Position numbers and translations under genes: made by a program | The notes under the pieces: generated by a model | The model's database searches: none | What the model was told of the DNA's origin: nothing | The model's input: only the letters and a program-made list of their open reading frames with translations | Part shown: positions 1 to 64,000 of the stretch, piece by piece | Position numbering within the stretch: position 1 is the first letter of the stretch | Layout: each line of letters begins with the position of its first letter | Assembly (NCBI GenBank): GCA_965248435.1 | Contig: OZ252100.1 | Span: forward strand, 3,360,001 to 3,424,000 | Origin: Candidatus Latescibacterota bacterium | Lineage (GTDB): Bacteria > Latescibacterota > UBA2968 > GCA-2709665 | Length of the DNA stretch: 64,000 nucleotides | Reading direction: 5' to 3'

Positions 1-2099
1 AGCCGCGGCTGAAGTCGCACGCCCAGATCCACCGCCACATCTACCGTGGACGAGACTGGTACGTGCTTCAAGATCACTCGAGTGGACGGTTCCATCGTTT
101 CTCTCCGGAGGCCTATCTGATCATCGGGCTGATGGACGGAGGGCGGTCGCTGGGAGAGATCTGGCGCGCGGCCTGCCTCCGGCTGGGTGACGATATGCCC
201 ACTCAGGACGAGGTCATCCGGCTGCTGTCGCAGCTTTACCGCGCCGACGTCCTCCAGACGGACGTGACTCCGGATATCGCCGAGCTCCTTGATCGGCAGG
301 TAAAGACACGGCGAACCAAGTTGCTGAGCTATGTTCGCTCGCCGGTGGCACTTCGTTTGCCCCTGCTGGATCCAAACCGATTTCTGACCCGCACGAGACG
401 TATGGGGAGGATGCTGTTCGGGCCGCTCGGGGCGGTGGCCTGGCTGCTCGTTGTGGTGCCCGCGTTGGTTCAGGTGGGCATCCACTGGGAGGCGCTGACG
501 GAGAACATCATCGATCGCGCCCTGAGTCTTCAGAACCTGCTGGCGATTGCGCTGATTTACCCGATCGTGAAGGGTCTGCATGAGTTCGGCCACGGCTACG
601 CCGTGAAGCGGTGGGGAGGCGAGGTCCACGAGATGGGCATGATGCTTCTGGTGTTCGTCCCGATTCCGTACGTGGACGCGTCTGCAGCGACGGCATTCAG
701 GCAGCGCTATCAGCGGGTCCTGGTGGGGGCTGCCGGCATCCTGGTGGAGATGTTTCTGGCGGGGCTCGCTGTTTTCGTCTGGACATCGGTAGAGCCGGGG
801 GGGATGCGGGCGACGGCCTACAACGTGATGCTGATCGCCGGCGTGTCTACCCTCTTGTTCAACGGGAACCCCCTTCTGCGGTTCGATGCTTACTACATCC
901 TTTCGGACTTGCTGGAGATTCCGAACCTCGGCTCCCGCGGGACTGCTTACCTGAGCCACGTGCTTCAGGTCCGGGTGTTGGGTGTGGAAGGGCTTTCGCC
1001 TCCGGAGATGAGTGAGGGTGAAAAGGGGTGGCTGGTGATCTATGCTGTGGCTTCGCTGATCTACCGGACGTTTGTGATTGTGGCCATCATCCTTATTGCT
1101 GCCAGCAAGTTCCTGGGGCTTGGGTTGGTGATTGCCGCGTGGGCGGCTGTCGGAATTCTGTGGCAACCGCTTTCGAAGGCTGCAAAATTCCTGTCTTCGA
1201 ACGCGCAGGCCAGACGCCGGCGTGGACGGATCGCCGCAGTGTCTGGAGGTTTCGCCCTCCTGCTGGGGCTCCTGGTCGGTGCTGTTCCCTTCCCGCTGTT
1301 CACGGTGGCTGAGGGCGTCGTCTGGGAACCGGAGCGGTCGCGAGTCCGGGCGGAGTCCAGCGGGTTTGTGGTTCGACTTGAAGCGCTTCCGGGGAGTCGG
1401 GTGCGGAGCGGAGACGTGCTGATCGTGTGTGAAAATCCTGAGCTTTCCACGAGGACTCGCGTATTGGCTTCAAGGCTTGGCGAGTACGAGGCGCGTCACC
1501 GAGCAGCATTCATGGCAAACCTGACAGAGGCCGAGATCCTGAGAGAGGAAGTAGAGCGTGTACGGGCAGAACTGGCACGGGCAAGAGAACGGGAAGACGG
1601 GCTGAAGCTCCGGGCAGAGGCAGAGGGCCTGTTCCTGATCCGCGAGCCTGAGAACCTGCCCGGCAGCTTCTTGGTGAAGGGCACAGACCTGGGGTTTGTC
1701 GCCGATTTTCTCCACGTGTCGGCGCGTGTGGTGGTGGACCAGTCCGCGGTGAGCCGTGTGCGCCGCGACACCCGAGGGGTGGAAGCCCGGCTCGCGGGTC
1801 GACTCGATCGCCTTGTGCCAGCACGACTCGTACGCGAGGTACCGGCCGCCTCTACCGATCTGCCCAGCCCGGCGCTGAGCCTGCAGGGGGGCGGCGACTA
1901 CGCGGTGGACCCCCGTGTTCAGGGGGCGTCACCCCAGGCCTTTGAGCCGCTGTTCCAGTTCGACGTGGAATTGACGGAAGGGGTGTCGGGGCGTGTAGGA
2001 GAACGTGTTCACGTCCGATTCGAACACCCGCCCGAACCCCTGATGTTTCGCTGGTACAGAGGTGCCAGGCGCTTACTGTTGAATCAGTTCGATGTGTAG
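1..2099 (+). CDS. Peptidase M50 / membrane-fusion (HlyD-like) fusion protein with PqqD-like N-terminus; 5'-partial
   Basis: Frame is open from base 3 (PRLKSHAQIHRHIYRGRDWYVLQD), so the start lies outside the window. HEFGH zinc motif, NGNPLLRFDAYY third-ligand motif, several TM helices, then lipoyl-like and coiled-coil adaptor region. Confidence 0.85.
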   Translation, partial: PRLKSHAQIHRHIYRGRDWYVLQDHSSGRFHRFSPEAYLIIGLMDGGRSLGEIWRAACLRLGDDMPTQDEVIRLLSQLYRADVLQTDVTPDIAELLDRQVKTRRTKLLSYVRSPVALRLPLLDPNRFLTRTRRMGRMLFGPLGAVAWLLVVVPALVQVGIHWEALTENIIDRALSLQNLLAIALIYPIVKGLHEFGHGYAVKRWGGEVHEMGMMLLVFVPIPYVDASAATAFRQRYQRVLVGAAGILVEMFLAGLAVFVWTSVEPGGMRATAYNVMLIAGVSTLLFNGNPLLRFDAYYILSDLLEIPNLGSRGTAYLSHVLQVRVLGVEGLSPPEMSEGEKGWLVIYAVASLIYRTFVIVAIILIAASKFLGLGLVIAAWAAVGILWQPLSKAAKFLSSNAQARRRRGRIAAVSGGFALLLGLLVGAVPFPLFTVAEGVVWEPERSRVRAESSGFVVRLEALPGSRVRSGDVLIVCENPELSTRTRVLASRLGEYEARHRAAFMANLTEAEILREEVERVRAELARAREREDGLKLRAEAEGLFLIREPENLPGSFLVKGTDLGFVADFLHVSARVVVDQSAVSRVRRDTRGVEARLAGRLDRLVPARLVREVPAASTDLPSPALSLQGGGDYAVDPRVQGASPQAFEPLFQFDVELTEGVSGRVGERVHVRFEHPPEPLMFRWYRGARRLLLNQFDV

Positions 2100-2117
2100 G
2101 TTGTTCCAGCGAAAGGA

Positions 2118-3803
2118 GTGTCGCGACTGAAATATTCGCTGAAATCGTACCTGAAGATCGTTTGGGGACTTCTACCAGTTCTCCATATGACGCTCGGTCA
2201 GGCGTCGGGCGCCGAGACGCCGCGATACCGGAACGTGCGCGTAGACCTGAAGGCGGGCGCTTTTCTAGACCGGCTCCCGTTCGATGAGCCCTTCCTGGTT
2301 ACGGGCGAGGCGCCCGCTTCTACGAGGATGGTGGAGGCCCGATTCGACGAGTACCTCGAAGTGTTCGCCATAGGCGATGACCCGGGGGCCATTGGGCGGG
2401 TGAGGGAGGAGACGTGGGCCTTCCTGGACTCGGTACTGGTCCGAAGCGAGGGGACGGCTGAGTCACCTGATCTGCGTTGGCTCCAACGTAGACTGTCACA
2501 GATTGTCATGGAGACCGTGAGGCCTCCTTCCCGTTTGCGGAGCCGCGTATTTTCGAACCTGGCGCCCTGGAACTGGGGGGACTGGGGGATTCTGTTCCAG
2601 CACTCAGAGCCCGAATTGATCGCGCAGGGCTCAGTCCTTGACCTGGATGGTTTCCCGCAGTTGGAAGCGGCGCGGTTTGCGGGCAGGGTGGAATCAGCAC
2701 TGGAAGGCGTCGGTTTCGTGAGGGAGCAGGAACTGGACGGGCTCGTGGCGACGGTTGTGGAGGCGGCCAGAGAGGCCCGCATCGGTCTTCGGTCGGGTCG
2801 TGCTGAAGTGCGTCCCCCTTCCAGGTGGAACCGCCTGAAGGGCCTCGAACGGGCGGAAAACAACAGCGAAGGCGCTGGCCTAATTCCGCGATGGAACCGA
2901 CTGGAGGACTCGGGTGCCGAGTTGGAGCAGGGCGTGATTCCGTTCCAACTGATGGTAGCGCCACTGAACCCCGATCGCACCTATGTGGTCGGGTTCCTGT
3001 TCGAGCGGACTGTGACGAAAGGGGAAACGAACGCCTTTCGATCATCGGTGGAGAAACGGCTGGAAGAAGAGGGGATGGGTATGGGGGCCTGGAAGGGTGT
3101 AGGGGAGAAGGGTGAGCAGCTTCGGCTGGACCTGCTGGACTACATGGTAGCTGCCGCGGGCGGCGGGAGGGTCGCTGCCGAAGGGACACTGTTGGACCCT
3201 AACGTAGATTACTTCTACGTGTTTTCGTTTTTCACAGAGCTGGTGGACCGGGCCCACGGGGGGAACGAGGCCGTGAAGCAGGCGGCGTCAGACGTATCTG
3301 GGCTCGTGGAGGGAAGAAGGGTGACGGGGCGCTCGGCGGCGATCGCCTCGACCTCGGCCAATGATTACGTGAGTGCTGATGCCGGATTGCTTTACGCTGG
3401 TGAGATCAGTGAGTCTGTCTTCTACCTTGGTGCAAACTTCTATCTTCGGCCGGTGAACAAGCGAGTCCCCCTGAGCCGCCGAGGAGGGTTCACGCGGCGG
3501 TTCGCCTTCACGCTCGGCATCACCCTGCAGGGGATCGACGACGATGTCGGGACACGCGACAACCTGTTCCACACGCAATCAGTGATGATGGGGGCCGGAT
3601 ATCGACTTTCTCAGTACATCCGTGCAGGCACGGGTCTGCTCCTGTTTCGAGAGCGCGATCCGGAGACGTTTCCGCTTTCCGAAGACACGCGGCTGACCGT
3701 GACGCCTTACGTTTCGGTTTCATTCGATGCCGACGTGGGTAAACAGCTTCTTGGCCTGGGTGGCATTTTCGATTTCCTGAAGGACAATGATGAAGATTCC
3801 TGA
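2118..3803 (+). CDS. Exported hypothetical protein with probable C-terminal outer-membrane beta-barrel
   Basis: GTG after AAGGA, signal-peptide-like N-terminus (GQASGA), alternating aromatic/hydrophobic strands near the C-terminus (YVSADAGLLY, FYLGANFYL, MGAGYRL, PYVSVSFD). Confidence 0.6.
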   Translation: MSRLKYSLKSYLKIVWGLLPVLHMTLGQASGAETPRYRNVRVDLKAGAFLDRLPFDEPFLVTGEAPASTRMVEARFDEYLEVFAIGDDPGAIGRVREETWAFLDSVLVRSEGTAESPDLRWLQRRLSQIVMETVRPPSRLRSRVFSNLAPWNWGDWGILFQHSEPELIAQGSVLDLDGFPQLEAARFAGRVESALEGVGFVREQELDGLVATVVEAAREARIGLRSGRAEVRPPSRWNRLKGLERAENNSEGAGLIPRWNRLEDSGAELEQGVIPFQLMVAPLNPDRTYVVGFLFERTVTKGETNAFRSSVEKRLEEEGMGMGAWKGVGEKGEQLRLDLLDYMVAAAGGGRVAAEGTLLDPNVDYFYVFSFFTELVDRAHGGNEAVKQAASDVSGLVEGRRVTGRSAAIASTSANDYVSADAGLLYAGEISESVFYLGANFYLRPVNKRVPLSRRGGFTRRFAFTLGITLQGIDDDVGTRDNLFHTQSVMMGAGYRLSQYIRAGTGLLLFRERDPETFPLSEDTRLTVTPYVSVSFDADVGKQLLGLGGIFDFLKDNDEDS

Positions 3804-5168
3804 GTGCCTCCACCTGACACGTTTCTGCATCTTTTGGATGGTCGCATTGCTGCTGGTGCTTGCGCAGACGGCGTGCCACGACGCCGACAAATATGTACTG
3901 ACTTCTAACGAAGATTCGGTGGATCGGCTCTTCACACTGACGGTTCAGGGCGATACGACGCTTCCTGCGGACGGCTTTTCCAGCGTGTCTATTCTGGCGA
4001 CCGTGGCCGACGTTTCCGAAAGGGAGCATTCGGTCCTGTTCAGCACGACGGCGGGGGACCTGCGTGTGGGCTCCTCCGTCGTGGGGGATACCGCCGTGGT
4101 GGTGGCATCGCCTGACGGAGAGGCGCCGGTCGAATTGTTGAGCGCCCGGGTGGTTGCCACGGCCCGTGTGACGGCCCAGATCCTGGACGTAGCGCCCCCG
4201 CTTCGCCAGGAGGTGTCGATTCGGTTCGCTCCCGTAAACACCGGGGACGTCATCGCGTTTCTGGGGGCTCCCGATTCCGTGCTGGCCGACGGGAAGGAGC
4301 TCGTGACACTCCAGGTCAGGATCTCCCCAGACCTGCAGGGAGACGATCGGACCGTAGTGTTCGAAACAACACTCGGGGTGTTCCTGCTGTCGACCGGTAC
4401 GGGAAGCACGCGGATTGTGGAGGCGGACGACAACGACATCGCCACCGCGCGTCTTCAGAGCCCTACAGAAGGCGGTGAAGCGATTATTACGGCCACGGTG
4501 AGGGGGTTTCGGCAGGAGACGTCCGTCCTGTTCACCACGGTGGCCGCCGTACAGTTCGTGGAGGCCCCCGCAACCGCGCCTGCCGACGGCGCAACACTCA
4601 CCCGCCTGACGGTGGAGGTCGAAGTTGGGCTTGGAGGTAGCCAGAACAGGAGGTCGACTTCGAGACTACTGACGGTATTTTCACGTCATCGAATGCCCGC
4701 CGGGCCGTGGCCGTGGCGAATGCCGAGAACCTGGCGACGGTCTTTCTCCGCAGCCCCCCCAGGGTGGCCGACGCCGTGGTGACGGCTTCCGTCGCGGGGC
4801 TGTCACAGGATCACCTGATCCGGTTCCAGGTGGCGCCGCCGGACTCGATCATCGTGTTGATCGATCCGAGCAAGGTACAGCTGTCTGCGACCGACCAGGT
4901 TCAGGTGGACGCGGAGTTCCTCCGCCTGCCGGGCAGGGGTACCGTGACCCAGGACCTGAACGTTTTGTGGACAGCGGTGGACACGGTGGGTGCCGCCATC
5001 CCGCGCGCCTTCTTCTTCAATGTGACTCAGACCGACGCCCAGGGGTTGGCTTCGGCGGTGTTCCTCGCCGACAGCACGTCTTATCGCGGGCCGGTGACCA
5101 TCCAGGTCCGGCCCTCGGACTTCAACACCGGGGTGGAAGGTTTGGCGTTTCTTCGAATCGTTGACTGA
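3787..5168 (+). pseudogene. Lipoprotein with tandem invasin/intimin-like Ig (Big_1) repeats, frameshifted near 4640-4650
   Basis: Lipobox LAQTA-C; three xADG repeats (LPADGFS, VLADGKE, APADGAT). Third repeat continues in the -1 frame (QEVDFETTDGIF) and joins ORF 4707..5168. Confidence 0.7.
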
Positions 5169-5308
5169 TGGTTGGGCGAACGGCGCTTGCTGAAGCGGCC
5201 CGCTCCGCCCGTTGACATTGCACCTGCTGGGTCCGTGTTCCTGCCGGTTCGCCGTCGGACCGGACCCATTTTTATTTACAAGCCGTGCCTCCGGGGGCCG
5301 TGGAAACG

Positions 5309-5391
5309 CGTATCTCGTATCTCGGGGCTGATAATTCGTGATCTTTCTGAACTACAGTAGTTATCCGACGAGATACGCTTCACGAGATACG
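5309..5391. repeat. Inverted heptamer repeats (CGTATCT / AGATACG)
   Basis: CGTATCTCGTATCTCG at 5309 faces CGAGATACGCTTCACGAGATACG at 5369. Confidence 0.7.
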
Positions 5392-5544
5392 GATTCACCT
5401 ACCGCGGACCTGATGGCTTTGAACGATGCGTTTCGCGAGTTTCAGCCGCTGGAAGGCGGCGAGTTCTACAAATAGCGCCTTTACCCTAACCCCAACATTC
5501 GAATGAAAGCCTTTTTTCCGACCGCAGGAGGCAAGGACTTAGAG

Positions 5545-6900
5545 ATGCGAAACTGGCGATCGATTTTCTGCCGCGGCTTCCGAATCGGGGTCTTCGCCAG
5601 CCTGTTTGGGTTCGCCTTGTCCGCACCGTGCTGCGCGGTAGATCTGGTGGGAGTATACCGCTCGGCGCTGAAGCACGACGCCCAGTTAGAGGGCGCCCGG
5701 TACACGAACCTGGCGTCGAGGGAAGGGCTGCGACAGGCGTTCTCCAGATTTCTACCCACGTTGACCCTGGACGCAGAGACAGGCGGCACCCATCAGAATA
5801 TCCGCAGCACTAACAATGACCTGTTCAGCCTGGGCAAATCTTTTTTCATGACGAGCCGCGTGTCCGTGACCCTGAATCAGCCGATTTACCGCCATTCGAC
5901 GCTGGTAGGCGTCTGGCAGGCTCGTGCCGACGTGAAACGGTCTGACCTGGAGTTGATGCAGGCCGAACAGGACCTGATACTGCGCTCTGCGAGGCTCTAC
6001 TTCTCAGCCCTTGCGGCGAGAGACGAGGTGACTTTCGCCGAAGCGGAACAGGCCTCGCTCGAGCGACATTTCGAGCTGGTCCAGGTACAGAAGGCGCGCG
6101 GTCTGGCGTCGATTATGGATCTCTACGAGGCCCGAGCCCGACTGGCTACCGTAGAGGCGCAAGTGATCGAGGCAGAGGACCTGTGGGACGACGCGATCGA
6201 GGCACTCCGGGAGCTGAACAGCCGCTTGGCCCCCGACCTCCGACCCCTGCGGGTCGAACTGCCGCTTGTGACTCCTCAGCCGTCCGATGTCGACGCGTGG
6301 ATCGAGCGCGCGGTCGAGGGAAACCTGAGACTAAAGGCTCAGGAACAGGCCGTGGAATCTGCCATGCAGGAGATCTCGCTCCAGAAGGCTGGGCGGATTC
6401 CGGCGCTGAATCTGCAAGCCAGGGAGAACCGGGAGAAGACGGGGGGCACACTGTTCGGAGGCGGAAGCGATGTGGAAACCGCAAATTTTATCGTCACGAT
6501 AAGCGTCCCGGTGTTCCAGGGGGGCTTTCTGGGCTCCCGCATCAAAGAGGCGAAGTACGCCCACCAAGCCGCGGTGCAGGAGCTGGAGCGGCAGCGGCGC
6601 GCGCTCAAGCGCCAGGTACGCTCGTCCTTTTTCGGTGTGACCCGGGCGATCAGCCGCGTGGCCGCGCTGGAGCAGGCCGTACGGTCTCAGGGGCTTGCCC
6701 TTGAGGCTCGCCAGGAGGGCTTCCGGTCGGGAATCGTATCCATCGTCGCCGTTCTGGACGCAGAGCGGGATCTGTTCGAAACGCGGCGCGACCACGCACG
6801 CGCACGCTACGAGTACATTCTGAACAGCCTTCTGCTGCGGGACACCGTTGGCCAGTTGAGCGAAGCCGACCTCCTGCAGGTCAATCGGTGGCTTCAGTGA
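5545..6900 (+). CDS. TolC-family outer membrane channel
   Basis: Signal peptide then DLVGVYRSALKHDAQL, two OEP repeats, VLDAERDLF...ARYEY motif. ATG 5545 preferred over 5503 because of upstream AGGAGG/AAGGA. Confidence 0.92.
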   Translation: MRNWRSIFCRGFRIGVFASLFGFALSAPCCAVDLVGVYRSALKHDAQLEGARYTNLASREGLRQAFSRFLPTLTLDAETGGTHQNIRSTNNDLFSLGKSFFMTSRVSVTLNQPIYRHSTLVGVWQARADVKRSDLELMQAEQDLILRSARLYFSALAARDEVTFAEAEQASLERHFELVQVQKARGLASIMDLYEARARLATVEAQVIEAEDLWDDAIEALRELNSRLAPDLRPLRVELPLVTPQPSDVDAWIERAVEGNLRLKAQEQAVESAMQEISLQKAGRIPALNLQARENREKTGGTLFGGGSDVETANFIVTISVPVFQGGFLGSRIKEAKYAHQAAVQELERQRRALKRQVRSSFFGVTRAISRVAALEQAVRSQGLALEARQEGFRSGIVSIVAVLDAERDLFETRRDHARARYEYILNSLLLRDTVGQLSEADLLQVNRWLQ

Positions 6901-6913
6901 CGGAGTCAGGAAA

Positions 6914-8902
6914 ATGATCCAGGTTGCCGCGCATCCTCCCACAACGCACGAAGTTCGAGCCGAACGGAGAGACCCGCGCCACGGTCCCCTGGAGAAGCAG
7001 GGTCGGGCGCTCGGCGGGCGGCTGCAGCGCCGCGTACGCTCGTGGCGGATCCTGCCGGAGGGCATCGTGTCGGCGGTCGACGCGCGCGGATTCGAGTATG
7101 CCGAGATGGACACCGAGGCATTACGGGAGGCCGCTCGAGATCTGAGGCTGGTCCTGCGCCGCGACGGCTTCCTGCTTGAGCGTGCGGCTCAGGTATTCGC
7201 CCTGGTTCGCGAGACGGCGGACAGGACGGTGGGATTGCGCCACTTCGACTGCCAGCTGATGGGGGGGTGGGTGCTGCTGAACGGGATGGTCGCGGAGATG
7301 GAGACGGGCGAGGGGAAAACCCTTACGGCGACCCTCCCGGCCGTGACGGCCGCGCTTGCCGGCATCCCCGTTCACGTTGTGACGGTGAACGATTACCTGA
7401 CGGCCCGAGATGCCGAGTGGATGGGCCCCGTCTACGAGACGCTGGGCTTGACGGTTGGGACGGTTGTCCACGGCCAAACACCCGACCAACGGCAGGAGGC
7501 CTACGCGTCCGACATCACCTACGGCACGAACAAAGAACTGGTGTTCGACTACCTTCGAGACCGTCTGGTGCTGCAGCAGAGACCGGAGTCCCTTCGCCTC
7601 CAGGCAGACCGGCTGATGGGAGATATCTCTCGGACTGAACGGCTTGTGCTTCGGGGGCTGCACTACGCGATCGTGGACGAGGCTGACAGTGTGCTGGTCG
7701 ATGAGGCGCGCACGCCGCTGATCATCTCGGGAGGGGCGCAGACAGAGGAGGCCGGCTTCCTGGAAGAGGCGGCCCAGGTCGCCCGCGGGCTGGAGGAGGG
7801 ACGGGACTACCGGCTGGACCTCGAGGAGCGACGCGCAGAACTGACCGAGGCCGGCATGGAGCGCATCCGGGAGCAGACGGAGCGCCTTTCCCCGCTGTGG
7901 GCGGGCACGATACGCAGGGAAGAGACGGTGCGGCAGGCGCTGATGGCGTTTCACCTGTTCAAGCGGGACGTGGACTACCTTGTTCGGGAAGGAAAGGTCG
8001 TGATCGTGGACGAGTTCACAGGCCGTCTGATGCCCGACCGCTCCTGGGAGCGGGGTCTACACCAGCTGATCGAGATCAAGGAAGGGGTAGAAGTGACGCT
8101 CCAACGGGACGTACTGTCGCGGATCAGTTATCAGCGTTTCTTTCGCCGCTACCTGCGGCTGGCGGGAATGACGGGCACGGCTTCAGAGGTAGCTGGTGAG
8201 TTGGGCTCGGTCTATGGGCTGCCTGTAATCCGGATTCCGACCAACCGACCGGTGTGTCGCACGCAACTACCCGATCAGATACACGCCACTTCCGTCGAGA
8301 AGTGGGAAGGGATCGTGGCCAGGGTAGGACAGCTGCACGATGAGGGGCGTCCGTGTTTGATCGGGACCCGGTCTGTGGCGGCGTCTGAACACGTCCACAA
8401 GTTGATGGAAGCGGCCGGGCTGCCACACCAGGTGCTGAACGCCAAGTTCGACAAGGAAGAAGCTGAGATCATCGCCCGTGCCGGGGAACGGGGACGGGTT
8501 ACCGTAGCGACGAACATGGCGGGCCGTGGAACGGACATCAAACTGGGGGCGAAAGTGGCCGAGCTGGGTGGGCTCCACGTGATCCTGACCGAGCGTCACG
8601 AAGCGCGTCGGATCGACCGGCAGCTTCAGGGTCGCAGCGGCCGCCAAGGAGATCCAGGCAGTTCCGAGGCCTTTCTGTCACTCGAGGATCCGCTGGTCGT
8701 GAGCGGAAAGGGAGGACTGCTGAGGTGGATCGCGGAGCGGCTCCTTCCGACTGGAAGCGGCATCTGGAGCTGGTTCGCGCGAGGCGCCGTCCGGCAGGTG
8801 CAGAAGCGGATCGAGCGCCTCCACGCCCGCATGCGCCGGGACCTGCTCAAGCAGGACGAGGTCCTCGGCACGATGTTGTCATTCACAGGTCGTTCGGAGT
8901 AA
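6914..8902 (+). CDS. SecA-like DEAD ATPase (accessory, C-terminally truncated SecA paralogue)
   Basis: AEMETGEGKT, VTVNDYL, DEADSVLVDEARTPLIISG, GMTGTA, ATNMAGRGTDIKL, QLQGRSGRQGDPG; only 662 aa. Confidence 0.92.
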   Translation: MIQVAAHPPTTHEVRAERRDPRHGPLEKQGRALGGRLQRRVRSWRILPEGIVSAVDARGFEYAEMDTEALREAARDLRLVLRRDGFLLERAAQVFALVRETADRTVGLRHFDCQLMGGWVLLNGMVAEMETGEGKTLTATLPAVTAALAGIPVHVVTVNDYLTARDAEWMGPVYETLGLTVGTVVHGQTPDQRQEAYASDITYGTNKELVFDYLRDRLVLQQRPESLRLQADRLMGDISRTERLVLRGLHYAIVDEADSVLVDEARTPLIISGGAQTEEAGFLEEAAQVARGLEEGRDYRLDLEERRAELTEAGMERIREQTERLSPLWAGTIRREETVRQALMAFHLFKRDVDYLVREGKVVIVDEFTGRLMPDRSWERGLHQLIEIKEGVEVTLQRDVLSRISYQRFFRRYLRLAGMTGTASEVAGELGSVYGLPVIRIPTNRPVCRTQLPDQIHATSVEKWEGIVARVGQLHDEGRPCLIGTRSVAASEHVHKLMEAAGLPHQVLNAKFDKEEAEIIARAGERGRVTVATNMAGRGTDIKLGAKVAELGGLHVILTERHEARRIDRQLQGRSGRQGDPGSSEAFLSLEDPLVVSGKGGLLRWIAERLLPTGSGIWSWFARGAVRQVQKRIERLHARMRRDLLKQDEVLGTMLSFTGRSE

Positions 8903-8907
8903 TCACC

Positions 8908-9633
8908 ATGAAACGTTTGGGCTGTATCTTTGCCGTTGGTTTTCTGTCGATGGCCGCGGGACCGGTGGATCCGGGGGTGGGACACGATGGTCTCATCGAA
9001 CCCTACGAAGTGGTTGAGCTGAGCAGTCAGGTCCCCGGCATTCTTGAGGAGGTGACTGTAGAACGGGGTGGAAGTGTGGAGAAGGGTCAGGTTCTTGTGC
9101 GACTCAAATCTGGTCTGGAAAGGGTCGCGGTCGATCGCGCTCGGGCCCAGCTGGAGTTTTCGAAGCGCCGAGCGGAACGGAACAAGGAGCTGTTCCAGAA
9201 GGAGCTCCTCTCTATCCACGAGCAGGACGAGATGGAGACAGAGATTCAGATCGCCAGGCTGCAGCTGAAGGAGGCCGAGGAGCGGCTCGCCTTGCGGACG
9301 ATCCGGAGCCCGATCCGCGGGGTGGTGGTGGACCGAACCGTGTCACCCGGGGAATACGTGGGTGACCGTCCAATGCTGAAGCTCGCCCAGATCGACCCGC
9401 TTAATGTCGAAGTCATTGTTCCCGTGACGCAGTTTGGATCAATTTTGAAGGGTATGACCGCGGAGGTCCTCCCCGAAGCTCCACTAAGCGGCGCCTACAC
9501 GGCTAAGGTGGTGGTCGTTGATCGAGTGATCGATGCAGCAAGCGGCACGTTCGGCGTGCGTTTGGAACTGCCGAACTCATCCTATCTCTTACCCGCAGGC
9601 CTGAAGTGCAAGGTTCGGTTTTTGAGGGATTAG
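8908..9633 (+). CDS. RND/HlyD-type periplasmic adaptor (membrane fusion protein)
   Basis: ATG 5 nt after the SecA-like stop, signal peptide, lipoyl halves (V.RGGSVEKGQVL, IRSPIRGVV), IDAASGTFGVRLELPN. Confidence 0.88.
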   Translation: MKRLGCIFAVGFLSMAAGPVDPGVGHDGLIEPYEVVELSSQVPGILEEVTVERGGSVEKGQVLVRLKSGLERVAVDRARAQLEFSKRRAERNKELFQKELLSIHEQDEMETEIQIARLQLKEAEERLALRTIRSPIRGVVVDRTVSPGEYVGDRPMLKLAQIDPLNVEVIVPVTQFGSILKGMTAEVLPEAPLSGAYTAKVVVVDRVIDAASGTFGVRLELPNSSYLLPAGLKCKVRFLRD

Positions 9634-9712
9634 TGCTGGAAGTTCGCGACCTCCATGGGCCTCGTAAATATCAGAACCTCAATAAGTTATGAGATATTTG
9701 GCCAGATAACTC

Positions 9713-10111
9713 GTGCGGAAGTTTGGAGTGGGCAACAACGAAGAGAAACTCGTTTTCGTCGCGCAAAAGCACGACGCGACGACGCTTCATTACGACTTCC
9801 GGCTGGAAAGGGACGGCGTGTTGAAGAGTTGGGCCGTCCCGAAGGGCGTGCCGACTAAGGAGAGTGTAAAACGGTTGGCCGTGGAAGTGGAGGATCACGA
9901 TGTAGAGTACGGGGACTTCGAAGGGGAAATTGAAGAGGGGGAGTACGGCGCAGGGAAGGTGGAGATCTGGGACAACGGGCGTTATGAAGCGGAGTCGTGG
10001 AAAGAGGACAAGATCATCTTTGCACTCAATGGGAAACGATTCCAGGGACGCTACTGCCTGGTTCGCTTCAAGAGGGCAGGGGAAAAGAACTGGTTGCTGT
10101 TTCGGCTGTGA
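9713..10111 (+). CDS. Stand-alone LigD 3'-phosphoesterase domain protein
   Basis: FVAQKHDATTLHYDFRLE..GVLKSWAVPKG, RLAVEVEDH, YGAGKVEIWD. Exact start uncertain. Confidence 0.9.
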   Translation: MRKFGVGNNEEKLVFVAQKHDATTLHYDFRLERDGVLKSWAVPKGVPTKESVKRLAVEVEDHDVEYGDFEGEIEEGEYGAGKVEIWDNGRYEAESWKEDKIIFALNGKRFQGRYCLVRFKRAGEKNWLLFRL

Positions 10112-10257
10112 CGATCTGACCTTTATAGCTTGACGGCTAAGCGGATGGCTTTCCGTTGCGTTTTGAGAATTTGCATCTTATTTTTGGTTGATAGGTTATC
10201 TGGACACGCTTTTGAAATAGAGTGTGTCCGGTTTTTTGTTGTGTCGCTGGGAGGACG

Positions 10258-11373
10258 ATGATCACGACACACACCGATGTCGTTGGAAGCCTGCTCCGTC
10301 CGGAGCGGCTGCTGAATGCTCGGGAAGACCTCGCGGCTGAGAGAATCACGGAAACGGACTTCAAGAAGGTCGAAGACCGCGCCGTCGATCATGCCGTCGC
10401 GATTCAGGAGGCGGCGGGACTTGGGGTGGTGACGGACGGAGAGATGCGACGTCAGTCGTTCCAGAGTCAGATGACCGAGGCGGTCGATGGATTTGGAGAA
10501 TACTCGCTGGATGCCTTCTTGTGGGGAGACTGGAAGGGGGATGATTCGGTCGGGGATCTGCACCTGGAGCGCCCGACCGCGCTCGGCGTCGAGCGGAAGT
10601 TGAGAAGGCGTCGCCACCTGAGTGTCCATGAATTCAATTACTTACGGGATCACACGACACGGATCCCGAAGGTCACCTTGCCGAGCCCGAGCCTGTGGGC
10701 GAATTTCTGGTCGCCCGAGCGATCTACGGAGGCCTACTCTTCACTTGACGAATTCCTTTCAGATGTTGCCATCATCCTGCGGGACGAGGTGACGGATCTG
10801 GTGCGTCTCGGGGCTCGGTACATCCAGCTGGATGCGCCACATTATACGCAGTTGATCGACCCGAAGACGCGGGCCTTTTATGAGGCACAGGGGTGGGACC
10901 TGGACCGCTGGGTGAGCGCCGGGATTGAGCTTGACAACGCGGTGATGGGTGACTTTCCTGGTATAACGTTCGGGTTTCACCTGTGACGAGGCAATCAGGG
11001 CAGCCGGTGGCTGCTCGACGGCGGGTACGAGCCGATTGCGGCCAGGATCTTCCAAGGGGTTCGCGCCCAGCGACTTCTGCTTGAATACGATGATGAGCGA
11101 TCGGGTTCCTTCCAGGCACTGAAGGAGGTCCCCGAGGAGAAGATGGTGGTGCTGGGTCTGGTCTCCTCCAAGACGCCGAGGTTGGAGACGCGAGAGGATC
11201 TTGGCGAACGGATCCGGGAAGCCAGTCAGTTCATCTCCTTGGAACGTCTAGCCCTGAGCACGCAGTGCGGCTTCGCGAGCTCTGTCGTGGGCAATCGAAT
11301 CTCAGAAGAAGACCAGAAGCGGAAGCTGGCGCTCGTCACCGAGACGGCGCGGGATGTCTGGAAAGACGCGTAA
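10258..11373 (+). CDS. Cobalamin-independent methionine synthase II (MetE catalytic-domain) family protein, predicted selenoprotein (UGA 10984-10986)
   Basis: GGAGGA RBS; DVVGSLLRP, VTDGEMRR, YIQLDAP, H-L-[TGA]-R-G-N in place of HxCRGN, LLEYD, LSTQCGFASS. ORFs 10222..10986 and 11143..11373 share a frame with no other stop between them. Confidence 0.88.
10998..11016 (+). promoter_or_regulatory. SECIS-like hairpin
   Basis: GGGCAGCC-GGT-GGCTGCTC, 8-bp stem (one G-U) starting 11 nt after the TGA, loop begins with G. Confidence 0.75.
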
Positions 11374-11410
11374 GACATTCGTCATTTGAACCAATCTTTA
11401 GGAGGAGACC

Positions 11411-12376
11411 ATGCTTGTGGGATTGAGGGTTTCGGGTTTTGTGTTCGCCACAATTATGATGGCCTCGTTTGCCCACGCCCAGAAGGAACGACACTTCGCC
11501 TTTACCTATAATGTAGAGATCACTGATCTACCGGAGTCCGCAAAGAAAGTGGAAGTATGGCTGCCGGTCCCGCCGGAGACACCGGAGCAGAAGATCAAAT
11601 CAGTCACTTTTGATTCACCTGTTGTCGGGAAGACGCATACCGAGGCGAGTTACGGGAATCGGATCTGGCACGCGCGAACGACTCCGCCGGTGAATGGCAC
11701 GTTGAGCATCACCCAACGCATCGACGTCGTTCGAAAAGAACAGAGTTTAGACCGGGATAGAAAACTGGCAGGCACAAACGGGTCTATGAATGAGTTTCTC
11801 AAAGAGAATCGCATGGTACCGCTGACTCCACGATTTCGTAAAATTGCTCTGGAGGAGACGAAGGATTCAGAGGCAGTCGTGGATCAGGCTCGCGCGCTGT
11901 ATGATTATGTGATGGGTCAGATGGCCTACGACAAGTCGGGCAAGGGATGGGGACGTGGGGACGCGAACTACGCCTGCGATATCCGAAAGGGCAACTGTAC
12001 GGACTATCACAGTCTGTTTATTGCACTGGAACGTTCGCTGGAGACGCCCGCCAGGTTCTGGATCGGGTTTCCTCTGCCGGAGGAAAGGGGGAAAGGGACG
12101 GTCGGCGGCTATCACTGCTGGGCTGAGTTCTGGGTACCGGACGCTGGCTGGATGCCTGTCGACATTTCAGAGGCGGACAAGCATCCAGAAAAAACGGAAT
12201 ACTTCTTCGGCAATGTGGACGAGAACCGGATTGTCTTCTCCGTCGGCCGAGACCTGACCCTGGAACCTGCGCAGCAGGGGGAGCCGATCAACTTCTTTGT
12301 TTACCCGTATGTCGAAGTGGACGGAAAGCCCTGGGCGCGTGTCGACACGCGCTTTTCCTATCAGGATCTGGATTAG
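11411..12376 (+). CDS. Exported transglutaminase-like domain protein
   Basis: AGGAGGAG RBS, signal peptide ending AHA, catalytic triad motifs GNCTDYH, HCWAEF, WMPVD. Confidence 0.88.
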   Translation: MLVGLRVSGFVFATIMMASFAHAQKERHFAFTYNVEITDLPESAKKVEVWLPVPPETPEQKIKSVTFDSPVVGKTHTEASYGNRIWHARTTPPVNGTLSITQRIDVVRKEQSLDRDRKLAGTNGSMNEFLKENRMVPLTPRFRKIALEETKDSEAVVDQARALYDYVMGQMAYDKSGKGWGRGDANYACDIRKGNCTDYHSLFIALERSLETPARFWIGFPLPEERGKGTVGGYHCWAEFWVPDAGWMPVDISEADKHPEKTEYFFGNVDENRIVFSVGRDLTLEPAQQGEPINFFVYPYVEVDGKPWARVDTRFSYQDLD

Positions 12377-12394
12377 GCAAGAACTGCCAGGAGG

Positions 12395-13690
12395 ATGGCC
12401 GTGGAATCCGCCAAAACACTCGCCGAGTGGGTGAGCGACGCAAGACAGCGGACGATGGATCTGGTGGCCGACCTGACCGACGACCAGCTGATGGGGCCGA
12501 GCCTGGACACCGTCAATCCGCTGCGATGGGAGATCGGGCATATGGCCTGGTTCCAGGAGAAGTGGGTACTGCGGCACGTGGGGAAACAGGCGCCCTACCG
12601 GAAGAACGTGGACGCGCTTTATGATTCGATCGCGATCCCTCACGATGACCGCTGGGACCTGCCGCTCCCGAGCCGGGAAGAAACACTGACCTACATCCGT
12701 GAGGTCCGGGACCAGGTGCTGGAACGGGTTGAGCAGGGTCTGAGTGATAAGGAAGCCTACCACATCCTCTACTCCGTGTTTCACGAAGATATGCACACCG
12801 AGGCGTTTACGTATACCCGGCAAACGCTTGGCTACCCGCCTCCTGAACTGGCTGGTGTGGCTCCAGGCCCATCGGGAGGGGGGCGGCTGGATGGAGATGT
12901 GGAGATTCCTGGAGGAGAGTTTATGCTGGGTGCCGGCCAGGACGAACCGTTCGTGTTCGACAACGAAAAGTGGGCCCATCCGGTTACGCTGAAGCCTTTC
13001 TCGATTGCCCGGGCGCCGGTTACGCAGGCAGAATTCGCTGCGTTCGTCGAGGACAGGGGGTATGACCGGAAGGAGTTGTGGAGAGAGGGAGGTTGGGAGT
13101 GGCGGGAAACGGAAAGGGCGGACCATCCGGTCTACTGGCGAAAGGAGTCAGGCGGCGAGTGGCAGCGCCGTGATTTTGACCGTTGGGTTCCGCTCGAATC
13201 GGATCGACCCGTGATCCACGTCAACTGGTTCGAGGCGGAGGCATATTGCGCGTGGGCAGGTCGACGCCTGCCGACGGAGGCGGAGTGGGAGGCCGCGGCA
13301 GCGTGTGGGCACGACGGAGGAAGCCTATCCAAAAGTAAGCGCCGGTTTCCCTGGGGGGATGAGGGTCCCGAATCGGGGAAGGCCCATCTGGACTGGCGCG
13401 ACATGGGCTGTGCGGAGGTTGGGGCCTATCCAGAAGCGGAAAGTACTTTTGGCTGTCGACAGATGATCGGCAACGTTTGGGAGTGGACGAGCAGTGTATT
13501 TCTGCCTTATCCAGGATTCATTGCGGACCCATACGAGGAGTACTCTGAGCCGTGGTTCGAGACCCGCAAGGTCCTGCGCGGCGGCTCCTGGGCCACACGA
13601 TCCCGCATGCTGCGCAACACCTGGCGAAACTATTTTACGCCGGATAGACGGGATGTGATGGCTGGACTCCGAACGGTCGCAAAGTCGTGA
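12395..13690 (+). CDS. senA: Selenoneine synthase SenA (EgtB-related; DinB_2 + FGE-sulfatase domains)
   Basis: NPLRWEIGHMAWFQE signature, LYDS...HDDRWDLPLP, iron motif HEDMHTE, RLPTEAEWE, GNVWEW, VLRGGSW; stop overlaps the senB start. Confidence 0.88.
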   Translation: MAVESAKTLAEWVSDARQRTMDLVADLTDDQLMGPSLDTVNPLRWEIGHMAWFQEKWVLRHVGKQAPYRKNVDALYDSIAIPHDDRWDLPLPSREETLTYIREVRDQVLERVEQGLSDKEAYHILYSVFHEDMHTEAFTYTRQTLGYPPPELAGVAPGPSGGGRLDGDVEIPGGEFMLGAGQDEPFVFDNEKWAHPVTLKPFSIARAPVTQAEFAAFVEDRGYDRKELWREGGWEWRETERADHPVYWRKESGGEWQRRDFDRWVPLESDRPVIHVNWFEAEAYCAWAGRRLPTEAEWEAAAACGHDGGSLSKSKRRFPWGDEGPESGKAHLDWRDMGCAEVGAYPEAESTFGCRQMIGNVWEWTSSVFLPYPGFIADPYEEYSEPWFETRKVLRGGSWATRSRMLRNTWRNYFTPDRRDVMAGLRTVAKS

Positions 13691-14637
13691 GGATTTCCCT
13701 GATCACACCGGCACCGGCCGGCTCGAGGAAGGGAAATCGGGTGACCGCGCAGCGCTGGTCCAAAATCCTTCGTGGACTGGGGCACCGCGTGGACGTTGCT
13801 CAGGAATATGCGGGGAAGCGGTGCGACCTGATGGTGGCGCTCCACGCGCGGCGCAGCCACGCTTCGATCGCTCGGTTTCAGGAGGATCATCCGGACCTCC
13901 CCGTGGTCGTCGCGTTGACGGGGACGGATCTCTACGGAGATATTCACACGGATTCAGACGCTCAGCGGTCTCTGGACCTGGCATCGCGTCTGGTGATGCT
14001 GCAGCCCGAGGGACTTCGGGAGCTCCCGAAGCGCCACCGGCAGAAGGCGCGCGTCATCTATCAGGCGTTTACGTGACCGCAAGGAGACTTTGCCCCCAGG
14101 AAGGGGGTATTCGAGGTCTGTGTACTGGGTCACCTGAGAGAGGTGAAGGATCCGTTTCGCGCTGCTGAGGCAACCCGCCTGCTACCGGCGGAATCGCGGA
14201 TTGAAGTCCTGCAGGTAGGTGGGGCACTCGATGAAGCGAGTGCGGCGAGGGCGAAAGTGGAGGCGGCTGCCAATTCGAGATACCGGTGGCTGGGGGAGGT
14301 TCCGAGGTGGCGCGCCGTGAGGATCCTGGCTCGCAGCAGGTTGCTCGTAATGAGCTCGATTATGGAAGGGGGCGCGAACGCGGTGTCGGAGGCACTGGCG
14401 TGTCGCGTCCCTGTGCTTTCATCTCGAATCTCAGGCTCCATCGGTCTGCTGGGAAAGGATTATCCAGGCTATTTCAAGGTGGGAGATACGCAGGGGCTGG
14501 CCAGGCTTTTGAGAAAGGTGGAGACGGATTCAGACTTCCACAAAGGGCTTAAGCGTCATTGCCGACGTCTGGTCTCCATTGTGAATCCTGCGGACGAAAG
14601 GAGGAGGTGGAGATCGCTGCTCCAGGAACTGGGATAG
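13687..14637 (+). CDS. senB: Selenosugar synthase SenB (GT-B glycosyltransferase) with in-frame UGA at 14074-14076
   Basis: GNRVTAQRW, VALHARRS, LTGTDLY, VIYQ, GHLREVKDP, SIMEGGANAVSEA. ORFs 13687..14076 and 14143..14637 are the same frame separated only by one TGA. Confidence 0.85.
14085..14119 (+). promoter_or_regulatory. SECIS-like hairpin
   Basis: Upper stem TGCCCCC-AGGAA-GGGGGTA (14091-14109); lower stem AGACTT/AGGTCT with a 4-nt bulge; loop starts 21 nt after the TGA. Confidence 0.55.
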
Positions 14638-14662
14638 CGGTTCGACCGGAGTTGTCTCGATT

Positions 14663-15133
14663 ATGTCTTTGAAGGAAGAGACATTCACGTTCTGGGATCC
14701 GCTTGAATTGGTCGACGGGGATCTTCGCCTCGTTCTGGTCGAAAAGCGATTCGGAAATCCTGCCAGGGATATTGTGCCTGCATACAAGTTCGAAATGAGG
14801 AAGATCGACACCTGGGAACCGATCGGGAGGGTCGATCTCCGAATCGGCAATACGGAGCATATCGTGATGTATTCGGGACACCTCGGCTACCGGGTGGAGC
14901 CACTCTACCGGGGTGAGAGATTCGCGGCAAGAAGCTGCGTGCTCCTGTTCGACCTGGCGAGGCGCCACCAAATCGATCCACTCTGGATCACCTGCAATCC
15001 TGAGAATGTCGCATCGCGTCGGACGTGCGAGCTTATTGGAGGTCGTCTCATCGAAATTGTGGCGCTACCGGAGAATACGGATATGTACAGTGAAGGCGAG
15101 CGCTTCAAATGTCGCTATCGCGTCGATGTATGA
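14663..15133 (+). CDS. GNAT family acetyltransferase
   Basis: GHLGYRVEPLYRGERFA, ITCNPENVASRRTCE. Confidence 0.85.
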   Translation: MSLKEETFTFWDPLELVDGDLRLVLVEKRFGNPARDIVPAYKFEMRKIDTWEPIGRVDLRIGNTEHIVMYSGHLGYRVEPLYRGERFAARSCVLLFDLARRHQIDPLWITCNPENVASRRTCELIGGRLIEIVALPENTDMYSEGERFKCRYRVDV

Positions 15134-15162
15134 GCGATAAAGCGTGTCTGGGAGGCCTAAAG

Positions 15163-15339
15163 ATGGAAGATCAGGAAGTGGTCGTGACCGACGTTCGTAT
15201 GCAGTTCTCGAGTATGGTCGTCTTTATGGTCAAATGGGTTATTGCGTCCATACCCGCGCTGATTATCCTGGCCGCGCTGGGTGCGCTCATCGTGGCTTTC
15301 TTTGCGGCGTTCCTGCGCTCGCTGTTCTGGCCATATTAA
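15163..15339 (+). CDS. Small membrane protein (58 aa)
   Basis: GGAGG RBS; VVVTDVRMQFSSMVVFMVKWVIASIPA followed by a TM helix. Confidence 0.7.
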   Translation: MEDQEVVVTDVRMQFSSMVVFMVKWVIASIPALIILAALGALIVAFFAAFLRSLFWPY

Positions 15340-15516
15340 AGAAGCGTATTTCGTATCTCGTGGCGCTGGATGTTGCGAACATAGATGGCTAGCCACCTCG
15401 CACGGGCAGCAAGCTGCCCGTGGCACACGCAGAGTATTCACAGAAATGATCTTGTGGCACCGGCAGCTCGCTGCCGGTGGGCAATGTTGAGCGTATTTTG
15501 TCCGGCTTGGTGAAGA

Positions 15517-16551
15517 TCAGTCTTCGGAGTGAAGCAGGATTTTGATTCCTTCCTTCTTCCTCACTTTGTTGAAACCTTCTTCCCATCGACTGAGAGGCAG
15601 ACTTTCGGATATGAGCGCATTGAGGTCGATCTGGTCTTTGGCCATGAAGTTCATCACCTGCTTCCACGTCTCCCAGGTATGACATATGGAGCCCTGTATC
15701 CTCGCCTGTTTGTGAACGAGCTGGTCCACGTCAAGGGTGATTGGCTTCCCGAAGAGGCCGACCTGCGTAAACTGACCCAGCTTCTTGAGCAGGTCGAGGC
15801 ATTGTTTCGCTGAGGCCTCTGCGCCCGAACACTCGAAAACGACGTCTGCGCCATAGCCATCGGTCATGTCTTCTATGACCTGTTTCGGGGCCTCCTTTTC
15901 CACGTTGAGCACCAGATCTGCACCCAGCTTCGATGCCAGATCCATTCGTTGGGTGTCTGCGGAAGTTCCGAGCATCACGACGCGACTCTCGCGAGTCTTG
16001 GCGAGCATCGCGCACAGCAGGCCGATCGGACCCGGACCGCTGACAACAACCAGGTCTCCGCGCGTAATCTCCGTGAGCTCCACGACCGCGTGGTAGGCAC
16101 ACGCGAGCGGTTCGCTGAGGCTTCCAGCCTGGTCGTCGACGTTGTCAGGGAGTTTGAATACAACCTCCTTTCGGACGCAGCAGTATTTCGCGAATCCCCC
16201 GTCCAGGACGCTGCCGTGTGAGCCCCGGTCCATGCAAAGAAATGGATACCCCTGTTCACAGTAACGGCATCGGCCGCAGAGTTTTCCTGCTGTCGGATTG
16301 ATGGTGACCCGATCGCCCTCCTCGAGGCCGGCCACACCCGATCCGAGCTCGACAACTCGACCGGCGAGCTCGTGGCCCAGGACGACGGGTGGCTTGCTTG
16401 GAAACTCGTCATCGTAATGATGGATGTCGGTTCCGCAGATGCCGCAAGCACTGACCTCGATGACCACCTGGTCCGCTTCGGGGCGGGGTTCAGGCACATT
16501 CTTGAGCGCCAGTTTTGCGCGACCGGGTTCGGTCTTGACGACTGCTTTCAT
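15517..16551 (-). CDS. Zinc-binding MDR dehydrogenase (sorbitol/threonine dehydrogenase-like)
   Basis: CGICGTD, GHELAG, CGRCRYC..C structural Zn site, GPGPIG. Confidence 0.9.
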   Translation of the reverse strand: MKAVVKTEPGRAKLALKNVPEPRPEADQVVIEVSACGICGTDIHHYDDEFPSKPPVVLGHELAGRVVELGSGVAGLEEGDRVTINPTAGKLCGRCRYCEQGYPFLCMDRGSHGSVLDGGFAKYCCVRKEVVFKLPDNVDDQAGSLSEPLACAYHAVVELTEITRGDLVVVSGPGPIGLLCAMLAKTRESRVVMLGTSADTQRMDLASKLGADLVLNVEKEAPKQVIEDMTDGYGADVVFECSGAEASAKQCLDLLKKLGQFTQVGLFGKPITLDVDQLVHKQARIQGSICHTWETWKQVMNFMAKDQIDLNALISESLPLSRWEEGFNKVRKKEGIKILLHSED

Positions 16552-16587
16552 TGTAGCGATGGATGAATCCTGTATCGTCTTGGCGAA

Positions 16588-16615
16588 TAGAGACGCCCCA
16601 GCGGGGCGTCTCCAC
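16588..16615. repeat. REP-like palindrome
   Basis: TAGAGACGCCCC-AGC-GGGGCGTCTCCAC. Confidence 0.65.
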
Positions 16616-16636
16616 AGTGATGGATCTCGCTAATGG

Positions 16637-17503
16637 TTATCCGGATCCGAATTCCTCATCGAGGGCGCCGTAGTGGTCGTGCTTAACAACGTGCGTAAAC
16701 TCGGCGTAGCCCATCATCCGATCCTGCCTGCTGTGCGTGGACCCTTTGCCCTTCAGCTCGTCGAGTACTTCTTTGACGGCCAGAGAGGAACTCAGGAGGG
16801 CTGATAGGGGATAGATAACGATTTTGAATCCCATTTTCCCTAGTTCGTCGATAGTGAGCCGGGTTGTTTCATTTCCGTCCACGATACTGACCATCAGTGG
16901 AGCGTTGATCGCCTTCGCTACTGCCTGAAGCTCGTCGACCTTTTTGATTCCGTCGACAAAGACGATGTCCACACCAGCCTCTGAATAGACCTCGGCGCGA
17001 CGGATAGCTTCGTCGACGCCTACGGCAGGAAGCGCATCGGTTCGACCGATGATGACCATACCGCTCTCGCCACGAGCATCAATGGCACATTTGAGTTTGA
17101 GGACCATCTCATCCGAGGGGATCAGCTTTACCCCAGACATCTGGCCGCAGCGTTTGGGGGAGGTCTGGTCTTCCAAATGGATCGCTGCGACACCGGCAAG
17201 TTCGTATTCGTGGACAGTGCGTTCGATGTTGGCTGGACCGCCGTAGCCCGTGTCTGCGTCCGCGATGACGGGCAGGTCGACCGCGCGGGCCATGTTTCGC
17301 GCGTGGGTGACCATTTCGGTCTGGGTCAGGAGTCCAACGTCGGGCGTGCCCAGGAGACTGGCCGTGGCTCCGAAGCCGGTCATGTAAACAGCTGAGAATC
17401 CTGCCTGCAGGACCAGGCGAGCTGTCAGCACATCGCCCGCCCCGGGTGCGATAACCATCTGGCCGTCTTCCAGCAACCTTCTAAATCGCGCAGCCTGGTT
17501 CAC
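16637..17503 (-). CDS. Isocitrate lyase/PEP mutase family enzyme (methylisocitrate or dimethylmalate lyase-like)
   Basis: ADADTGYGG, LEDQTSPKRCG, GRTDA; GTG 17503 follows GGGGAGG. Confidence 0.88.
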   Translation of the reverse strand: MNQAARFRRLLEDGQMVIAPGAGDVLTARLVLQAGFSAVYMTGFGATASLLGTPDVGLLTQTEMVTHARNMARAVDLPVIADADTGYGGPANIERTVHEYELAGVAAIHLEDQTSPKRCGQMSGVKLIPSDEMVLKLKCAIDARGESGMVIIGRTDALPAVGVDEAIRRAEVYSEAGVDIVFVDGIKKVDELQAVAKAINAPLMVSIVDGNETTRLTIDELGKMGFKIVIYPLSALLSSSLAVKEVLDELKGKGSTHSRQDRMMGYAEFTHVVKHDHYGALDEEFGSG

Positions 17504-17708
17504 GGAGCGCCTCCCCAGAATGATGCGAGAGAATTTCAATACATCGCTGACGGACTACAATAAGTTTGATGGCGGAGCGAAGTCAAGGGGTTTCATCTTA
17601 CTATCGCCCGCGTTAAATTGGAGATTTCGGATCGCGGATTGAAAAGCAGAATCCGTGACTGTCGATTGGCGAAATAGAAACGCAAATTCGTGCGAGGTGT
17701 CGCTTTCG

Positions 17709-17903
17709 ATGATTCATCGCGTAAGGAATCAGCAGTTTTGCGTTGAGGCGGAGTTCGACGGAGACTTCTGGATAGTGGGGGTTTACGAGGTCGAGGGTGC
17801 GGACAAGCGGTTGCGATTCGAATACAAGCTAAACGCCCCGAAGGATGAGAGAGAAGCCTGCAAGAGGGCGTGGGAGCTGTTCGAGACCAGGTATCTAAAA
17901 TAG
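17709..17903 (+). CDS. Small hypothetical protein
   Basis: GAGGTG upstream of ATG 17709, globular-looking 64 aa, fills an otherwise empty gap. Confidence 0.5.
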   Translation: MIHRVRNQQFCVEAEFDGDFWIVGVYEVEGADKRLRFEYKLNAPKDEREACKRAWELFETRYLK

Positions 17904-17911
17904 TGTAATGT

Positions 17912-17964
17912 CGGGTACCGGGGAACCAGAACACGGGTACCGGGGAACCAGAACACGGGTACCG
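17912..17964. repeat. 22-bp tandem repeat, about 2.4 copies
   Basis: CGGGTACCGGGGAACCAGAACA twice, then CGGGTACCG. Confidence 0.9.
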
Positions 17965-17983
17965 CAAATCCCTCGACTATCGC

Positions 17984-18018
17984 AAAAAGGGGTCAGCCAT
18001 TTTCAGGCTGGCCCCTTT
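17984..18018 (-). terminator. Intrinsic terminator of dnaK
   Basis: Minus strand AAGGGGCCAGCC-loop-GGCTGACCCC then TTTTT. Confidence 0.8.
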
Positions 18019-18043
18019 CCGTGACTATGGGATGTGTTTGAAC

Positions 18044-19963
18044 TTACTCTTTGTCGTCCACGACTTCGAAGTCTGCGTCCACAGCCTTCTCATCTTTCTT
18101 CTCATCCTGAGCGGGACCCGGGCCAGGGCCGGCTTCCGGTCCGGGCTGAGGCCCTGCTTCAGCTGATGCCTGCTGATAAAGCTCACCAGCAACCTCATGC
18201 CAAACCTGAGTCAGTGCCTCGGTTGCGGATTTGACCTCATCATTGTTGGTCCCCTTTAGGGCCTCCTTCACCCGCCCGACGGCTGCTTCCACCTTCGATT
18301 TGGATTCCTCACTGACCTTGTCGCCCATTTCGTTGAGCTGCTTCTCGGTCTGATAGACTTGCTGTTCAGCCTGATTGCGGATTTCGACGTCTTCTCTACG
18401 TTTTTTGTCTTCGGCGGAATGCTCTGTAGCGTCCTTGACCATCCGATCGATTTCAGAGTCGGACAAACCCGAAGAGGCTTCGATGCGGATGCTCTGTTCT
18501 TTGTCTGTCGCCTTGTCTTTTGCTGCAACGTTGAGGATGCCGTTTGCATCGATGTCGAACGTCACTTCGATCTGAGGCATGCCCCGGGGTGCGGGAGGAA
18601 TCCCGTCCAGATGGAATCGCCCGAGCGTTCGGTTATCTACGGACATGTCGCGTTCGCCCTGCAGGACGTGGATCTCTACAGAGGGTTGGCTGTCTGCCGC
18701 TGTGGAGAAGACCTCTGACTTCTTTGTAGGGATTGTCGTATTCCGCTCGATCAGCTTGGTCATCACGCTGCCCAGGGTTTCTATACCGAGTGACAGCGGG
18801 GTAACATCCAGCAACAAGACATCCTTCACATCGCCGGAAAGCACACCGGCCTGGATGCCTGCGCCCACTGCAACGACTTCATCGGGATTAACGCCCCTGT
18901 GAGGCTCCTTTCCAAAGATCTCCTGGACGAGTTCCTGGACCTTTGGGATTCGGATGCTCCCGCCGACGAGGATGACCTCATCGATTTCAGAGGGAGAAAG
19001 CTGGGCATCTTTGAGCGCCTGCAGACAGGGACCTTTGGTACGTTCGATCAGGTCGTCGACGAGCTTTTCAAATTCCGCTCGATTCAGGGAATAATTCATG
19101 TGTTTCGGGCCGGAGGCATCTGCCGTGATGAAGGGCAGGTTGATGTCGGTCTGCGGGGAGGTGGAGAGTTCGCATTTGGCTTTCTCCGCAGCCTCTTTCA
19201 GGCGCTGCAGCGCCATGGGATCACTCCGAAGATCAATCCCGCTATCCTGATTGAATTTGTCAGCCATCCAGTCGATCAAGCGCTGGTCGAAGTCGTCGCC
19301 CCCGAGGTGCGTGTCACCGTTGGTTGACTTGACCTCGAAGACCCCGTCACCCAGCTCGAGGATCGAGACGTCGAAGGTTCCACCGCCCAGGTCGAAGACG
19401 GCGATCTTTTCGTCCTTCTTCTTGTCCAGACCGTAGGCCAGTGAGGCGGCCGTAGGTTCGTTCACGATCCTCAGTACCTCCAGACCTGCGATTTTTCCCG
19501 CATCTTTCGTGGCCTGACGCTGAGAATCGTTGAAGTAGGCCGGTACCGTAATCACTGCCTGGGTCACCGTCTCTCCCAGGTAGTCCTCAGCCGTCTGCTT
19601 CATCTTCTGGAGGATCATGGCCGAGATTTCAGGCGGCGTATAGGACTTGTCCTCTATCTTCACCTCGGCGAGGTCGTTCGATTCGCCGACCACCTCGTAA
19701 GGTACTTCCCCTATCTCTGTGGGGACCTCGTTACGCCGGCGGCCCATGAATCTCTTGATGGAGAAGACCGTGTTGTTCGGGTTTGTCACGGCCTGCCGCT
19801 TGGCCACCTGACCCACCAGACGCTCCCCATCCTTCGTAAACGCCACCATGGATGGGGTTGTCCTTCCCCCCTCCGCATTTGGGATGACGACAGGATCACC
19901 GCCTTCCATGACGGCGACGCATGAATTCGTAGTGCCCAAGTCGATCCCGATAACCTTACTCAT
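18044..19963 (-). CDS. dnaK: Chaperone DnaK
   Basis: [44 protein letters not shown]. The 64-aa N-terminal extension in the ORF track is spurious. Confidence 0.98.
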
Positions 19964-19982
19964 CTCCTGCTCCTTTCCATAA

Positions 19983-20282
19983 TCATGCTGCTTCCTTTTT
20001 CTTTTTGGATTTCTTTTCCGAGGATTTTTCAGATGACTTACTCTCTTTGGTGCCTTTGCTACCTTCGGTTTCTTTCTTGGCCGCCTGCTTGTAGCTTTCG
20101 CTTCTGTAATCTGTGATGTAGAATCCGGAGCCCTTGAAGAGGAAGCCAGCCCCACCGCTGATCAGTCTGCGCACTTTGTTTTGCCCACACTCCGGACATT
20201 TCCGGATGGGGCGCGCCGTGATGCTCTGGAACTTCTCAAACTGATGATCGCAGGCCTCACACGCGTACTCATAGGTCGGCAT
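19983..20282 (-). CDS. FmdB-family zinc ribbon protein
   Basis: [11 protein letters not shown]...CPECG...[11 protein letters not shown]. Confidence 0.92.
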
Positions 20283-20346
20283 TCAGATTCCCTTCGCGAC
20301 AACCGTGTGAAAAGGGGGATTACTTATACGACACGACACTCATCAT

Positions 20347-20362
20347 CGCAAGATATGTACCA
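20347..20362 (-). promoter_or_regulatory. Sigma-54 promoter upstream of the FmdB-dnaK unit
   Basis: Minus strand TGGTAC-ATATC-TTGCG (GG-N10-GC) with an AT-rich tract upstream. Confidence 0.6.
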
Positions 20363-20507
20363 CATGAGAGAATAGTCCATAAATATACATAAAACAATGT
20401 ATTAAATCAATGTTTGCTGGAGGCTCCTGAACATAAAAGCGAAGCCGAAAAACGCCATAGCGGCAGAAATATGCCACTATGGCGCAGTCGTGCTGTTTCG
20501 GTCAGGA

Positions 20508-21674
20508 CTAAGAGGCGTTCTTGATGACCCGGGCAACCGTATCGGCGGCTTCCTGGAGCCCACGAGCGACGTGGAACTCGAGGTTGGACTGCTCCAGGAT
20601 TTTCGCACCCTCTTCTGCATTCGTACCCTGAAGGCGGATGACGATCGGCATGTCCACGGTGATGTCCTTAAGGGCCTGAACGACGCCCTCCGCGACCCTG
20701 TCACAACGGACAATGCCGCCAAATATGTTGATCAGCACCGTCTTCACGTCTTCATCGGACATCAGAATTCGAAAGGCGTTCTGGACCCTTTCGACATTCG
20801 TACCGCCCCCGACGTCGAGGAAATTGGCAGGGGAAGACCCTGCCAATTTCACGATGTCCATCGTGGCCATGGCAAGCCCGGCTCCGTTGACCATGCAGCC
20901 GACCTCACCGTCCAGCTTGATGTAGTTCAGGTCGTAGACAGAGGCCTCAACTTCCAGGGGATCTTCTTCATCCTTATCGCGGAGTTCCTGGATGTCCTTA
21001 TGACGGTAGAGCGCATTGTCGTCAAAGTTCATCTTTGCATCCAGGGCAAGTACCTGACCCTCTGCGGTTACGACCATGGGGTTGATCTCTGCCAGAGAGC
21101 AGTCCGTAGCCGTGTAGGCTTTGTAGAGGGCGGAAACGAACCGGACGCCCTGTTTGAACTGGTCACCTTCCAGACCTAGGCCGAACGCGAGGCGGCGGGC
21201 CTGAAACGCCTGAAGTCCTGCCCCAGGGTCGACGGTTTCCTTCAAGATTTTTTCTGGTGTCTTTTCGGCCACTTCTTCGATGTCCATCCCCCCTGCCTGT
21301 GAACCCATCAAAACCAGGCTGGAACTTGAGCGATCCAGCACGATGCCGAGATAGAGCTCCCGCTCGATGTTGGAGGCCTCTTCGATCAGGACTTGCTTCA
21401 CCTTCTGGCCTTCTGGACCGGTCTGGTGTGTTACGAGGTTCATCCCGAGGATCTCTCCTGCAACACTGGCCGCTTCAGCTGGATCTTGCGCGAGCTTGAC
21501 ACCTCCGCCCTTTCCGCGTCCTCCGGCGTGAATCTGGGCCTTGACGATGACGCGTCCCCCGAGATCTCGAGCGATCGTTTCGGCTTCATTTTCAGTCCTG
21601 GCCACTCCGCCCGAAGGGACGGGCACGCCGTGGGCCTTCAGGATGTCCTTCGCCTGGAATTCGTGAATTTTCAT
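20508..21674 (-). CDS. sucC: Succinate-CoA ligase beta subunit
   Basis: MKIHEFQAK, KAQIHAGGRGK, VNGAGLAMATMD, NIFGGIVRCD. Confidence 0.96.
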   Translation of the reverse strand: MKIHEFQAKDILKAHGVPVPSGGVARTENEAETIARDLGGRVIVKAQIHAGGRGKGGGVKLAQDPAEAASVAGEILGMNLVTHQTGPEGQKVKQVLIEEASNIERELYLGIVLDRSSSSLVLMGSQAGGMDIEEVAEKTPEKILKETVDPGAGLQAFQARRLAFGLGLEGDQFKQGVRFVSALYKAYTATDCSLAEINPMVVTAEGQVLALDAKMNFDDNALYRHKDIQELRDKDEEDPLEVEASVYDLNYIKLDGEVGCMVNGAGLAMATMDIVKLAGSSPANFLDVGGGTNVERVQNAFRILMSDEDVKTVLINIFGGIVRCDRVAEGVVQALKDITVDMPIVIRLQGTNAEEGAKILEQSNLEFHVARGLQEAADTVARVIKNAS

Positions 21675-21733
21675 GGTTGTCTCCTGAGTAAAAGGCAGGG
21701 CGAGCACTTCGCCCCGATGTTTTCGCTCAACAG

Positions 21734-23308
21734 CTAGATGCGGAGATCCTTGCCCGTCATCTCGGGCGGCTGAGGAAGGCCCATCAGACCGAGCAGGGTC
21801 GGCGTCACATCGCAGAGCGCGCCACCCTCTCGAAGCGTTCCTCGGAACGAAGGATCGACCAGAACCAGGGGCACCCGGTTCGTGGTGTGTGCGGTGTGGG
21901 GATCGCCTGTCTGCTCGTGCAGCATCCGCTCGGCGTTTCCGTGATCGGCGGTGACGATGGCGGCACCGTTGACCTGCTTGATGGCTTCCAGGACTTTCCC
22001 CAGGCAGACGTCGACGGTCGCAACCGCCTCGATCGCGGCGTCGAGGTCGCCTGTATGGCCAACCATATCGGCGTTGGCGAAATTACAAACCGCCGTGTCG
22101 AACTCACCGGACAGAACGGCCTCTGTGAGTCTCTTTGCGACCTCCGGTGCACTCATCGCGGGCTTTTGGTTGTAGGTGTCTACATCTCTTGGGGAAGGCA
22201 CCAGTATGCGTTCCTCTAGTTCGAATGGGGTCTCCTTCTGGCCGTCGAGGAAGTAGCTTACCTGGGCGTACTTTTCGGATTCTGCGATGCGCAGCTGGCG
22301 TTTCCCAGCCTGACTCAAGACTTCTCCGTAAACGTTCGGCAGGTGCTGGTCGAGGGCCGTCGGGGGGTAAGCGACACCATCCACCGGGAGTCCCTCTTCG
22401 TAACGGGTGAGACAGGTGAAGTGGACCTTTGGGAGGACCGCCCGCTCAAACCCGTCAAATTCGTCAAAAACGAAGGCTCGGGTGAGTTGGCGAGGTCGGT
22501 CACCCCGAAAGTTGAAAAACAGAACGGAATCTCCATCGCCGATCGTCGCAAGGGGATCGCCTCCTTCGCGGACGACGACGATGGGTTTGATGAACTCGTC
22601 TGTCTCTCCACGAGCGTAGGCACTCTGAACGGCCTCCAGAGGATCGCCCTCCGGCCTTCCCACACCGTTTGTCAGACAGTCATAGGCCAACTGAGTACGA
22701 CTCCAACGCCTGTCGCGGTCCATCCCATAGTAACGTCCGCAGATCGTGGCCACCTGACCCAGGCCTGCTGCGTTGCACCTGTCGAGCAGATTGCGGACGT
22801 GGCCGAGGCCGCTTCGGGGCGGTGTATCACGCCCGTCGAGAAAGGCGTGCAGATAGACCTGCTCGGGCGCCAGTCCCCTGGCTGCGGCCATCTCCAGAAG
22901 GCCTTCATAATGGCTCGGCCAGGAATGGACCCCCCCGTCCGAGACGAGGCCCATCAGGTGGAGACGACGCTCTGTTCCGAGCAAACGGTCCATGCAGGTG
23001 ATCAGGGCCTGATTCCTCCAAAAGCTGCCGTCCTTCACGAAACCTTCGATCTGTGTCATGGCCTGCAAGACCACCCTTCCGGCGCCAAGGTTGAGGTGGC
23101 CGACCTCAGAGTTCCCCATGAGCCCTTCCGGCAGTCCGACGCTTCGGCCCGAGGTGCACAGCGTCGTATTGGCACAAGAAGACCAAATGGCATCCATCGT
23201 AGGGGTTTCTGCCAATGCGACGGCATTGTGGTCGGGATTCGGATTTAAGCCCCAACCATCAAGGACGATCAGGGCGACAAACCGAGGGCCGGATTCTGGA
23301 TTTCCCAT
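21734..23308 (-). CDS. gpmI: 2,3-bisphosphoglycerate-independent phosphoglycerate mutase
   Basis: LDGWG, MGNSEVGH, SDGGVHS, DMVGHTG, TADHGN. Confidence 0.96.
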   Translation of the reverse strand: MGNPESGPRFVALIVLDGWGLNPNPDHNAVALAETPTMDAIWSSCANTTLCTSGRSVGLPEGLMGNSEVGHLNLGAGRVVLQAMTQIEGFVKDGSFWRNQALITCMDRLLGTERRLHLMGLVSDGGVHSWPSHYEGLLEMAAARGLAPEQVYLHAFLDGRDTPPRSGLGHVRNLLDRCNAAGLGQVATICGRYYGMDRDRRWSRTQLAYDCLTNGVGRPEGDPLEAVQSAYARGETDEFIKPIVVVREGGDPLATIGDGDSVLFFNFRGDRPRQLTRAFVFDEFDGFERAVLPKVHFTCLTRYEEGLPVDGVAYPPTALDQHLPNVYGEVLSQAGKRQLRIAESEKYAQVSYFLDGQKETPFELEERILVPSPRDVDTYNQKPAMSAPEVAKRLTEAVLSGEFDTAVCNFANADMVGHTGDLDAAIEAVATVDVCLGKVLEAIKQVNGAAIVTADHGNAERMLHEQTGDPHTAHTTNRVPLVLVDPSFRGTLREGGALCDVTPTLLGLMGLPQPPEMTGKDLRI

Positions 23309-23515
23309 TCAGCGGATCGAGAAGTGGAGTTTTTTGAGGTACAAGACCTGCAAAATACGGTTTCGTGGCTGGAAAGGCAAGTGCCAGGATCCGGCTGCAG
23401 GCTTGTGAAATGCGGCTTGAAAGCAGGGAGAAAAAGTGATATTTTAGGACGGTTATCCAATTGGTGCTGGTGGCCGTTTCGGCGCGGGGTTCTCCATTTC
23501 TGAAAGGTCGTATCC

Positions 23516-26227
23516 ATGCTATTGTCAAAAGATCCGTTCAAGGCTCGCGAGAAGCTGCGCACTGCAGGTGGAGAAGTCTTCATCTATCGGTTGGATCGGC
23601 TCGAGTCGAGCGGTGTTGGCACGATTTCCAGACTGCCTTTCAGTGTCAAGGTGCTGCTCGAGGCGGCGCTGCGGAGCCTCGATGGGTACCAGGTCCAGGA
23701 GGAGGATGTTGAGGGACTGGCCAACTGGAGCTCCGAATCCTCGGCTCAGGTAGAGATCCCCTTCAAACCTGCCCGTGTCATCCTGCAGGACTTCACGGGC
23801 GTCCCCTCGCTGGTAGATCTGGCGGCCCTGCGCTCCGCGATGGCCCGGCTCGGCGGCGACCCGAAGCGGATCGAGCCGCTGATCCCGTCCGACCTGGTGA
23901 TTGACCATTCGGTCCAGGTGGATCGATTCGCCTCAGCGGACGCGCTGAAAATCAACGCAGAGATCGAGTTTGATCGAAACCGTGAGCGATACGAGTTCCT
24001 TCGCTGGGGGTCGAATGCCTTTGAGGGCTTTCGGGTGGTTCCGCCCGCGACCGGGATCGTTCACCAGGTGAACCTGGAGTACCTCGCGAAAGGAGTATTC
24101 TCCAGGCAAGTGGCGGGAGAGTGGGTTGCGTTTCCAGACAGCCTGGTCGGGACGGATTCTCACACCACGATGATCAACGGGCTTGGCGTGTTGGGCTGGG
24201 GTGTGGGTGGAATCGAAGCCGAGGCCGTGATGTTGGGCCAACCGATTTACATGTTAACGCCAGAGGTGATCGGATTCAGGCTGCACGGAAATCTTCCAGA
24301 GGGAGCGACCGCGACCGATCTGGCGTTGACGGTGACACAGATGTTGAGGGCGAAGGGTGTGGTTGGAAAGTTTGTCGAGTTCTACGGCACAGGTCTTTCG
24401 AGCATCGGGTTGGCAGACCGGGCGACGATCGCGAATATGTCTCCGGAATATGGAGCGACGATGGGGTTCTTCCCCGTGGATGTGGAGACAATTCGTTTTA
24501 TGAAACGGACAGGGCGGACCGCGGAAGAGGTGGATCTGCTCGAGCGCTACACGAAGGAACAGGGTCTGTTTCGCACAGACGAAATGGATCCACCAGGGTT
24601 CACGGATACGCTCGAGCTCGATCTGAACGGCGTGGAGCCAAGCCTGGCAGGTCCCAAACGTCCACAGGATCGCGTGCCGCTCGTTCAGATGAAGTCTGGT
24701 TTCGCTGCCGCCCTACGGGCGTCTCCGGATGAGCGCGGATTCGGTCTGGACGAAGCGGCGGTCGGTCGGCGCGCGACCGTTGCCTCCAACGGGAGGATCG
24801 AGATTGGTCACGGATCGGTCGTGATCGCGGCGATCACGAGCTGCACGAACACGAGTAATCCCTCTGTGATGGTGGCCGCCGGGCTCCTTGCGAAGAAGGC
24901 GACGGAGCGAGGTCTGAACGTGCCCACATACGTCAAGACCAGCCTGGCGCCCGGGTCTCGCGTGGTGACGGACTACCTGGATCATGCAGGATTGTCTCCT
25001 TACCTGGAACAGCTTGGTTTTCATACGGTGGGCTACGGCTGCACGACCTGCATCGGGAACAGCGGTCCCCTTCCGGAGCCGGTCGTCGAGGCGATCCAGG
25101 AGGGCGACCTGGTCGTCGCTTCCGTTCTCAGCGGCAACCGAAACTTCGAAGGACGGATCCACCCGTACACGAAGGCGAACTACCTCGCCTCCCCACCCCT
25201 GGTTGTCGCCTACGCCCTTGCGGGAACTGTCCATATCGATCTGTCGCAGGATCCGCTTGGAGAGGATGGAGATGGCAGGCCGGTCTATCTGAAGGAGATC
25301 TGGCCGAGTCAGAAGGAGATTTCCGATACGGTCGCCCAATCGCTGAAGCCTGAGATGTTCGAAAAGGAATACGGCAACGTGTTCGACGGAAACGAGACCT
25401 GGAACGCCATCTCGGGGCAGTCCGGCGATCTCTTCGGGTGGAACGAAGATAGCACCTATGTCCAGGAGCCCCCGTTCTTCGTGGGGCTGTCTCCAGATCC
25501 TGCGCCTCCAGAGGAAATCACAGGTGCCCGGGTACTGGTGCGCGTGGGTGACTCGGTTACGACAGACCATATCTCGCCCGCGGGGAGTATCGCTGTCGAC
25601 AGCCCTGCAGGCCAGTACTTGATCGCGCGCGGCGTTGAGCCGTCGCAGTTCAACTCCTACGGTTCGAGGCGCGGAAACCACGAGGTGATGATGCGGGGTA
25701 CGTTTGCGAACATCCGGCTTCGAAACCTGCTCGCTCCGGGCACCGAGGGTGGCGTGACTCTCCATCTTCCCAGCGGTGAGCAGATGAGCATCTTCGATGC
25801 GGCTATGCGCTACCAGGAGGAAGGGACCCCCCTCGTGGTCCTTGCAGGCAAGGAGTACGGAACCGGGTCTTCACGCGACTGGGCAGCGAAGGGGCCTGCG
25901 CTTCAGGGCGTCCGCGCCGCGATTGCCGAAAGTTTCGAACGCATCCACAGGAGCAACCTCGTGGGTATGGGTGTGCTGCCTCTTCAGTACAAGGAGGGTG
26001 AAAACGCAGAATCGCTCGGGCTAACGGGCCGGGAGGTTTACGATATCGAGGGGATCGAAGGCGAGTTGGAGCCGCTTCAGGATGCGGCGGTGAAGGCAAA
26101 GCGGGAGGACGGCAGCATCGCGACGTTCAGTGCGACGGTCCGAATCGATACGCCGGTTGAGGTCGATTACTACCGAAACGGCGGAATCTTGCATACCGTG
26201 CTTCGAAATTTCTTGAAGGGATCCTGA
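23516..26227 (+). CDS. acnA: Aconitate hydratase A
   Basis: [43 protein letters not shown]. Confidence 0.97.
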
Positions 26228-26252
26228 CCGTGACCTAAAGGAAGCTATCGAA

Positions 26253-26340
26253 GACCGCGGACCACGGACCGCAGACCGCTCAAGCCCCAAAGATCAGGCT
26301 ATATGTTATCTCGCCGTCTGCCGTCCGTCGTCTGTCGTCG
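26253..26340. repeat. Two degenerate heptamer tracts
   Basis: GACCGCG GACCACG GACCGCA GACCGCT and GCCGTCT GCCGTCC GTCGTCT GTCGTCG. Confidence 0.75.
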
Positions 26341-26364
26341 TGCAAGGCGGGTTTGTTTCATAGT

Positions 26365-26397
26365 AAAAGGCCTCTCCTGAGATGGAGGGGCCTTTTT
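26365..26397. terminator. Bidirectional intrinsic terminator
   Basis: AAAAGGCCTCTCC-TGAGAT-GGAGGGGCCTTTTT between convergent genes. Confidence 0.85.
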
Positions 26398-26428
26398 CGT
26401 TGTTCGTGAATCGGGTTATGCAAAGGGG

Positions 26429-27820
26429 TCAGGATTTGGATATGAAGGATTTTGCGTCGATTCCGTACTTCTTGAGTTTCTGATGGAAATTCTGCCACGC
26501 GATTCCGGCCATCTTGGAGGCGTGCGTGATGTTTCCATTCGTCTTCTGGAGGACTTCCCTGATATATCCCTGTTCAAAGTTTTCTCTGGCCTCCTGCAGG
26601 GATAGGTGGGCGTAGCTCTGTTCCAGGGTGGTTGATTTCGGAGTTTCCAGCTGCAGATGTTCAGGAAGGTCTGAAATCTCGAGGAGATCGTTCGCGGAGA
26701 GCGCGATTCCCCTCTCGATGACATTTTCCAATTCCCTGACGTTTCCCGGCCAATCGTATTTCACGATTTGCTGTAGTGCCTCCTCCGAAACCTGGATCTT
26801 ACCTTGGCGGTCCTTTGGCGCATATTTCCGGACGAAGTGTTTTACGAGCAGCGGGACGTCGTCTCTGCGCTTACGGAGCGGCGGGATCTCTATCTCGATA
26901 ACGTTCAATCGATAATAGAGGTCTTCTCTAAACTTACTGGCCTTCACGTCCTCTGAGAGATTCCGGTTGGTTGCGGCAATCAGGCGGACATCTGTCTTTT
27001 TGGGCGTCGTGGATCCGACCGGAATGAATTCCCTTTCCTGAAGCACGCGAAGCAGGCGCACCTGAGCGGCCTGGCTCATTTCGCCGACTTCATCCAAAAA
27101 GAGGGAGCCTGAGTCTGCGGCCTCGAAGATGCCCATCTTCTGCGAGACCGCTCCGGTGAAGGCACCCTTTTCGTGGCCGAAAAGCTCGCTCTCCAGGAGC
27201 TCCTCGGGGATGGCAGCGCAGTGAAGGGCATAGAAGCGTTGCTCTGAACGAGGGCCGTTGTAGTGGATCGCACGGGCGACCAGCTCCTTTCCCGTTCCGG
27301 TTTCGCCAGTGATCAACGCCGTACTTTCTGTTGCCGCGATGCGCTCCACGAGGCTATAGACCTCCTGCATCGGTCCGCTGGTTCCGACGATTCCCTCGAG
27401 CTTGTTCTTTTCCCGGAGCTGTGACTTGAGCTGTCGGTTTTCTTTGGACAGATTGCGTCGCTCAAGCGAATTCTGTATCCGAATGTCGACGGCCTCGGGT
27501 GTGGAGGGCTTTTCGAGGTAGTCGCACGCGCCGATCCGACCGGCTTCCACCGCGTTGGTGATACTCCCGTGTGCGGTCAGCATGATGACCACCTGCTCGG
27601 AGTTCTGATCCATCAAATGATGGAGGGTCTCCAGCCCATCCATATCCGGCATCCGGACGTCGAGCAACACGGCGTCGAAGGCCTTCTTCTCGCAGACCTC
27701 CAGCGCCTGCTTTCCGCTGTCCGCGATCGTGACCGCGTAGCCCTTGAGTTCCAGGCCGATCTTGAAACTCTCCAGCAGGTTCGGTTCATCGTCCACGATT
27801 AACAGCTGGCGTCTGGACAT
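26429..27820 (-). CDS. Sigma-54-dependent response regulator (NtrC/AtoC family)
   Basis: LLIVDDE receiver, GETGTGKE, GAFTGA, FLDEVGE, WPGNVRELEN, Fis-type HTH; ATG 27820 after GGAGG. Confidence 0.95.
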   Translation of the reverse strand: MSRRQLLIVDDEPNLLESFKIGLELKGYAVTIADSGKQALEVCEKKAFDAVLLDVRMPDMDGLETLHHLMDQNSEQVVIMLTAHGSITNAVEAGRIGACDYLEKPSTPEAVDIRIQNSLERRNLSKENRQLKSQLREKNKLEGIVGTSGPMQEVYSLVERIAATESTALITGETGTGKELVARAIHYNGPRSEQRFYALHCAAIPEELLESELFGHEKGAFTGAVSQKMGIFEAADSGSLFLDEVGEMSQAAQVRLLRVLQEREFIPVGSTTPKKTDVRLIAATNRNLSEDVKASKFREDLYYRLNVIEIEIPPLRKRRDDVPLLVKHFVRKYAPKDRQGKIQVSEEALQQIVKYDWPGNVRELENVIERGIALSANDLLEISDLPEHLQLETPKSTTLEQSYAHLSLQEARENFEQGYIREVLQKTNGNITHASKMAGIAWQNFHQKLKKYGIDAKSFISKS

Positions 27821-27841
27821 TTTAGCCTCCAAAAATTCCAA

Positions 27842-27865
27842 CGCAGAGACGCAGAGATCGCAGAG
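27842..27865. repeat. CGCAGAGA-type intergenic repeat, copy 1
   Basis: CGCAGAGA CGCAGAGA TCGCAGAG; related copy at 47382. Confidence 0.65.
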
Positions 27866-27900
27866 GATTAAAGGAACACAACACGACGGATGCTTCGGCT

Positions 27901-28803
27901 TTACGACCGGCGGTCGACCTGCCTCTTCTTTACCCAGAGCAGCCCAACATTGATGAGGATGAATACCCAGACCAATACGAGGCCGAGTCTGCGATTCTGC
28001 CGGGTCTTGAGCAGACCGGAGACCTGGTCCATCGCTTTCCGCACCAAAACGGCGGACCGATCGGCCGACGCTTCGATTTCGTCGACCTGGAGGCCGTGCC
28101 ATACCAGCCTGGCCTGGGTGAATTCCGTGCGCGCTTCCTGGATGGTCTGCCTGGGGCGTTTCAAATCTACACCCAGCTCTCCTGCAAGATCGATTGAAAT
28201 GCGGGCCTGGTCAAGTGAGTCCCGCAGCCCGGAGAAGAGCAGTTTTACGTTCTGACCCATCTCAAAAGCCGATGAGGGCCGGGCATGACATTTTAGACAG
28301 GCGGCCTCGACACCGCCGACCGTTGGATGGCGGACGTTGTGATTGCTGTGGCACGAGGCACACGCAAGGGCGCCAGTCGTTTCCATCCCGAACTTGTGAG
28401 GACCGCTGCTGAAGTTTTCCATGGGACCCGCGTGGCAATTGCCGCATACAAGGGAACGATAAGCCCGACTTTCAGGCATTCTGACGGGAGCCATGTCGTG
28501 GATGCCGTGGCAGTCGATGCAGACTGCACCAGGACGGGCCTCATCCCAGTGGACAGAGACGGAATAGTCCTGGAGCTGTTCGTTGTGACAAGGGTCACCG
28601 CACATTGCAGGTATAGATTCGCGTGGAATCGAAACGGGCTGTCCGGGTTCGTGACATCCTTCACACCCGATGAGTTCGTGCACGCTTCGAAGAAAGGCGG
28701 CGTGTTCGTCGGGGCCGAGGTCTTGCAGGGCGTGAGCATCGTGGAAGGCAAGGAGGGGTAGGACGACCCACGCAAAATGACGAAGACCGGAGGTCGCGCT
28801 CAT
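27901..28803 (-). CDS. Membrane-anchored multiheme cytochrome c
   Basis: Signal peptide (AHA), five CxxCH plus one CGDPCH, helical region, C-terminal TM helix; ATGA overlap with cytochrome b. Confidence 0.88.
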   Translation of the reverse strand: MSATSGLRHFAWVVLPLLAFHDAHALQDLGPDEHAAFLRSVHELIGCEGCHEPGQPVSIPRESIPAMCGDPCHNEQLQDYSVSVHWDEARPGAVCIDCHGIHDMAPVRMPESRAYRSLVCGNCHAGPMENFSSGPHKFGMETTGALACASCHSNHNVRHPTVGGVEAACLKCHARPSSAFEMGQNVKLLFSGLRDSLDQARISIDLAGELGVDLKRPRQTIQEARTEFTQARLVWHGLQVDEIEASADRSAVLVRKAMDQVSGLLKTRQNRRLGLVLVWVFILINVGLLWVKKRQVDRRS

Positions 28804-29957
28804 GGCGGCTGCTCCGAGTCCGCTGTGAGCGGGAAGCCAAGCGTGTCGAAGTGGACCGTTCTCCCGAGGACGCTGACGGTGGTGTCTGAAACCTTCCCGA
28901 GGATGCCCAACGCGAGTGTCACGACAATGAGGACGACGCCGATGCTGATGACGACGGGTCTCCGTCGGGGGTGCCTTTCGGGCGACCTGTCGAGAAACGG
29001 TAGGAGAAAGACCAAGAGACCTGCCACCGGCGGAAGCGCAACCGCCAATGCTTCGGGCAGGATCTTCAGAAGTTGGAACATGGGCAGAAAGTACCATTCC
29101 GGCTTGATTCCTGGCGGTGTTTCGAATGGATTCGCGGGTTCTCCGAGGTGGAATGGGAAAAGGATGGCGAGCGTGAACAGGATGCCGAGGAGCAGGTATG
29201 CGATGATGGCCTCGAACAGGATGTGGTTTGGAAAGAATGGCCTGCCACCGGCCCGGAGCAGGGCGTTGGGTTCAGGCTCGGGTGCGTCTGTTCTGGAGAG
29301 CGGTGAAGTACCCTGAAGCCTGACGAGGACGAGATGCAGGGTTACGAGGACGAAAAGCGCAATCGGGAGCAGGGCGACGTGCGTCACGAAGAAACGTCCG
29401 AGGGTGACCTCACTCACCTCACTGCCTCCGCGCATGAATTCCTTCGAAATCTGGCCGATGAGTGGAAGTGATGCGGGGGCCTCCGTGCCGACTGTTGTCG
29501 CCCAAAACGCAAGCTGGTCCCAGGGGAGGAGATAACCCGTAAAGCCAAAGCCGAGAATCGTTCCAAAGATCACCACCCCGAGCATCCAAGTGACTTCCCG
29601 AGGGGCCTTGTATCCGCCATATAAAAAGGTCTTGATCATGTGGAGGAAGACAACCCCCACCATCAGGTTCGACCCCCAGACGTGGAGCTGTCGAATGAGC
29701 CAGCCAAAGGGGACGGACTGAGTGATGAATTGCACGCTCGCGTAGGCGCCCTTGACGGTCGGTTTGTAATAGAACATGAGCAACAGACCCGTGATGGCCT
29801 GAAGGAGGAAGAGGAGGAGGGCCAACGAACCCAGGGTAAAGAGGATATTGGTGTGAGGCGGGACAGGCCTACTGACGTGTCTGCGTATCCCGGTGAAGAG
29901 GGCCTTCAACGGATATCTATCAGTAAGCCAGCTTTGTAGTGATTCCAGGCCTTTCAT
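28800..29957 (-). CDS. Cytochrome b of a Rieske/cytochrome b complex (unsplit)
   Basis: Four heme His (LHVWG..FLHM; THVA..LHLV), GYLLPWDQ, KPEWY; ATGA overlap with the Rieske gene. Confidence 0.93.
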   Translation of the reverse strand: MKGLESLQSWLTDRYPLKALFTGIRRHVSRPVPPHTNILFTLGSLALLLFLLQAITGLLLMFYYKPTVKGAYASVQFITQSVPFGWLIRQLHVWGSNLMVGVVFLHMIKTFLYGGYKAPREVTWMLGVVIFGTILGFGFTGYLLPWDQLAFWATTVGTEAPASLPLIGQISKEFMRGGSEVSEVTLGRFFVTHVALLPIALFVLVTLHLVLVRLQGTSPLSRTDAPEPEPNALLRAGGRPFFPNHILFEAIIAYLLLGILFTLAILFPFHLGEPANPFETPPGIKPEWYFLPMFQLLKILPEALAVALPPVAGLLVFLLPFLDRSPERHPRRRPVVISIGVVLIVVTLALGILGKVSDTTVSVLGRTVHFDTLGFPLTADSEQPP

Positions 29958-30445
29958 GCCCGAACGATCCTGTTTCCCAGTGCGCGCAGGGCGACGACTT
30001 GCAGAGGCTCCGGAGGCGGTCCTCCCGTCACGCTTCCCACGAGATCGAACCTCCCCCCGTGGCACGGACACTCAATCTGATTGCTCGTACTGTTCCACCT
30101 GACGACACATCCGAGGTGACTGCAGACCGCGATAAATCCGAGCAACTGACCGCGACTTCTGATGACGAGGGTGGGTTGACCCAACAGGCGCCCAACCACA
30201 CCGGCGCCCTCCTTGACCGCTTCCGGATCTATCGGGCTTCCGGTGGGGTCTTCAAGGGTGTTGGCGAGTTCGGACGAACGTTTCAGAGGAGATAAATAGG
30301 CAAGTGCGGGCGAGAGAAATCCGATCGCCGTCGCCACGAATCCGATTCCGATGAACGCGTCCAGAAATTTTCGCCGTGTAAGATGTGCGCCGAATGGCTG
30401 AGTCACTTGGATCGTCCACAAAAAAGACCGGTTGCCGCCGGCCAC
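29954..30445 (-). CDS. Rieske 2Fe-2S protein
   Basis: TRRKFL Tat motif, CSHLGC, CPCHGG. Start uncertain. Confidence 0.93.
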   Translation of the reverse strand: MAGGNRSFLWTIQVTQPFGAHLTRRKFLDAFIGIGFVATAIGFLSPALAYLSPLKRSSELANTLEDPTGSPIDPEAVKEGAGVVGRLLGQPTLVIRSRGQLLGFIAVCSHLGCVVRWNSTSNQIECPCHGGRFDLVGSVTGGPPPEPLQVVALRALGNRIVRA

Positions 30446-30482
30446 CGGTCGAAGCGAATCACTTCATGCGTTTGAGATAGGG

Positions 30483-31409
30483 CTATCCACCCAGTTTCTG
30501 GAGACTCGCCCGAACAGCCTCTGCTGAGGTCTTCAGCGCGTCGGCTTCCTCAGGGGTCAGGGCGATTTCGATGATTCCCTCCACGCCACCTGCACCGAGT
30601 TTGACCGGAACGCCCATAAAGAGGTCGTGAATCCCGTACTGGCCCGTCAGCCAGGCCGCACAGGGCAAGATTCGTTTCTTGTCCAGTGAGATTGCCGCCA
30701 CCATCTCCGCTACCGCAGATGCGGGGGCATAATAGGCGCTGCCCTCCTCGAGGTGACCGACGATCTCTGCTCCGCCGTCCCGCGTTCGCTGGACCAATTT
30801 CGTAATCGATGCTTCGTCAAGGAATTCAAAGAGGGGGATTCCACCGATGGAAGAGTAGCGAGGAAGCGGGACCATCGAATCGCCGTGGCCGCCCAACACA
30901 AATGCCGTTACATCCTCAACCGACACGCCGACTTCCTCGGCGATGAAATAGCGAAATCTGGCGGAATCGAGGATGCCCGCCATGCCGACAACGCGCGTGG
31001 GGGGGAAACCTGTGGCCTCGAACGCGACATAGACCATCGCGTCGAGCGGGTTGGTAACAACGATGACGATCGCGTCCGGCGCAAAGTCTCGCGTGTGCCC
31101 GCTAACGGAGCGAACGATGTCGGCATTTGTAGCCAGGAGGTCATCCCGGCTCATCCCGGGCTTCCGGGCGATACCTGCGGTGATCACAACGAGATCGCAG
31201 GCCTCGAGCGCCTCGGGGTTGTCGGTACCGACTATTCGAGTGTCGAACCGATCAACCGGGGCAGATTCGGCCAGGTCCAGTCCCTTGCCCTTCGCAATTC
31301 CCCCTGCCACATCGAGAAGGATGACCTCTCGGGCAAGTTCTCGCTGGACAATCAGCTGTGCGGTGGTCGCACCTACGTTGCCCGCGCCCACAATTCCAAT
31401 CTTCACCAA
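30483..31409 (-). CDS. mdh: Malate dehydrogenase (LDH-like)
   Basis: [29 protein letters not shown]. Confidence 0.95.
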
Positions 31410-31412
31410 ATC

Positions 31413-31673
31413 CTAGCCCGCCTGGGCGTAGACGCTGACCTTTTTTCGACGGCGGTCGACTTGCTCAAAGGTCACGACGCCGTCTATCAGAGCGAAGATG
31501 GAGTCGTCCCTTGCTCTGCGGACGTTTTCGCCGGGATGAATGCGAGTGCCCCGCTGCCGGACGATGATGCTCCCTGCGGACACGACCTGCCCACCAAACA
31601 CCTTTACCCCCAGACGCTGCCCTTTGCTGTCTCGTCCATTGCGAGAACTTCCGCCGGCCTTTTTATGCGCCAT
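31413..31673 (-). CDS. rpmA: 50S ribosomal protein L27
   Basis: [16 protein letters not shown]. Confidence 0.98.
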
Positions 31674-32001
31674 TGTTCGCCTCCTGATCCTGGACCGAGA
31701 TGCCCTCAATCTGAAGTTCGGTGAATTGCTGTCTGTGACCGGTCTTTTTTCTATAGCCTTTTCGGCGCTTCATCTTGAACACGAAGATTTTCTGGTCTTT
31801 TCCGTGTCCGACCACCGTGGCTTCTACAGTCGCTCCTTCCAACTGAGGCGTACCAACCTGAACCTCCTGACCCCGGGCGACGAAAAGGACGCGGTCCAGT
31901 GTCACTTTCTCCCCGGACTCGGCCTTCATGCGTGGTACTTTTATCCGGTCGCCTTCATGAATTTTGACCTGGGACCCCAAAACATCGATCACTGCATACA
32001 T
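31663..32001 (-). CDS. rplU: 50S ribosomal protein L21
   Basis: MYAVI...[17 protein letters not shown]. Confidence 0.97.
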
Positions 32002-32074
32002 TGAAGCCGTCCTCTGAAAATCCTGGTGGAAAGCCGTTTAGAGGGAAAAACTTTAACCAAACTGGAAAGCTGTG

Positions 32075-33616
32075 TCAAGTTTTAAATTCGTCAGTTATGT
32101 CCTGTTTTCGCTTTCTGGAATAAACTCTATACTCGTCTATCGCCAAATCCGGATCCATCTCTACGTTCAACCAGACACGCGTGGACCTGCGCAGCCGTTT
32201 TAGTCTATCTCGCCTGTTTTCCAGTATGTATTCGCCCAGGGTCGGGTTGACGACGACCGAAAGTCGGCGCTCGGTCGAGGCGGCTCGTGACCGTCTAAGC
32301 CACCGCTCGATCCTTGCGAGCGTGGTTTCTCTCGTCGCTACGCGGCCAGTTCCCTCGCAGGTTGGGCACGCTTCACTGAATGTGAAGAGGAGACTCGGAC
32401 GGACGCGCCGCCTAGTCATCTCCATAAGCCCGAACTCGCTCAGTTCCGAGGTCCGGGGACGGGAGCGATCTCGACGGATGGCCTGCCTGAACTCCTCTTC
32501 CAGTTTCTTTCTGTTTTTGGAAAATGCCATGTCGATAAAATCCATCACAATGATGCCTCCGATGTCTCGGAGCCGAAGCTGTCGGGCGATTTCTCGGGCT
32601 GCTTCCAGGTTGATTTTGAGCGCTGTCTCTTCTTGGTCACGCCGACCCACGTAGCGTCCGCTGTTGACGTCGATCGCGACTAAGGCCTCGGTGTGGTCGA
32701 GGACCAGGTATCCTCCGCCCTTAAGCCATACCTTTCGCTCCGAGCACTTTTCGATTTCCTGCTCGATCCCGAATGCATCGAAGATCGGTCGTTTCTCATC
32801 GTGATATTCCACTTTTTCTCGAAGTTGTGGGGAAGTTCCCTTGAGATAGGACAGGATCTGCTTGTACTCTCGTTTCGAGTCGACAACCACGCGATCAACC
32901 TGCTCGGTGAAGAGGTCTCGGATGAGACTGGAAGTCATTCCCATTTCCTTGTGCAGGAGGACCGGAGCTTCCGCTTTCTGCGACTGCTTTTGAATCCGCT
33001 GCCATGTGCTCACGAGGTTCTTAAGGTCTCGCGTAAGTTCCCGATCTCCCTTCCCCACCGCTTCCGTCCTTACGATCACCCCATATCCGTCCGGCTTCAT
33101 TCCACGAGCCAGGTCCTTCAGCCGGCGTTTTTCACTCCAATTGGCGATCTTTCTGGAGACACCCACCTTCTCACCGTTTGGCACCAGGACCATAAATCGT
33201 CCCGGGAGGGAGGGCACGGCCGTGACTCTTGGTCCCTTGGTGCTGATCGCTTCCTTCGTGATCTGGACTAGAATCTCTTGCCCCTTCTCGATCATCTCCT
33301 CTATCGGGACGACCGGTTTTCCCCTGGCGTTCGTACGCACATCGGCTTCTTCCAGGATCTCTTCATCCAATTCGACCATCGATCCTGGCGACCCAGGCAT
33401 GTCGGAGACGTGGAGAAAGGTAGACTTTTCGCCTCCGATATCGACAAAGGAGGCCTGCATGCCGGGGAGGACGGCCGATACCGTCCCCTTATAGATGTTT
33501 CCGACCATCCGCTCGTTTTCGGATCTTTCGACGAGGATCTCTACGAGCCTATCGTCTTCGAGGATGGCAATCCTGACTTCGTTTGAGGCTTCGTTGATGA
33601 TGATTTCCGTTTTCAC
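32075..33616 (-). CDS. Rne/Rng family ribonuclease
   Basis: GNIYKG S1 domain, AIDVNSG, RLRDIGGIIVMDFIDM, CPTCEGTG. Confidence 0.95.
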   Translation of the reverse strand: MKTEIIINEASNEVRIAILEDDRLVEILVERSENERMVGNIYKGTVSAVLPGMQASFVDIGGEKSTFLHVSDMPGSPGSMVELDEEILEEADVRTNARGKPVVPIEEMIEKGQEILVQITKEAISTKGPRVTAVPSLPGRFMVLVPNGEKVGVSRKIANWSEKRRLKDLARGMKPDGYGVIVRTEAVGKGDRELTRDLKNLVSTWQRIQKQSQKAEAPVLLHKEMGMTSSLIRDLFTEQVDRVVVDSKREYKQILSYLKGTSPQLREKVEYHDEKRPIFDAFGIEQEIEKCSERKVWLKGGGYLVLDHTEALVAIDVNSGRYVGRRDQEETALKINLEAAREIARQLRLRDIGGIIVMDFIDMAFSKNRKKLEEEFRQAIRRDRSRPRTSELSEFGLMEMTRRRVRPSLLFTFSEACPTCEGTGRVATRETTLARIERWLRRSRAASTERRLSVVVNPTLGEYILENRRDRLKRLRRSTRVWLNVEMDPDLAIDEYRVYSRKRKQDITDEFKT

Positions 33617-33761
33617 ACGCCCTGCACCCTTGCCCCTGCTTCAATTCAGGCAGACCTAAGAGATAAGCATCTGATATATATGAGGGTTATATGGTAAGGA
33701 TAACAAAATGGAGCAAGTCTGACAAGTCAAATTCTTCAGAAGTGGCCGATTCTGCACGAGG

Positions 33762-34499
33762 TCACGCCTCCACGACCTGCCTCGGAAAGACCGTAATCTC
33801 TTCAACGATCGCCCGGTCTGGCATCAAAGCGACCATCAGTGCCGCCGATGCGATATCATCGGCCTGGAGCATCACATCCAGTTTCCGCCTGGAGGGGGCC
33901 GTGGGCCGGGATTCGAGGATGGGCGTTTCGACCTCGCCAGGAAAGATCACGCACGCCCGGATTCCTATTTCTCGGAGTTCCTCGTTGACCGACTGGGCGA
34001 GGGAGACCATGCCGAATTTCGAGGCAGAGTATGCCGCTCCAGAGATCACGTGGGCACGCTTCGCACACATTGACGCGATGTTGATGATGAGACCCCCTCG
34101 CTGCTCCTTCATGCGGGGGAGCAAGGCCCTTATGCAATTGAAAGATCCTGTGAGGTTGACCTGGATGACCTGGTCCCAGGTCTCGGGAGGGATGTCCTCG
34201 AGGCCTCTTTCGGGGGTGTTGATGCCGGCATTGTTGACCAGGACGTCGACCCTTCCGAACTCAGCCACCGTTCGGTCGACGAGGTCCTGGACCGATGTGC
34301 GATCGGTCACGTCGGCGGTGACAGACAGGGCCTCTCCACCCCGACTTCGGATCTGCGATACCGTGTCTTCGAGAGGGGCAGGTCGTCGTCCGGCCAGTGC
34401 GACCGCGATCCCACCCTCGGCAAACCTCAGGGCTATGGCCCGGCCGATGCCGGTGCCGGCACCCGTTACGATCGCGGTCATTCCTTCCCGGCCTCCCAC
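33762..34499 (-). CDS. SDR family oxidoreductase
   Basis: TGAGTGIG, NNAG, YSASK. Start GTG 34499 or ATG 34481. Confidence 0.9.
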   Translation of the reverse strand: MGGREGMTAIVTGAGTGIGRAIALRFAEGGIAVALAGRRPAPLEDTVSQIRSRGGEALSVTADVTDRTSVQDLVDRTVAEFGRVDVLVNNAGINTPERGLEDIPPETWDQVIQVNLTGSFNCIRALLPRMKEQRGGLIINIASMCAKRAHVISGAAYSASKFGMVSLAQSVNEELREIGIRACVIFPGEVETPILESRPTAPSRRKLDVMLQADDIASAALMVALMPDRAIVEEITVFPRQVVEA

Positions 34500-34720
34500 G
34501 ATTGCAGTTCCCTTTCCGTTTTCGTGCCACCTCAAGGGTTTAGGGGGAAGGCCGAATGTAAAGATTCTGATTTGGGGCGTCAAGGGCGATTCGTGAACCG
34601 GTCTGTCAATGGACGTGACATCTTGACAGTGATTTTGTATATTACTTTATACCTTGCAGTTAGGCAGTTCTGACCCCTTTCGGGTCGCATTCCCGCGTGT
34701 GAGGGCTAGATCTGGCTGAA

Positions 34721-35941
34721 ATGATTCCGATGGACGAGGCGGTTCGGATCGTCCTGGAGCATACCCGGACTGTCGACGCGATCTCAGCCGATTTGATGGA
34801 TTCCCTCGGTCGAGTCCTGGCTGAGGACGTGGCATCGGACGTCGATATGCCGCCCTTCAACAAATCGATGATGGATGGTTACGCTGTCTTCGGGGAGGAT
34901 CTACGAGAGGCGTCGGCGGAACGTCCTGCCGTTCTGGAGGTTATAGAAGAGATCCCGGCCGGGACCGTCCCAAAGAAGCCCGTTTCAGGGGGGCAGGCGG
35001 CCCGAATCATGACGGGCGCCCCCATCCCCGAAGGTGCCGATTCGGTCGTCATGGTCGAGGACACTGCGGACGAGGCGGACGGCAAACGGGTGAAAGTCTT
35101 TGAGCCGACGGAAATCGGCGAAAACGTCATCCCCCTGGGTGAGGATCTCCGTCAGGGCCAGGTGGTGCTCAGATCCGGCAAAGTGATTCGTCCCCCGGAA
35201 GTTGGAATCCTCGCGAGTGTCGGGGCAGTGACGGTCGCCGTCTATCGGCAGCCAACCGTTGCTGTGATCGCGACGGGGAGCGAAGTCGTGGAGCCTAAGA
35301 ACCGACCCGAGCCCGGCCAGATCCGAAATAGCAACGCCTATTCCATGATGGCTCAGGTCGAGCGCGCCGGAGCGAAGGCCCAGTATCTAGGGATCGTGGA
35401 AGACCGTGAGTCAGATCTGGAGCGTGTGATTGCGGAAGGGCTGGAGGCGTGCGACGTGGTGCTTCTCTCGGGAGGCGTGTCGGCGGGGGTGTATGACCTT
35501 GTGCAGACTGCGATGCGGGCGTGCGGGGTGGAGGTGCTCTTCGAACGGATTCGAATGAAGCCGGGTAAACCCTTGACGTTCGGGGTGAGGGGGAACCAAC
35601 TCGTGTTCGGACTGCCAGGGAATCCTGTTTCGGCCGTAGTCGGTCTGGAGCTGTTGGTCCGGCCGGCGATTCGAAAGATGCAAGAGATGGAGGAGATCCA
35701 CCGACCGATCGTGCGCGGGATCTTGACGGAAGGGTTCAGGCAGACACCGGGCCGGAAGCAGTACGTACCGGCCTTGTGCAAGGCCCACAACGGCGTCTGG
35801 GAAACTCGCTGGGTCGGCCATCACGGGTCGGGCGATCTGTTTTCACTTTCACGAGCCAACAGCCTTTTTGTTGTGGAAGCAGAAATAGAGCGACTCGATG
35901 AGGGTGACGCCGTCGACGTCATTCTGCTTGAGGAGTGGTAG
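34721..35941 (+). CDS. moeA: Molybdopterin molybdotransferase
   Basis: PPFNKSMMDGYA, IMTGAP, SGGVSAG, KPGKP, LPGNP. Confidence 0.95.
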   Translation: MIPMDEAVRIVLEHTRTVDAISADLMDSLGRVLAEDVASDVDMPPFNKSMMDGYAVFGEDLREASAERPAVLEVIEEIPAGTVPKKPVSGGQAARIMTGAPIPEGADSVVMVEDTADEADGKRVKVFEPTEIGENVIPLGEDLRQGQVVLRSGKVIRPPEVGILASVGAVTVAVYRQPTVAVIATGSEVVEPKNRPEPGQIRNSNAYSMMAQVERAGAKAQYLGIVEDRESDLERVIAEGLEACDVVLLSGGVSAGVYDLVQTAMRACGVEVLFERIRMKPGKPLTFGVRGNQLVFGLPGNPVSAVVGLELLVRPAIRKMQEMEEIHRPIVRGILTEGFRQTPGRKQYVPALCKAHNGVWETRWVGHHGSGDLFSLSRANSLFVVEAEIERLDEGDAVDVILLEEW

Positions 35942-36007
35942 CGGGTGTGATGCCCGGACAGGATTCCTCGAAAGGCGAGCGCGAGAGATTTTCGGACCGG
36001 GGGTTCT

Positions 36008-36481
36008 ATGGCGAAACTGACTCACGTGGATTCCGATGGGGCTGTGCGGATGGTCGACGTTACCGACAAGAAGGTGACGAGGCGTGAAGCGGTGGCTGCA
36101 GGTGAGATCCACCTGAATCCTGAAACGATCGAACTCATCACTCGCGGCAAGGTGCCCAAGGGCAATGTGTTGGAGACGGCCCGGATTGCGGGCATCATGG
36201 CCGCGAAACGTACGGCGGACATCATTCCCCTCTGCCATTCCCTGTCTGTTACTGGCGTGGAACTGGCCTTTGAGGTGGGCTTGGATCGGATTGAAGCGAC
36301 GGCGCGTGTGGCCGTTCCCGAACGAACCGGCGTAGAAATGGAAGCCTTATCGGCCGTGTGTGTGTCACTTCTCACTGTGTATGATATGTGTAAAGCGGTG
36401 GACAAAGAGATGGTCATCGGACAAATCAGGCTGTTAGAAAAGACCGGTGGGAGTGCCGGCGCCAACACCCGGAAAAACTGA
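36008..36481 (+). CDS. moaC: Cyclic pyranopterin monophosphate synthase
   Basis: MVDVTDK, IPLCH, TGVEMEAL, YDMCKAVD. Confidence 0.96.
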   Translation: MAKLTHVDSDGAVRMVDVTDKKVTRREAVAAGEIHLNPETIELITRGKVPKGNVLETARIAGIMAAKRTADIIPLCHSLSVTGVELAFEVGLDRIEATARVAVPERTGVEMEALSAVCVSLLTVYDMCKAVDKEMVIGQIRLLEKTGGSAGANTRKN

Positions 36482-36493
36482 AACGAGGCTGCT

Positions 36494-36790
36494 ATGGACT
36501 TCGATTTTTCTCTCGATTGGATCTTTATGGTGCTCACGTTGGCCAGTGTGGTCTTCCTCCTTCAGATTATGGTGGACTATAACAGGAAAGCATCTGTGAT
36601 GAGCCCTCAGCTTCGGCACGCCAATCAGATTCTGGCAAGGCACGCGGAGGAGATGGAAAAGATCGAGGGCCTGATGGAGGAGGCCCGGAAGGAGGCAGGT
36701 GAACTAGACGCGCCTCTCGCGACCCTCGAGGCGCGCAACGATGAGTTGGATTCGAAGCTAAAGGCGCTCGAGAAACAGAGCGAAGAGTAA
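36494..36790 (+). CDS. Membrane-anchored coiled-coil hypothetical protein
   Basis: GAGG RBS, N-terminal TM helix, E/K-rich heptads. Confidence 0.7.
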   Translation: MDFDFSLDWIFMVLTLASVVFLLQIMVDYNRKASVMSPQLRHANQILARHAEEMEKIEGLMEEARKEAGELDAPLATLEARNDELDSKLKALEKQSEE

Positions 36791-36813
36791 AAGGCTGGAT
36801 TCAGGGAAACCGC

Positions 36814-36842
36814 TTGACAATGGTTTGTTCCGTATTTAGATT
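36814..36842 (+). promoter_or_regulatory. Sigma-70 promoter of the tRNA
   Basis: TTGACA-17 nt-TAGATT. Confidence 0.75.
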
Positions 36843-36900
36843 TTTCAGGTTTTACAGGTGTTTTTCTCCGAGACAGCCGTCTCGATTTATTTTGCGATGG

Positions 36901-36973
36901 GCGCCCATAGCTCAACAGGCAGAGCAGCTGACTCTTAATCAGAAGGTTCGGGGTTCGATTCCCTGTGGGCGCA
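36901..36973 (+). tRNA. tRNA-Lys (CTT), CCA not encoded
   Basis: Acceptor GCGCCCA/TGGGCGC, D arm GCTC/GAGC, anticodon arm CTGA-CTCTTAA-TCAG, GGTTCGATT T loop. Confidence 0.96.
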
Positions 36974-37108
36974 ATTTTTTAATTCCAAGCAAGGTTCGAT
37001 TCAATTCTGCTGCAAAGGTTGAGGCTGGGTCCTTTCAATCCAGGTCCAGCCTCTGCTATTTAGACCTTAGGAAAAATTCCGCTGATTCAGATCTGATTGG
37101 AGATCTTG

Positions 37109-37972
37109 ATGGATCGTGAAGACATACGGCTGAGCATCCGAAATATCAAGAATCTGCCGACGCTTCCCATTATCGTGGGTCGAATCCTTGAGGTGGCGGA
37201 CGATACGGGGGCGAGCGCGAACGAATTGGCAGAGATCGTTTCCAAGGACATGTCGGTTTCGGCGAAGGTCCTGAATCTGGCCAACTCGGCTTTCTACGGG
37301 TTTTCCAGGCGTATTACGACCATTCCTCAGGCCGTGGTTGTTCTCGGTTTCGACACTGTTCGAAGCCTTGCGCTAAGCGTCTCCGTGTTCGAAACTCTGA
37401 AGGCATCAGAGGAGGGAGTGAGCTTCGACCGGGAGGCCTTCTGGATTCATTCGATCGGATGCGGGTCTGGTGCCAAACTGATCGCTAAGGGACTGGGATA
37501 CAAAGACACAGGGACTTTTTTCGTGGCGGGCCTGTTGCACGACCTGGGAAAAGTGATCCTGGATACCTATTTTAACGAGTTGTATCAGGAAGTCGTCGAA
37601 GAGATGGTGGAGGAAGAACGCTCGGCGCTGGATGCGGAAACAGATATCCTGGATATTGATCACGCGGAAGTCGGGGGCTGGCTGGCCGCGCGTTGGAAGT
37701 TTCCAGAGGTACTGGTTTCGCCGATTGCCTACCATCATAACCCCATCGCGGCCGAAGAGCAGTATCTCAAAGAATGCCTGATCGTCCACCTCGCAGACAC
37801 CCTGATCAAGCGGGCCAAGATCGGGCTCTGTTATGAAACCGAGATCTCGGAGCCGCACGACATGGTGCATTCTCATCTCAAGCTTTCTTCTCAGGACATT
37901 TCCGGCCTCGAGGAGGCGATCCATAGTGAGCGGGATCAGATCAACGAGTTCTTCGGCCAGCTGTCTGGATAG
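37109..37972 (+). CDS. HDOD domain protein
   Basis: LPTLP, LANSAFYG, FWIHS, GLLHDLGK, DHAEVG..W..P...IAYHH. Confidence 0.92.
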   Translation: MDREDIRLSIRNIKNLPTLPIIVGRILEVADDTGASANELAEIVSKDMSVSAKVLNLANSAFYGFSRRITTIPQAVVVLGFDTVRSLALSVSVFETLKASEEGVSFDREAFWIHSIGCGSGAKLIAKGLGYKDTGTFFVAGLLHDLGKVILDTYFNELYQEVVEEMVEEERSALDAETDILDIDHAEVGGWLAARWKFPEVLVSPIAYHHNPIAAEEQYLKECLIVHLADTLIKRAKIGLCYETEISEPHDMVHSHLKLSSQDISGLEEAIHSERDQINEFFGQLSG

Positions 37973-37987
37973 GAATAAGGGAAGACC

Positions 37988-39523
37988 ATGAGTGACACCC
38001 CGGAGGTCCTGCAATTTCAGGAGGAGTTGAGGCGGGCGAAGGCCCAGCGGGACCTCTACGTCAAGGAGTTGGCCAATACGACGCACCGGTTCGAGGAGAA
38101 AGTCCGGGAGCTGTCGGTCGTCAGACGGATCGGGGAGTCGCTGAAGTACACTCGCGAGGTCCGTAAGGTCTTCGAGGTGATTATCGCCACGATTATAGAC
38201 GAAACCAATGCCGAGAACTGTTCATTGATGCTGGTTAATCGGGAAAAGACTGAGTTGACGTTGAAAGCAGCGCGGGGTCAGCGAGATCCAGACAGCAGCT
38301 ACTTCCATACGCCCGAAAGCGGAGCCGCTCGCACATTCCGCATCGGTGAGGGCGTTGCAGGCTGGGTCGCCCAACACGGTGAAGCGATCTCCATTCCGGA
38401 CATCGCTTCCGGTGCTGCGGTCCGTCTCTACCCGGAAATGGATGAAGAAGGAGAACCGATTTCCCTACCTGACATGCCTAACGCGCAATTCGTTACGCGT
38501 GCCTCTCCAGACAGGCGAATCGGCTCGATCCTTTGCCTGCCCCTGGTCATCGACAATGAAATCGTCGGGGTGGTGAACATGAGCCACCCGAGGGCCAAGG
38601 CCTTCAGCCTGGAAGACCAGCGGCTGATGACGATCATTACCGACCAGGTGGCGATTGCGCTGAGCAGCGTGCAGGTGTTCGACGATATGCAGCAGCTCAA
38701 CGTGGTCCTGGAAGACGAGGTGGCGAAAGCCACGAAAGAGCTGCGCAAGACCAACCAGGAGCTTCAGCTCGCTTATGAGGAGATCCAGGCCGCGAGCCAG
38801 ATGAAATCGCAGTTTCTGGCGCACATGTCCCACGAACTCCGAACCCCGCTCAATGCGATTATCGGGTTTTCGGAGATTCTGGAAGATCGCACATTCGGCC
38901 CCGTGAACGAGAAGCAGGCAAGGTATGTCCAGAACATCCTGACGAGCAGCCGCCATCTCCTTGAGTTGATCAACGATATCCTCGACCTGGCGAAGGTAGA
39001 ATCGGGGAAGATGGAGTTGAGTCTTGATCAGTTCCTGGTGCAGGACTGTCTGGCTCAGGTTGGTGATGTCGTGCTGCCCCTCGCGCAGAGCAAAGGGATC
39101 GTCATGGAGAACCACATCGGTGATGGGCTGGGGCTCGTCGCGGCAGACGAGGCCCGATTCCGGCAGATCCTCTACAACCTCCTGTCGAATGCGATCAAAT
39201 TTACCAACGACAAAGGGAGGGTGGACATCTACGTGCACGTTCGCGAAGATGACGCAGTGGAGATTGCGGTGACTGACACGGGAATTGGGATCAAGAAGGA
39301 GCATCAGGACCTGATCTTTTCAGAGTTTCGTCAAGTCGATGAGAGTTTTGCGCGGCGTTATGAGGGAACAGGTTTGGGCCTGGCGCTCACCCGCCGACTC
39401 GTGGAGCTTCACGGTGGACGCATATGGGTGGAAAGCGAGGAGGGGAAGGGGAGTACCTTCAAGTTTACGATTCCTCGAAAATCTCACCAGCACCAGGGCG
39501 GCACCAAAGAGGCACCGGTTTAA
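37988..39523 (+). CDS. GAF-domain sensor histidine kinase
   Basis: GEGVAGWVA GAF, SHELRTPL, NLLSNAIKFT, DTGIG, GTGLGL. Confidence 0.93.
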   Translation: MSDTPEVLQFQEELRRAKAQRDLYVKELANTTHRFEEKVRELSVVRRIGESLKYTREVRKVFEVIIATIIDETNAENCSLMLVNREKTELTLKAARGQRDPDSSYFHTPESGAARTFRIGEGVAGWVAQHGEAISIPDIASGAAVRLYPEMDEEGEPISLPDMPNAQFVTRASPDRRIGSILCLPLVIDNEIVGVVNMSHPRAKAFSLEDQRLMTIITDQVAIALSSVQVFDDMQQLNVVLEDEVAKATKELRKTNQELQLAYEEIQAASQMKSQFLAHMSHELRTPLNAIIGFSEILEDRTFGPVNEKQARYVQNILTSSRHLLELINDILDLAKVESGKMELSLDQFLVQDCLAQVGDVVLPLAQSKGIVMENHIGDGLGLVAADEARFRQILYNLLSNAIKFTNDKGRVDIYVHVREDDAVEIAVTDTGIGIKKEHQDLIFSEFRQVDESFARRYEGTGLGLALTRRLVELHGGRIWVESEEGKGSTFKFTIPRKSHQHQGGTKEAPV

Positions 39524-39616
39524 CCGTTTTTTTTGTTCTGCGATTCCCTCAGTTTTCTTCCTGTTGACCTTCCCTGTTCCTCGAATCCCGGAATTGTTCA
39601 AATAGGGTTGACCTCT

Positions 39617-40873
39617 ATGGCAGATCTCATTCCCTTCCACGGAGGGTTGGCGGAACCCGTGGACTGCAGCATACCCGAAGGGGAGGCAGCCGCTTTTCGT
39701 GAAGGGGCCGCGGGGCTGGTTCAAGTTCCGGTCAGTGACGCAGATCTATCCACGGTCTATCGGTTCGGAGACGGTGCCCTTAGCCCGTTGATGGGGCCGA
39801 TGAGGGAGGCCGTCTACACAAAGGTCCTCGATGACGGCGTGATCGAATCGAACGGGGCCCTCTACGCCTGGACGATTCCGCTGGCGTTGCCCGTCACATC
39901 GGATCTTGCATCGAAGCTCTCGCGCGGCGATCGTGTTGCACTCGTAGATTCCCGGCGTGAAGTCGTGGCGAGTCTCGATGTTTCTGACGTCTATGTCTGG
40001 GATAAGGACCGTTACCTAAAGAACGTCTACCTCACCGAACGTAAAGACCATCCCGGCGCCGATATGGTGCTGAATGCAGATGGGGAGAAGACCTTCCTCC
40101 TGGGAGGTGAAATTCGTGTCCTGCCACAACCCCGGCACTCAAAGTTCGGTCACTTTCTCCGGACGCCCAAAGAGGTCCGTCAGCTGCTCGAGACACAGGG
40201 ATGGGAGCGCGCCGTGGCCTTTCAAACGCGGAATCCGCTTCACCGTGCGCACGAGTACGCCCTGATATACGGGCTGGAGAGCTTGCTGCGAAGAAAGTTT
40301 CACGCGATCGCCTGCCTGAATCCCCTGGTCGGGGAGACGAAGGCGGACGATGTAAGCGCAGAGATCCGGATGCAGACCTACGAAGCCCTGATCAGTTCCG
40401 GCGAGCTGGGTGAAGGAGACAGCGATCCCGACTTGTGGCGCGACCTGGTCGACCGGGTGGCGGACCGGGTGATGTTGATGGGCCTGGATATCAAGATGTT
40501 CTATGCGGGGCCCAAAGAGGCAGTTATGCACGCCATTTACAGACAGAACTATGGCTTTACAGACATCATCATCGGGCGCAAACACGCCGATGCCCCCTAC
40601 CACGACGGCGACCCGATCTGGGGCGATTTTGAGGCCCAGGAGATATTCGACAACCTGGGTGGACAGCTGTCGATCGAACCACTGAAGGTGGGGTTTGCCG
40701 CCTACTATGAGTCGATGGGTAGGGTCGACCTGATGGAGAACCACCCCGACGAGAAACCGGTTTTCATCTCGGGAAAACAGGTGCGAGAGATGCTTCAGAA
40801 GGGGGATCCGGTCGATCCACGCATCATGAGGGAGACAACCTCTGAAATTCTGAGGCGTGCGATGGCGGGGTGA
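39617..40873 (+). CDS. sat: Sulfate adenylyltransferase
   Basis: [44 protein letters not shown]. Confidence 0.92.
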
Positions 40874-40905
40874 TACACGCGTAAAGCGCTTTTCTAAAGC
40901 ATAAT

Positions 40906-40938
40906 GCCCGTGGGATGGTTCCCACGGGCGCTTTTTTT
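40906..40938 (+). terminator. Intrinsic terminator after sat
   Basis: GCCCGTGGGA-TGGT-TCCCACGGGC then T7. Confidence 0.88.
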
Positions 40939-41070
40939 GCCCAAATCTGGGGACTTGGGGAAAGAAATTTCCAATCTCTCTCAAAAGACCAAAGGTCGTC
41001 GGTTAGTAAATACAGCGCACAGCATTGTTTTTATTGATACTTATACGAAGTCTGGCAGGTCCTGGCGGTA

Positions 41071-41086
41071 TGGCACACGAGTTGCA
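41071..41086 (+). promoter_or_regulatory. Sigma-54 promoter
   Basis: TGGCAC-ACGAG-TTGCA, exact consensus, in an AT-rich intergenic region. Confidence 0.8.
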
Positions 41087-41197
41087 TCTGGAGTCGGTAT
41101 GATTTTAGATTATTTAATCCTTAGATATGTCGATAAATATTATATAGGATCAATAATCGCCCTGGCGCTTGTCCAAACTAGATTTGAGAGGTAAGAG

Positions 41198-42637
41198 GTG
41201 CTCGCCAAGATATTCAAGAAGAGCGGACGCCGCTCTGCAGCCAGTCAGTCGGCGCTGCATCGGCTCGCCAAGTTCGATGCACGTTACGCCGAGTGCACTG
41301 TTGTGCGTAGCGCGGACGGCAAGAAGATTCAGGATGAGGTGGGCCCGGTCTCGTTTTATCGCCGGGAGAATCGTCTCTTTACTCGAGGCCAATCGCTGTA
41401 TCTGGCACCTCCAGAGGGATTCAGGCCGGACGAGGTCCCGTTCTCAGGCCGCGGCGAGGTCTTGAACCTGCGGTTTTACCACGGGAGCATTCCCTACAGT
41501 CTGGACTGCCAGGTGGTGCAGCGGGTCCGGTTCTCCGAGCGGCTGCTCGGGGGACTCGAACCCAGGGCTCCAGTAGGCTACAAGCTTACGCCGGTCAACG
41601 ACGTTGAAAGAAACGAGAACAGACGCGCGCTTCGCTTCTCCAACGCTCGAGGGGCCAAGGGTACTCGGGTCCTCCCGTATTTTCGGTTTGATCTCTTCGT
41701 GGAGCTGGTTCGTCAAGGAGGTCTGCCTCACGAGACGCCGCCAGAGGTGGTGCCTTACCCGGGCGACGACCCCGTACCTGACGAAGTGAAGGCGTGCGAG
41801 TCTCCGGAAGAACTGGTCAGGTTTTTCCACTGCATGCTCCTGGCCAATCCTCCTCACCTCCAGCAGGTCCACCTGACAAAGATTCTGTCCAATTCGAAGA
41901 CCGGAACCACGGAGTTCTTAGATCTTGGGTATCGTCCCGTCCTCGGATTGAAAGGGGAGAAGAAAGGGAGTCAGATTCACGTTCGGAGCCCGGTTGCCTC
42001 TTCCCGAAAAGAGAAAATAGCGCCTGAAAGTCTGCGTGACGGAGACCTTGTTGTTGTTCGTTTTGTGGGGCGATGCCTGATCGACGGGATGGACACGCAC
42101 TACAGCTGGGTGTGCAGGGTGTTCAAACGTGGACTGGAGGTGGTCGTGATCCGTCCCCGCGGCAAGATCACCAGGCAGACGGGGCTCGCCGTCGCACTGC
42201 GAGATTTTAGCCTGAGCGGCGTTCGAATCCAGAACAACCCGCTTCTCGAGACATACCTTGTGGGTGAGGACGAGATTCCGGACGACCCAGAGGCGGTTCT
42301 GGAGCGTCTTGAAGAAACCCGAATCCTACTCCACTTCCATCCCAGGATGCATTTTCCGAACGAGCTTGGGATCTATCGACCGCACGTCCCAGCGGCATTC
42401 TCCATTCTAGGGGAGATAGTACGGGGCCGCGTCGAGACACGGAAGGATAAGGACACTATTTCGGACCTTGGGATCGCATTCCGTTATGATCCCGCGGACT
42501 ACGATGGTGATCAGTTCGAGGTCACGGCCTGGGAGCCTCTTCGCAACCTGAGAGAAAATGTGGAATTCAAAGAGATCAACCGGGCATTGAACGGACTCGT
42601 GGCGTGCCTAGAGATGAACAAAGCAAGGCCGAAATAG
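41198..42637 (+). CDS. Hypothetical protein with PilZ-like motifs
   Basis: 479-aa ORF after GAGG; ENRRALRF (RxxxR) and RDFSLSGV (DxSxxG). Confidence 0.6.
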   Translation: MLAKIFKKSGRRSAASQSALHRLAKFDARYAECTVVRSADGKKIQDEVGPVSFYRRENRLFTRGQSLYLAPPEGFRPDEVPFSGRGEVLNLRFYHGSIPYSLDCQVVQRVRFSERLLGGLEPRAPVGYKLTPVNDVERNENRRALRFSNARGAKGTRVLPYFRFDLFVELVRQGGLPHETPPEVVPYPGDDPVPDEVKACESPEELVRFFHCMLLANPPHLQQVHLTKILSNSKTGTTEFLDLGYRPVLGLKGEKKGSQIHVRSPVASSRKEKIAPESLRDGDLVVVRFVGRCLIDGMDTHYSWVCRVFKRGLEVVVIRPRGKITRQTGLAVALRDFSLSGVRIQNNPLLETYLVGEDEIPDDPEAVLERLEETRILLHFHPRMHFPNELGIYRPHVPAAFSILGEIVRGRVETRKDKDTISDLGIAFRYDPADYDGDQFEVTAWEPLRNLRENVEFKEINRALNGLVACLEMNKARPK

Positions 42638-42657
42638 AAGCCGAAGCACTGTTATCC

Positions 42658-42702
42658 AAAAAAAAGTCGCCCATCTGATTCAAGGAATCGGATGGGCGTT
42701 TT
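42658..42702. terminator. Bidirectional intrinsic terminator
   Basis: A8..CGCCCATCTGATT-CAAGG-AATCGGATGGGCG-TTTT between convergent genes. Confidence 0.85.
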
Positions 42703-42747
42703 CGATTTGTCCGTTCGCGATGTAAAGGCTGTCTCCGGCTCTGGGGA

Positions 42748-45700
42748 TTACTCCCTGGCGCCGATGAGCCCGTTGATCCAATCCGTAGCGCGCCACACCA
42801 CCCTTCGCACCTTCAACCACATAGCGACTCGATCTGCTTCATTTACCTGGGCCGGATCCGCCTGGACCAGGTCGGTCCAACGGTCCCAATGTCTGAGCGC
42901 CTCTTCCACGTTGCCGAGTGCTTCCTGGCTCGAAGCCAACGCCAGGTGGACCTCCGGATTGTCTCCGTGGCGCTCCAGGGCCTGCTGATAGGCCTCAACT
43001 GCGCGCTCGTTCTCACCCCTCGCCTGTGCGATGTTCCCCAAGAGGAGATGTGCTTTCAAGGATTCCGGTTCACGCTTCAGGTGTTCTTTGCAGTGAAACA
43101 GCGCCGCATCATACTGTCCCGATTTGTAATAAATGACCGAGAGGTTGAGATAGATGCCTGGGTCATCGGGCGACCGCTCAAGGGCTTCGCCAAGTTCGCC
43201 GAGTGCCTCCTCGAGATGCCCCCCTGCTGTATATAGCGAGCCCAGGTTGATGTAGGGCACGGGATCGTCTGAATCGAGCGCTTTGGCCTCCCTGTAGTGC
43301 CCGAAGGCGCGTGTTGTATCACCACGGGAGAGTGAGACGTTGCCGAGGCCTATTTCCACTGCTACAGATTCAGGATCCAGATTCCGTGCAGATTCAAAGG
43401 CCTCCTGGGCCGAAACGAGTTTACCCTGCCGAAGACGGGCGCTGCCGAGGCTGACGTAGAGGTCAGCGTTTTCCGACCTGGTTTCCAGGCCGCGCTCGAA
43501 CAGGTCCACCGCCCCTTCCACTTCCCCTCTAGCCAGGTGGACCGCGCCGAGACCGAGCAACGCCGGGACAAACGAAGCGTCGCGCTCAAGGCAAAGCGAA
43601 TAGGCTGAGGCCGCCTCTTTTGGCAGACCCTGGAGATCATACAATCGACCCAGATTGTAGAGCGGCTCGGGATCCGCTGTGCCCAACTCTGCGGCCTTCT
43701 TGAAGGCAGCCTCTCCCTTATCGAGTCTTCCAAGGCCGGCATACACTGCACCCAGGTCGTTCCAAAGATCCGGGCGTCGGGGTGAAAGCGATACGGCCTT
43801 TTCGAGTGAGGTCTCTGCACGTGCAAAGTCCCCTGAGGCTGCCGCCTCTCGACCTCGCCTGGCGTAGGTTTCCGGTCCAGGCTTTCGCGGCGGAATAGCC
43901 GCCCGTGTCCTTGCCAGACCAGAGAGGGCCTCTGGGTGCTGGGAATTCAATTTCAATGCCTGCCGATAGGCATAGAGCGCCGCTCGGTTGTTTCCCAGCA
44001 ACTCCTCGGATGCGGCGATACCCACATACAGTTCGGGCGTTTGCTGACCCAGGTCCAGGGCCTTCAGGAAGGCCTCCCGGGCCAGTTTGGCTTCTCCGGT
44101 TTCAAGATATACCCTGGCCAGTGGAGCCGCTGCACGAGGATGGCCAGGTTCGATTTCGAGCGCTCGCTCATACTGCCGCCTTGCCTTCTCCAAGTCGCCC
44201 GCTGCAAGGTGTATCTCTCCCAACAGGTGATGGACCTCACTGACATCGGGGTCGAGTCGCGCTGCCATTTCCAGACTTTCCTGGCCCTCCCGCTTGTTCC
44301 CCTGCACCCAAAGGAGCCTGCCCAGAGACAGATGGATGTCCGCACGCTCTGGCGCGTGCGCGAGGGCCTGTCTGTAGGCTGTTTCCGCCTGATTGGTTTG
44401 GCCCAGGCGATCCAGCGTCCTGCCCAGCCAGAGGGAGACCTCAGGCTGTGTGGACTTTATAGACAGGGAATTCTGGAAGCGCTCTGCGGCCTCCGAAAGC
44501 TGTCCCTGAGCCGAGTAAACCTGGCCCAGCACGGTCTGGATATGGGGGTTTCCCGAATCCAGCTTCGAGGCTTCTTCCAGGATGGCGGCCGCCCGTGTCA
44601 GATCGGCCAGTTTCAGTGCCAGCTTTCCTTTGACGAAGAGAAGATCGGGATCGTGGTCCCCCTGAAGCGCCTCAGCTCTCTGTATGGCCTTCCCGGCCTC
44701 ATCGTATCGACCGGTCTCCAGGTATGCGGATGTGAGAGCGGTGTGGGAAACCGGATCGCCAGGCGAGAGTTCAACGGCTCTTTCCAGGGCGTCGACGGCC
44801 CATTGCCCGCGACCCTGTTGGAGATACAGCTTACCGGCCTGATAGCGTGTGGCGTGCTGATCCGGGTGAAGCTGGATGGCCCGCTCGAAGGCCACGAGGG
44901 CCTGGTGCGGCTCGTTCAACTCAAGGTAAACCTCTCCGAGCATCTGAAACGCACGGTCATCCCAGGGGGTGGCTTTAGCCGCGCGCTCGAGCATTTGGGC
45001 CTGCTTCCGGAAGTCTCCGCTCCCACGGGCAAGTTCCGCCAATCCGTAGTGGGCGACCGCGAGGTGCGGGTCGAGTTCGACGGCCTGTTCATAGGTGGCT
45101 GCGGCAGCCGTTGGAAGATTCTGAAGGGTATAGACCGCTCCCTGGAGTAGATAGGTCATCGGGTAGTCCGGGTCCGCCTTTTGCGCTTTTCGAAGGTGTT
45201 TCAACGCCTGCCTCAAGCTGCGCTCCCGTCTCTTTCCTTCCGGCATCGCCTGAATTTCCAGGAGCAGGCGCTCGGCATCTACGGCGAGTTTGTGGGCCTT
45301 CTGCGAAGGGGTGGCCCATCTAGAGGCAGGCTGGAAGGCTTCCTTGTCGATGGATAGGTCCAGGGCATCGAGCAGCTGAACGGTAATCTCGTCCTGAATT
45401 GCAAACAGATCAGAGGCCTTCCCGGTCCTGTAGACAGACCCGACGACCTCTCCAGACGCAGCCTTGACGAACTGGCAAGCGATCCATATGTCTGCGCCTT
45501 TCTGCTTGGGCGGAGGAGCGCTCCACTGGAGGAAACTGGCGGCTTCCTTCCGGTCTTTCGGGGTGCCCACGAGGCCGATCAGGAACCACTCCGTGTCCAG
45601 CCAGCGGCCAAGGGGCTGCATCGCCGCAGGTGGAATCCAGGCCGCCTTTTCCGGTTTTATCCCTGCATCTCCGAGCCCGTCGAGGACCTCACCCGAAGGG

Positions 45701-45936
45701 ATGATTCGAACCGGAGGAAGTCGCCTGAGTTTCTCGGTCAGGGATGAGGTCGTAGCCATCCCGTGCCATCGCATCTTGGCGCGATCTTTCGCGATTCCGA
45801 ACGGGAGGACTGCAACGGACGGACGGTCGGCTGCGAGCCCGGGCTGGAAGGAAAGCAGGAGCAGCATTCCAGCGATCCAGGGCCGCATCCTCAGACGGCA
45901 GGCTCGGTGCGATCGAAGAAAGGTAAAAGATCCCAT
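42748..45936 (-). CDS. Large exported tetratricopeptide-repeat protein
   Basis: Signal peptide, SVAVLPF (TolB-N/CsgG-like) domain, many 34-aa TPR units. Start may be ATG 45888. Confidence 0.88.
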   Translation of the reverse strand: MGSFTFLRSHRACRLRMRPWIAGMLLLLSFQPGLAADRPSVAVLPFGIAKDRAKMRWHGMATTSSLTEKLRRLPPVRIIPSGEVLDGLGDAGIKPEKAAWIPPAAMQPLGRWLDTEWFLIGLVGTPKDRKEAASFLQWSAPPPKQKGADIWIACQFVKAASGEVVGSVYRTGKASDLFAIQDEITVQLLDALDLSIDKEAFQPASRWATPSQKAHKLAVDAERLLLEIQAMPEGKRRERSLRQALKHLRKAQKADPDYPMTYLLQGAVYTLQNLPTAAAATYEQAVELDPHLAVAHYGLAELARGSGDFRKQAQMLERAAKATPWDDRAFQMLGEVYLELNEPHQALVAFERAIQLHPDQHATRYQAGKLYLQQGRGQWAVDALERAVELSPGDPVSHTALTSAYLETGRYDEAGKAIQRAEALQGDHDPDLLFVKGKLALKLADLTRAAAILEEASKLDSGNPHIQTVLGQVYSAQGQLSEAAERFQNSLSIKSTQPEVSLWLGRTLDRLGQTNQAETAYRQALAHAPERADIHLSLGRLLWVQGNKREGQESLEMAARLDPDVSEVHHLLGEIHLAAGDLEKARRQYERALEIEPGHPRAAAPLARVYLETGEAKLAREAFLKALDLGQQTPELYVGIAASEELLGNNRAALYAYRQALKLNSQHPEALSGLARTRAAIPPRKPGPETYARRGREAAASGDFARAETSLEKAVSLSPRRPDLWNDLGAVYAGLGRLDKGEAAFKKAAELGTADPEPLYNLGRLYDLQGLPKEAASAYSLCLERDASFVPALLGLGAVHLARGEVEGAVDLFERGLETRSENADLYVSLGSARLRQGKLVSAQEAFESARNLDPESVAVEIGLGNVSLSRGDTTRAFGHYREAKALDSDDPVPYINLGSLYTAGGHLEEALGELGEALERSPDDPGIYLNLSVIYYKSGQYDAALFHCKEHLKREPESLKAHLLLGNIAQARGENERAVEAYQQALERHGDNPEVHLALASSQEALGNVEEALRHWDRWTDLVQADPAQVNEADRVAMWLKVRRVVWRATDWINGLIGARE

Positions 45937-45981
45937 ATCTTTATGAATATCGGCCGGTTATGCCGGTTTCTCCACGAAAAT

Positions 45982-47334
45982 TCAGCCTCTTTCGAAGCGC
46001 GCGGCAAATGCACCGTCACAGCCGTGGCGCTGAGGCAGGGTCTGAAGGTAGGGTCCGGAGACGTCCGGGTTCAGGAGGTCGGGAGCCGAATCCAGGCGAA
46101 AGTCAGCACGGGCGTCGAGGAAGGCCTCTACGACACCTTCATTCTCTTCGGGTTCCAGGCTGCACGTGCTATAGACCAGCACGCCGCCGGGGAGGACCTG
46201 ATCGGCGGCTGCCTTGATGAGTTCGAGCTGACGGTCGATAAGTCCCGGGAGATCGGATTCCTCGAGTGTCCAACGGCGTTCGGGGTGGTGTGAGAGCACC
46301 CCGATCGCGGAGCAGGGGGCATCGACGAGGACGCGGTGAAAGGCAGGGCGCGTGGGCAGAAGGCGCCCATCAGCGATCACAGGGACCACGGCCGTCTGTC
46401 TAAGGCGCCCCAGGTTCTGTCGGAGCCTGCGGAGGCGTCCGGCGTGGAGGTCAACAGCCAGTACCAGGCCCCGCTGCTTCATCTTTTCGGCGGCAGCGGT
46501 GGCCTTTCCGCCCGGTGCGCTGCAGAGGTCGAGGATCCGCTCTCCTGGTCGGGGGTCTAGGCACGCGACGACCAGCCCTGCCCCCTCTCCCTGAACAGAG
46601 AACCAGCCGGAACTGAAGGCCTGCGTTCGGAACAGCGCCCCGACTTTGGGGACAATGAAGTAGCCCTCGACGAGGGATGAAGGCTCTACGCTTATGCCTT
46701 CTGTCTTCAGCTGAGACTGGAGGGCCGCCGGGCTTGCGAGGGAGGGGTTCGCGCGGATCGTGACCGACGGGCGCGCGTTGTTGAACTCGCAGAGCCTCCG
46801 GGTCTCCTCGAATCCCCAGCGGCGTATCCAGCGCGCGACCATCCACTCCGGGTGAGAGGTCTCCAGGGAGAGAAACCGGGAGGGGTCGGATTCTGAATCG
46901 GGAAGCTGGACGGGTTGCCTGTCTTCGGATACTCCCCTGAGTACCGCGTTTACGAACCCGGCAGCTCCGTCTCCATCTCTTCCTCGAGCTGCGTCGACCG
47001 ACTGAGAGACGACGGCATAGGCTGGTATCCGATCGAGGTAACGAAGCTGGTAGACGCCCAATCGGAGGATGTTTCTGAGGCTGGATGAGAGCTCGGAGAG
47101 AGGCTTCTTCAAGTAGGGCGAGAGGAGGTGATCGATCGTTCCCTGCCAGGTGAGCGTCCCGAGGACCAGCTCCTGCAAGAGGTTGGAATCGGAGGGATTC
47201 AGCTCCTGGGAGCTCCGGGACGATTCGATGAGCGGGTCGGCATAGGCTCCGTTTTCGACACGACAGAGGATGTCGAGTGCGCATCTGCGGGCACCTGACT
47301 CTGACTTCGTCGTTTGTCGCTCGTTGTTCGTCAT
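45982..47334 (-). CDS. rsmB: 16S rRNA m5C967 methyltransferase
   Basis: NusB-like N-terminus (FVNAVLR), DLCSAPGGK, DAPCS, YSTCS. Confidence 0.92.
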   Translation of the reverse strand: MTNNERQTTKSESGARRCALDILCRVENGAYADPLIESSRSSQELNPSDSNLLQELVLGTLTWQGTIDHLLSPYLKKPLSELSSSLRNILRLGVYQLRYLDRIPAYAVVSQSVDAARGRDGDGAAGFVNAVLRGVSEDRQPVQLPDSESDPSRFLSLETSHPEWMVARWIRRWGFEETRRLCEFNNARPSVTIRANPSLASPAALQSQLKTEGISVEPSSLVEGYFIVPKVGALFRTQAFSSGWFSVQGEGAGLVVACLDPRPGERILDLCSAPGGKATAAAEKMKQRGLVLAVDLHAGRLRRLRQNLGRLRQTAVVPVIADGRLLPTRPAFHRVLVDAPCSAIGVLSHHPERRWTLEESDLPGLIDRQLELIKAAADQVLPGGVLVYSTCSLEPEENEGVVEAFLDARADFRLDSAPDLLNPDVSGPYLQTLPQRHGCDGAFAARFERG

Positions 47335-47381
47335 TTGTCTTCGGAGTCCGGATGGATCATATCGTCACACAAAAGAAACCT

Positions 47382-47409
47382 CACCGCTGAGACGCAGAGA
47401 CCGCAGAGA
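47382..47409. repeat. CGCAGAGA-type intergenic repeat, copy 2
   Basis: CACCGCTGAGACGCAGAGACCGCAGAGA. Confidence 0.65.
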
Positions 47410-47561
47410 TTTTATGCAAAAAGAACGACAGATCGAAATCATTCCTTGCTTCTCTTAAATAAGTGTAGAGTCGCGCGGACTGTCAAGAAGGGTTCCTGAA
47501 AGAGAAGAAAGCCTGACAGGGCACATCTCGCCCTCTGGATGTCTATTCTCTGAAACCGCCC

Positions 47562-47590
47562 TTGACTTTGAATCAGACCTAGGATAAATT
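47562..47590 (+). promoter_or_regulatory. Sigma-70 promoter of clpP
   Basis: TTGACT-17 nt-TAAATT. Confidence 0.65.
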
Positions 47591-47638
47591 GAGCGCAGTT
47601 TGTTTCGTTTTTGAAGTCAAAAAGCGTGAGGAGGCCTG

Positions 47639-48262
47639 ATGCGTGAAGAGCGTTGGATGCTAAGCGAAGAGGAGGAGGAGGAAGAGGAAGAGGAGAAGCA
47701 GGAGGACGGTGATCGAGCGTTTCTGGGTCGCAGCCTGATCAAGGCTCGGACCATCCTTATTTCGGATCCCATCGACCACCGTCTGACGACCCGGGTCATC
47801 GCCCAGCTCCTCTTGATGGACCACGATGACCAAAAAAAGCCGATTAAGATATTTATCAATTCCCCTGGGGGAAGCGCAGATGATGGGTTTGCGATTTATG
47901 ACATGATTCGCTTCGTCAGGCCGGACGTAAAGTTGATAAGCGTCGGGCTCTCGGCGAGTGCCGCTACTGTGATTATGCTCGCGGCAAGGAAGGAGAACCG
48001 CCTCGCGCTGCCAAACGCGCGGATCATGATCCACCAGCCGTCGATGCGATCGTTCGGGGCGGCAGAAGACATCAAGCGGACAGCGGAGCAGATTTTGAAG
48101 TTGAGGGAACGGATCAACCAACTCTATGCGGAGGAAACGGGACAGGCCCTGGACAAGGTCAAGGAAGATACGGATCGAGACTACTGGATGTCGGCAGATG
48201 AGGCCGTCGACTACGGTCTAATCTCACGAATCGTGCGTGACTATTCTGAGCTGGGTGAGTAG
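47639..48262 (+). CDS. clpP: ATP-dependent Clp protease proteolytic subunit
   Basis: INSPGG, GLSASAA (Ser), IMIHQP (His), DTDRDYW (Asp); GAGGAGG RBS. Confidence 0.92.
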   Translation: MREERWMLSEEEEEEEEEEKQEDGDRAFLGRSLIKARTILISDPIDHRLTTRVIAQLLLMDHDDQKKPIKIFINSPGGSADDGFAIYDMIRFVRPDVKLISVGLSASAATVIMLAARKENRLALPNARIMIHQPSMRSFGAAEDIKRTAEQILKLRERINQLYAEETGQALDKVKEDTDRDYWMSADEAVDYGLISRIVRDYSELGE

Positions 48263-48267
48263 CATCT

Positions 48268-49434
48268 TTGTCCGTGGATTGTAAAACAGGGGACCCCGTG
48301 GAACTATCAACTGATCCTGTCGGGACGAGCGAACCGGTCAACACCCGTATTCTGGCGGTGTCGGAAGACAGAATTCAGGGATTTCAACGGGATCCGCTGG
48401 GCCAGATCTCAAAAGAATCCGGCGTGGAGCTGCCGCTGGTCGTTGAGCGGATTCGGGCTATGCTCGGGGGGGGGACGATTCGCCGAGTGCGGCAGACGTT
48501 GATGTCGACGAACCTGGCTCACGGGGCCCTTGTCGCCTGGCGTGTGTCCAAAGAGCGGCTACAGGAAACGTTTGACCGGATGTTTCGAGAGGATCCTTTC
48601 TCCGGGCACGTGGTGATTCGATCGACGGACAGTGAAACGACAGGCTCGGCCTACCGGCTCTGGACGACGCTCAAGGTTCCTCAGGGGTATTCTCTTGAGA
48701 AGCATTGCGAACACCTCAAGCGCTGGACCGGCGCCGAGCAGTTCTGTGCGATGCCCGCCAAGTGTATTTTTGCCCTCGGCGTCGGGCACGTCCGTCGCCG
48801 GGGAATGCAGGTTGGAAGCAAGACCGAGGCCCTGGGGGATGTGAAGTTCCCCGGGCTCGTGAAGCTGAGTGAGCTTGAATGGCGTGTCCTGATGGCCATC
48901 AAGTCGGAGTTCTCGTCAGAAGAGATCGGAAGTGAGATCTGGGAGGGGCGTGCCAAACAGGCCGACCTGCCTGTTGAACGTTTCTATGAGGTCGCGGAGG
49001 AACTGGACAGGAAGGGCGTCATCGGTCGGTTTTCCACCTTTCTCGAGCACGTTAAACCGCTCGAGAGCGGAGAACGGGTCACCCGCTACAACGGCCTCTT
49101 TCACTGGGCGGTTCCACAGGGTCGGGAGGTTGAGGCCGGACGCGAAGTGGGCAGGCATCACGTTCTGACGCACTGCTATTGGCGAGAAGGCGGGCCCGAG
49201 TTCGGCAACGTGAACCTGATGGCCGTTGCACACGGGATGGAGCGCGATCTGGTTTACGAGCACAAGGCCGCGATCGATCAACACCTGGATGACGTGGGGA
49301 TTCCGGTGAGCTACACGAACGTCTTTTGGGGGGGACGGAGTGAGATCAAGCCGTCAGAGATCTCCCCGATCGCGTATCAAAGCTGGTGCGTGGAGATGGG
49401 CATCGATCCCGAAGATATGAGGGAAGGTTCGTAG
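48268..49434 (+). CDS. Fused AhbAB/NirDL-like (siroheme decarboxylase / Lrp-AsnC fold) protein
   Basis: Two HTH + ferredoxin-like halves; GHVVIR and THCYWR..NLMAVAHG motifs. Confidence 0.72.
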   Translation: MSVDCKTGDPVELSTDPVGTSEPVNTRILAVSEDRIQGFQRDPLGQISKESGVELPLVVERIRAMLGGGTIRRVRQTLMSTNLAHGALVAWRVSKERLQETFDRMFREDPFSGHVVIRSTDSETTGSAYRLWTTLKVPQGYSLEKHCEHLKRWTGAEQFCAMPAKCIFALGVGHVRRRGMQVGSKTEALGDVKFPGLVKLSELEWRVLMAIKSEFSSEEIGSEIWEGRAKQADLPVERFYEVAEELDRKGVIGRFSTFLEHVKPLESGERVTRYNGLFHWAVPQGREVEAGREVGRHHVLTHCYWREGGPEFGNVNLMAVAHGMERDLVYEHKAAIDQHLDDVGIPVSYTNVFWGGRSEIKPSEISPIAYQSWCVEMGIDPEDMREGS

Positions 49435-49464
49435 GGGCCTGGAGAAGAGGTCGAGGAAGTGAAC

Positions 49465-49494
49465 AGGGGCTCGCCGCAGGCGGGCCCTTTTTTT
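49465..49494 (+). terminator. Intrinsic terminator
   Basis: GGGCTCGCC-GCA-GGCGGGCCC then T7. Confidence 0.85.
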
Positions 49495-49686
49495 ATGTCG
49501 TCGAATTTCGGAAAACCCCGGGGGAGGAGAAACGACGCTGGTTGCCAGAGAGTCGCACACTGCGGCCCTGTTGGTTTTGAGCGATGCATTTCTCGCGATT
49601 CAGGGACGCCATTAACCATTGCTTTAACCGCAACGTTTCGGTGAAGAACCAAAGAAGAAGCGTGCTGCTTTTCCCTTTCGAGAGGA

Positions 49687-50562
49687 TCATGCCCGTTTTG
49701 CGACCATCAAAATCGTGTCGTATAGATTTACGTCTAATGCCTTCTTGATGAAAAGAGATGCGAAGTAGAGGCATCCGTGAGCGATTTTCGAGATTCCTGC
49801 TGCGGAATAGTAGGGATCCAAGGTATCCTCTACTACGGTGAAGTTTTCGTTCGACAGCCATCTTTTGAGGCTTGAAACGGTAAAATGCGACAGGTGTATT
49901 TCTCTCAAGGTGCCGTCCAGCGTCAATCTTGGAAGCCCGAATGTTCCGTAGTTTTTGAATTTTCCGATTTTCAAGATTGAAAGCGTCCGTCTAACCGGAC
50001 GTTTTATGAAGGAATGGATTTCATTCGGGACTGCAATAATGAGAACGCCGTTCGGGGTCAACAAGCTGTAGCATTTTTTGATGACGAGAGAGGGGTTCGG
50101 TACGTGCTCCAATACGTGGAACAAGGTTATCACGTCGAACCTGCGGTCACCAAAGTCGATATCCTCTACCTGGCCTTTTTCCAGGTCCAGGTCGTATTTT
50201 TCCTTCGCTATGTTTATCGCGCTTTCCGAGACCTCAGTTCCTTCCACCTGAAAATGATCTCTCGCGAAATGCAGAAACTGTCCTATTCCTGTGCCGATGT
50301 CCAGAAGCGCGCCGGTGCTCTTGAACCGCTTCACCATCCTTGTCCGTCTCAGCCAGAGGGCGTCGCGCCCCCTTTCTTCCCTAAGCCACGAATCGTATTG
50401 GCTTTCTCGTGAGTAAAACTCTTCGATTTCACCGAAGGTAGGTCTTGGATTGTCGAATATGCATCCGCAACCGTGGCATTTAAACAGATTGTGACGGACG
50501 TCTACGGCAAATATTTTCGCACTATTGCACAGGCTGCACTTGTCCAGGAATTCCAATTTCAA
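49687..50562 (-). CDS. Class I SAM-dependent methyltransferase with N-terminal CxxC pairs
   Basis: CSLC..CHGC, LDIGTGIG, FDVITLFHVLEH. Confidence 0.88.
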   Translation of the reverse strand: MKLEFLDKCSLCNSAKIFAVDVRHNLFKCHGCGCIFDNPRPTFGEIEEFYSRESQYDSWLREERGRDALWLRRTRMVKRFKSTGALLDIGTGIGQFLHFARDHFQVEGTEVSESAINIAKEKYDLDLEKGQVEDIDFGDRRFDVITLFHVLEHVPNPSLVIKKCYSLLTPNGVLIIAVPNEIHSFIKRPVRRTLSILKIGKFKNYGTFGLPRLTLDGTLREIHLSHFTVSSLKRWLSNENFTVVEDTLDPYYSAAGISKIAHGCLYFASLFIKKALDVNLYDTILMVAKRA

Positions 50563-50616
50563 AGACGGTGTTCCTCGTGGGATTCGGGATGATGCCAGCG
50601 AATAAGCGGGGCTGAG

Positions 50617-51891
50617 CTATCGCACAGGTTCGAGGATTTCCCTCGAGCCCACGTAGGGGCGCAGCGCTTTTGGAATGACCACACTTCCGTCTTCCCGCTG
50701 ATGGACCTCAAGGAGCGGAATGAGGATTCGAGGTGATGCGACGACGGTGTTGTTCAGCGTGTGAGCGAAACGCAGCTTTCCTTCCGAGTCGCGGTAGCGG
50801 ATGTTCAAGCGGCGGGCCTGGAAGTCCTGGAAGCTGGAACAGGAGTGTGTTTCACTATAGCCATCCCTGCTCGGCATCCAGCACTCTATGTCGTGCATAC
50901 GATATTTTCCGAGGCCCATCTCCCCCGTGCAGACCTCCACGACTCGGTGGGGAAGCTCCAGCTTGCGAGTGACTTCCTCGGCGTTCTTCAACAGGGTCGC
51001 GTGCATCTCCTCCGAGGCCTCGGGGTTATTCTCACAGATGACCACTTGCTCGACCTTGTCGAACTGGTGAATCCTGTAGACACCACGGGTATCTTTCCCG
51101 TACGTGCCGGCTTCTCTGCGGTAGCACGGACAGTTGCTGACGAACCTGGCAGGGAGGTCCTCAAAGCTCAAGATTTCGTCGGCATAGTATGAGGTGAGGG
51201 AGACCTCCGCAGTACCCACAAGAAAGAGTTCATCCTTTTCCATTTCATAGGCTTGATCCCGCCCCTGCGGGAAATAGGTCGTCCCGACCATAAAAGGCTC
51301 TCTGACCATGACCGGCACAGTGAGGGGGACGAACCCCTGATCCAGCATGTGATCCATGGCGAGTCTCAGGATGGCCCAATGTAACAGGGCGCCTTCTTTC
51401 TTGAGGATGTAGCTTCTGGATCCGGCCAGTTTTACACCTCGTTCGATGTCGAGGATGTCCAGGCCTTCAGCCAAATCGATGTGATCTTTGGGCGTAAAGT
51501 CGAAGTCGGGCGGATCGCCCCATCGACGCACTTCGACGTTGTCCTCGTCGGACTCCCCCTCGGGTACGTCTTCGGCGGGAGGCAGGGGGCAGTAGAGCAT
51601 TAGGTCGTTGATCTCTGCTTCAAGCTGACCGTATTCAGGCTCCAGTTCCTTGAGGGTCTGGACGACCGTCTGCATGCTCACGATCGCGCGACCTTTCTCA
51701 TCACCCTTGAGCGTCGCGATCTCTTTTGACCCTTGGTTTCGCTTCGCGCGCAGGTCATCGATTTCTACACGGAGCTTTCGCAGCCGCGCATCTTTTTCCA
51801 GGAACGCATCCAGGTCAAACTCCAGGCGTTTCTTGCGAGCCGATTCCCGAATCATTTCGGGGTTTTCCCTGATCAGTCGAATATCAACCAT
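50617..51891 (-). CDS. serS: Serine-tRNA ligase
   Basis: GTAEV, CYRREAG, HQFDKVEQ, QARRLNIRY, HTLNNT. Confidence 0.97.
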   Translation of the reverse strand: MVDIRLIRENPEMIRESARKKRLEFDLDAFLEKDARLRKLRVEIDDLRAKRNQGSKEIATLKGDEKGRAIVSMQTVVQTLKELEPEYGQLEAEINDLMLYCPLPPAEDVPEGESDEDNVEVRRWGDPPDFDFTPKDHIDLAEGLDILDIERGVKLAGSRSYILKKEGALLHWAILRLAMDHMLDQGFVPLTVPVMVREPFMVGTTYFPQGRDQAYEMEKDELFLVGTAEVSLTSYYADEILSFEDLPARFVSNCPCYRREAGTYGKDTRGVYRIHQFDKVEQVVICENNPEASEEMHATLLKNAEEVTRKLELPHRVVEVCTGEMGLGKYRMHDIECWMPSRDGYSETHSCSSFQDFQARRLNIRYRDSEGKLRFAHTLNNTVVASPRILIPLLEVHQREDGSVVIPKALRPYVGSREILEPVR

Positions 51892-51912
51892 CTGCCGGGT
51901 TGGACTCCTTCC

Positions 51913-52482
51913 TCAACGAAACGGGACAGGCTCCTCTCGCCCGAGGATTCTGAGAAAGGCCGCAATCTTAACGGCCTTTTCCCGATTCAGCTGTCCAAGC
52001 ACTTCTGCAAGTTGATCATCGTCAAGTTCAAGCAGTAGCGCTGCGGCCTCCCCTGGTTCGCGTTCCTTACAGACTGTGACATACTGGCTCAGAATGTTCT
52101 CCTGGCTGGCCAACTCTTTATTCAAATCCCGTTGTGTCTCCGCTTTGTGTAGATCCAGCGCACGTAACTCCTGCTGCAGTGCTTTGAGAAGGCGTCTGCC
52201 CGCGACCGGTGCGGGCCGGGGTGGCGGAGGAACTGCGTTCACCTTCGGGGGCGCCTCGGCCGGCACCAGGACCGAATCTGCTGAGATTTGGACAGGCGAG
52301 GAGGAGATGACCGAGTCCTGACGGCCCGGATCGACGAGATGTGCCGACCTTTTCTCGGCCTCTACGGACTTTCGAGCCGATGTCTGGGGTCCGGGGTGGT
52401 AAAGGACGATCATGATGGCCAGAACGATCGCAAAGGAACCGAACATGGTGGCGATTAGCAGCGATGCGTGATTTCGACGCAT
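51913..52482 (-). CDS. Membrane-anchored MotE/FlbB-like protein
   Basis: TM helix, Pro-rich linker, coiled coil, C-terminal PGEAAALLLELDD..AEVL..L..EKAVKI. Confidence 0.6.
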   Translation of the reverse strand: MRRNHASLLIATMFGSFAIVLAIMIVLYHPGPQTSARKSVEAEKRSAHLVDPGRQDSVISSSPVQISADSVLVPAEAPPKVNAVPPPPRPAPVAGRRLLKALQQELRALDLHKAETQRDLNKELASQENILSQYVTVCKEREPGEAAALLLELDDDQLAEVLGQLNREKAVKIAAFLRILGREEPVPFR

Positions 52483-52744
52483 GTTGAAATGGCTCTATGC
52501 TACAGCCTTTTATAGAGATAGTAGATGAGTCCCAGTTCGGCTGCCATGAGGGATGCGATGAGCAGGACGAGGGTGGGGCTCATGTGGACGCCCCCGCCTG
52601 GCAGATTTTACCATTTGATGGCTCCATTTGACCAGATTTTATCGATTTCATCAGAACGGTTCGAATGTCCAGGAAGGTGTGAGGTAACCTTAAGTAGTAT
52701 ATTAATAGGTTGATATGGAACGCTGTCCTGCATTGTTGGAATGC

Positions 52745-52760
52745 TGGCATACTAATTGCT
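52745..52760 (+). promoter_or_regulatory. Sigma-54 promoter
   Basis: TGGCAT-ACTAA-TTGCT (GG-N10-GC), AT-rich tract upstream. Confidence 0.7.
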
Positions 52761-52817
52761 ATTAAGAATAGGCGTAAGGTAGCTTAAACAAACCGCCCCA
52801 ACAGCGAGGACATTCTC

Positions 52818-52991
52818 ATGATTCCACCGACCGATGTTGAAAGGCGAAACCGATTGGCCTACATGGCCCTTTATTGTGCGATTCAAGGGGATGAGGTCCA
52901 GTCGGAGCAGATGCGGCACATGGTTCGGTTGTTTGACGAGAATACCGAAGTCAACCAGATGCCAGCAGTTGCTGAGCTGGTTTCGGTATAG
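52818..52991 (+). CDS. Small hypothetical protein (57 aa), absent from the ORF track
   Basis: GAGGA-7 nt-ATG; MIPPTDVERRNRLAYMALYCAIQGDEVQSEQMRHMVRLFDENTEVNQMPAVAELVSV; ends 16 nt before the convergent gene. Confidence 0.55.
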   Translation: MIPPTDVERRNRLAYMALYCAIQGDEVQSEQMRHMVRLFDENTEVNQMPAVAELVSV

Positions 52992-53007
52992 CCGCTCCGT
53001 TCCGAGC

Positions 53008-54105
53008 CTACGTGTCACGAAGTAAATCTGCGATCCACTCTATCTGATCTTCCTTCAGTTCGGCGTAGAGCGGCAGGGAAAGAATCTGCGCTACTTGTGA
53101 CTCTGCAACCGGAAGATCTCCCTTCCTGTATCCGAGATGCCTGTAGGCTGTGTGGAGGTGAAGCGGGATCGGGTAGTGGACCTTGGCATCGACGCCCGCC
53201 TTCCTCAAGCGCTGCATCGCAGTGTCCCGGTTCTTGATCCGAACCACATAGTAGGTATAGACGTGGCGGGCGTAAGCGGCCTCGAATGGCGCCTGGACGT
53301 CACTTGCGTCAAATAACGAATTGTATCGCCCCGCGAGCTGTCTCCGCTTTTCGATCCACGCCTCAAGGTGTCGCAGTTTGACGCTCAGGACTGCGGCCTG
53401 AATCCCGTCAAGCCGGTAATTGAATCCCGGCATCTGCTGTTCCCGATTGTCCTCCGTACCGTGATCGCTCAGTATCTTCATTCGCTTCGCGAAATCCGGA
53501 TCTGTAGTGACCACGATCCCCGCATCCCCGTAGGCACCAAGTATTTTTCCAGGATAGAAACTGTAGGTTGCCGCGGTCCCAAAGTGGCCTGCGCGCTTTT
53601 TTTTGTATTCAGCGCCGTGTGCCTGGGCCGCATCTTCAACCACGGGCAGGTCGTGTTCTCGAGCGATTTCGAGGATCGGGTCCATGTCTGCCATGTGCCC
53701 GTAGAGGTGTACAGGCACGATCGCACGTGTCTTCTTTGTGACTGCCGCCCTCACCTTCGATTCATCCAGGTTGTAGGTATCCTCCTCTACATCGACAAAG
53801 ACGGGCCGTGCCCCTGTTTGCGCGATCGTTTCGGCGGTGGCCATGAAGGTGTTGGGCGCGGTGATGACTTCGTCGCCGGGACCGATACTCAGCGCCGCGA
53901 AAGCCAGGTGTAATGCGGTCGTGCCAGAGCTTGCACCCACAGCGTGCGGAAGGCCGCAGTAATCTGCAAAGGCCTCCTCGAATGCGAGCACACGGGGACC
54001 GCGCACAAAACTGTTCTCCCGGATCACATCCTGAATCGCCTGGTTGATCTCGTGCTGGATGGTCTGGTATTGCGCCGTAAGGTCTACGAGCGGAATTTGA
54101 TCCAT
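53008..54105 (-). CDS. DegT/DnrJ/EryC1/StrS aminotransferase
   Basis: SSGTTAL, PVHLYG, EDAAQAHG, SFYPGK. Confidence 0.95.
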   Translation of the reverse strand: MDQIPLVDLTAQYQTIQHEINQAIQDVIRENSFVRGPRVLAFEEAFADYCGLPHAVGASSGTTALHLAFAALSIGPGDEVITAPNTFMATAETIAQTGARPVFVDVEEDTYNLDESKVRAAVTKKTRAIVPVHLYGHMADMDPILEIAREHDLPVVEDAAQAHGAEYKKKRAGHFGTAATYSFYPGKILGAYGDAGIVVTTDPDFAKRMKILSDHGTEDNREQQMPGFNYRLDGIQAAVLSVKLRHLEAWIEKRRQLAGRYNSLFDASDVQAPFEAAYARHVYTYYVVRIKNRDTAMQRLRKAGVDAKVHYPIPLHLHTAYRHLGYRKGDLPVAESQVAQILSLPLYAELKEDQIEWIADLLRDT

Positions 54106-54135
54106 GCGTGCTCGCTCCTCAGGATGCGACCTGGG

Positions 54136-55323
54136 TCAGGTACACGATCTATACTCCTCGACCAACAGGTCTGTGATCCTATCCCAACCGAAGAAATCCT
54201 GAGAGAACCGATAGCCCTCCTCTCCCAATCGTTTCGCTAAACTGTCGTTTGTCAGCACGCGGACGATTGCGTCTGCGAGTGCTTCCGGATCTTTTTGAGG
54301 AACCAGCAGTCCGGTCTCACCATCCTTTATCACATCCGGAATTCCTCCCACGTTCGACCCGATGATCGGCTTTTTGTATGACATCGCCTCTAGAAAGACG
54401 ACCCCGAGCATCTCTGTGTCGCCCCGTGAGTCGACGATCGCCGGAAGCACGAAGACATCGCACTCCTGGTAGCGTTGCGGCAGCTCGTCTGAGGGCACGC
54501 CTCTTTCCATGGTGACGAAGTCGGAAACGCCGGCCTGTTGGATTGCCTCCTTCACGATTTCTTCGCGGTCTCCGCTGCTGTAGACGATCCTCAAATGGGC
54601 ATCGATCCCGCGCGAGCGGACAAGGGGAAGCGCGTTCACGAGGACCTCAGGCCCCTTTCTCTCGATGAGACGGGCAACGAACAGAATCTGTTTCCTGCGG
54701 GAGGGCTGCTTAGGGACCTGGCCGTCGGTCTCGATTTTGAAGGATGAACCGAAAGGGATGATGTTGATGTTGCGGTCGTGGATCGCCTTGGCCTTGGAGG
54801 CCGGAAATGTGGTGATCGCGTCGACGACGTCCGCTTTTTTCATGAAGAATCGAATGAAGGCCCTCGCGGGCGCGAAGCGCTCTGCCAGCATCAGTTCCGC
54901 GCCGTAGAACCGGAGTCCGAACCCGGCCCTTTGCAGTCGGGACCCAACCCAGGCGAACAGGGCGTGAGGAAAAGGCCAGTGGGCCTGAAACAAATCGTAG
55001 CGCCTCGTCGCGCAGAGCCGAATCATGGCCAATGTCCCGAACAGAATGTAGAAAACGGCGAGGAGGGCGTAAAGGGGAGAGCGTCTAATTTTGTTCGGTG
55101 CCCCCTCCTGGTGAGTGAGGATCTCCCATCGCCGGAAGAAGTATCGAAATCTGTGAACCTGAGCCCCCGAGATGGTGTGTGACTTGATCCCCTGGTAGGA
55201 GGGCGCAAAGATTTCCACGACGACCCCGCGTTTGCGAAGGCGCTTGACCGATTCGAGAAGCCAGGGTACTTCCGAATCGCCGTCGAATCGAGGAAACGTT
55301 GAAACCGCGTAACAGACTCTCAT
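54136..55323 (-). CDS. Glycosyltransferase family 4
   Basis: RLIERKG, EMLGVVFLEAM, GGIPDVI. Confidence 0.92.
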   Translation of the reverse strand: MRVCYAVSTFPRFDGDSEVPWLLESVKRLRKRGVVVEIFAPSYQGIKSHTISGAQVHRFRYFFRRWEILTHQEGAPNKIRRSPLYALLAVFYILFGTLAMIRLCATRRYDLFQAHWPFPHALFAWVGSRLQRAGFGLRFYGAELMLAERFAPARAFIRFFMKKADVVDAITTFPASKAKAIHDRNINIIPFGSSFKIETDGQVPKQPSRRKQILFVARLIERKGPEVLVNALPLVRSRGIDAHLRIVYSSGDREEIVKEAIQQAGVSDFVTMERGVPSDELPQRYQECDVFVLPAIVDSRGDTEMLGVVFLEAMSYKKPIIGSNVGGIPDVIKDGETGLLVPQKDPEALADAIVRVLTNDSLAKRLGEEGYRFSQDFFGWDRITDLLVEEYRSCT

Positions 55324-55375
55324 CTGGAGGCTTCGATTGAGGTGGCGCCACCTGGATGGAACGGAAGAAGGGGAG

Positions 55376-56308
55376 TCAGGACAGGATTCTTTTGACGTTG
55401 AAGTTTTCGTGTGCCTTCGAACTCTTTGCGATCATGTCGGCGATCAAACCGGTACAAACGAACTGGACCCCCAGGACGGTGAGCAGTACACCCAGAAAGA
55501 GGAGCGGGTAGCGGTGCTGGACATTTCCGAGGCGGATCCAGAGTGATGCGATGTACGCATTAATGATCGATCCGAAAGTAGCCAAGATGACGCCCACCAT
55601 ACCGAAGAGGTGAAGCGGGCGTCCCATGTAGCGTCCGAGGTACATCACCGTAAGCAGGTCAAGGAAGCCTTTCAAGAGCCGAGTCCATCCGTACTTGGTG
55701 ACTCCGAATTTGCGGCGATGATGCTGAACTTCGAGTTCGGCGATGCGATATCCCTCCAAATGGGCCAGCACCGGAATATACCGGTGGAGCTCTCCATAGA
55801 TCTTTATGTCTTTGACGACCTCAGCCCGGTAGGCCTTCAAGCCGCAGTTGAAATCGTGGATGGGAATCCCGTAGAGGATTCCCGTCACCCAATTGAAGAA
55901 CCGGGAAGGAATGACTTTTCGGAGGGGATCCAGTCGTTTCTTTTTCCAGCCCGACACGAGATCATAACCCTCTTCGATTTTTGCGATTAATGAGGGGATC
56001 TCTGCAGGTTCGTCCTGCAGGTCAGCATCCATCGTGATCACGTATTTTCCGGCTGCGCGCTCGAAAGCCGCCGCGTAGGCCGCGGCTTTGCCGAAGTTGC
56101 GACGGAACTGGATCACCTTCACCTCTGAGTAGGCTTCGTGAAGTTCCTCGAGTACATCCGCAGAACCATCCCTGCTTCCGTCGTCAACGAAGATCACTTC
56201 GTAGGACCGTTCGTAGGCAGCCATGGCGGTCTGAATCTTGTCGTGGAGAGGCCGAAGGCTCTCCTTCTCGTCCAGAAGGGGAATGATAATGGTGATCTCA
56301 ACCGACAT
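55376..56308 (-). CDS. Glycosyltransferase family 2 (polyprenyl-phosphate, ArnC/DPM-like)
   Basis: VDDGSRD, RRNFGK, MDADLQD, two C-terminal TM helices. Confidence 0.92.
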   Translation of the reverse strand: MSVEITIIIPLLDEKESLRPLHDKIQTAMAAYERSYEVIFVDDGSRDGSADVLEELHEAYSEVKVIQFRRNFGKAAAYAAAFERAAGKYVITMDADLQDEPAEIPSLIAKIEEGYDLVSGWKKKRLDPLRKVIPSRFFNWVTGILYGIPIHDFNCGLKAYRAEVVKDIKIYGELHRYIPVLAHLEGYRIAELEVQHHRRKFGVTKYGWTRLLKGFLDLLTVMYLGRYMGRPLHLFGMVGVILATFGSIINAYIASLWIRLGNVQHRYPLLFLGVLLTVLGVQFVCTGLIADMIAKSSKAHENFNVKRILS

Positions 56309-56409
56309 AACGAACCCACAATTCCGTTTGAGATTTACGCATGCGATCGAATTGAAGATAGCAAACCAGGTTTGGTTTTACAAGCCCCTGAGGGCAGTGA
56401 GGCGGCGGT

Positions 56410-57411
56410 CTATCCGTCTATCTCGGCGAGGAGGCGATCGAAGGCCTCGGTGACGTGATGGACCTGGATCCAGCGCATGGCCTCGGCGTTTCGGGGGATT
56501 TCGGGTGGGGGCTGGACAACGATGCTGTGCTGCCCATTCGGATAGGGCCCCCACTGGCGACTGCACGTCGGGCCGAACAGGGCGACCATCGGGGTGCGAA
56601 CCGCCGCGCCTAGGTGCATGGGAAACGAGTCGATCGTAACCAAACAGGTGCTCCCTTTTAGCAGCTCCGCAGATTGGAGGAGGCTGAACCTCCCCGCAAG
56701 ATTCAGGGCCTCCGTCCGCATATGGCTTCTGATCGCTTCCACGTAATCTCGCTCGGAAGGACCCCCGTTGATCAGGACGTGATATCCGCGATCGGCGATG
56801 TGGTCCGCGACACTCGCCCATCGTGTTGTTGCCCAGTGTTTTGAAGGTTTGCGGGCAGTGACCCCGAGTACGACAGCAGGCGAGACGTCGTTCAAGAGAT
56901 CTCTGACAGGCGCCTGATTCTCGGCCTCGGGAAAGAGGCGAAAACAGGGCGAGGGTTGGGCCCCATCCGACCCCGGGATGAGGTCCATGTAGCAATCCAC
57001 AACGTGTTTTTCCCACGAATAGGAGACGATGTGAGACCACGCCCAGCAAGACTTCGGCGTGTTGAACCCCCATCGCTCTCGTCCACCGCAAAGACGGGCA
57101 AATGCCGCGGTCTTGAACGAAACAGGGAGTGTGAAAATTCGATCGAAACTACGAGCTCGAACCTGGCTGAGGGAAGGCAACAGGCACTTCCAGGGGCCCA
57201 TCGCGCCGTTTGCGAGCCAGGGCAGGTCACAGGCGATGATCTGATCGGCGTCAGGATTTCCTCTGAGGAGATCGGTTGACCAGGACCCCAAAAGGACACA
57301 AAGGTGAGCATCCGGAAACCTCTTGCGCGTGCCGTGGATGAACGGCGTGGAGAGCAGCACGTCTCCGAGGTGATTCGGCTGAAGGATCAGAATCTGTTCG
57401 CGAGTGGTCAA
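56410..57411 (-). CDS. Glycosyltransferase family 9 (heptosyltransferase-like)
   Basis: HLGDVLL, SKHW, DSFPMHL, ALFGPT. Confidence 0.9.
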   Translation of the reverse strand: MTTREQILILQPNHLGDVLLSTPFIHGTRKRFPDAHLCVLLGSWSTDLLRGNPDADQIIACDLPWLANGAMGPWKCLLPSLSQVRARSFDRIFTLPVSFKTAAFARLCGGRERWGFNTPKSCWAWSHIVSYSWEKHVVDCYMDLIPGSDGAQPSPCFRLFPEAENQAPVRDLLNDVSPAVVLGVTARKPSKHWATTRWASVADHIADRGYHVLINGGPSERDYVEAIRSHMRTEALNLAGRFSLLQSAELLKGSTCLVTIDSFPMHLGAAVRTPMVALFGPTCSRQWGPYPNGQHSIVVQPPPEIPRNAEAMRWIQVHHVTEAFDRLLAEIDG

Positions 57412-57492
57412 ATGAGTTGATCGCGGCCTGTCTGGAGGTGTACAGACAATCCGCTGCAGTCCTTGCCTTTGGAAAAACGTGTCTTGTAGACC

Positions 57493-58980
57493 TTACGAAG
57501 GATCCGGTCTGCGGACGATCGCCACGATGGAGAGACCTGGTAGAGGAAGTATCTGATCCAGGATTCGCCAGAGCCAGACGAAACTGTCGAAGAACTTCAG
57601 CTGAAGTTTTCCAAACCTCCTCCGCCTGAAAATCTTCCCATTGATCAACCACGCGATAAGCCCGATTCGATTCAGGGAAAAGAGGCGTTCAACCCTGAAT
57701 CCCACCTCTTCGCACGCAGCCTGCAACGTCTTCCTGGAGTATCGCCGCCGAAACTGGAGCACGCGGTCGAGGGATCCGTAGAGCCACTGCCCTTGTGACG
57801 CGAGAATGATGGCCGTCCCACCGGGCATCAGAGCCTGGTGAATGTTTGTGAGCGCCTGTCGATCATCCTCCAGAAGTTCGAGGACGTTCAAACAGAGGAC
57901 GGTGTCGACCCTTCGAACGGGATCCGGCGCCTCGCTCTTCTCAGGATCGATTTCCTTCACGTCCATCCAATCGTAGGCCCCGAACCGACTCTGCAGATAC
58001 TCGACATTCAGAGGATCGGAATCACTCAACGTGTATGAGCTTCGAGGAAGCAACTTCATCGTGATGCTGCCGAGCCCGGCATTGATCTCCCAGACATTTT
58101 CTCCGACCCAAGGGGAGACAGTTTCTGCAACCCACTTTCTGGCGCGATGTGTTTGAGAAAGGCTGTAGAGGGCCGCGCGCCCGTGATGTTCGGTGTAGAT
58201 GTCGTCTACGAGCCAGAAATAGATGATTGTCCACAAGGCCCCGAAGCCGTCGCGCCACTTTATCTTTTTTCCTTCATCCTGACTTCGTCCACGATACGAG
58301 ATAGGCACTTCGTAGATTCGGCATCCTCTCTTGGAGAACTTGGCGGTCAACTCGGGTTCGATGTTGAATCGGTGAGACCGGAGTGGTATGGATTTCAGGA
58401 TGCTGCTTTTCACTGCCTTGTAGCAGGTCTCCATATCGGTGAGGACCAGGTCTGTGAAAATGTTGGATACGACTGTGAGGAACCAGTTTCCGAACGCGTG
58501 CCAGAAGAAGTGCACTTGGCGATATTCACTGGAGAGGAATCGTGATCCATATACGACGTCTGCGTCTCCGTTGATGATCGGCAAAAGCAGACTTCCGTAG
58601 TCCCTGGGATCGTATTCCAGATCGGCGTCTTGTATCAAGCAGATGTCGCCTGTCGCGTGCTGGATTGCGGTCTGAATCGCAGCGCCCTTTCCCTGATTGC
58701 TCTCGTGGCGGAAGAGTCGCAGCGACCCGGGCTTGCTGGCCCGCAATCTCCCCAGTATTTCCCACGTCCCGTCTTCTGAGCAATCATCGACGATGATCAA
58801 TTCCCTGCTCATTCCAGCGGGAAGGGGCGCATCCAGGACCTGCTGGATGAGCTGCTCGATGAAATAGCGTTCGTTGAAGACGGGAATCAGGACACTTACG
58901 CTGCGAAAGTCCACGTAGGGAACCCCTGTATCTCGTGTCTCATGACGTTGCTCAATCAGGTCGTGTCGAACACTCTGCAT
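57493..58980 (-). CDS. GT2 glycosyltransferase fused to a class I methyltransferase-like domain
   Basis: VDDCSEDG, QDADLEY, DMETCYK, then WEINAGLG and DTVLCLNVLE. Confidence 0.88.
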   Translation of the reverse strand: MQSVRHDLIEQRHETRDTGVPYVDFRSVSVLIPVFNERYFIEQLIQQVLDAPLPAGMSRELIIVDDCSEDGTWEILGRLRASKPGSLRLFRHESNQGKGAAIQTAIQHATGDICLIQDADLEYDPRDYGSLLLPIINGDADVVYGSRFLSSEYRQVHFFWHAFGNWFLTVVSNIFTDLVLTDMETCYKAVKSSILKSIPLRSHRFNIEPELTAKFSKRGCRIYEVPISYRGRSQDEGKKIKWRDGFGALWTIIYFWLVDDIYTEHHGRAALYSLSQTHRARKWVAETVSPWVGENVWEINAGLGSITMKLLPRSSYTLSDSDPLNVEYLQSRFGAYDWMDVKEIDPEKSEAPDPVRRVDTVLCLNVLELLEDDRQALTNIHQALMPGGTAIILASQGQWLYGSLDRVLQFRRRYSRKTLQAACEEVGFRVERLFSLNRIGLIAWLINGKIFRRRRFGKLQLKFFDSFVWLWRILDQILPLPGLSIVAIVRRPDPS

Positions 58981-59013
58981 GAATAACGCGGTAGCGTAAG
59001 GCCTTTGTTCGGC

Positions 59014-59745
59014 CTATTTCTCTCTCCGCAGGTAACCGCTGGGATTGCACGTCATCAGGAGCTTTTCTCTCGTCCGGTCAACCCTAAATCCGTCATTCAC
59101 CTGAATGAATTCTTCGATTGCTTCCATCGGGCCCGGCCCATGTTCGGGAAGAACCGGATGTCCATTGACGTTAGAGTCCTCGACGATGAGGTAATTTCCT
59201 ACGGTCACGAGCTTGCTGTAAATAGCCAACTCTTTGAGCACATGGTCCTTCTTGTGATCTGAATCCAGAATGACCATAACGTTATTGGAGTTGCCCTCTA
59301 TCTCCTGGTAAAGCCTCTGCAGGGTATGATCGGCTGTTGACGATCCGGTGATGTATGTGATGCGTTTATGTTCCGGGCGAGGTTTGCTGTGATCTATGTC
59401 GATCGTCACGATTCTGCCGTGATCCACCAGATCACAGACGGATGCAATGTAGAGCGCGCTTCCACCGTAGCAGGTTCCCGTTTCGATGATGACGTCGGGC
59501 CTCAGTTCGAAGATGATCTCCTGGTAGATCCACAAGTCCAGTGGGCATTTGGTAATCCTCACGCCCAGGAACGTCGTGTTGTTCCACGTCTCGCCGAACG
59601 CTTCAGATTCGTAGTAGAGCCGATGGAACTGATTGATGACATCATCCCGGACTTTAGGTCTGAGGTAAGCGGCCTTGAGGAGAGAACGACGAAATGTTCT
59701 TGCCTCAGCAATTACACGCTGAAGCAGGTTCGCTGCGATTCCCAT
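59014..59745 (-). CDS. CmcI-family (cephalosporin hydroxylase / sugar O-methyltransferase) protein
   Basis: KCPLDLWIYQEII, IIETG, LDSDH, YLIVED. Confidence 0.9.
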   Translation of the reverse strand: MGIAANLLQRVIAEARTFRRSLLKAAYLRPKVRDDVINQFHRLYYESEAFGETWNNTTFLGVRITKCPLDLWIYQEIIFELRPDVIIETGTCYGGSALYIASVCDLVDHGRIVTIDIDHSKPRPEHKRITYITGSSTADHTLQRLYQEIEGNSNNVMVILDSDHKKDHVLKELAIYSKLVTVGNYLIVEDSNVNGHPVLPEHGPGPMEAIEEFIQVNDGFRVDRTREKLLMTCNPSGYLRREK

Positions 59746-59778
59746 GGGGTTCCACCTCCCTTTAGCGGCGATCCCGGA

Positions 59779-60897
59779 CTAAACCGCATCCAGTACCGTC
59801 TCGAGTTCTTTTGCCAGGACCCGATATTCAAAGAGACGTTTCGCGACGCCTACCCGCTTGTCCGCTCCTTCAAACAGGCTTCTATCCTGAATCAGGGTTC
59901 TGAGTGTATCGGCCAGTCTTGGGGGATATGTATCGTCCTTCACGCCGTCGTATGGCAAGAGCTTTCCGATCCGTTCGTCCTTGAGGATCGTTGCTGCGGC
60001 TCCGACTTCCGTCGAGACGATGTAGCGGCCTAGCGCGAGGTATTCAGGTAGTTTCCCGGTCGTTCTTACCCATCCACACGGGTTGTTCGGTTGTGTCAGC
60101 AGACAGATGTCGATCAGACTCAAGTGGTCCGGAAGGCGCTCGTAGGGAACCCTCCCGAAAAACTTGAACCGATCACCAATCTCGAGTTGGTCCGCACGCC
60201 GTTTGAGCATGGGGAGACCGGTTCCGTCTCCGATCAAGAGACCTACCACTGGAAGGTCCCTCAGCAGGGAGATCGCCTCCACGAGTTCCCAACCGTTGCA
60301 CGCCTGGGTCTTCCTGTTCCAGTGGGTCGTCCCGACCAGACCTATCGTCGTAACATCCTGAAGTCCGAGGTGTTCCCTGAGTTCCGTTACTTCTCTGGGA
60401 TAGGAAAAAGCGGTATCCACCCCGTCGGGGATGTAGGAAACGTTTCGATAACTTTGTTTCTGCAGCAGCTTTTTGTGTAGAGTCCCACGTACGACGATCG
60501 CATCAGAAAGGAAGAGCGACAGATCTTCAGTAATTTTCTTTATCGCACGACGAAGGATGGAGTTTCCTTCCGCGACGGCCAGATCGTAGACCAGATCTCC
60601 CGTGTCGATGACAAAGCGAACTCTGAACAGGTATTTTGCCGCGACGCCTGCGAGCAGGTTGATCGGTCCGATGTCGATCACGTAGAGGAGGGCGATCCTG
60701 TTCCAAAGCAGTCGATGGATCAAAGACGAAAGGCCCAGCAGTCTTCGCCACGGGCCGGGGCGCACAGAAAGGCACTCTGCTTTCGCGAGGTATCGTGCGC
60801 TGACTCCATTGAGATGTCGCGCAAACCCTTGTGACCGGCTTGCCATCGGGTGCAACGCGTGAGATACAAGAAACAAGACTTTCCTGACTTGCGGCAA
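59779..60897 (-). CDS. Glycosyltransferase family 4-like
   Basis: IPDGVD, IGDG, GRVPY, KLPEYLALG. Confidence 0.82.
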   Translation of the reverse strand: MPQVRKVLFLVSHALHPMASRSQGFARHLNGVSARYLAKAECLSVRPGPWRRLLGLSSLIHRLLWNRIALLYVIDIGPINLLAGVAAKYLFRVRFVIDTGDLVYDLAVAEGNSILRRAIKKITEDLSLFLSDAIVVRGTLHKKLLQKQSYRNVSYIPDGVDTAFSYPREVTELREHLGLQDVTTIGLVGTTHWNRKTQACNGWELVEAISLLRDLPVVGLLIGDGTGLPMLKRRADQLEIGDRFKFFGRVPYERLPDHLSLIDICLLTQPNNPCGWVRTTGKLPEYLALGRYIVSTEVGAAATILKDERIGKLLPYDGVKDDTYPPRLADTLRTLIQDRSLFEGADKRVGVAKRLFEYRVLAKELETVLDAV

Positions 60898-60935
60898 TCG
60901 TTTCTCCAGATTCCCAGGACGAGAGGCCGTTTAGA

Positions 60936-61994
60936 TCAGGCGAATCCGGCCGCAGCGTAGGCCTTGTCCAGCAGATGTCCCACGTGATCCCAGCGGAAAA
61001 CCCTCCGGGCGTAACGTTGTGCCTCTGGATGAATTTCGGCCTGAAAGGTTTCGAGGACGACCCTGCGGATGTCAGCGGGCGAGCGGGGATCGAAATAGGC
61101 TGCATACTCCCGGAAGTATTCTTCGGTCGTTCCACGACGGGTGATCGCCACTTTGGTCGCTGCCAGCAGGGCCTCCATGGCCACCATACAGGGGTACTCA
61201 AAATAGCTGGGAATCACAAGGGTATTCGCCGCAACGAGGGCCGAAGCCAGGATAGGGTCGGCTGGATCCAGAACCCCGATGAAAAGTGTGCCCTCCGGTG
61301 CCTCACGCCTGCATTGTTCATAATAGCCTTCCTGACCGTCGGCCGGTCCGCCGATGAAGACCATCGGCAGGCCGGTCTCTCCCAACGCACGGACCATTCC
61401 GAGCTGGTTCTTCTGCGCAGAGTCGAAACGTCCGACGCACAGAAGAAAGTTCGAGATCCCGAATTTCTGTTCGAACGGCTCCGCGCTTGAATGACCGAAT
61501 CGATCATCGACGCCGCACGGGACGATGTGCATCTTCTCCTCAGAACAACCAAACAGATTTATGAGGAGCTGTTTTTCTCCTTCGGAGTTCGGCAGGATCA
61601 GGTCCGCCATTTCGAGCATCTGCCGCGTCTGAACGGGGGGCAATTTCAGGTATGGGATTCGGCTAAGCAGCTTTCGATACAGGCGCTCGGTAAAAGGGTC
61701 TTCCGGGATCCAGTACATCGTGGTCACTGCCAGACGTTTATTGAACCTCTTTATCGTCTTGAACCATTCCCAATTGCTGTAATGAAATCCGAAATGATGG
61801 ATCAAGTCAAAGTCGGACAGATCCTGTTTCCACGGATCGAAGCGTTCGACATCGCGTCCGGAGTCGCGTAGGTATTCGTAGGACTTCGTCAGGGTCATCA
61901 GGCCGCCGCCGAATCCCAGAAGCATGGATGGATTTCCAAAAATCCCGATTTTCACGGATGCCTTTCCCGGTGATGACTTAGGAAGCTCGTTCAA
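60936..61994 (-). CDS. Glycosyltransferase family 4
   Basis: PNSEGE, VGRF..QKNQ, PSYFEYPCMVAMEA. Confidence 0.85.
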   Translation of the reverse strand: MNELPKSSPGKASVKIGIFGNPSMLLGFGGGLMTLTKSYEYLRDSGRDVERFDPWKQDLSDFDLIHHFGFHYSNWEWFKTIKRFNKRLAVTTMYWIPEDPFTERLYRKLLSRIPYLKLPPVQTRQMLEMADLILPNSEGEKQLLINLFGCSEEKMHIVPCGVDDRFGHSSAEPFEQKFGISNFLLCVGRFDSAQKNQLGMVRALGETGLPMVFIGGPADGQEGYYEQCRREAPEGTLFIGVLDPADPILASALVAANTLVIPSYFEYPCMVAMEALLAATKVAITRRGTTEEYFREYAAYFDPRSPADIRRVVLETFQAEIHPEAQRYARRVFRWDHVGHLLDKAYAAAGFA

Positions 61995-62032
61995 CCGCTC
62001 TTCAAAGGTCCTTCAACTGGTAATCGATCGTG

Positions 62033-62081
62033 ACCCACCCCGTCCCGGCTTTGCCGGGACACCCCTCCCTTGGAGGGGATT
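62033..62081. repeat. REP-like double hairpin
   Basis: ACCCACCCC, GTCCCGGC-TTT-GCCGGGAC, CCCCTCC-CTT-GGAGGGG. Confidence 0.7.
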
Positions 62082-62200
62082 TGGTGACGAGATAAACTTC
62101 ACAAGATGCAGGATACGGATTTACACACCGCAGCCCAGATGGCATTCAGCGGCGCAATAGAGGTCATTACCTTAGCCTCAACATTCGGCGAAGAACTTTT

Positions 62201-63670
62201 TCATACAGGGTCGGTCCCCGCCCTCAAGGCGGTCCAGACCGTTCGCAACTCTTCCACGAGCGTACGACGTTCGATCGAAAAGAGGGCGGCCGCATAGGCC
62301 AGGGAAAAGATGAGACCTCCCGCGATCACTTCGATCAGGTCAGGGAGGTGTGCAATGGGTTCAGCGACGGCCAGACGGACACCCAGACCCACGCACGCCG
62401 CTATGAGCGGGGGCACGAAGGTGGGTGCCAGAGGCAAGTCCACATATTTTCGAGTGTAACGCAGGGCCAACGCGAGGCCGATCAGGGCCATCACGTCCAT
62501 GCTGATCGCGGTGCCCTCGACGCCTAGTCTGGACGTGAGAATCGGGGCAACGATCAAAAGGAGGCCAGCCTGTACGGAGGCAAACCCGGCGATGCTCTTG
62601 GACGCACCTACTGCCAGGAACAGCGTATGGATGTCATCCAAGAGCGGCCTGCAGAGGGAATATAAGATCAGGTACCGGAGGACAGGGACCATCGGCAGCC
62701 AGTTTTCTCCCAGGAGAATTCGGGTCAGGGCCGGGGCTTCCAGGACAAGAACGAGCGAAATTGCGATCGTGGATCTCAGGACGAGCCTCAGGGCGCGGCG
62801 AAACGCAGCAGAAAGCCGCTTCCTGTCATCTTGATACCGTGCATAGACGGCGCCTGTCACACTCAGGATGGTGTGGGTGACGGCTCCACTCGGGATTTGC
62901 GAAAAGGTATGCGCCCGTGCGTAGAATCCAAGAACTGCCGTCCCGAGCACCGTGCCCACGATGAATTTATCAACCTGCAGGATCAGGACCTGCAAAACCC
63001 CCCCGATCCAAAACCATAATCCATATCCGATCAGCTTCCGTGCTCCTTCCGCATCGAACTCACGGAGTCGACGCAACGGCAGCGGGCGAAAGCGCCAAAC
63101 GACACTACAGTAAACCACAACGTAGCCGATGCTGTTGGCCCAGTATCCGAACATAAGTGACCAGATCCCGCCACCCAGATAGGCCACGGCCGCGGCCACG
63201 ACTGCAGCTGTGACTGTTCCCATGGCGTGCGAAAGGGCCAGGGGGCCGAATTCGAGGTCCCGTCTCAGCTGCGTCTCAGAAGTCACAGCTGCCGTTCTGA
63301 AGAGGTCGAAGACGGCAAAGATGACCAGGGCAGTCGCCGTTGTCCCGCTGTAGGTGAAGAAGGCGAGCCCCACGGCCGCAAACGCACTTAATGAGCCCAG
63401 CCCCATGTTGAGAACGAGATGGGTCGGGGCGAGTTCGTCGACGCGATCGTGTTCGTGGAGCAACGCAAAATGGAGGCCGAGGCTTCGCAGGGAAACGAGA
63501 ATGGCGAAGACGGCCAGGGAGAGATCAACCTGACCAAACTCCTCCTCAGTCAGCGTGCGCGCGAGTAGAAAAAAGGCCGCCAGGTTGGTCAACCGGCCGA
63601 CGTAGGCGCCGCTCATGGTTTGAAAAGCGCCTCTGACGATCGGGCGGACTGGGACCGGCTCTTCACCCAT
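62201..63670 (-). CDS. Oligosaccharide flippase (Wzx/PST family)
   Basis: About 12-14 TM helices, LARTLTEEEFG, DKFIVG..LG...LGFY. Start ATG 63670 or 63679. Confidence 0.88.
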   Translation of the reverse strand: MGEEPVPVRPIVRGAFQTMSGAYVGRLTNLAAFFLLARTLTEEEFGQVDLSLAVFAILVSLRSLGLHFALLHEHDRVDELAPTHLVLNMGLGSLSAFAAVGLAFFTYSGTTATALVIFAVFDLFRTAAVTSETQLRRDLEFGPLALSHAMGTVTAAVVAAAVAYLGGGIWSLMFGYWANSIGYVVVYCSVVWRFRPLPLRRLREFDAEGARKLIGYGLWFWIGGVLQVLILQVDKFIVGTVLGTAVLGFYARAHTFSQIPSGAVTHTILSVTGAVYARYQDDRKRLSAAFRRALRLVLRSTIAISLVLVLEAPALTRILLGENWLPMVPVLRYLILYSLCRPLLDDIHTLFLAVGASKSIAGFASVQAGLLLIVAPILTSRLGVEGTAISMDVMALIGLALALRYTRKYVDLPLAPTFVPPLIAACVGLGVRLAVAEPIAHLPDLIEVIAGGLIFSLAYAAALFSIERRTLVEELRTVWTALRAGTDPV

Positions 63671-64000
63671 ACTTGACATCCCGCCGGCCCCACCACATCC
63701 AGGCGAACGCGCCGGCCAGTAGCAACAGCGTTGAGGAGAGGGTAATCCACGCAGAAACGGCGGCGACGGGGTCGTGATATCGAAGTTCCACACGGTGGTT
63801 TCCCGCGGGTAGGGAAACGGCCTTCCACAGATAGTTGGCCCGGACCAACCGGGTTTCAATTCCATTTACAAACGCGCGCCAATTGGGATGGTAATTTTCG
63901 GAAATAACCAGCACTCTGGGGCCGGGGGTCTCAACCTGGAGATCGATAAGACCTCGGCGGGAGTCGTAATCCGTGCGCCGGATCTGTGCTTCTCCTGTCT
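63663..64000 (-). CDS. YfhO-family membrane protein, C-terminal part (5'-partial)
   Basis: LVISENYHPNWRAFVNG..RANYLWKAVSLPAGNHRVELRY then a TM helix. Confidence 0.8.
   Translation of the reverse strand, partial: TGEAQIRRTDYDSRRGLIDLQVETPGPRVLVISENYHPNWRAFVNGIETRLVRANYLWKAVSLPAGNHRVELRYHDPVAAVSAWITLSSTLLLLAGAFAWMWWGRRDVKYG

Follow-up and report, generated by a model that had tools for sequence, protein, structure and literature searches.

We analyzed a window of 64,000 nucleotides from a Candidatus Latescibacterota genome, in which six co-oriented ORFs on the + strand span positions 10258-15339 and encode, in order, a MetE-like protein, a transglutaminase-like protein, SenA, SenB, a GNAT-family acetyltransferase, and a small membrane protein. 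The ORF coordinates bear out the close packing given in a preliminary description of this DNA (six co-oriented genes, gaps under 40 nt), with successive intergenic gaps of 37, 18, -4, and 25 nt and a last gap, between the GNAT gene and the small ORF, of 29 nt from the ATG at 15163, or an overlap if the start is at 15109. A terminator-like hairpin with a T-run (10200-10231, + strand; 13 pairs, then TTTTTTGTTG) ends 27 nt ahead of the ATG of the MetE-like gene; it either terminates the LigD_N gene upstream or serves the operon as a leader or attenuator. No family was matched in an Rfam search of positions 9500-15800 at E <= 1.

The senA gene (12395-13690, + strand), encoding selenoneine synthase with DinB_2 and FGE-sulfatase domains, scored 519.6 bits with NF041186 (cut-off 420) and lower, 353.8 bits, with the EgtB model. 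Its stop is overlapped by 4 nt by the start of senB (13687-14637, + strand), the selenosugar synthase gene, which scored 404.8 bits with TIGR04348 (cut-off 300) and whose product matched PDB 8jjn/8fbx at an E value of about 1e-55; the 2 equivalog scores confirm the preliminary naming of both genes. SenB keeps the Lys aligned with the catalytic K158 and the sugar-binding EGGA motif, with GHLREVKDP aligning with GHLRQVKSP and MEGGANA with LEGGAHV.

The remaining accessory genes showed little association with senA or senB elsewhere. The transglutaminase-like gene (11411-12376, + strand; PF01841 Transglut_core, 89.1 bits) encodes a protein with an N-terminal hydrophobic leader, MLVGLRVSGFVFATIMMASFAHA, that is probably exported; of the 6 genomes in the phylum that have the gene, 2 (the window genome and G058) carry it next to senA, and it is rarely a partner of sen genes. 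Neither the GNAT-family acetyltransferase gene (14663-15133, + strand; PF13302 Acetyltransf_3, 28.5 bits) nor the small hydrophobic ORF (15163-15339, + strand) had a match at any of 11 other senB loci searched with tblastn. The GNAT gene is specific to this locus among the loci examined, and it and the membrane ORF are not conserved sen partners. No Pfam family was found for the small ORF, which encodes 58 aa from ATG 15163, preceded by GGGAGG and the more likely start, or 76 aa from ATG 15109.

The MetE-like gene (10258-11373, + strand) encodes a 371-aa protein of the Meth_synt_2 family (PF01717, 61.8 bits; cut-off 21), which falls under the NCBIfam methionine synthase cut-offs (PRK06520, 246.9 vs. 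313 bits; PRK06233, 242 vs. 576 bits) and scores 45.4 bits with TIGR01371 against a cut-off of 929.95. It lacks the N-terminal folate-binding domain (full MetE is about 750 aa), and hhalign aligned it to the C-terminal domain of Escherichia coli MetE with a probability of 98.9. The residue encoded by an in-frame TGA, Sec243, aligns with the zinc ligand Cys643 in the His-x-Cys motif of E. coli MetE, and His241, Glu276, and Cys337 align with the zinc ligands H641, E665, and C726. Ser11, Glu62, and Asp192, invariant across 6 aligned MetE-like orthologues, align with the homocysteine-binding S433, E484, and D599. The best solved relative is PDB 1ypx (E 1.8e-49, 365 aligned residues); among the matches listed, database relatives were full-length, covered 98-100% of the query, and, where named, were annotated as ordinary methionine synthases. 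With the contacts to the amino-acid moiety of homocysteine conserved, homocysteine or selenohomocysteine fits better than selenoneine as substrate, and the enzyme more likely handles a (seleno)homocysteine-type substrate than makes a modified selenoneine.

The TGA of the MetE-like gene (10984-10986, + strand; context FHL-U-RGN) lies in a column that, in 80 orthologues from many phyla, holds TGA in 39, TGC in 32, and TGT in 9, with no TAA or TAG. Bacterial SECIS elements are stem-loops shortly 3' of the UGA with a G in the apical loop, and a SECIS-like hairpin, GGGCAGCC-GGU-GGCUGCUC (10998-11016, + strand), starts 11 nt past this TGA, with the loop GGU. The core CAGCC-GGU-GGYUG was identified in 36 of 40 Sec forms vs. 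6 of 41 Cys forms, and CGG serves as the Arg codon in 38 of 40 Sec forms vs. 11 of 41 Cys forms; hairpin stability alone did not separate the 2 forms (p 0.33), and the conserved peptide GSRWL in part dictates the stem. In senB, the TGA read as Sec130 (14074-14076, + strand; context AFT-U-PQG) is followed by the SECIS-like hairpin UGCCCCC-AGGAA-GGGGGUA (14091-14109, + strand). This column carries TGA in 8 of 12 SenB orthologues from 61 genomes, the other 4 having Cys, Ala, Pro, and Ala, with Arg also seen among orthologues, and 9 of 31 SenB genes phylum-wide have 1 TGA. All 8 Sec-form sequences share the consensus hairpin, whose loops contain GG; 4 of its 7 pairs show compensatory changes, the bases having altered on both sides without loss of pairing.

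Folding thus recovered the hairpin that had been reported after each of the 2 in-frame TGAs. That these are the only 2 internal in-frame stops in any recognizable gene of the window stands for the part covered: among 97 candidate TGAs with >=60 open codons on each side, 10 read-through frames were run against Pfam, of which 7 had no Pfam family and 3 had domains that each ended before the TGA or came from 2 adjacent genes. A profile search of the genome identified selA (568.6 bits), selB (370.8 bits), and a Sec-containing selD (371.7 bits, with 1 TGA), and the tRNA-Sec gene (selC) adjoins them, all 4 lying together at C1:1062483-1067069, so that the machinery whose presence the preliminary description had proposed to check is complete in a single cluster. 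With this machinery present and TGA at a shared column in 39 of 80 MetE-like and 8 of 12 SenB orthologues, the earlier claim of 2 UGA-recoded genes holds, and Sec is very probably inserted at both TGAs. In the literature searched, we found no Sec form of SenB or of the MetE-like protein.

The position of Sec130 is occupied in Variovorax SenB by Ser134, which lies in the interdomain loop three residues past the sugar-binding Gln131. Since orthologues carry Ala, Pro, Arg, or Ser at this position, Sec130 appears not to be essential for glycosyl transfer; its role is a guess, given that the Sec column is not conserved. On a mobile loop closing over the sugar site, Sec130 would probably form a Se-Se bond that tethers or protects the selenol of the nascent selenosugar. 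The proposal that the output of the operon depends on Sec insertion is plausible in the window genome and does not hold generally, since some SenB orthologues have Cys, Ala, Pro, or Arg in place of Sec.

We searched the fetched flanking DNA of each MetE-like locus for senA, senB, selD, or egtD and identified such a flank at 26 of 39 Sec-form loci vs. 0 of 41 Cys-form loci. Three gene orders were found: egtD-MetE-like-senA-ABC (7 loci), MetE-like-selD-senB (16 Poribacteria loci), and MetE-like-TGase-senA-senB (the window). SenA was over cut-off in 28 of 33 Sec-form genomes, and senB was absent from all 9 genomes carrying egtD-MetE-like-senA. Within the phylum, SenB was present in 10 of 12 genomes with the MetE-like orthologue vs. 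21 of 156 others, and an orthologue was found in only 6 of 12 senB-bearing relatives. No sen gene was nearby at 13 of 39 Sec-form loci, and in 4 of these 13 genomes SenA and SenB were both undetected. Cys-form MetE-like genes lie 5-6 kb from senB in 3 genomes (G060, G180, and G182), and among the 39 genomes carrying a Cys-form orthologue, 28 show no SenB, pointing to an additional, sen-independent role of the family. Because these counts draw on related, non-independent genomes (the 16 Poribacteria loci represent one lineage), Fisher values make the linkage look stronger than it is. Of the accessory genes whose conservation beside senA and senB the preliminary description had proposed to check, the MetE-like gene therefore recurs beside sen genes in other lineages, the transglutaminase-like gene mostly does not, and the GNAT gene and small ORF do not.

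On balance, we favor the reading that the locus is a senA-senB operon headed by a short MetE-family zinc alkyltransferase, with 2 of its enzymes selenoproteins, in which the MetE-like enzyme handles a (seleno)homocysteine-type substrate and Sec130 has the role suggested above. A Zn(His, Sec, Glu, Cys) site would activate homocysteine for methyl transfer, selenohomocysteine being the more likely substrate given the selenium context. This step would tie seleno-amino-acid handling to selenoneine synthesis, either as a selenium supply from organic selenium or by removing reactive selenohomocysteine. No senC or SelD gene was found in the sen locus, and the single SelD over cut-off (C1:1062705-1063625), encoded 2.3 Mb away within the sel cluster, would provide the selenophosphate; hercynine would come from EgtD, encoded 229 kb upstream. 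We think it improbable that the Sec-ligated MetE-like enzyme is, more broadly, a fourth widespread selenoneine component that interconverts selenomethionine and selenohomocysteine and provides the latter as a selenium donor for SenA where senB is absent, with spontaneous elimination of the selenoxide product releasing selenoneine. If this holds, selenoneine would have a route independent of SenB, and the MetE-like enzyme would be the first of the known zinc enzymes with selenocysteine as a metal ligand.

It is rather unlikely that the MetE-like protein acts simply as an accessory methionine synthase of the usual kind, a selenoprotein by chance, that touches no selenium metabolite and sits beside sen genes and egtD through shared selenium-dependent regulation or through methionine/SAM regeneration for the three methylations of EgtD. 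All homocysteine- and zinc-binding positions are conserved, Cys forms 63-75% identical and with no conserved neighbors occur in the 28 genomes without SenB, the MetE-like gene is directly 3' of egtD in 7 loci, and the window genome has 7 short MetE-like paralogues and no full-length MetE or MetH over cut-off. However, an egtD or EgtB/SenA-like gene was nearby at none of the 41 Cys-form loci, which indicates an association with selenium clusters rather than with hercynine synthesis in general; the 16 Poribacteria loci pair the gene with selD and senB, not with egtD; and the phylum orthologue is concentrated in SenB genomes.

The preliminary description instead envisaged an operon that makes a modified selenoneine (for example Se-methylated or acylated) or recycles its selenium. 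In a six-gene pathway to a modified selenoneine, the MetE-like enzyme would methylate the selenoneine selenol, the GNAT would acylate the selenol or selenosugar, and the membrane protein would export the product. MetE-fold zinc sites do activate thiols or selenols for alkyl transfer, as established for MetE, and the compact arrangement of the six genes and the linkage of the MetE-like gene to sen genes are in keeping with such a pathway, but the GNAT gene and small ORF are missing at 11 of 11 other senB loci, and the transglutaminase-like gene is a partner in only 2 of 6 genomes. Moreover, the protein retains the Ser, Glu, and Asp by which homocysteine is held at its alpha-amino and carboxylate groups, whereas selenoneine, with its longer side chain, bears a trimethylammonium group, and in Poribacteria the MetE-like gene lies with selD-senB, the early steps, with senA elsewhere in the genome. 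A modified selenoneine is poorly supported, and we regard this pathway as improbable. Least probable by far is that one or both TGAs are true stops, in pseudogenes, split genes working as halves, or assembly errors: gene callers truncate such genes, the listed relatives of the MetE-like protein are full-length and, where named, annotated as ordinary methionine synthases, and SenB is a two-domain GT-B enzyme with its TGA in the interdomain linker, but the stop is TGA, never TAA or TAG, in 39 of 39 MetE-like and 8 of 8 SenB genes from independent assemblies and several phyla, orthologues have Cys at the same column, sequence is conserved on both sides of the TGA, the hairpins are conserved, and the Sec machinery is complete.

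The senA-senB-MetE-like arrangement favored here can be compared with the sen cluster of Variovorax paradoxus (senA, senB, and senC; Kayrouz et al., bioRxiv 10.1101/2022.04.13.486033), with which it shares adjacent, overlapping senA and senB genes, the window SenA and SenB both scoring over the NCBIfam cut-offs. The window SenB keeps the K158-aligned Lys, the EGGA motif, and the N20/T23 helix residues Asn and Thr. The V. paradoxus cluster differs in having senC, which the window locus lacks, and its SenB has Ser134 where the window SenB carries Sec in the interdomain loop; the window adds a MetE-like selenoprotein and three further genes to senA-senB. The searched passages of the sen papers make no mention of a Sec-containing SenB.

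The MetE-like protein resembles the short core methionine synthases MesA-D (Price et al., bioRxiv 10.1101/2020.04.21.054031) in consisting of the catalytic TIM barrel only. It differs from E. coli MetE in carrying Sec for Cys643, in lacking the folate-binding N-terminal domain, and in the genomic linkage of its gene to selenoneine genes. With PDB 1ypx, a Listeria protein deposited as a "putative" "vitamin-B12 independent methionine synthase family protein" and belonging to the methionine synthase II family, it shares HICRGN, LEYDNERSG, and SPQCGFAS, 1ypx having Cys where the window protein has Sec. We take 1ypx to be a structural-genomics entry without an assigned substrate. Replacement of a Cys metal ligand by Sec occurs in formate dehydrogenase H (Mo) and [NiFeSe] hydrogenase, with Sec and Cys alternating among orthologues. 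In the main text of a 2026 selenoproteome review, the sole occurrence of "zinc" concerns a Cu/Zn efflux transporter, not a zinc ligand provided by Sec. Unlike in formate dehydrogenase H and [NiFeSe] hydrogenase, the metal bound by Sec243 would be zinc, in a non-redox alkyl-transfer site.

We identified 6 open reading frames (ORFs) at 10258-15339, all on the + strand and separated by gaps of at most 37 nt (37, 18, -4, 25, and 29 nt in gene order), as the preliminary description had it. They encode a MetE-like protein (10258-11373; PF01717, 61.8 bits), a transglutaminase-like protein with a hydrophobic N-terminal leader (11411-12376; PF01841, 89.1 bits), the selenoneine synthase SenA (12395-13690; NF041186, 519.6 bits with a cut-off of 420, and 353.8 bits with the EgtB model), the selenosugar synthase SenB (13687-14637; TIGR04348, 404.8 bits with a cut-off of 300), a GNAT protein (14663-15133; PF13302, 28.5 bits), and a small hydrophobic product that matched no family. 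This last ORF ends at 15339, and its start is either 15109 or the likelier ATG at 15163, which has GGGAGG ahead of it. Scores and motifs place SenA and SenB within their families, and SenB retains the catalytic lysine (K158) and the EGGA motif. No senC was found in the 10258-15339 locus, which places it outside the definition of a 3-gene sen cassette. A strong terminator-like hairpin (10200-10231; 13 pairs and a T-run) ends 27 nt ahead of the MetE-like start and may act as a leader or attenuator, since no room is left for a promoter between the hairpin and the first gene. Rfam riboswitch and RNA families gave no match in 9500-15800 at E <= 1, and a promoter scan was uninformative, with 2 sites against a chance expectation of 1.9.

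One TGA interrupts the MetE-like frame (10984-10986) and one the senB frame (14074-14076). That these are the only internal stops of this kind in the window, as first described, agrees with 10 read-through frames searched against Pfam, none of which was selenoprotein-like; these 10 were drawn from 97 candidate TGAs returned by a GC3-based screen of poor discrimination, and the statement extends to them alone. At 53011-55431 on the - strand, genes for a group 1 glycosyltransferase and a DegT-type aminotransferase share one frame with a TGA between them, and they look like 2 ordinary neighboring genes rather than a selenoprotein.

The source genome, assembled into 2 contigs (5.67 Mb, completeness 97.5%, contamination 7.0%) with the window at 3360001-3424000 of contig C1, has the selenocysteine (Sec) machinery on which the output of the operon had been proposed to depend, and whose presence had been named as a check. 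The selA (568.6 bits), selB (370.8 bits), selD (371.7 bits, with one in-frame TGA of its own), and tRNA-Sec genes were all found, clustered at C1:1062483-1067069. The egtD gene for hercynine synthesis lies 229 kb upstream of the window's locus (C1:3140840-3141742). No full-length MetE or MetH above the family cut-offs was found in this genome, which carries 7 short MetE-like paralogues (outside the window, for example, at C1:3503866-3504912, 5184808-5185803, 484795-485802, and 4773434-4774411) and MetH-like pieces, including a B12-binding piece at C1:4721636-4722328 with one in-frame TAG.

Judged by its sequence, the MetE-like protein is a member of the Meth_synt_2 superfamily and not a canonical MetE. 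Profile alignment to the C-terminal domain of Escherichia coli MetE (probability 98.9) paired H241, U243, E276, and C337 with H641, C643, E665, and C726, which are zinc ligands, and S11, E62, and D192 with S433, E484, and D599, which bind homocysteine, according to the accessible text of Price et al. (bioRxiv 10.1101/2020.04.21.054031). The alignment thus shows the predicted Sec243 at a zinc-ligand position, with the site otherwise intact and the homocysteine pocket intact as well. The nearest solved relative, PDB 1ypx (E 1.8e-49), differs in having cysteine, within HICRGN, where the MetE-like protein has Sec. Seven orthologues with at least 57% identity were found among relatives, 3 with TGA, 3 with cysteine, and 1 split in 2 pieces. 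With each species represented by a single genome, a scan gave 462 MetE-like relatives, the best 80 of which (63-75% identical) came from Poribacteria, Methylomirabilota, Acidobacteriota, Chloroflexota, Gemmatimonadota, Pseudomonadota, and others, the genomes beyond the window's phylum all being MAGs of unstated completeness. Among these best 80, the Sec column held TGA in 39 (Sec forms), TGC in 32, and TGT in 9 (Cys forms).

Downstream of the MetE-like TGA, a GGGCAGCC-GGU-GGCUGCUC hairpin forms in the window, with its first base 11 nt after the stop. CGG encodes the loop arginine in 38 of 40 Sec forms versus 11 of 41 Cys forms, and the exact core CAGCC-GGT-GGYTG occurs in 36 of 40 versus 6 of 41. 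These synonymous-codon and exact-motif counts were used because hairpin stability was uninformative as a SECIS test: mean MFE was -12.9 kcal/mol in the 40 Sec forms and -13.7 in the 41 Cys forms (p 0.33), and fails to separate them since much of the stem is dictated by the peptide conserved there. For senB, the source genome and those of 60 relatives were searched with translation continued through stops, which yielded 12 orthologues (E <= 1e-117), 8 of them with one TGA. All 8 TGAs share a single alignment column (FT-U-P), at which the remaining 4 have Cys, Ala, Pro, and Ala. The 63-base stretch beginning at the TGA folds into a consensus hairpin in all 8 Sec-form senB genes, with GG in the loops and with changes on both sides that keep pairing in 4 of 7 pairs. 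Comparison across orthologues shows at both TGAs, in the MetE-like gene and in senB, the signature expected of Sec codons.

We infer that SenB is a selenoprotein within one clade. Phylum-wide, it was identified in 31 of 168 genomes, 9 of the 31 genes having one TGA; 3 more senB genes with one TGA each, counted irrespective of column, were found in other phyla, and in the senB of Poribacteria (locus L080 and 15 others) the Sec column is occupied by Ala (GCA). In a HMMER alignment, Sec130 falls on Ser134 of Variovorax SenB. The accessible portions of published structural work assign sugar binding to Gln131 (PMC10891094, PMC11237966) and describe residues 130-145 as a flexible interdomain loop proposed to order upon UDP-GlcNAc binding (PMC10702425). 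Sec130, on this mobile active-site loop, may tether or shield the oxidation-prone selenol of the selenosugar.

Across several lineages and gene orders, the MetE-like gene keeps company with those for selenoneine synthesis. Of 39 Sec-form loci, 26 had a sen or egtD gene in the fetched flank, and no senA, senB, or egtD was found near any of 41 Cys-form loci. The Sec-form arrangements were egtD-MetE-like-senA (7 loci, followed in 4 by an ABC ATPase and an OpuAC-permease), MetE-like-senA (1), a divergent variant of the egtD-senA arrangement (1), senB-senA 4 kb downstream of the MetE-like gene (1), and, in Poribacteria, MetE-like-selD-senB with a Sec-containing selD (16; L080:8001-11564 and 15 other loci), with senA elsewhere in each genome. 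The 7 loci are L078:6936-12757, L102, L113, L115, L093, L076, and L077, and the permease present in 4 of them is of the betaine type. Of 33 Sec-form genomes tested, 28 had SenA above its cut-off, the 16 Poribacteria all among them, and SenB was present in 9 of 13 Sec-form genomes whose MetE-like locus has no sen neighbor. Within the window's phylum (168 genomes), SenB was found in 10 of 12 genomes with a MetE-like orthologue versus 21 of 156 without, an association whose Fisher p of 6e-7 exaggerates its strength, since related genomes do not count as independent observations. SenB was found in none of the 9 genomes with an egtD-MetE-like-senA type locus, where SenA scores 515-535 bits and 4 of 5 genomes tested have a Sec-containing SelD.

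Monophyly of the Sec forms was rejected, with at least 9 Sec/Cys changes on a quick tree in which many branches are weak and the sen-linked Sec forms fall in 2 separate groups. In genomes G060, G180, and G182, the Cys-form gene is located 5-6 kb from senB. In G060 (locus L064:3493-13595), the MetE-like gene is preceded by a pyridine nucleotide-disulfide oxidoreductase and separated from senA-senB by a divergent ABC transporter whose binding protein is of the phosphonate type (PF12974), and the gene after senB encodes a gamma-glutamyltranspeptidase. The only Cys-form locus with a selenium-related neighbor, L125:6043-7041, has a SelD-like gene 1 kb upstream that is 41% identical to Poribacteria SelD. 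A search for conserved neighbors of the Cys forms gave a largest cluster common to 4 of 41 loci and no hint of a methyl donor. The genome of locus L143 (identical with G092 and G181 by match coordinates) is publicly titled Gemmatimonadaceae yet was counted in the class of the source genome, which has a relative in its own family under the title Candidatus Latescibacterota; an error in one of these labels is probable.

The MetE-like enzyme would carry out zinc-assisted methyl transfer onto homocysteine or, given its company, selenohomocysteine, and would thereby supply selenium, or detoxify it, around the selenoneine pathway. A housekeeping role, as a methionine synthase that either shares no more than regulation with the sen genes or provides SAM for EgtD, remains a serious rival because SenB is missing from most Cys-form genomes (present in 11 of 39); against it, the Cys forms never adjoin egtD, and Poribacteria pair the MetE-like gene with selD-senB. 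The methylated or acylated selenoneine that the preliminary description proposed as the product is weakly supported, since the putative tailoring genes lack conservation (tblastn found neither the GNAT gene nor the small ORF at any of 11 other senB loci, and the transglutaminase-like gene, with orthologues in 6 of 168 phylum genomes, adjoins senA only here and in one compared genome, G058), and since the MetE-like substrate pocket looks amino-acid-specific.

The MetE-like enzyme may be a part of the pathway that has been overlooked, and it offers a testable lead on the supply or detoxification of selenium there. With selenocysteine at its predicted zinc site, it would also be unusual among enzymes. 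Its Meth_synt_2 relatives are publicly annotated as "methionine synthase II family", and because standard gene callers split the MetE-like and senB genes, such sen loci will be mis-annotated as broken. We found no paper that joins selenoproteins with a MetE-type methionine synthase or a Sec-containing SenB, supplements and subscription journals lying outside the search. The accessible text of the sen and SenB papers, supplementary tables with possible sequence lists apart, refers neither to a Sec-containing SenB nor to a Sec-containing protein of the MetE type, and a term search of the accessible text of 2 selenoproteome reviews (PMC13188914, 2026; PMC9312934, 2022) turned up neither.

In several lineages, the pathway is apparently built in part from selenoproteins, namely SenB here, SelD in many, and the MetE-like enzyme. 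The 11-nt spacing and G/U loop of the MetE-like hairpin resemble those of fdhF in E. coli. Descriptions of selenoneine synthesis give a 3-enzyme pathway of SenC, SenB, and SenA, which to our knowledge proceeds without selenoproteins; in the lineages described here, if the reading is true, selenium would be spent to make a selenium metabolite, and the output would be gated by Sec insertion.

Follow-up and report, generated by a model that had tools for sequence, protein, structure and literature searches.

In the MetE of T. maritima, zinc is bound by His618, Cys620, Glu642 and Cys704, and homocysteine by Ser411, Glu462 and Asp577, as described in the main text of PMC539065. The zinc Cys of B. 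subtilis MetE becomes S-bacillithiolated and is a weak point under oxidative stress; the main text of the same report (PMC4360819) mentions B. subtilis YxjG solely as another S-bacillithiolation target. The core-MetE (MesB) of Dehalococcoides is a single barrel with an HXCXnC zinc motif and no folate domain, and uses methylcobalamin (main text of PMC7005905). Among the main texts that we searched, none gave a biochemical characterization of the YxjG/YxjH-type subfamily and none reported a selenocysteine (Sec) form of such proteins.

The roles known so far for Sec are those of redox nucleophile and of ligand to Mo, W or Ni, and we know of no natural active site described with a Zn-Se(Sec) bond. 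The bacterial insertion signal (bSECIS) is modeled as a stem-loop just 3' of the UGA codon with a G in its apical loop. Here we analyzed a 64,000-nucleotide stretch of a Candidatus Latescibacterota genome (hereafter the window, in which all features described below lie on the plus strand). We report that a gene at 10258-11373 very likely encodes a genuine bacterial selenoprotein, a single-barrel PF01717 protein with Sec predicted at its zinc site and a putative homocysteine-type chemistry.

Results

A MetE-like gene contains one in-frame TGA

The MetE-like coding sequence (Meth_synt_2, YxjG/1YPX-type single barrel; 10258..11373) spans 371 codons, counting the predicted Sec243. Its frame starts at ATG 10258, and a Shine-Dalgarno-like ribosome-binding site, GGGAGGA, was read directly at 10249..10255, 2 nt 5' of the ATG. 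Directly 5' of the gene is a terminator-like hairpin with a T-run (10200..10241; a 13-pair stem with 6 G-C pairs, then TTTTTTGTTG), which may be either the end of a LigD-PE unit or a leader or attenuator; no Rfam riboswitch or SECIS family matched the MetE-like leader at 9950-10330 (E <= 10).

A sequence-only reading of this DNA had pointed to an H-L-stop-R-G-N stretch, to a frame that stays open for another 128 codons with the remaining ligands in it, and to an 8-bp hairpin 11 nt downstream, and had placed the TGA at the zinc-ligand Cys of a MetE-like enzyme. All of these hold, the hairpin and the zinc-site alignment as set out below. Direct reading gives CAC CTG TGA CGA GGC AAT at 10978-10995, that is, H241-L242-TGA243-R-G-N. 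Codon 243 is the sole in-frame TGA of the gene, and 128 codons are open after it, up to TAA 11371-11373, with both LLLEYDD (Glu276) and SxQCGF (Cys337) in frame within this part.

In profile searches the protein matched PF01717 over residues 6-341 (62 bits against a cut-off of 21), and its nearest solved structure was 1YPX (E = 1.8e-49, residues 5-369). It scored under the cut-offs of both NCBIfam YxjG-type models, at 241 against 576 for YxjG/PRK06233 and 246.2 against 313 for PRK06520, and therefore belongs to a separate clade. The NCBIfam MetE equivalogs matched residues 6-197 only, at 45-51 bits against cut-offs of 541-930, and the N-terminal folate-binding barrel is absent from this protein of 371 residues and one barrel. 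Because all NCBIfam methionine-synthase scores are under their cut-offs and the folate barrel is absent, the name 'methionine synthase' is not justified; the Cys orthologs carry the database name 'cobalamin-independent methionine synthase II family protein'. Alignment of the clade revealed two nearly invariant aromatic motifs, AFLWGDW and LWANFWSPE, that are missing from the aligned stretch of 1YPX. The family is large, with 7,998 of 8,000 scored database candidates matching at E <= 1e-40, and the source genome encodes at least three further full-length MetE-like paralogs.

The TGA aligns with a zinc-ligand cysteine of MetE

Alignment with E. coli MetE places the TGA (10984..10986) on zinc ligand Cys643, the first Cys of the zinc site. 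The other ligands are also present: His241 (codon 10978..10980), invariant in the ortholog alignment, corresponds to His641, Glu276 (11083..11085) to Glu665 and Cys337 (11266..11268) to Cys726. The homocysteine-binding residues are conserved as well (S11, E62 and D192, for S433, E484 and D599 of E. coli MetE), and these zinc and homocysteine residues are the equivalents of the T. maritima MetE positions given above.

If Sec is inserted, then Sec243 is likely to be a zinc ligand. Its position at the first Cys of an HxC...E...C zinc site implies that His241, Sec243 and Cys337 would coordinate the catalytic zinc, joined by Glu276 in the resting state. A homocysteine-type amino-acid thiol or selenol would be activated on this zinc and then methylated, a chemistry that we consider most likely because the residues for the amino and carboxyl groups of homocysteine are conserved. 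From these alignments we infer that the protein may function as a Zn/Sec-dependent (seleno)homocysteine-type methyltransferase. As to the substrate itself, we tentatively name (seleno)homocysteine, at a little short of an even chance; activity on a different thiol or selenol, such as ergothioneine or selenoneine, is possible but not probable.

Codon 243 alternates between TGA and cysteine codons

We examined 98 loci (80 metagenomic, 17 genomic and the one in the window) and found the motif in 97; the Cys ortholog in L034 is 75% identical. Across these 97 loci, which come from several phyla, codon 243 was TGA in 33, TGC in 51 and TGT in 13, with no other codon; the metagenome scan used one pattern that required a Cys codon, so the 33:64 ratio of TGA to Cys is no estimate of frequency. 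LLEYD and QCGF were invariant in the alignment. The best tree (90 rows) needs eight switches between Sec and Cys, at least three of which are forced by strongly supported branches.

The TGA could instead be a true stop (in a pseudogene or a naturally split gene, or through a sequencing error), or it could be read through by a standard tRNA, with no Sec in any of these cases. The listing of open reading frames does end the frame at the TGA (10222-10986), and the best 120 database matches to the MetE-like protein were all full-length and are presumed to be Cys forms. However, the orthologs speak against a stop. The sequence-only reading had raised the concerns that the TGA might be unique to this assembly and that the downstream half might be accumulating frameshifts; the same TGA is present in 32 other assemblies from several phyla (33 with the source assembly), and the frame past it is intact in 32 of the 33 TGA loci, running for 125-133 codons to a stop, the 33rd running off its contig. 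This part of the gene is under purifying selection (median pN 0.24 versus pS 0.75; median pN/pS 0.32 over 496 pairs). The next start after the TGA comes only at ATG 11143, and a polypeptide made from there would lack Glu276. Genome-wide reassignment of TGA was also considered and was rejected, as 12 of the 32 orthologous genes that are complete terminate in TGA and the ordinary genes of the window are normal under table 11.

A SECIS-like hairpin follows the TGA, and the genome encodes Sec machinery

The SECIS-like hairpin lies at 10998..11016, starting 11 nt after the TGA, with its stem formed by 10998-11005 and 11009-11016 and its loop, GGU, at 11006-11008. Its eight pairs, one of them G-U, constitute the centroid structure in fold prediction. 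We compared the Arg codon among unique sequences whose encoded peptide is QGSRWL; CGG, which yields the GGU loop of the hairpin, was used by 26 of 29 TGA forms versus 9 of 60 Cys forms (Fisher p = 8e-12, a test that we do not present as proving independence because the sequences are related and the contrasts few). The mean hairpin energy was -11.3 kcal/mol for TGA forms versus -5.9 kcal/mol for Cys forms (Mann-Whitney p = 8e-9). Independent contrasts of Sec against CGG yielded only three pairs on well-supported branches, and the sign test was therefore not significant (median p = 0.5).

Of the cells in the hairpin alignment, 89.7% were paired, versus 20-73% with the partner slid. Covariation was thin, with two of the eight pairs changed on both sides and 82 of 500 shuffles reaching the same level; the stem falls within a conserved peptide, so much of its conservation reflects coding constraint. 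The whole 86-nt region (10975-11060) was no more stable than its shuffles (z = 0.26), and only the local hairpin stands out. A search of 10900-14200, which spans both this TGA and the one in SenB described below, matched no Rfam SECIS or riboswitch family at E <= 10, a result that is uninformative for short bacterial SECIS elements. The hairpin noted in the sequence-only reading is conserved, and TGA forms fold it significantly better than do Cys forms encoding the same peptide; formal covariation is weak.

We also scanned both strands of the 5.67-Mb genome with a strict motif (a TGA plus a C-G-closed GGU triloop, with a stem of at least 6 pairs and the loop 19-24 nt downstream) and found it to be rare, with 12 occurrences. 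Four of the 12 were in a long open frame, two of these being the MetE-like gene and the Sec-containing selD. The selD SECIS has 13 nt between the UGA and a 7-bp stem, which carries a GGU triloop closed by C-G. Numbered from the U of UGA, the first base of the loop is base 24 in selD and base 23 in the MetE-like gene.

As expected under the recoding proposed in the sequence-only reading, the genome encodes tRNA-Sec (C1:1062483-1062580) together with selA, selB and selD, which scored 568.6, 370.8 and 371.7 bits, all above their cut-offs (with one TGA in selD), and which cluster at C1:1.0627-1.0671 Mb. selA was present in 8 of the 9 MAGs with the TGA form versus 4 of the 8 with the Cys form; none was found in the Sec-form MAG G050.

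Given the Sec machinery, a codon that is only ever TGA or TGY, the intact frame and the codon bias of the hairpin, the TGA243 gene is very probably a real selenoprotein gene. The insertion of Sec at codon 243 is, on this computed signature, highly probable: SelB and Sec-tRNA(Sec) would recode UGA243 under the direction of the GGU-loop hairpin. A true stop or read-through by a standard tRNA, which would leave both the encoded machinery and the selection on synonymous sites of the hairpin in TGA forms only to be explained, appears very unlikely.

The MetE-like gene is associated with SenA and EgtD

The apparent operon in the window runs, in order, MetE-like, transglutaminase-like, SenA, SenB and GNAT. 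The transglutaminase-core protein (11411..12376; PF01841, E = 2.8e-25) begins 37 nt after the MetE-like stop. By eye, its N-terminus looks hydrophobic and signal-like. The selenoneine synthase SenA (12395..13690) scored 519.6 bits with NF041186, against a cut-off of 420, and the last gene encodes a GNAT-type acetyltransferase (14663..15133; PF13302, 28.5 bits against a cut-off of 25.4). Neither this gene nor the transglutaminase-like one had a match in any of the other 96 orthologous loci. No senC was found within the window, and the sole selD above cut-off is 2.3 Mb away, with selAB.

An all-against-all comparison of flanking frames, at 18 and then at 97 loci, identified no universal neighbor of the MetE-like gene. 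The most specific recurrent neighbor was SenA, which in a direct search adjoined the MetE-like gene in 8 of 97 loci and was absent as a neighbor in 89; EgtD came next, with 4 loci. Four loci have the order EgtD, MetE-like, SenA, followed by a betaine-type (OpuAC-type) ABC transporter. Other recurrent neighbors were a TauE/SafE-family protein, found by six Sec forms, and unrelated proteins (ADH, CBS/ACT, epimerase and sensor kinase). At the level of genomes, SenA was above cut-off in 10 of the 17 ortholog-carrying MAGs, with two more contig-end fragments. All nine Sec-form MAGs encode SenA, two of them only as those fragments, and so do three of the eight Cys-form MAGs, the other five being without it. 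EgtD was found in 14 of the 17 ortholog-carrying MAGs, versus 7 of 41 relatives and 0 of 14 control genomes. The link to senAB that stood out in the sequence-only reading is thus recurrent, with high co-occurrence in genomes, but it is not universal, and the MetE-like family is not selenoneine-specific.

Its recurrence alongside EgtD and SenA suggests that the MetE-like enzyme supports hercynine or selenoneine production. In the version that we prefer, the MetE-like enzyme would regenerate methionine, and hence SAM, for the three methylations carried out by EgtD. Alternatively, a real selenoprotein could act on products or intermediates of the pathway, S- or Se-methylating or alkylating ergothioneine, selenoneine or the selenol of a selenosugar, or taking a hercynine-type betaine as methyl donor, with no methionine regeneration. 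Alkylation of other thiols occurs among MetE relatives, for example in epoxyalkane:CoM transferase, and a pathway substrate would fit the position of the gene between EgtD and SenA, ahead of a betaine transporter, in four loci, the presence of SenA in every Sec-form MAG, and a genome already equipped with other MetE-like paralogs; AFLWGDW and LWANFWSPE could also cage a trimethylammonium group. Yet the Ser, Glu and Asp that bind the amino and carboxyl groups of homocysteine are conserved, whereas ergothioneine and selenoneine have no free amine, and SenA is missing from most Cys-form MAGs. Moreover, selenoneine synthesis has been reconstituted with SenA, SenB, SenC and EgtD alone (main text of bioRxiv 10.1101/2022.04.13.486033), which weighs against a pathway substrate and argues for an accessory role of the MetE-like enzyme. 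We regard action on pathway compounds as rather unlikely and retain methionine regeneration as the preferred version.

A second in-frame TGA lies in SenB

The selenosugar synthase SenB (13687..14637) is full length only if the TGA at 14074-14076 (codon 130) is read through. This codon had not been mentioned in the sequence-only reading. The read-through protein scored 404.8 bits with TIGR04348, against a cut-off of 300, over model positions 1-309 of 310, and the TGA is kept in all six relatives that have SenB. A hairpin (GCCCCC-AGGAA-GGGGGU, 14092..14108) follows 15 nt after the codon, and in the relative L056 its stem still pairs via changed bases (CUCCUC/GAGGAG). We rejected a split gene as a general explanation, as the relatives share no in-frame start after the TGA; in the window, the first start after it is GTG 14143, beyond the conserved GHLR motif. 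Counted from the alignment, the codon falls on Ser134 of V. paradoxus SenB. Other SenBs have Ala or a variable loop at this position and none of the seven compared has Cys, so it is unlike the position of a catalytic Sec.

With two genes in one selenoneine operon each carrying an in-frame TGA and a hairpin, the UGAs might serve mainly as a selenium gate. Full-length MetE-like and SenB proteins would then require Sec-tRNA(Sec), so the operon would deliver its products under ample selenium only, with Sec chemistry being secondary. The nature of the SenB position and the repeated interconversion of Sec and Cys in the MetE-like gene are in line with such a gate. However, the MetE-like codon stands at an invariant catalytic Cys, an ordinary place for a functional Sec, and, to our knowledge, UGA has no precedent in such a selenium-sensing role. 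In addition, the relative G004 combines a Cys form of the MetE-like gene with a TGA form of SenB, so the two are not gated together. We consider a gate of this kind quite unlikely.

The two TGAs can also be read jointly, in a scheme that we find unlikely. Here the selenoneine operon would be selenium-dependent at two enzymes, a Zn-selenolate MetE-like enzyme and a Sec-SenB with its Sec in a loop beside the sugar site, at a position occupied by Ser or Ala in other SenBs. As a translational selenium gate, the UGAs would make full-length enzymes depend on charged Sec-tRNA(Sec). The Sec-zinc site would resist oxidative inactivation of the MetE type, and the substrate may be selenohomocysteine or selenoneine instead of homocysteine.

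Discussion

The computations show the recoding signature, the homology of the site and the gene associations, and from these the insertion of selenium, zinc binding, the substrate and the physiological role are deduced. If confirmed, the MetE-like gene would extend the selenoprotein families by one whose Sec is predicted to bind a catalytic zinc. Zinc sites of the MetE type are well understood and prone to oxidation, and natural Sec/Cys pairs that differ in one ligand would therefore directly test the effect of selenium, probing both zinc-thiolate alkyl-transfer chemistry and oxidative robustness. Given its link to EgtD and SenA, the enzyme may provide an accessory step not yet recognized, or methyl-cycle support, in ergothioneine and selenoneine metabolism. 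Because TGA forms, where they are called at all, would appear as truncated genes, annotation pipelines probably lose a widespread enzyme; the TGA in SenB poses the same annotation problem for the selenoneine clusters of Latescibacterota.

The sequence-only reading referred to a Sec-containing MetE mentioned for some anaerobes, which the main texts searched did not confirm. Neither a Sec-containing MetE-like protein nor a Sec-containing SenB is mentioned in the main texts of PMC8318568, bioRxiv 2021.02.19.431964, PMC5029168, PMC13188914, PMC13326102, PMC2398784, PMC12013277, PMC9312934, bioRxiv 2022.04.13.486033, PMC10891094, PMC11237966, PMC539065, PMC7005905 and PMC4360819. The MetE-like family is absent from the selenoprotein family table in the main text of the 2026 review PMC13188914, and the main text of bioRxiv 10.1101/2022.04.13.486033 does not mention a MetE-like gene, the word 'methionine' appearing only in another context.

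Compared with the C-terminal barrel of MetE from E. coli and T. maritima, the MetE-like protein shares PF01717, and the HxC...E...C site and the homocysteine-binding Ser, Glu and Asp align residue for residue. It differs from MetE in having no N-terminal barrel to form the methyltetrahydrofolate site, in the predicted Sec at the first zinc Cys, in its clade-specific aromatic motifs and in scoring far under the NCBIfam equivalog cut-offs. The YxjG/YxjH 'methionine synthase II' proteins (PRK06233/PRK06520; structural-genomics entry PDB 1YPX) have the same length and architecture, with hiCRGN...LEYD...QCGF kept. Like core-MetE/MesB, the MetE-like protein is a minimal single barrel with a zinc motif, and MesB demonstrates that a protein of this build can act as a methionine synthase by drawing on a different methyl donor. 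In contrast, MesB lacks Sec and any link to EgtD or SenA, and its fourth ligand is Asp in a model in the main text of PMC7005905. With respect to the known senABC cluster, which sometimes includes egtD, the window has SenA and SenB following the MetE-like gene in the same apparent operon. Finally, the MetE-like gene has in common with the Sec/Cys families of SelD and FdhA a UGA in place of a Cys codon, a G-loop hairpin about 20 nt downstream and selABCD in the genome; unlike in those families, its Sec is predicted to bind zinc in a structural or catalytic role, not to serve as a redox nucleophile or to coordinate Mo, W or Ni.

Codon 243 of the MetE-like gene aligns with a zinc-ligand cysteine

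The MetE-like gene runs from an ATG at 10258 to a TAA at 11373 on the forward strand, with a single interruption, a TGA at 10984-10986 (codon 243), and its read-through product has 371 residues. The catalytic domain of cobalamin-independent methionine synthase (PF01717) matches residues 6-341 (62 bits, cut-off 21), and two NCBIfam models of single-domain 'methionine synthase II' proteins span the whole protein, each below its cut-off (PRK06520, 246 versus 313; PRK06233, 241 versus 576). The nearest solved structure, the uncharacterised structural-genomics protein 1YPX, aligns over residues 5-369 and has the motifs hiCRGN, LEYD and QCGF in common with it. The sequence-only reading had quoted CAC CTG TGA CGA GGC AAT at this site, with a frame that stays open for 128 codons past the TGA and a hairpin 11 nt downstream of it; all three are there, the hairpin with a stem of 10998-11005 and 11009-11016 and a GGU loop.

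The C-terminal barrel of E. coli MetE, as given in the annotated K-12 record, was aligned with the MetE-like protein, 13 of its orthologues and three paralogues encoded in the same genome. His241, codon 243, Glu276 and Cys337 fall on E. coli His641, Cys643, Glu665 and Cys726, and Ser11, Glu62 and Asp192 on Ser433, Glu484 and Asp599. These E. coli residues are equivalent to the zinc ligands His618, Cys620, Glu642 and Cys704 of T. maritima MetE and to its Ser411, Glu462 and Asp577, which bind homocysteine by its amino and carboxyl groups (PMC539065). The alignment thus places the TGA at the first cysteine of the predicted HxC zinc motif, with the remainder of the site intact.

Sec and Cys forms alternate among homologues

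In the set of 41 genomes from its order, an orthologue of the MetE-like gene occurs in two others, one with TGC at the codon and one with TGA. Scanning one genome for each species yielded 17 further orthologous loci, in MAGs labelled Latescibacterota, Methylomirabilis, Binatia, Tectomicrobia, Nitrospira, Acidobacteria, Chloroflexia and proteobacterial lineages, and a metagenome scan added 80. The motif is present in 97 of the 98 loci, where the codon is TGA (33, the Sec forms), TGC (51) or TGT (13; together the Cys forms) and no other, counts that are not frequencies because one of the two scan patterns demanded a Cys codon. Past the TGA, the frame is intact for 125-133 codons in 32 of the 33 TGA loci, the remaining locus running off its contig, and this part has a low median pN (0.24) beside a nearly saturated median pS (0.75). 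On a maximum-likelihood tree of the 90 full-length rows (seven partial rows excluded), the Sec/Cys state needs eight changes, at least three of them on strongly supported branches, so the two forms have repeatedly replaced each other. One Cys-form orthologue, in a Chloroflexia MAG (L049:6001-7099), was recovered as three tblastn pieces in different frames, which reflects either pseudogenisation by frameshift or an error of assembly.

A hairpin and the genomic machinery point to selenocysteine insertion

The hairpin stem lies within codons of the conserved peptide QGSRWL, so its conservation alone is little proof, and the Cys forms, in which the peptide is identical, served as a control. With related sequences counted as independent, CGG, the Arg codon that gives the GGU loop, occurs in 26 of 29 unique TGA forms versus 9 of 60 Cys forms (Fisher p = 8e-12), and mean hairpin energy is -11.3 versus -5.9 kcal/mol (Mann-Whitney p = 8e-9). 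The usual Arg codon of the Cys forms is CGC (37/60), and they form on average 6.1 of the eight pairs versus 7.2 for the TGA forms. A phylogenetically independent contrast of Sec with CGG, with only three supported pairs, was not significant. Pairing holds in 89.7% of cells in the stem versus 20-73% with slid partners. Formal covariation is weak, both sides changing in only two pairs; at pair 17-31, 11 of 29 sequences lack pairing, and one (locus L044) regains it through a Gly-to-Ala change. No Rfam family matches the hairpin.

The genome itself (5.67 Mb in two contigs, 97.5% complete, 7% contamination) has one copy of tRNA-Sec, located outside the window in a cluster with selD, selB and selA (contig C1:1062483-1067069), all three sel genes scoring above curated cut-offs. 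Its selD holds one TGA as a Sec codon, followed by 13 nt and a 7-bp stem with a C-G closing pair and a GGU triloop; coming from the same genome, this SECIS is the best positive control for the MetE-like hairpin. With the U of UGA as base 1, the loop begins at base 24 in selD versus base 23 in the MetE-like gene. A whole-genome search with strict selD-type geometry returned 12 sites, four inside long open frames, and two of these four are selD and the MetE-like gene. The other two TGA and GGU-triloop sites in long open frames, at C1:1612619 (+) and C1:1324114 (-), may be chance matches. Among orthologue-carrying MAGs, 8 of 9 with the Sec form encode selA, versus 4 of 8 with the Cys form. Taken together, the machinery, the homologues with only TGA or TGY at this codon, the intact post-TGA frame, the hairpin contrast and the selD control make it very probable that selenocysteine is inserted at codon 243, as had been proposed.

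The MetE-like gene is associated with hercynine and selenoneine genes

Downstream of the MetE-like gene lie, in order, genes for a transglutaminase-core protein, the selenoneine synthase SenA (519.6 bits, cut-off 420), the selenosugar synthase SenB and a GNAT acetyltransferase, with gaps of 37, 18, -4 and 25 nt. On the 5' side, only 16 nt lie between the start codon and a strong terminator-like hairpin plus T-run (10200-10241), which separates the gene from one for a LigD phosphoesterase domain. This hairpin could be the terminator of that upstream gene or a leader attenuator; no Rfam riboswitch matches the leader region. The LigD 3'-phosphoesterase domain gene (9713-10111, 132 residues) stands alone; neither a ligase nor a polymerase domain adjoins it. 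An unusual one-strand trio occupies 5503-9633: genes for an outer-membrane channel of the TolC family (5503-6900), for a short, 662-residue SecA-like ATPase (6914-8902) and for a periplasmic adaptor of the RND/HlyD type (8725-9633).

SenA adjoins the MetE-like gene in at least 8 of 97 loci (six Sec forms, two Cys forms), a lower bound since many contigs are short. Four loci share the gene order EgtD (the hercynine-making methyltransferase; TIGR03438, 381.7 bits, cut-off 290.9), MetE-like, SenA, a betaine-type binding-protein/permease fusion and an ABC ATPase. By genome, SenA exceeds its cut-off in 10 of the 17 orthologue-carrying MAGs and appears as contig-end fragments in two more; with these included, it is present in 9/9 Sec-form versus 3/8 Cys-form MAGs. 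EgtD is found in 14 of the 17 (12 above the cut-off, two just below). The 41 relatives include seven with EgtD, six with SenB and three with the MetE-like orthologue, and all three of the latter have both EgtD and SenB. From these locus and genome counts we therefore conclude that the association with hercynine/selenoneine genes is real. The previously suggested link to senAB thus stands as co-occurrence, SenA being present in every Sec-form MAG, but not as fixed adjacency: the MetE-like gene is no constant member of sen clusters, and Cys forms occur with no tie to SenA.

Six other Sec-form loci (L042, L101, L107, L120, L121, L131) have a TauE/SafE-family, sulfite-exporter-like membrane protein just downstream on the opposite strand, a possible transporter of a sulfur- or selenium-containing anion.

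SenB carries a second in-frame TGA

The SenB gene (13687-14637) has its own in-frame TGA at 14074-14076 (codon 130), and the read-through product covers positions 1-309 of the 310 in the SenB model (404.8 bits, cut-off 300). This TGA is kept in all six SenB-bearing genomes among the 41 relatives (57-70% identity). A C-rich/G-rich hairpin (14092-14108) follows 15 nt past it; at locus L056 the stem is CUCCUC/GAGGAG, so that pairing is kept despite changed bases. In contrast to the MetE-like gene, no Cys form of the codon was seen among the SenBs compared. In V. paradoxus SenB the aligned residue is Ser134 (counted from the alignment); another Latescibacterota MAG has Ala there, and in six further SenBs the position belongs to a variable loop. 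The position lies three residues past Gln131, which binds the sugar (PMC10891094, PMC11237966). The TGA may make SenB a further new selenoprotein, or may serve as a selenium gate. A SenB from a Tectomicrobia MAG (L142, G051:C20:118492-119433) has one in-frame TGA, at a position other than that in Latescibacterota.

A possible role in the methyl cycle

The sequence comparisons show the family, the homology of the site, the recoding signature and the gene associations; from these we infer both the function of the MetE-like enzyme and the role of its Sec. Zinc would be bound via His241, Sec243 and Cys337, and a homocysteine-like thiol or selenol, suggested by the retained amino-acid-binding triad, would be activated and methylated. 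The second barrel, which forms the folate site in MetE, is absent, so the methyl donor must differ from MetE's, as it does in core-MetE, whose donor is methylcobalamin (PMC7005905). EgtD uses three SAM per hercynine (bioRxiv 10.1101/2022.04.13.486033), and a dedicated homocysteine methyltransferase beside EgtD/SenA would keep the methyl cycle turning. We prefer this reading, tentatively and at somewhat below even chances. The near-invariant aromatic motifs AFLWGDW and LWANFWSPE, specific to the MetE-like clade, and the neighbouring betaine-transporter genes leave room for a less likely alternative, that the enzyme handles a trimethylammonium compound, for example ergothioneine or selenoneine as acceptor or a betaine as donor. 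Oxidative thiolation strikes the zinc cysteines of MetE in particular, and YxjG as well (PMC4360819); we speculate that a selenolate ligand could alter reactivity or ease reversal of oxidation.

The literature searched, with supplements, Haft & Tolstoy 2025 and Deng et al. outside its scope, yielded no mention of a Sec-containing MetE-family protein, nor did the main texts of the BSepDB paper, the GOS paper, the 2016 ISME survey and the 2022 review. The family table of a 2026 review (PMC13188914) contains neither 'methionine synthase', 'homocysteine' or PF01717 nor 'glycosyltransferase' or SenB, and no NCBIfam selenoprotein model matches the MetE-like protein or SenB. In a family, and at a zinc-ligand site, for which we found no selenoprotein described, the MetE-like protein bears the ordinary Sec/Cys signature of known selenoproteins.

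Follow-up and report, generated by a model that had tools for sequence, protein, structure and literature searches.

The window, that is, the whole stretch of 64,000 nucleotides analysed here, holds a gene for selenosugar synthase, senB, whose reading frame is interrupted by a single TGA. Does this codon end translation and thereby disable or divide the enzyme, or is it translated, and if so as which amino acid and to what benefit? The features concerned are as follows:

12395-13690, + strand: senA, selenoneine synthase (EgtB-like), matching the SenA model NF041186 with 519.6 bits (cut-off 420)
13687-14637, + strand: senB, selenosugar synthase, 316 codons including the single in-frame TGA (codon 130)
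14074-14076, + strand: UGA codon predicted to encode selenocysteine (residue 130), with C as the next base; relatives also have TGA in this column
14143-14637, + strand: open reading frame of a C-terminal fragment in the gene calls, starting at Val153, past the GHLR motif

The TGA is very probably a selenocysteine (Sec) codon, which would make SenB of this organism a selenoprotein, as predicted from comparison with its relatives. The senB frame begins at GTG 13687, passes through VIYQAFT-TGA(14074-14076)-PQGDFAPRKGVFEVCVLGHLREVKDP, as an initial annotation, made from the letters of the window, had described, and stays open until TAG 14635-14637. In this genome TGA serves as a normal stop codon: of 592 long open frames counted over the first 2 Mb, it closes 281. 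Without read-through, senB would be reduced to two open reading frames, 13687-14076 (129 aa) and 14143-14637 (164 aa). The protein database contains the window's own SenB in two pieces, of 129 aa and 126 aa (P0124, P0244).

The read-through product matched TIGR04348 over model positions 1-309 of 310, with 404.8 bits (cut-off 300). Its AlphaFold model had a pLDDT of 93.8 and was superimposed by Foldseek on Variovorax paradoxus SenB (8jjn) with a TM score of 0.92 and an rmsd of 2.1 Å. Catalytic and substrate-binding residues were mapped onto the V. paradoxus numbering used in PMC10891094. Residues N17, T20, H53, T78, T80, D81, Q126, H149, R151, K154 and E227 were invariant in an alignment of 43 sequences (A2), and N20, T23, H58, T83, T85, Q131, H153, R155, K158 and E231 of the V. 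paradoxus enzyme have their equivalents here. The senB product is a member of the SenB family with a GT-B fold, predicted to form selenosugar. V. paradoxus SenB (TIGR04348; PDB 8jjn, 8jjq, 8jjt, 8fbx, 8rz3; selenoneine pathway) shares with it family, fold and partnership with senA, but lacks Sec: Ser134, Val149 and Asp175 stand at the positions equivalent to 130, 145 and 171.

The same alignment column was TGA in 8 of the 31 SenB genes of the phylum, distributed over 6 genera and 3 families, so that the recurrence of the linker TGA, a check suggested by the initial annotation, was borne out. All four genes of family f1 carry it, as do three of the four in f2 (the fourth has Cys) and the only one in f4; the 22 genes of f3 do not. 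A further SenB with TGA at site 130 came from a metagenome locus (L072). This was the only new gene among three matches to a degenerate DNA pattern of the TGA context in metagenome contigs, the other two being identical to the G042 gene. Of the 120 short N-terminal fragments listed from the protein database, 22 ended exactly at residue 129, and of the 120 short C-terminal fragments listed, 18 started at the Val153 position. Contigs of two independent seawater metagenomes kept the TGA unchanged and differed at 13-22 other positions. An RNA contig of run X18 spans 14071-14279; it was not counted as proof of expression, because the TGA lies 3 nt from the contig end and DNA carry-over is possible. 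Run X5 gave short conserved pieces only, uninformative about codon 130.

Purifying selection has continued to act on the part of senB beyond the TGA: dN/dS was 0.09-0.36 downstream and 0.07-0.22 upstream in the pairs with computable dS. Since dS exceeded 1 in most pairs, TGA 130 has outlasted saturation of synonymous sites. A tree of 77 SenB rows had an unresolved backbone and did not recover the Sec types as a single clade, and an AU test on 44 rows found one such clade compatible with the data (p 0.268). The eight TGA genomes are related and a single origin is not rejected; they may therefore count as one long-kept event. Among 26 SenB loci of other phyla, 25 had no in-frame stop, and the remaining one (L070) had five, taken for a frame problem. 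Phylum scans found SenB with in-frame stops in 0 of 17 cases in Tectomicrobia and in 0 of 26 in the phylum of genome G172. A ninth gene of our phylum with one TGA (G109, locus L042) was set apart: its TGA stands elsewhere, in place of a Tyr that its congener retains, and is probably a true nonsense mutation.

Residue 130 lies in a coil (124-141) between the two Rossmann domains of the model, and the description of the site as a variable linker rather than a conserved Cys was upheld. The 120 full-length homologues have A (67), K (22), P (10), R (8), V (4), G (4), C (3), S (1) and L (1) at this position. The residue aligned with the predicted Sec is thus rarely Cys (117 of the 120 have none), which is unusual for selenoproteins. 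The Cys forms are G049 and its sister P0014, both reading QSFTCPPG, and P0122. Inside the Sec clade, Cys (G049 and its sister) was the only replacement seen. In two genomes the site reads Cys-Thr-Sec, with CxU spacing.

Downstream of the TGA, the message can fold into a structure with the geometry of a bacterial SECIS element:

14085-14119, + strand: extended two-part hairpin of this genome, whose lower 7-bp stem lies outside the consensus structure of relatives
14091-14109, + strand: candidate core of a bacterial SECIS, whose stem of 7 bp (UGCCCCC/GGGGGUA) is capped by the apical loop AGGAA (14098-14102)

The 50 nt from the TGA onward were predicted to fold, with -19.4 kcal/mol, into a hairpin in two parts, a lower stem of 7 pairs and an upper one of 6 (13 in all), with the apical loop AGGAA. 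The 13 pairs and the loop agree with the initial annotation; the start of the hairpin, placed there 21 nt past the codon, does not, since 21 nt is the distance to the apical loop and the lower and upper stems begin at 8 and 15 nt. A competing GCAAG/UUUGC pairing that it had proposed can be drawn, but is part of neither the minimum-energy nor the centroid fold. Taken alone, the 50-nt hairpin stands out only modestly: its z is -1.83, and 8 of 200 dinucleotide shuffles were at least as stable. The published bSECIS constraints, as given in the legend of Fig. 2 of PMC13188914, are a loop of 3-9 nt whose first two positions include G, an upper stem of 4-16 bp, a distance of 16-37 nt from the UGA and an energy of -7.5 kcal/mol or lower. 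The senB hairpin agrees with all of them: its loop has 5 nt, with G then G from position 2, its upper stem 6-7 bp and its spacing 21 nt, and the 30-nt fold has -12.9 kcal/mol.

RNAalifold applied to eight Sec-type genes predicted exactly the 14091-14109 helix. The stem was paired in 91.1% of cells of the Sec-type genes, against 48-64% in slid controls, and in only 106 of 329 cells (32%) at the same positions of the 47 SenB genes without TGA at site 130; the Cys form G049 retains 6 of the 7 pairs. The expected covariation was also found: four of the seven pairs showed compensatory changes, wobble-to-wobble in G037, and the score of 0.393 was reached by none of 500 shuffles (0.214 shuffled). One pair is broken in G042 and G038 by a Gly-to-Arg change. 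Apical loops of all nine Sec-type genes contain NGG or GGA. The mean 30-nt folding energy was -11.6 kcal/mol in Sec-type genes and -5.7 kcal/mol in those without TGA (Mann-Whitney p 3.8e-5, a statistic that ignores relatedness); the L061 row, in which the site was misplaced, was left out of this comparison. Folding is partly explained by the protein sequence, because the P-R-x-G codons build part of the stem, and shuffling synonymous codons gave folds no worse than that of the actual gene in 2-44% of trials, depending on the gene. An Rfam scan of 13600-14700 with E up to 10 returned two chance-level matches and no SECIS. To our knowledge, Rfam has no general bacterial SECIS model.

The genome has the machinery that Sec decoding would call for. 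Its sel operon groups tRNA-Sec, selA (568.6 bits), selB (370.8 bits) and a Sec-type selD (371.7 bits) with a TGA of its own (SCGG-U-ASK), and selA was present in all eight genomes with TGA at site 130. Hairpins of similar geometry lie 3' of the TGAs of the selD and MetE-like selenoprotein genes of this genome. The only SelD above the model cut-off is that of the sel operon, 2.3 Mb from senB; SenB and SelA therefore draw on one selenophosphate source. The partner gene senA is intact and coupled to senB, its stop TGA overlapping the senB start (GTGA). It stands immediately 5' of senB in 9 of the 9 relatives' loci fetched, and of 29 loci searched by tblastn, 27 matched senA. No senC adjoins senAB at this locus, and egtD, for hercynine supply, was found at C1:3140840-3141742.

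Three other explanations of the TGA were weighed against Sec. In E. coli no stop context leaks more than UGA with C as the next base, and a near-cognate tRNA for Trp, Cys or Arg might read through the codon with no Sec involved. All nine Sec-type genes do read TGACC; this shared context, however, follows from the invariant Pro131. Simple leakiness would account neither for a covarying hairpin of SECIS geometry at the right distance in a genome with the full Sec machinery, nor for the loss of that hairpin in homologues without the TGA, and we regard it as highly improbable. A split enzyme is very improbable. Here, termination and reinitiation would yield the N- and C-terminal domains as two polypeptides that then associate, and both the position of the TGA at the domain boundary of the GT-B fold, seen in the model and in PMC10891094, and an AAGGAG 4 nt past the TGA in this genome would suit it. 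But there is no in-frame start between TGA 130 and GTG 14143, and restarting at this GTG, which is Val153, loses G148-H149-L150-R151, in agreement with the initial annotation. Moreover, the AAGGAG is not a conserved feature in relatives, a start codon (ATG, GTG or TTG) in frame between TGA and GHLR was read in only one of the nine Sec-type genes as printed, an in-frame GTG ahead of the first strand of the C domain likewise in only one of the nine, and the 11-17 codons past the TGA are kept as protein, with P131 invariant and G133 and P137 in at least 90%. That senB is a dead or dying gene with a nonsense mutation, the alternative kept by the initial annotation, is hardly credible and contradicted by the same codon in eight genomes of three families at saturated dS, the low downstream dN/dS, the covarying hairpin, the intact catalytic residues and senA, and the TGA kept in two metagenomes, even if public gene calls do split senB and G109 offers a true example nearby.

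A decoding mechanism for senB can be deduced from the standard bacterial Sec pathway. The hairpin 14091-14109 would act as the SECIS and bring SelB, loaded with Sec-tRNA(Sec), to a ribosome that has paused on UGA130. Sec would then be inserted in the loop joining the two Rossmann domains, four residues past the sugar-binding Gln126. Were Sec-tRNA(Sec) missing, release factor 2 would terminate after residue 129, and the 129-residue fragment cannot be active, because it lacks H149, R151, K154 and E227. If the TGA is a recoding site, making full-length SenB would thus require a supply of Sec-tRNA(Sec), a proposal of the initial annotation that follows from the conserved recoding site and its downstream hairpin. 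Full-length SenB, and hence selenosugar and selenoneine, would depend on the SelD-SelA supply line, with which SenB would at the same time compete for selenophosphate.

This arrangement recalls several known systems. The decoding of E. coli fdhF (UGA, SECIS within the coding region, SelB) has in common with senB a downstream hairpin, a small G-containing loop and the consensus distance; the two hairpins are unrelated in sequence, the senB stem consists mostly of Pro, Arg and Gly codons, and it is a candidate SECIS only. Sec-type SelD (TIGR00476), which has its Sec in a loop near the N terminus, is, like the predicted SenB, an enzyme of selenium metabolism that itself needs Sec, and its own synthesis thus depends on the pathway it serves. 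There, however, Sec replaces a conserved catalytic Cys, whereas in SenB it would occupy a position that is mostly Ala, Lys or Pro. The prfB gene for release factor 2 is autoregulated by a +1 frameshift, the yield of full-length protein being set by competition at an in-frame stop and so reporting how much of a translation factor or charged tRNA is present. But prfB senses its own product, and by frameshifting, whereas SenB would sense Sec-tRNA(Sec), in a regulatory role that is hypothetical.

In-frame stops are not restricted to site 130. Split SenB fragments in the protein database cluster at sites 130, 145 and 171: of the 120 short N-terminal fragments listed, 22 ended at residue 129, 29 at 144 and 30 at 170, and of the 120 C-terminal fragments listed, 27 started at 146. 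Site 171 is TGA in the DNA of 3 of 16 SAR324 SenB genes, where relatives have Arg, and selA was present in all three genomes. In homologues, residue 171 is R (81), H (13), Q (9), K (6) and others. Site 145 is a conserved Cys with Val as its V. paradoxus equivalent; its split is seen in protein records, such as the adjacent MCZ6677102.1 and MCZ6677103.1 on one contig. In the model, site 145 is in a core strand and site 171 immediately ahead of strand 2 of the C-terminal sheet. Judging from these records, different lineages carry an in-frame stop at one or other of three SenB positions, only one of which is a Cys position. The split SenB records of Poribacteria are named "hypothetical protein" and "glycosyltransferase".

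Why Sec should be kept at site 130 is a separate question, with two main answers. The UGA may serve as a selenium gate, as the initial annotation proposed, kept so that SenB synthesis follows the pool of charged Sec-tRNA and selenoneine is made from surplus selenium, the Sec side chain being dispensable. This is a tentative reading, to which we give rather less than an even chance. It fits with the tolerance of site 130 for Ala, Lys, Pro, Arg, Val and Gly in homologues of the active type, and with the V. paradoxus enzyme, which has Ser134 there and is active in vitro according to PMC10891094. The recurrence of stops at 130, 145 and 171 points the same way, as does the sharing of one selenophosphate source between SenB and SelA. 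Site 171 is variable and is TGA in SAR324 where relatives have Arg, and V. paradoxus has Val in place of Cys145. On the other hand, Cys is the only replacement in the Sec clade, though one base change would give Arg, Gly, Ser or Leu, and the 22 SenB genes of f3, in the same class, do without the TGA even though nearly all f3 genomes (71 of 76) have selA. We know of no precedent for a Sec codon acting as a selenium gate.

Alternatively, the chemistry of Sec may matter: a Sec130 selenol near the cleft could keep the air-sensitive selenosugar bound in a Se-Se adduct, pass on selenium or protect the enzyme, with Cys as a poorer substitute. This is possible but on the unlikely side. The predicted Sec is four residues past Gln126, whose V. 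paradoxus equivalent Q131 hydrogen-bonds the sugar (PMC10891094 and PMC11237966), and it is followed by the invariant Pro131. One Sec form and one Cys form have identical flanks, and the Cys replacement in G049 and P0014, though a single event, is the one expected from a chemical role. Furthermore, the TGA was retained across saturated synonymous divergence, and the Cys-Thr-Sec of two genomes has the CxU spacing listed among redox selenoprotein motifs in PMC13188914. Against a chemical role, the site lacks a thiol in 117 of 120 homologues, and the characterised SenB functions in its absence. No SenA cysteine column specific to Sec-type genomes was found, and thus no sign of a partner thiol. 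In addition, the other two stop sites lie in a core strand (145) and ahead of a strand of the C-terminal sheet (171), at an end that Rossmann topology suggests would point away from the cleft. What probability the gate and the chemistry leave falls to other or weak effects.

A wider form of the gate would embrace all three sites. SenB would have gained UGA at least three times, at the catalytically unimportant positions 130, 145 and 171, as a selenium valve by which its synthesis is licensed by a full Sec-tRNA pool. We consider this doubtful. Were it true, selenoproteins would get first call on selenophosphate, and SenB would offer the first case in which Sec recoding acts as a switch for metabolic allocation rather than as a source of selenol chemistry.

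The Sec codon itself, whatever its benefit, would make SenB a selenoprotein family absent from the searchable literature. A Sec form of SenB is unmentioned in the searched passages and sections of PMC10891094, PMC10702425, PMC11237966 and bioRxiv 10.1101/2022.04.13.486033, and we found no paper naming SenB a selenoprotein; a listing in BSepDB or in the deep-Sep family tables is possible. Sec at mostly non-Cys, three alternative positions would run contrary to the rule that Sec marks a catalytic redox Cys, and Sec-type SenB defeats searches that rely on Cys/Sec pairs. Because pipelines cut Sec-type senB in two, any survey of selenoneine producers will miss some of these lineages or misjudge them. 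Moreover, SenB and Sec synthesis would compete for selenophosphate, so that the presence of a Sec codon in senB itself offers a directly testable model of how bacteria rank the uses of a scarce element. Past senA-senB, no synteny was conserved among the relatives' loci. In the loci compared, a MetE-like gene lies close to senAB in this genome and G060 only, and a transglutaminase-like gene in this genome and G058 only.

The senA and senB genes of the window form an overlapping pair:
12395-13690, + strand: senA (selenoneine synthase); SenA model NF041186, 519.6 bits (cut-off 420)
13687-14637, + strand: senB (selenosugar synthase), whose GTG start at 13687 overlaps the senA stop; lone TGA at 14074-14076, codon 130

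The initial annotation described a senB frame interrupted by a TGA, and this frame indeed runs to 14637 with no other TGA inside it. Read through, SenB has 316 residues and matches positions 1-309 of 310 of TIGR04348 (404.8 bits, cut-off 300). Its AlphaFold model is confident (pLDDT 93.8); superposed on the Variovorax paradoxus SenB crystal structure, it gives a TM score of 0.92 and an rmsd of 2.1 Å. Without read-through, gene callers produce pieces of 129 and 164 residues. Because the second piece starts at Val153, it lacks the GHLR motif, as had been proposed for a restart at GTG 14143. The gene for EgtD, the supplier of hercynine, lies in another part of the genome. A gene for a secreted transglutaminase-like protein (11411-12376, + strand) precedes senA, which it also adjoins in genome G058, and a GNAT acetyltransferase gene (14663-15133, + strand) follows senB; neither was kept beside senAB in the other relatives examined. 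Contigs from several seawater or marine metagenome studies carry a near-identical senB (roughly 98-99%, window 13600-14700); the organism itself, or strains close to it, are therefore widespread in marine settings.

When 168 genomes of this phylum were scanned in six frames, SenB was found in 31, nine of which carry one in-frame TGA. In eight of these nine genes the TGA occupies exactly the codon-130 column, and the surrounding residues read Q-[S/A]-x-[T/G]-U-P. These Sec types belong to three families: f1 (the window's genome G000, G002, G004 and G006), f2 (G037, G038 and G042) and f4 (G058). In the remaining f2 genome, G049, the residue at this site is Cys with matching flanks (QSFTCPPG). 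The site-130 TGA is absent from all 22 SenB genes of family f3, and the 20 examined for this residue have Pro, Ala, Val or Leu. The ninth TGA (locus L042 of G109) lies at a different site, GATW-*-LPGSS, where the congener L041 has Tyr; in contrast to site 130, this TGA appears to be a true nonsense mutation or an error in sequencing.

Synonymous sites among the eight Sec-type genes are mostly saturated (dS >1 or not computable). The dN/dS ratio was 0.09-0.36 downstream of the TGA and 0.07-0.22 upstream. The published binding and catalytic residues are all invariant, including H149, R151, K154 and E227 downstream of the TGA, equivalent to H153, R155, K158 and E231 in V. paradoxus SenB (PMC10891094). 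Codon 130 is also covered by contigs of two independent seawater metagenome studies, in which TGA and hairpin are unchanged amid 13-22 differences from the window at other positions; in one of them, 13 changes inside senB lead to 6 amino-acid replacements. TGA is otherwise the commonest stop in the window's genome. A nonsense mutation at codon 130 is contradicted by the conserved column, the dN/dS ratios, the invariant residues and the retention in metagenomes.

In the predicted model, residue 130 lies within a coil (124-141) between the last N-domain strand and the first C-domain strand; the corresponding linker loop of V. paradoxus SenB is 131-145 (PMC10891094). Sec130 aligns with V. paradoxus Ser134; Q131, three residues earlier in that enzyme, forms a hydrogen bond to the sugar (PMC10891094, PMC11237966). 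An invariant Pro directly follows Sec130. Among the 120 best full-length homologues, this residue is A (67), K (22), P (10), R (8), V (4), G (4), C (3), S (1) or L (1), which bears out the earlier view of a variable linker position rather than a conserved Cys. Such a variable non-Cys site is unusual for a selenoprotein.

The predicted minimum-energy fold after codon 130 is a two-part hairpin of 13 pairs with an AGGAA loop, as first described; its start, however, had been placed at 21 nt, whereas the stem begins 8 nt after the codon and it is the loop that follows after 21 nt. RNAalifold on the alignment of the eight Sec-type genes gave one 7-pair helix:
14091-14109, + strand: candidate SECIS helix

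Covariation was detected in this helix, 4 of the 7 pairs being changed on both sides; in G037 the double-sided changes include two wobble-to-wobble C-G to U-A changes. Pairing was found in 91.1% of cells (48-64% in slid controls), and the covariation score of 0.393 (0.214 in shuffles) was reached by none of 500 shuffles. The helix positions were paired in 51/56 cells in Sec types versus 106/329 in 47 SenB genes without the site-130 TGA. Mean local folding energy was -11.6 kcal/mol in Sec types versus -5.7 kcal/mol in 46 genes without this TGA, one row having been dropped (p 3.8e-5, uncorrected for relatedness). The element satisfies all four bacterial SECIS constraints printed in a 2026 review (PMC13188914). 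On its own, the senB hairpin reaches a z of only -1.83. Pro, Arg and Gly codons account for part of it, as its folding was matched by synonymous shuffles in 2-44% of trials, and both G042 and G038 have one broken pair. In G049, the Cys-form gene retains 6 of 7 pairs and has lost the loop GG, a state that fits a Sec-to-Cys conversion.

The genome encodes the decoding machinery in one operon:
G000:C1:1062483-1067069, outside the window, - strand: selA, selB, Sec-type selD and tRNA-Sec

The selD gene has its own TGA (SCGG-U-ASK). No other SelD of this genome scores above the model's cut-off, so a dedicated senC is absent. Each of the eight genomes with the site-130 TGA has selA, a necessary but not discriminating condition because selA is nearly universal in the class. 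Altogether, the in-frame UGA of senB is conserved, the hairpin covaries and has SECIS geometry, the decoding machinery is complete, and the downstream half of the gene is under selection. Most likely, SelB with Sec-tRNA(Sec) decodes UGA130; without it, translation would stop and leave an inactive N domain. With Sec decoding, SenB production would therefore depend on the SelD-SelA line, its competitor for selenophosphate.

Other stop positions were apparent in database proteins. Among the best 120 of 384 short N-terminal SenB pieces, the last residue is 129 in 22, 144 in 29 and 170 in 30, while 39 have scattered ends; 27 of the best 120 of 208 short C-terminal pieces begin at residue 146 with M/V-LGHLR. 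As judged from these records, piece boundaries are not random truncations. Four N-terminal pieces (P0144, P0146, P0230 and P0234) have residue 137 as their last, just short of the Arg/Lys138 column; this could reflect either chance or a fourth recurrent stop site. Of the 120 best full-length homologues, 119 have Cys at residue 145; the V. paradoxus enzyme has Val there. In one case, two successive public records on a 13.9-kb contig are a piece that ends at 144 and one that starts at 146, and their annotation treats them as unrelated genes. Records of this large class, broken at FEV|C|VLGHLR, fall within P0126-P0228 (ending at 144) and P0245-P0276 (starting at 146), and probably represent a Sec-for-Cys form.

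Residue 171 in the same 120 homologues is R (81), H (13), Q (9), K (6), L (4), G (2), C (2) or T (1). At the DNA level, 3 of 16 SenB genes of the SAR324 phylum (L094, L096 and L097, in genomes G233, G225 and G226) read LLPxS[S/T]-TGA-IRVLH at the Arg171 equivalent, in place of the Arg or Asn of relatives. Each of these three genomes also has selA. A small GGGC-GGN-GCCC hairpin places its loop 21 nt after this TGA and also occurs in the nearest Arg-form relative. In the SenB genes of Tectomicrobia (17) and of another phylum (26), and in 25 loci of assorted phyla, no in-frame stop was found.

The decoding mechanism is ordinary bacterial Sec decoding; what is out of the ordinary is its placement, in that the enzyme makes a selenium metabolite, the positions are non-Cys and several alternative sites are used. 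No paper calling SenB a selenoprotein was found in the literature searched on SenB/TIGR04348, selenoneine, selenosugar synthase and SECIS, an earlier listing being possible. Neither "SenB" nor "glycosyl" occurs in the main texts of PMC13188914 and of the BSepDB and deep-Sep papers; supplementary family tables might list SenB.

Tentatively, the UGA may be kept as a selenium gate, as the initial annotation proposed. The three alternative stop positions, two of them at tolerant non-Cys sites, argue for this, as does site 171, which lies at the end of the sheet expected from Rossmann topology to point away from the cleft. Only slightly less likely is that Sec is kept for a chemical role of its selenol. 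In favor of this are the proximity of site 130 to the sugar-binding Gln, Cys as the only replacement inside the clade, a CxU spacing in two genomes, and the long retention of TGA despite available single-base changes to tolerated residues. No SenA cysteine tracking the Sec form was found.

A further in-frame TGA lies upstream of senA:
10258-11376, + strand: MetE-like gene (cobalamin-independent methionine synthase family), TGA at 10984-10986, GFHL-U-RGNQ

Its read-through product matches NF005085 over 9-368 of 368 with 246 bits, under the model's cut-off, and the TGA is followed by an 8-bp hairpin whose loop is GGU (z -2.4). The senB hairpin resembles in geometry those following the TGAs of this gene and of selD. 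From these features, the MetE-like gene is probably a second selenoprotein gene of the locus. Just 5' of it, a strong terminator-like hairpin of 13 pairs with a T run was observed (10200-10231, + strand).
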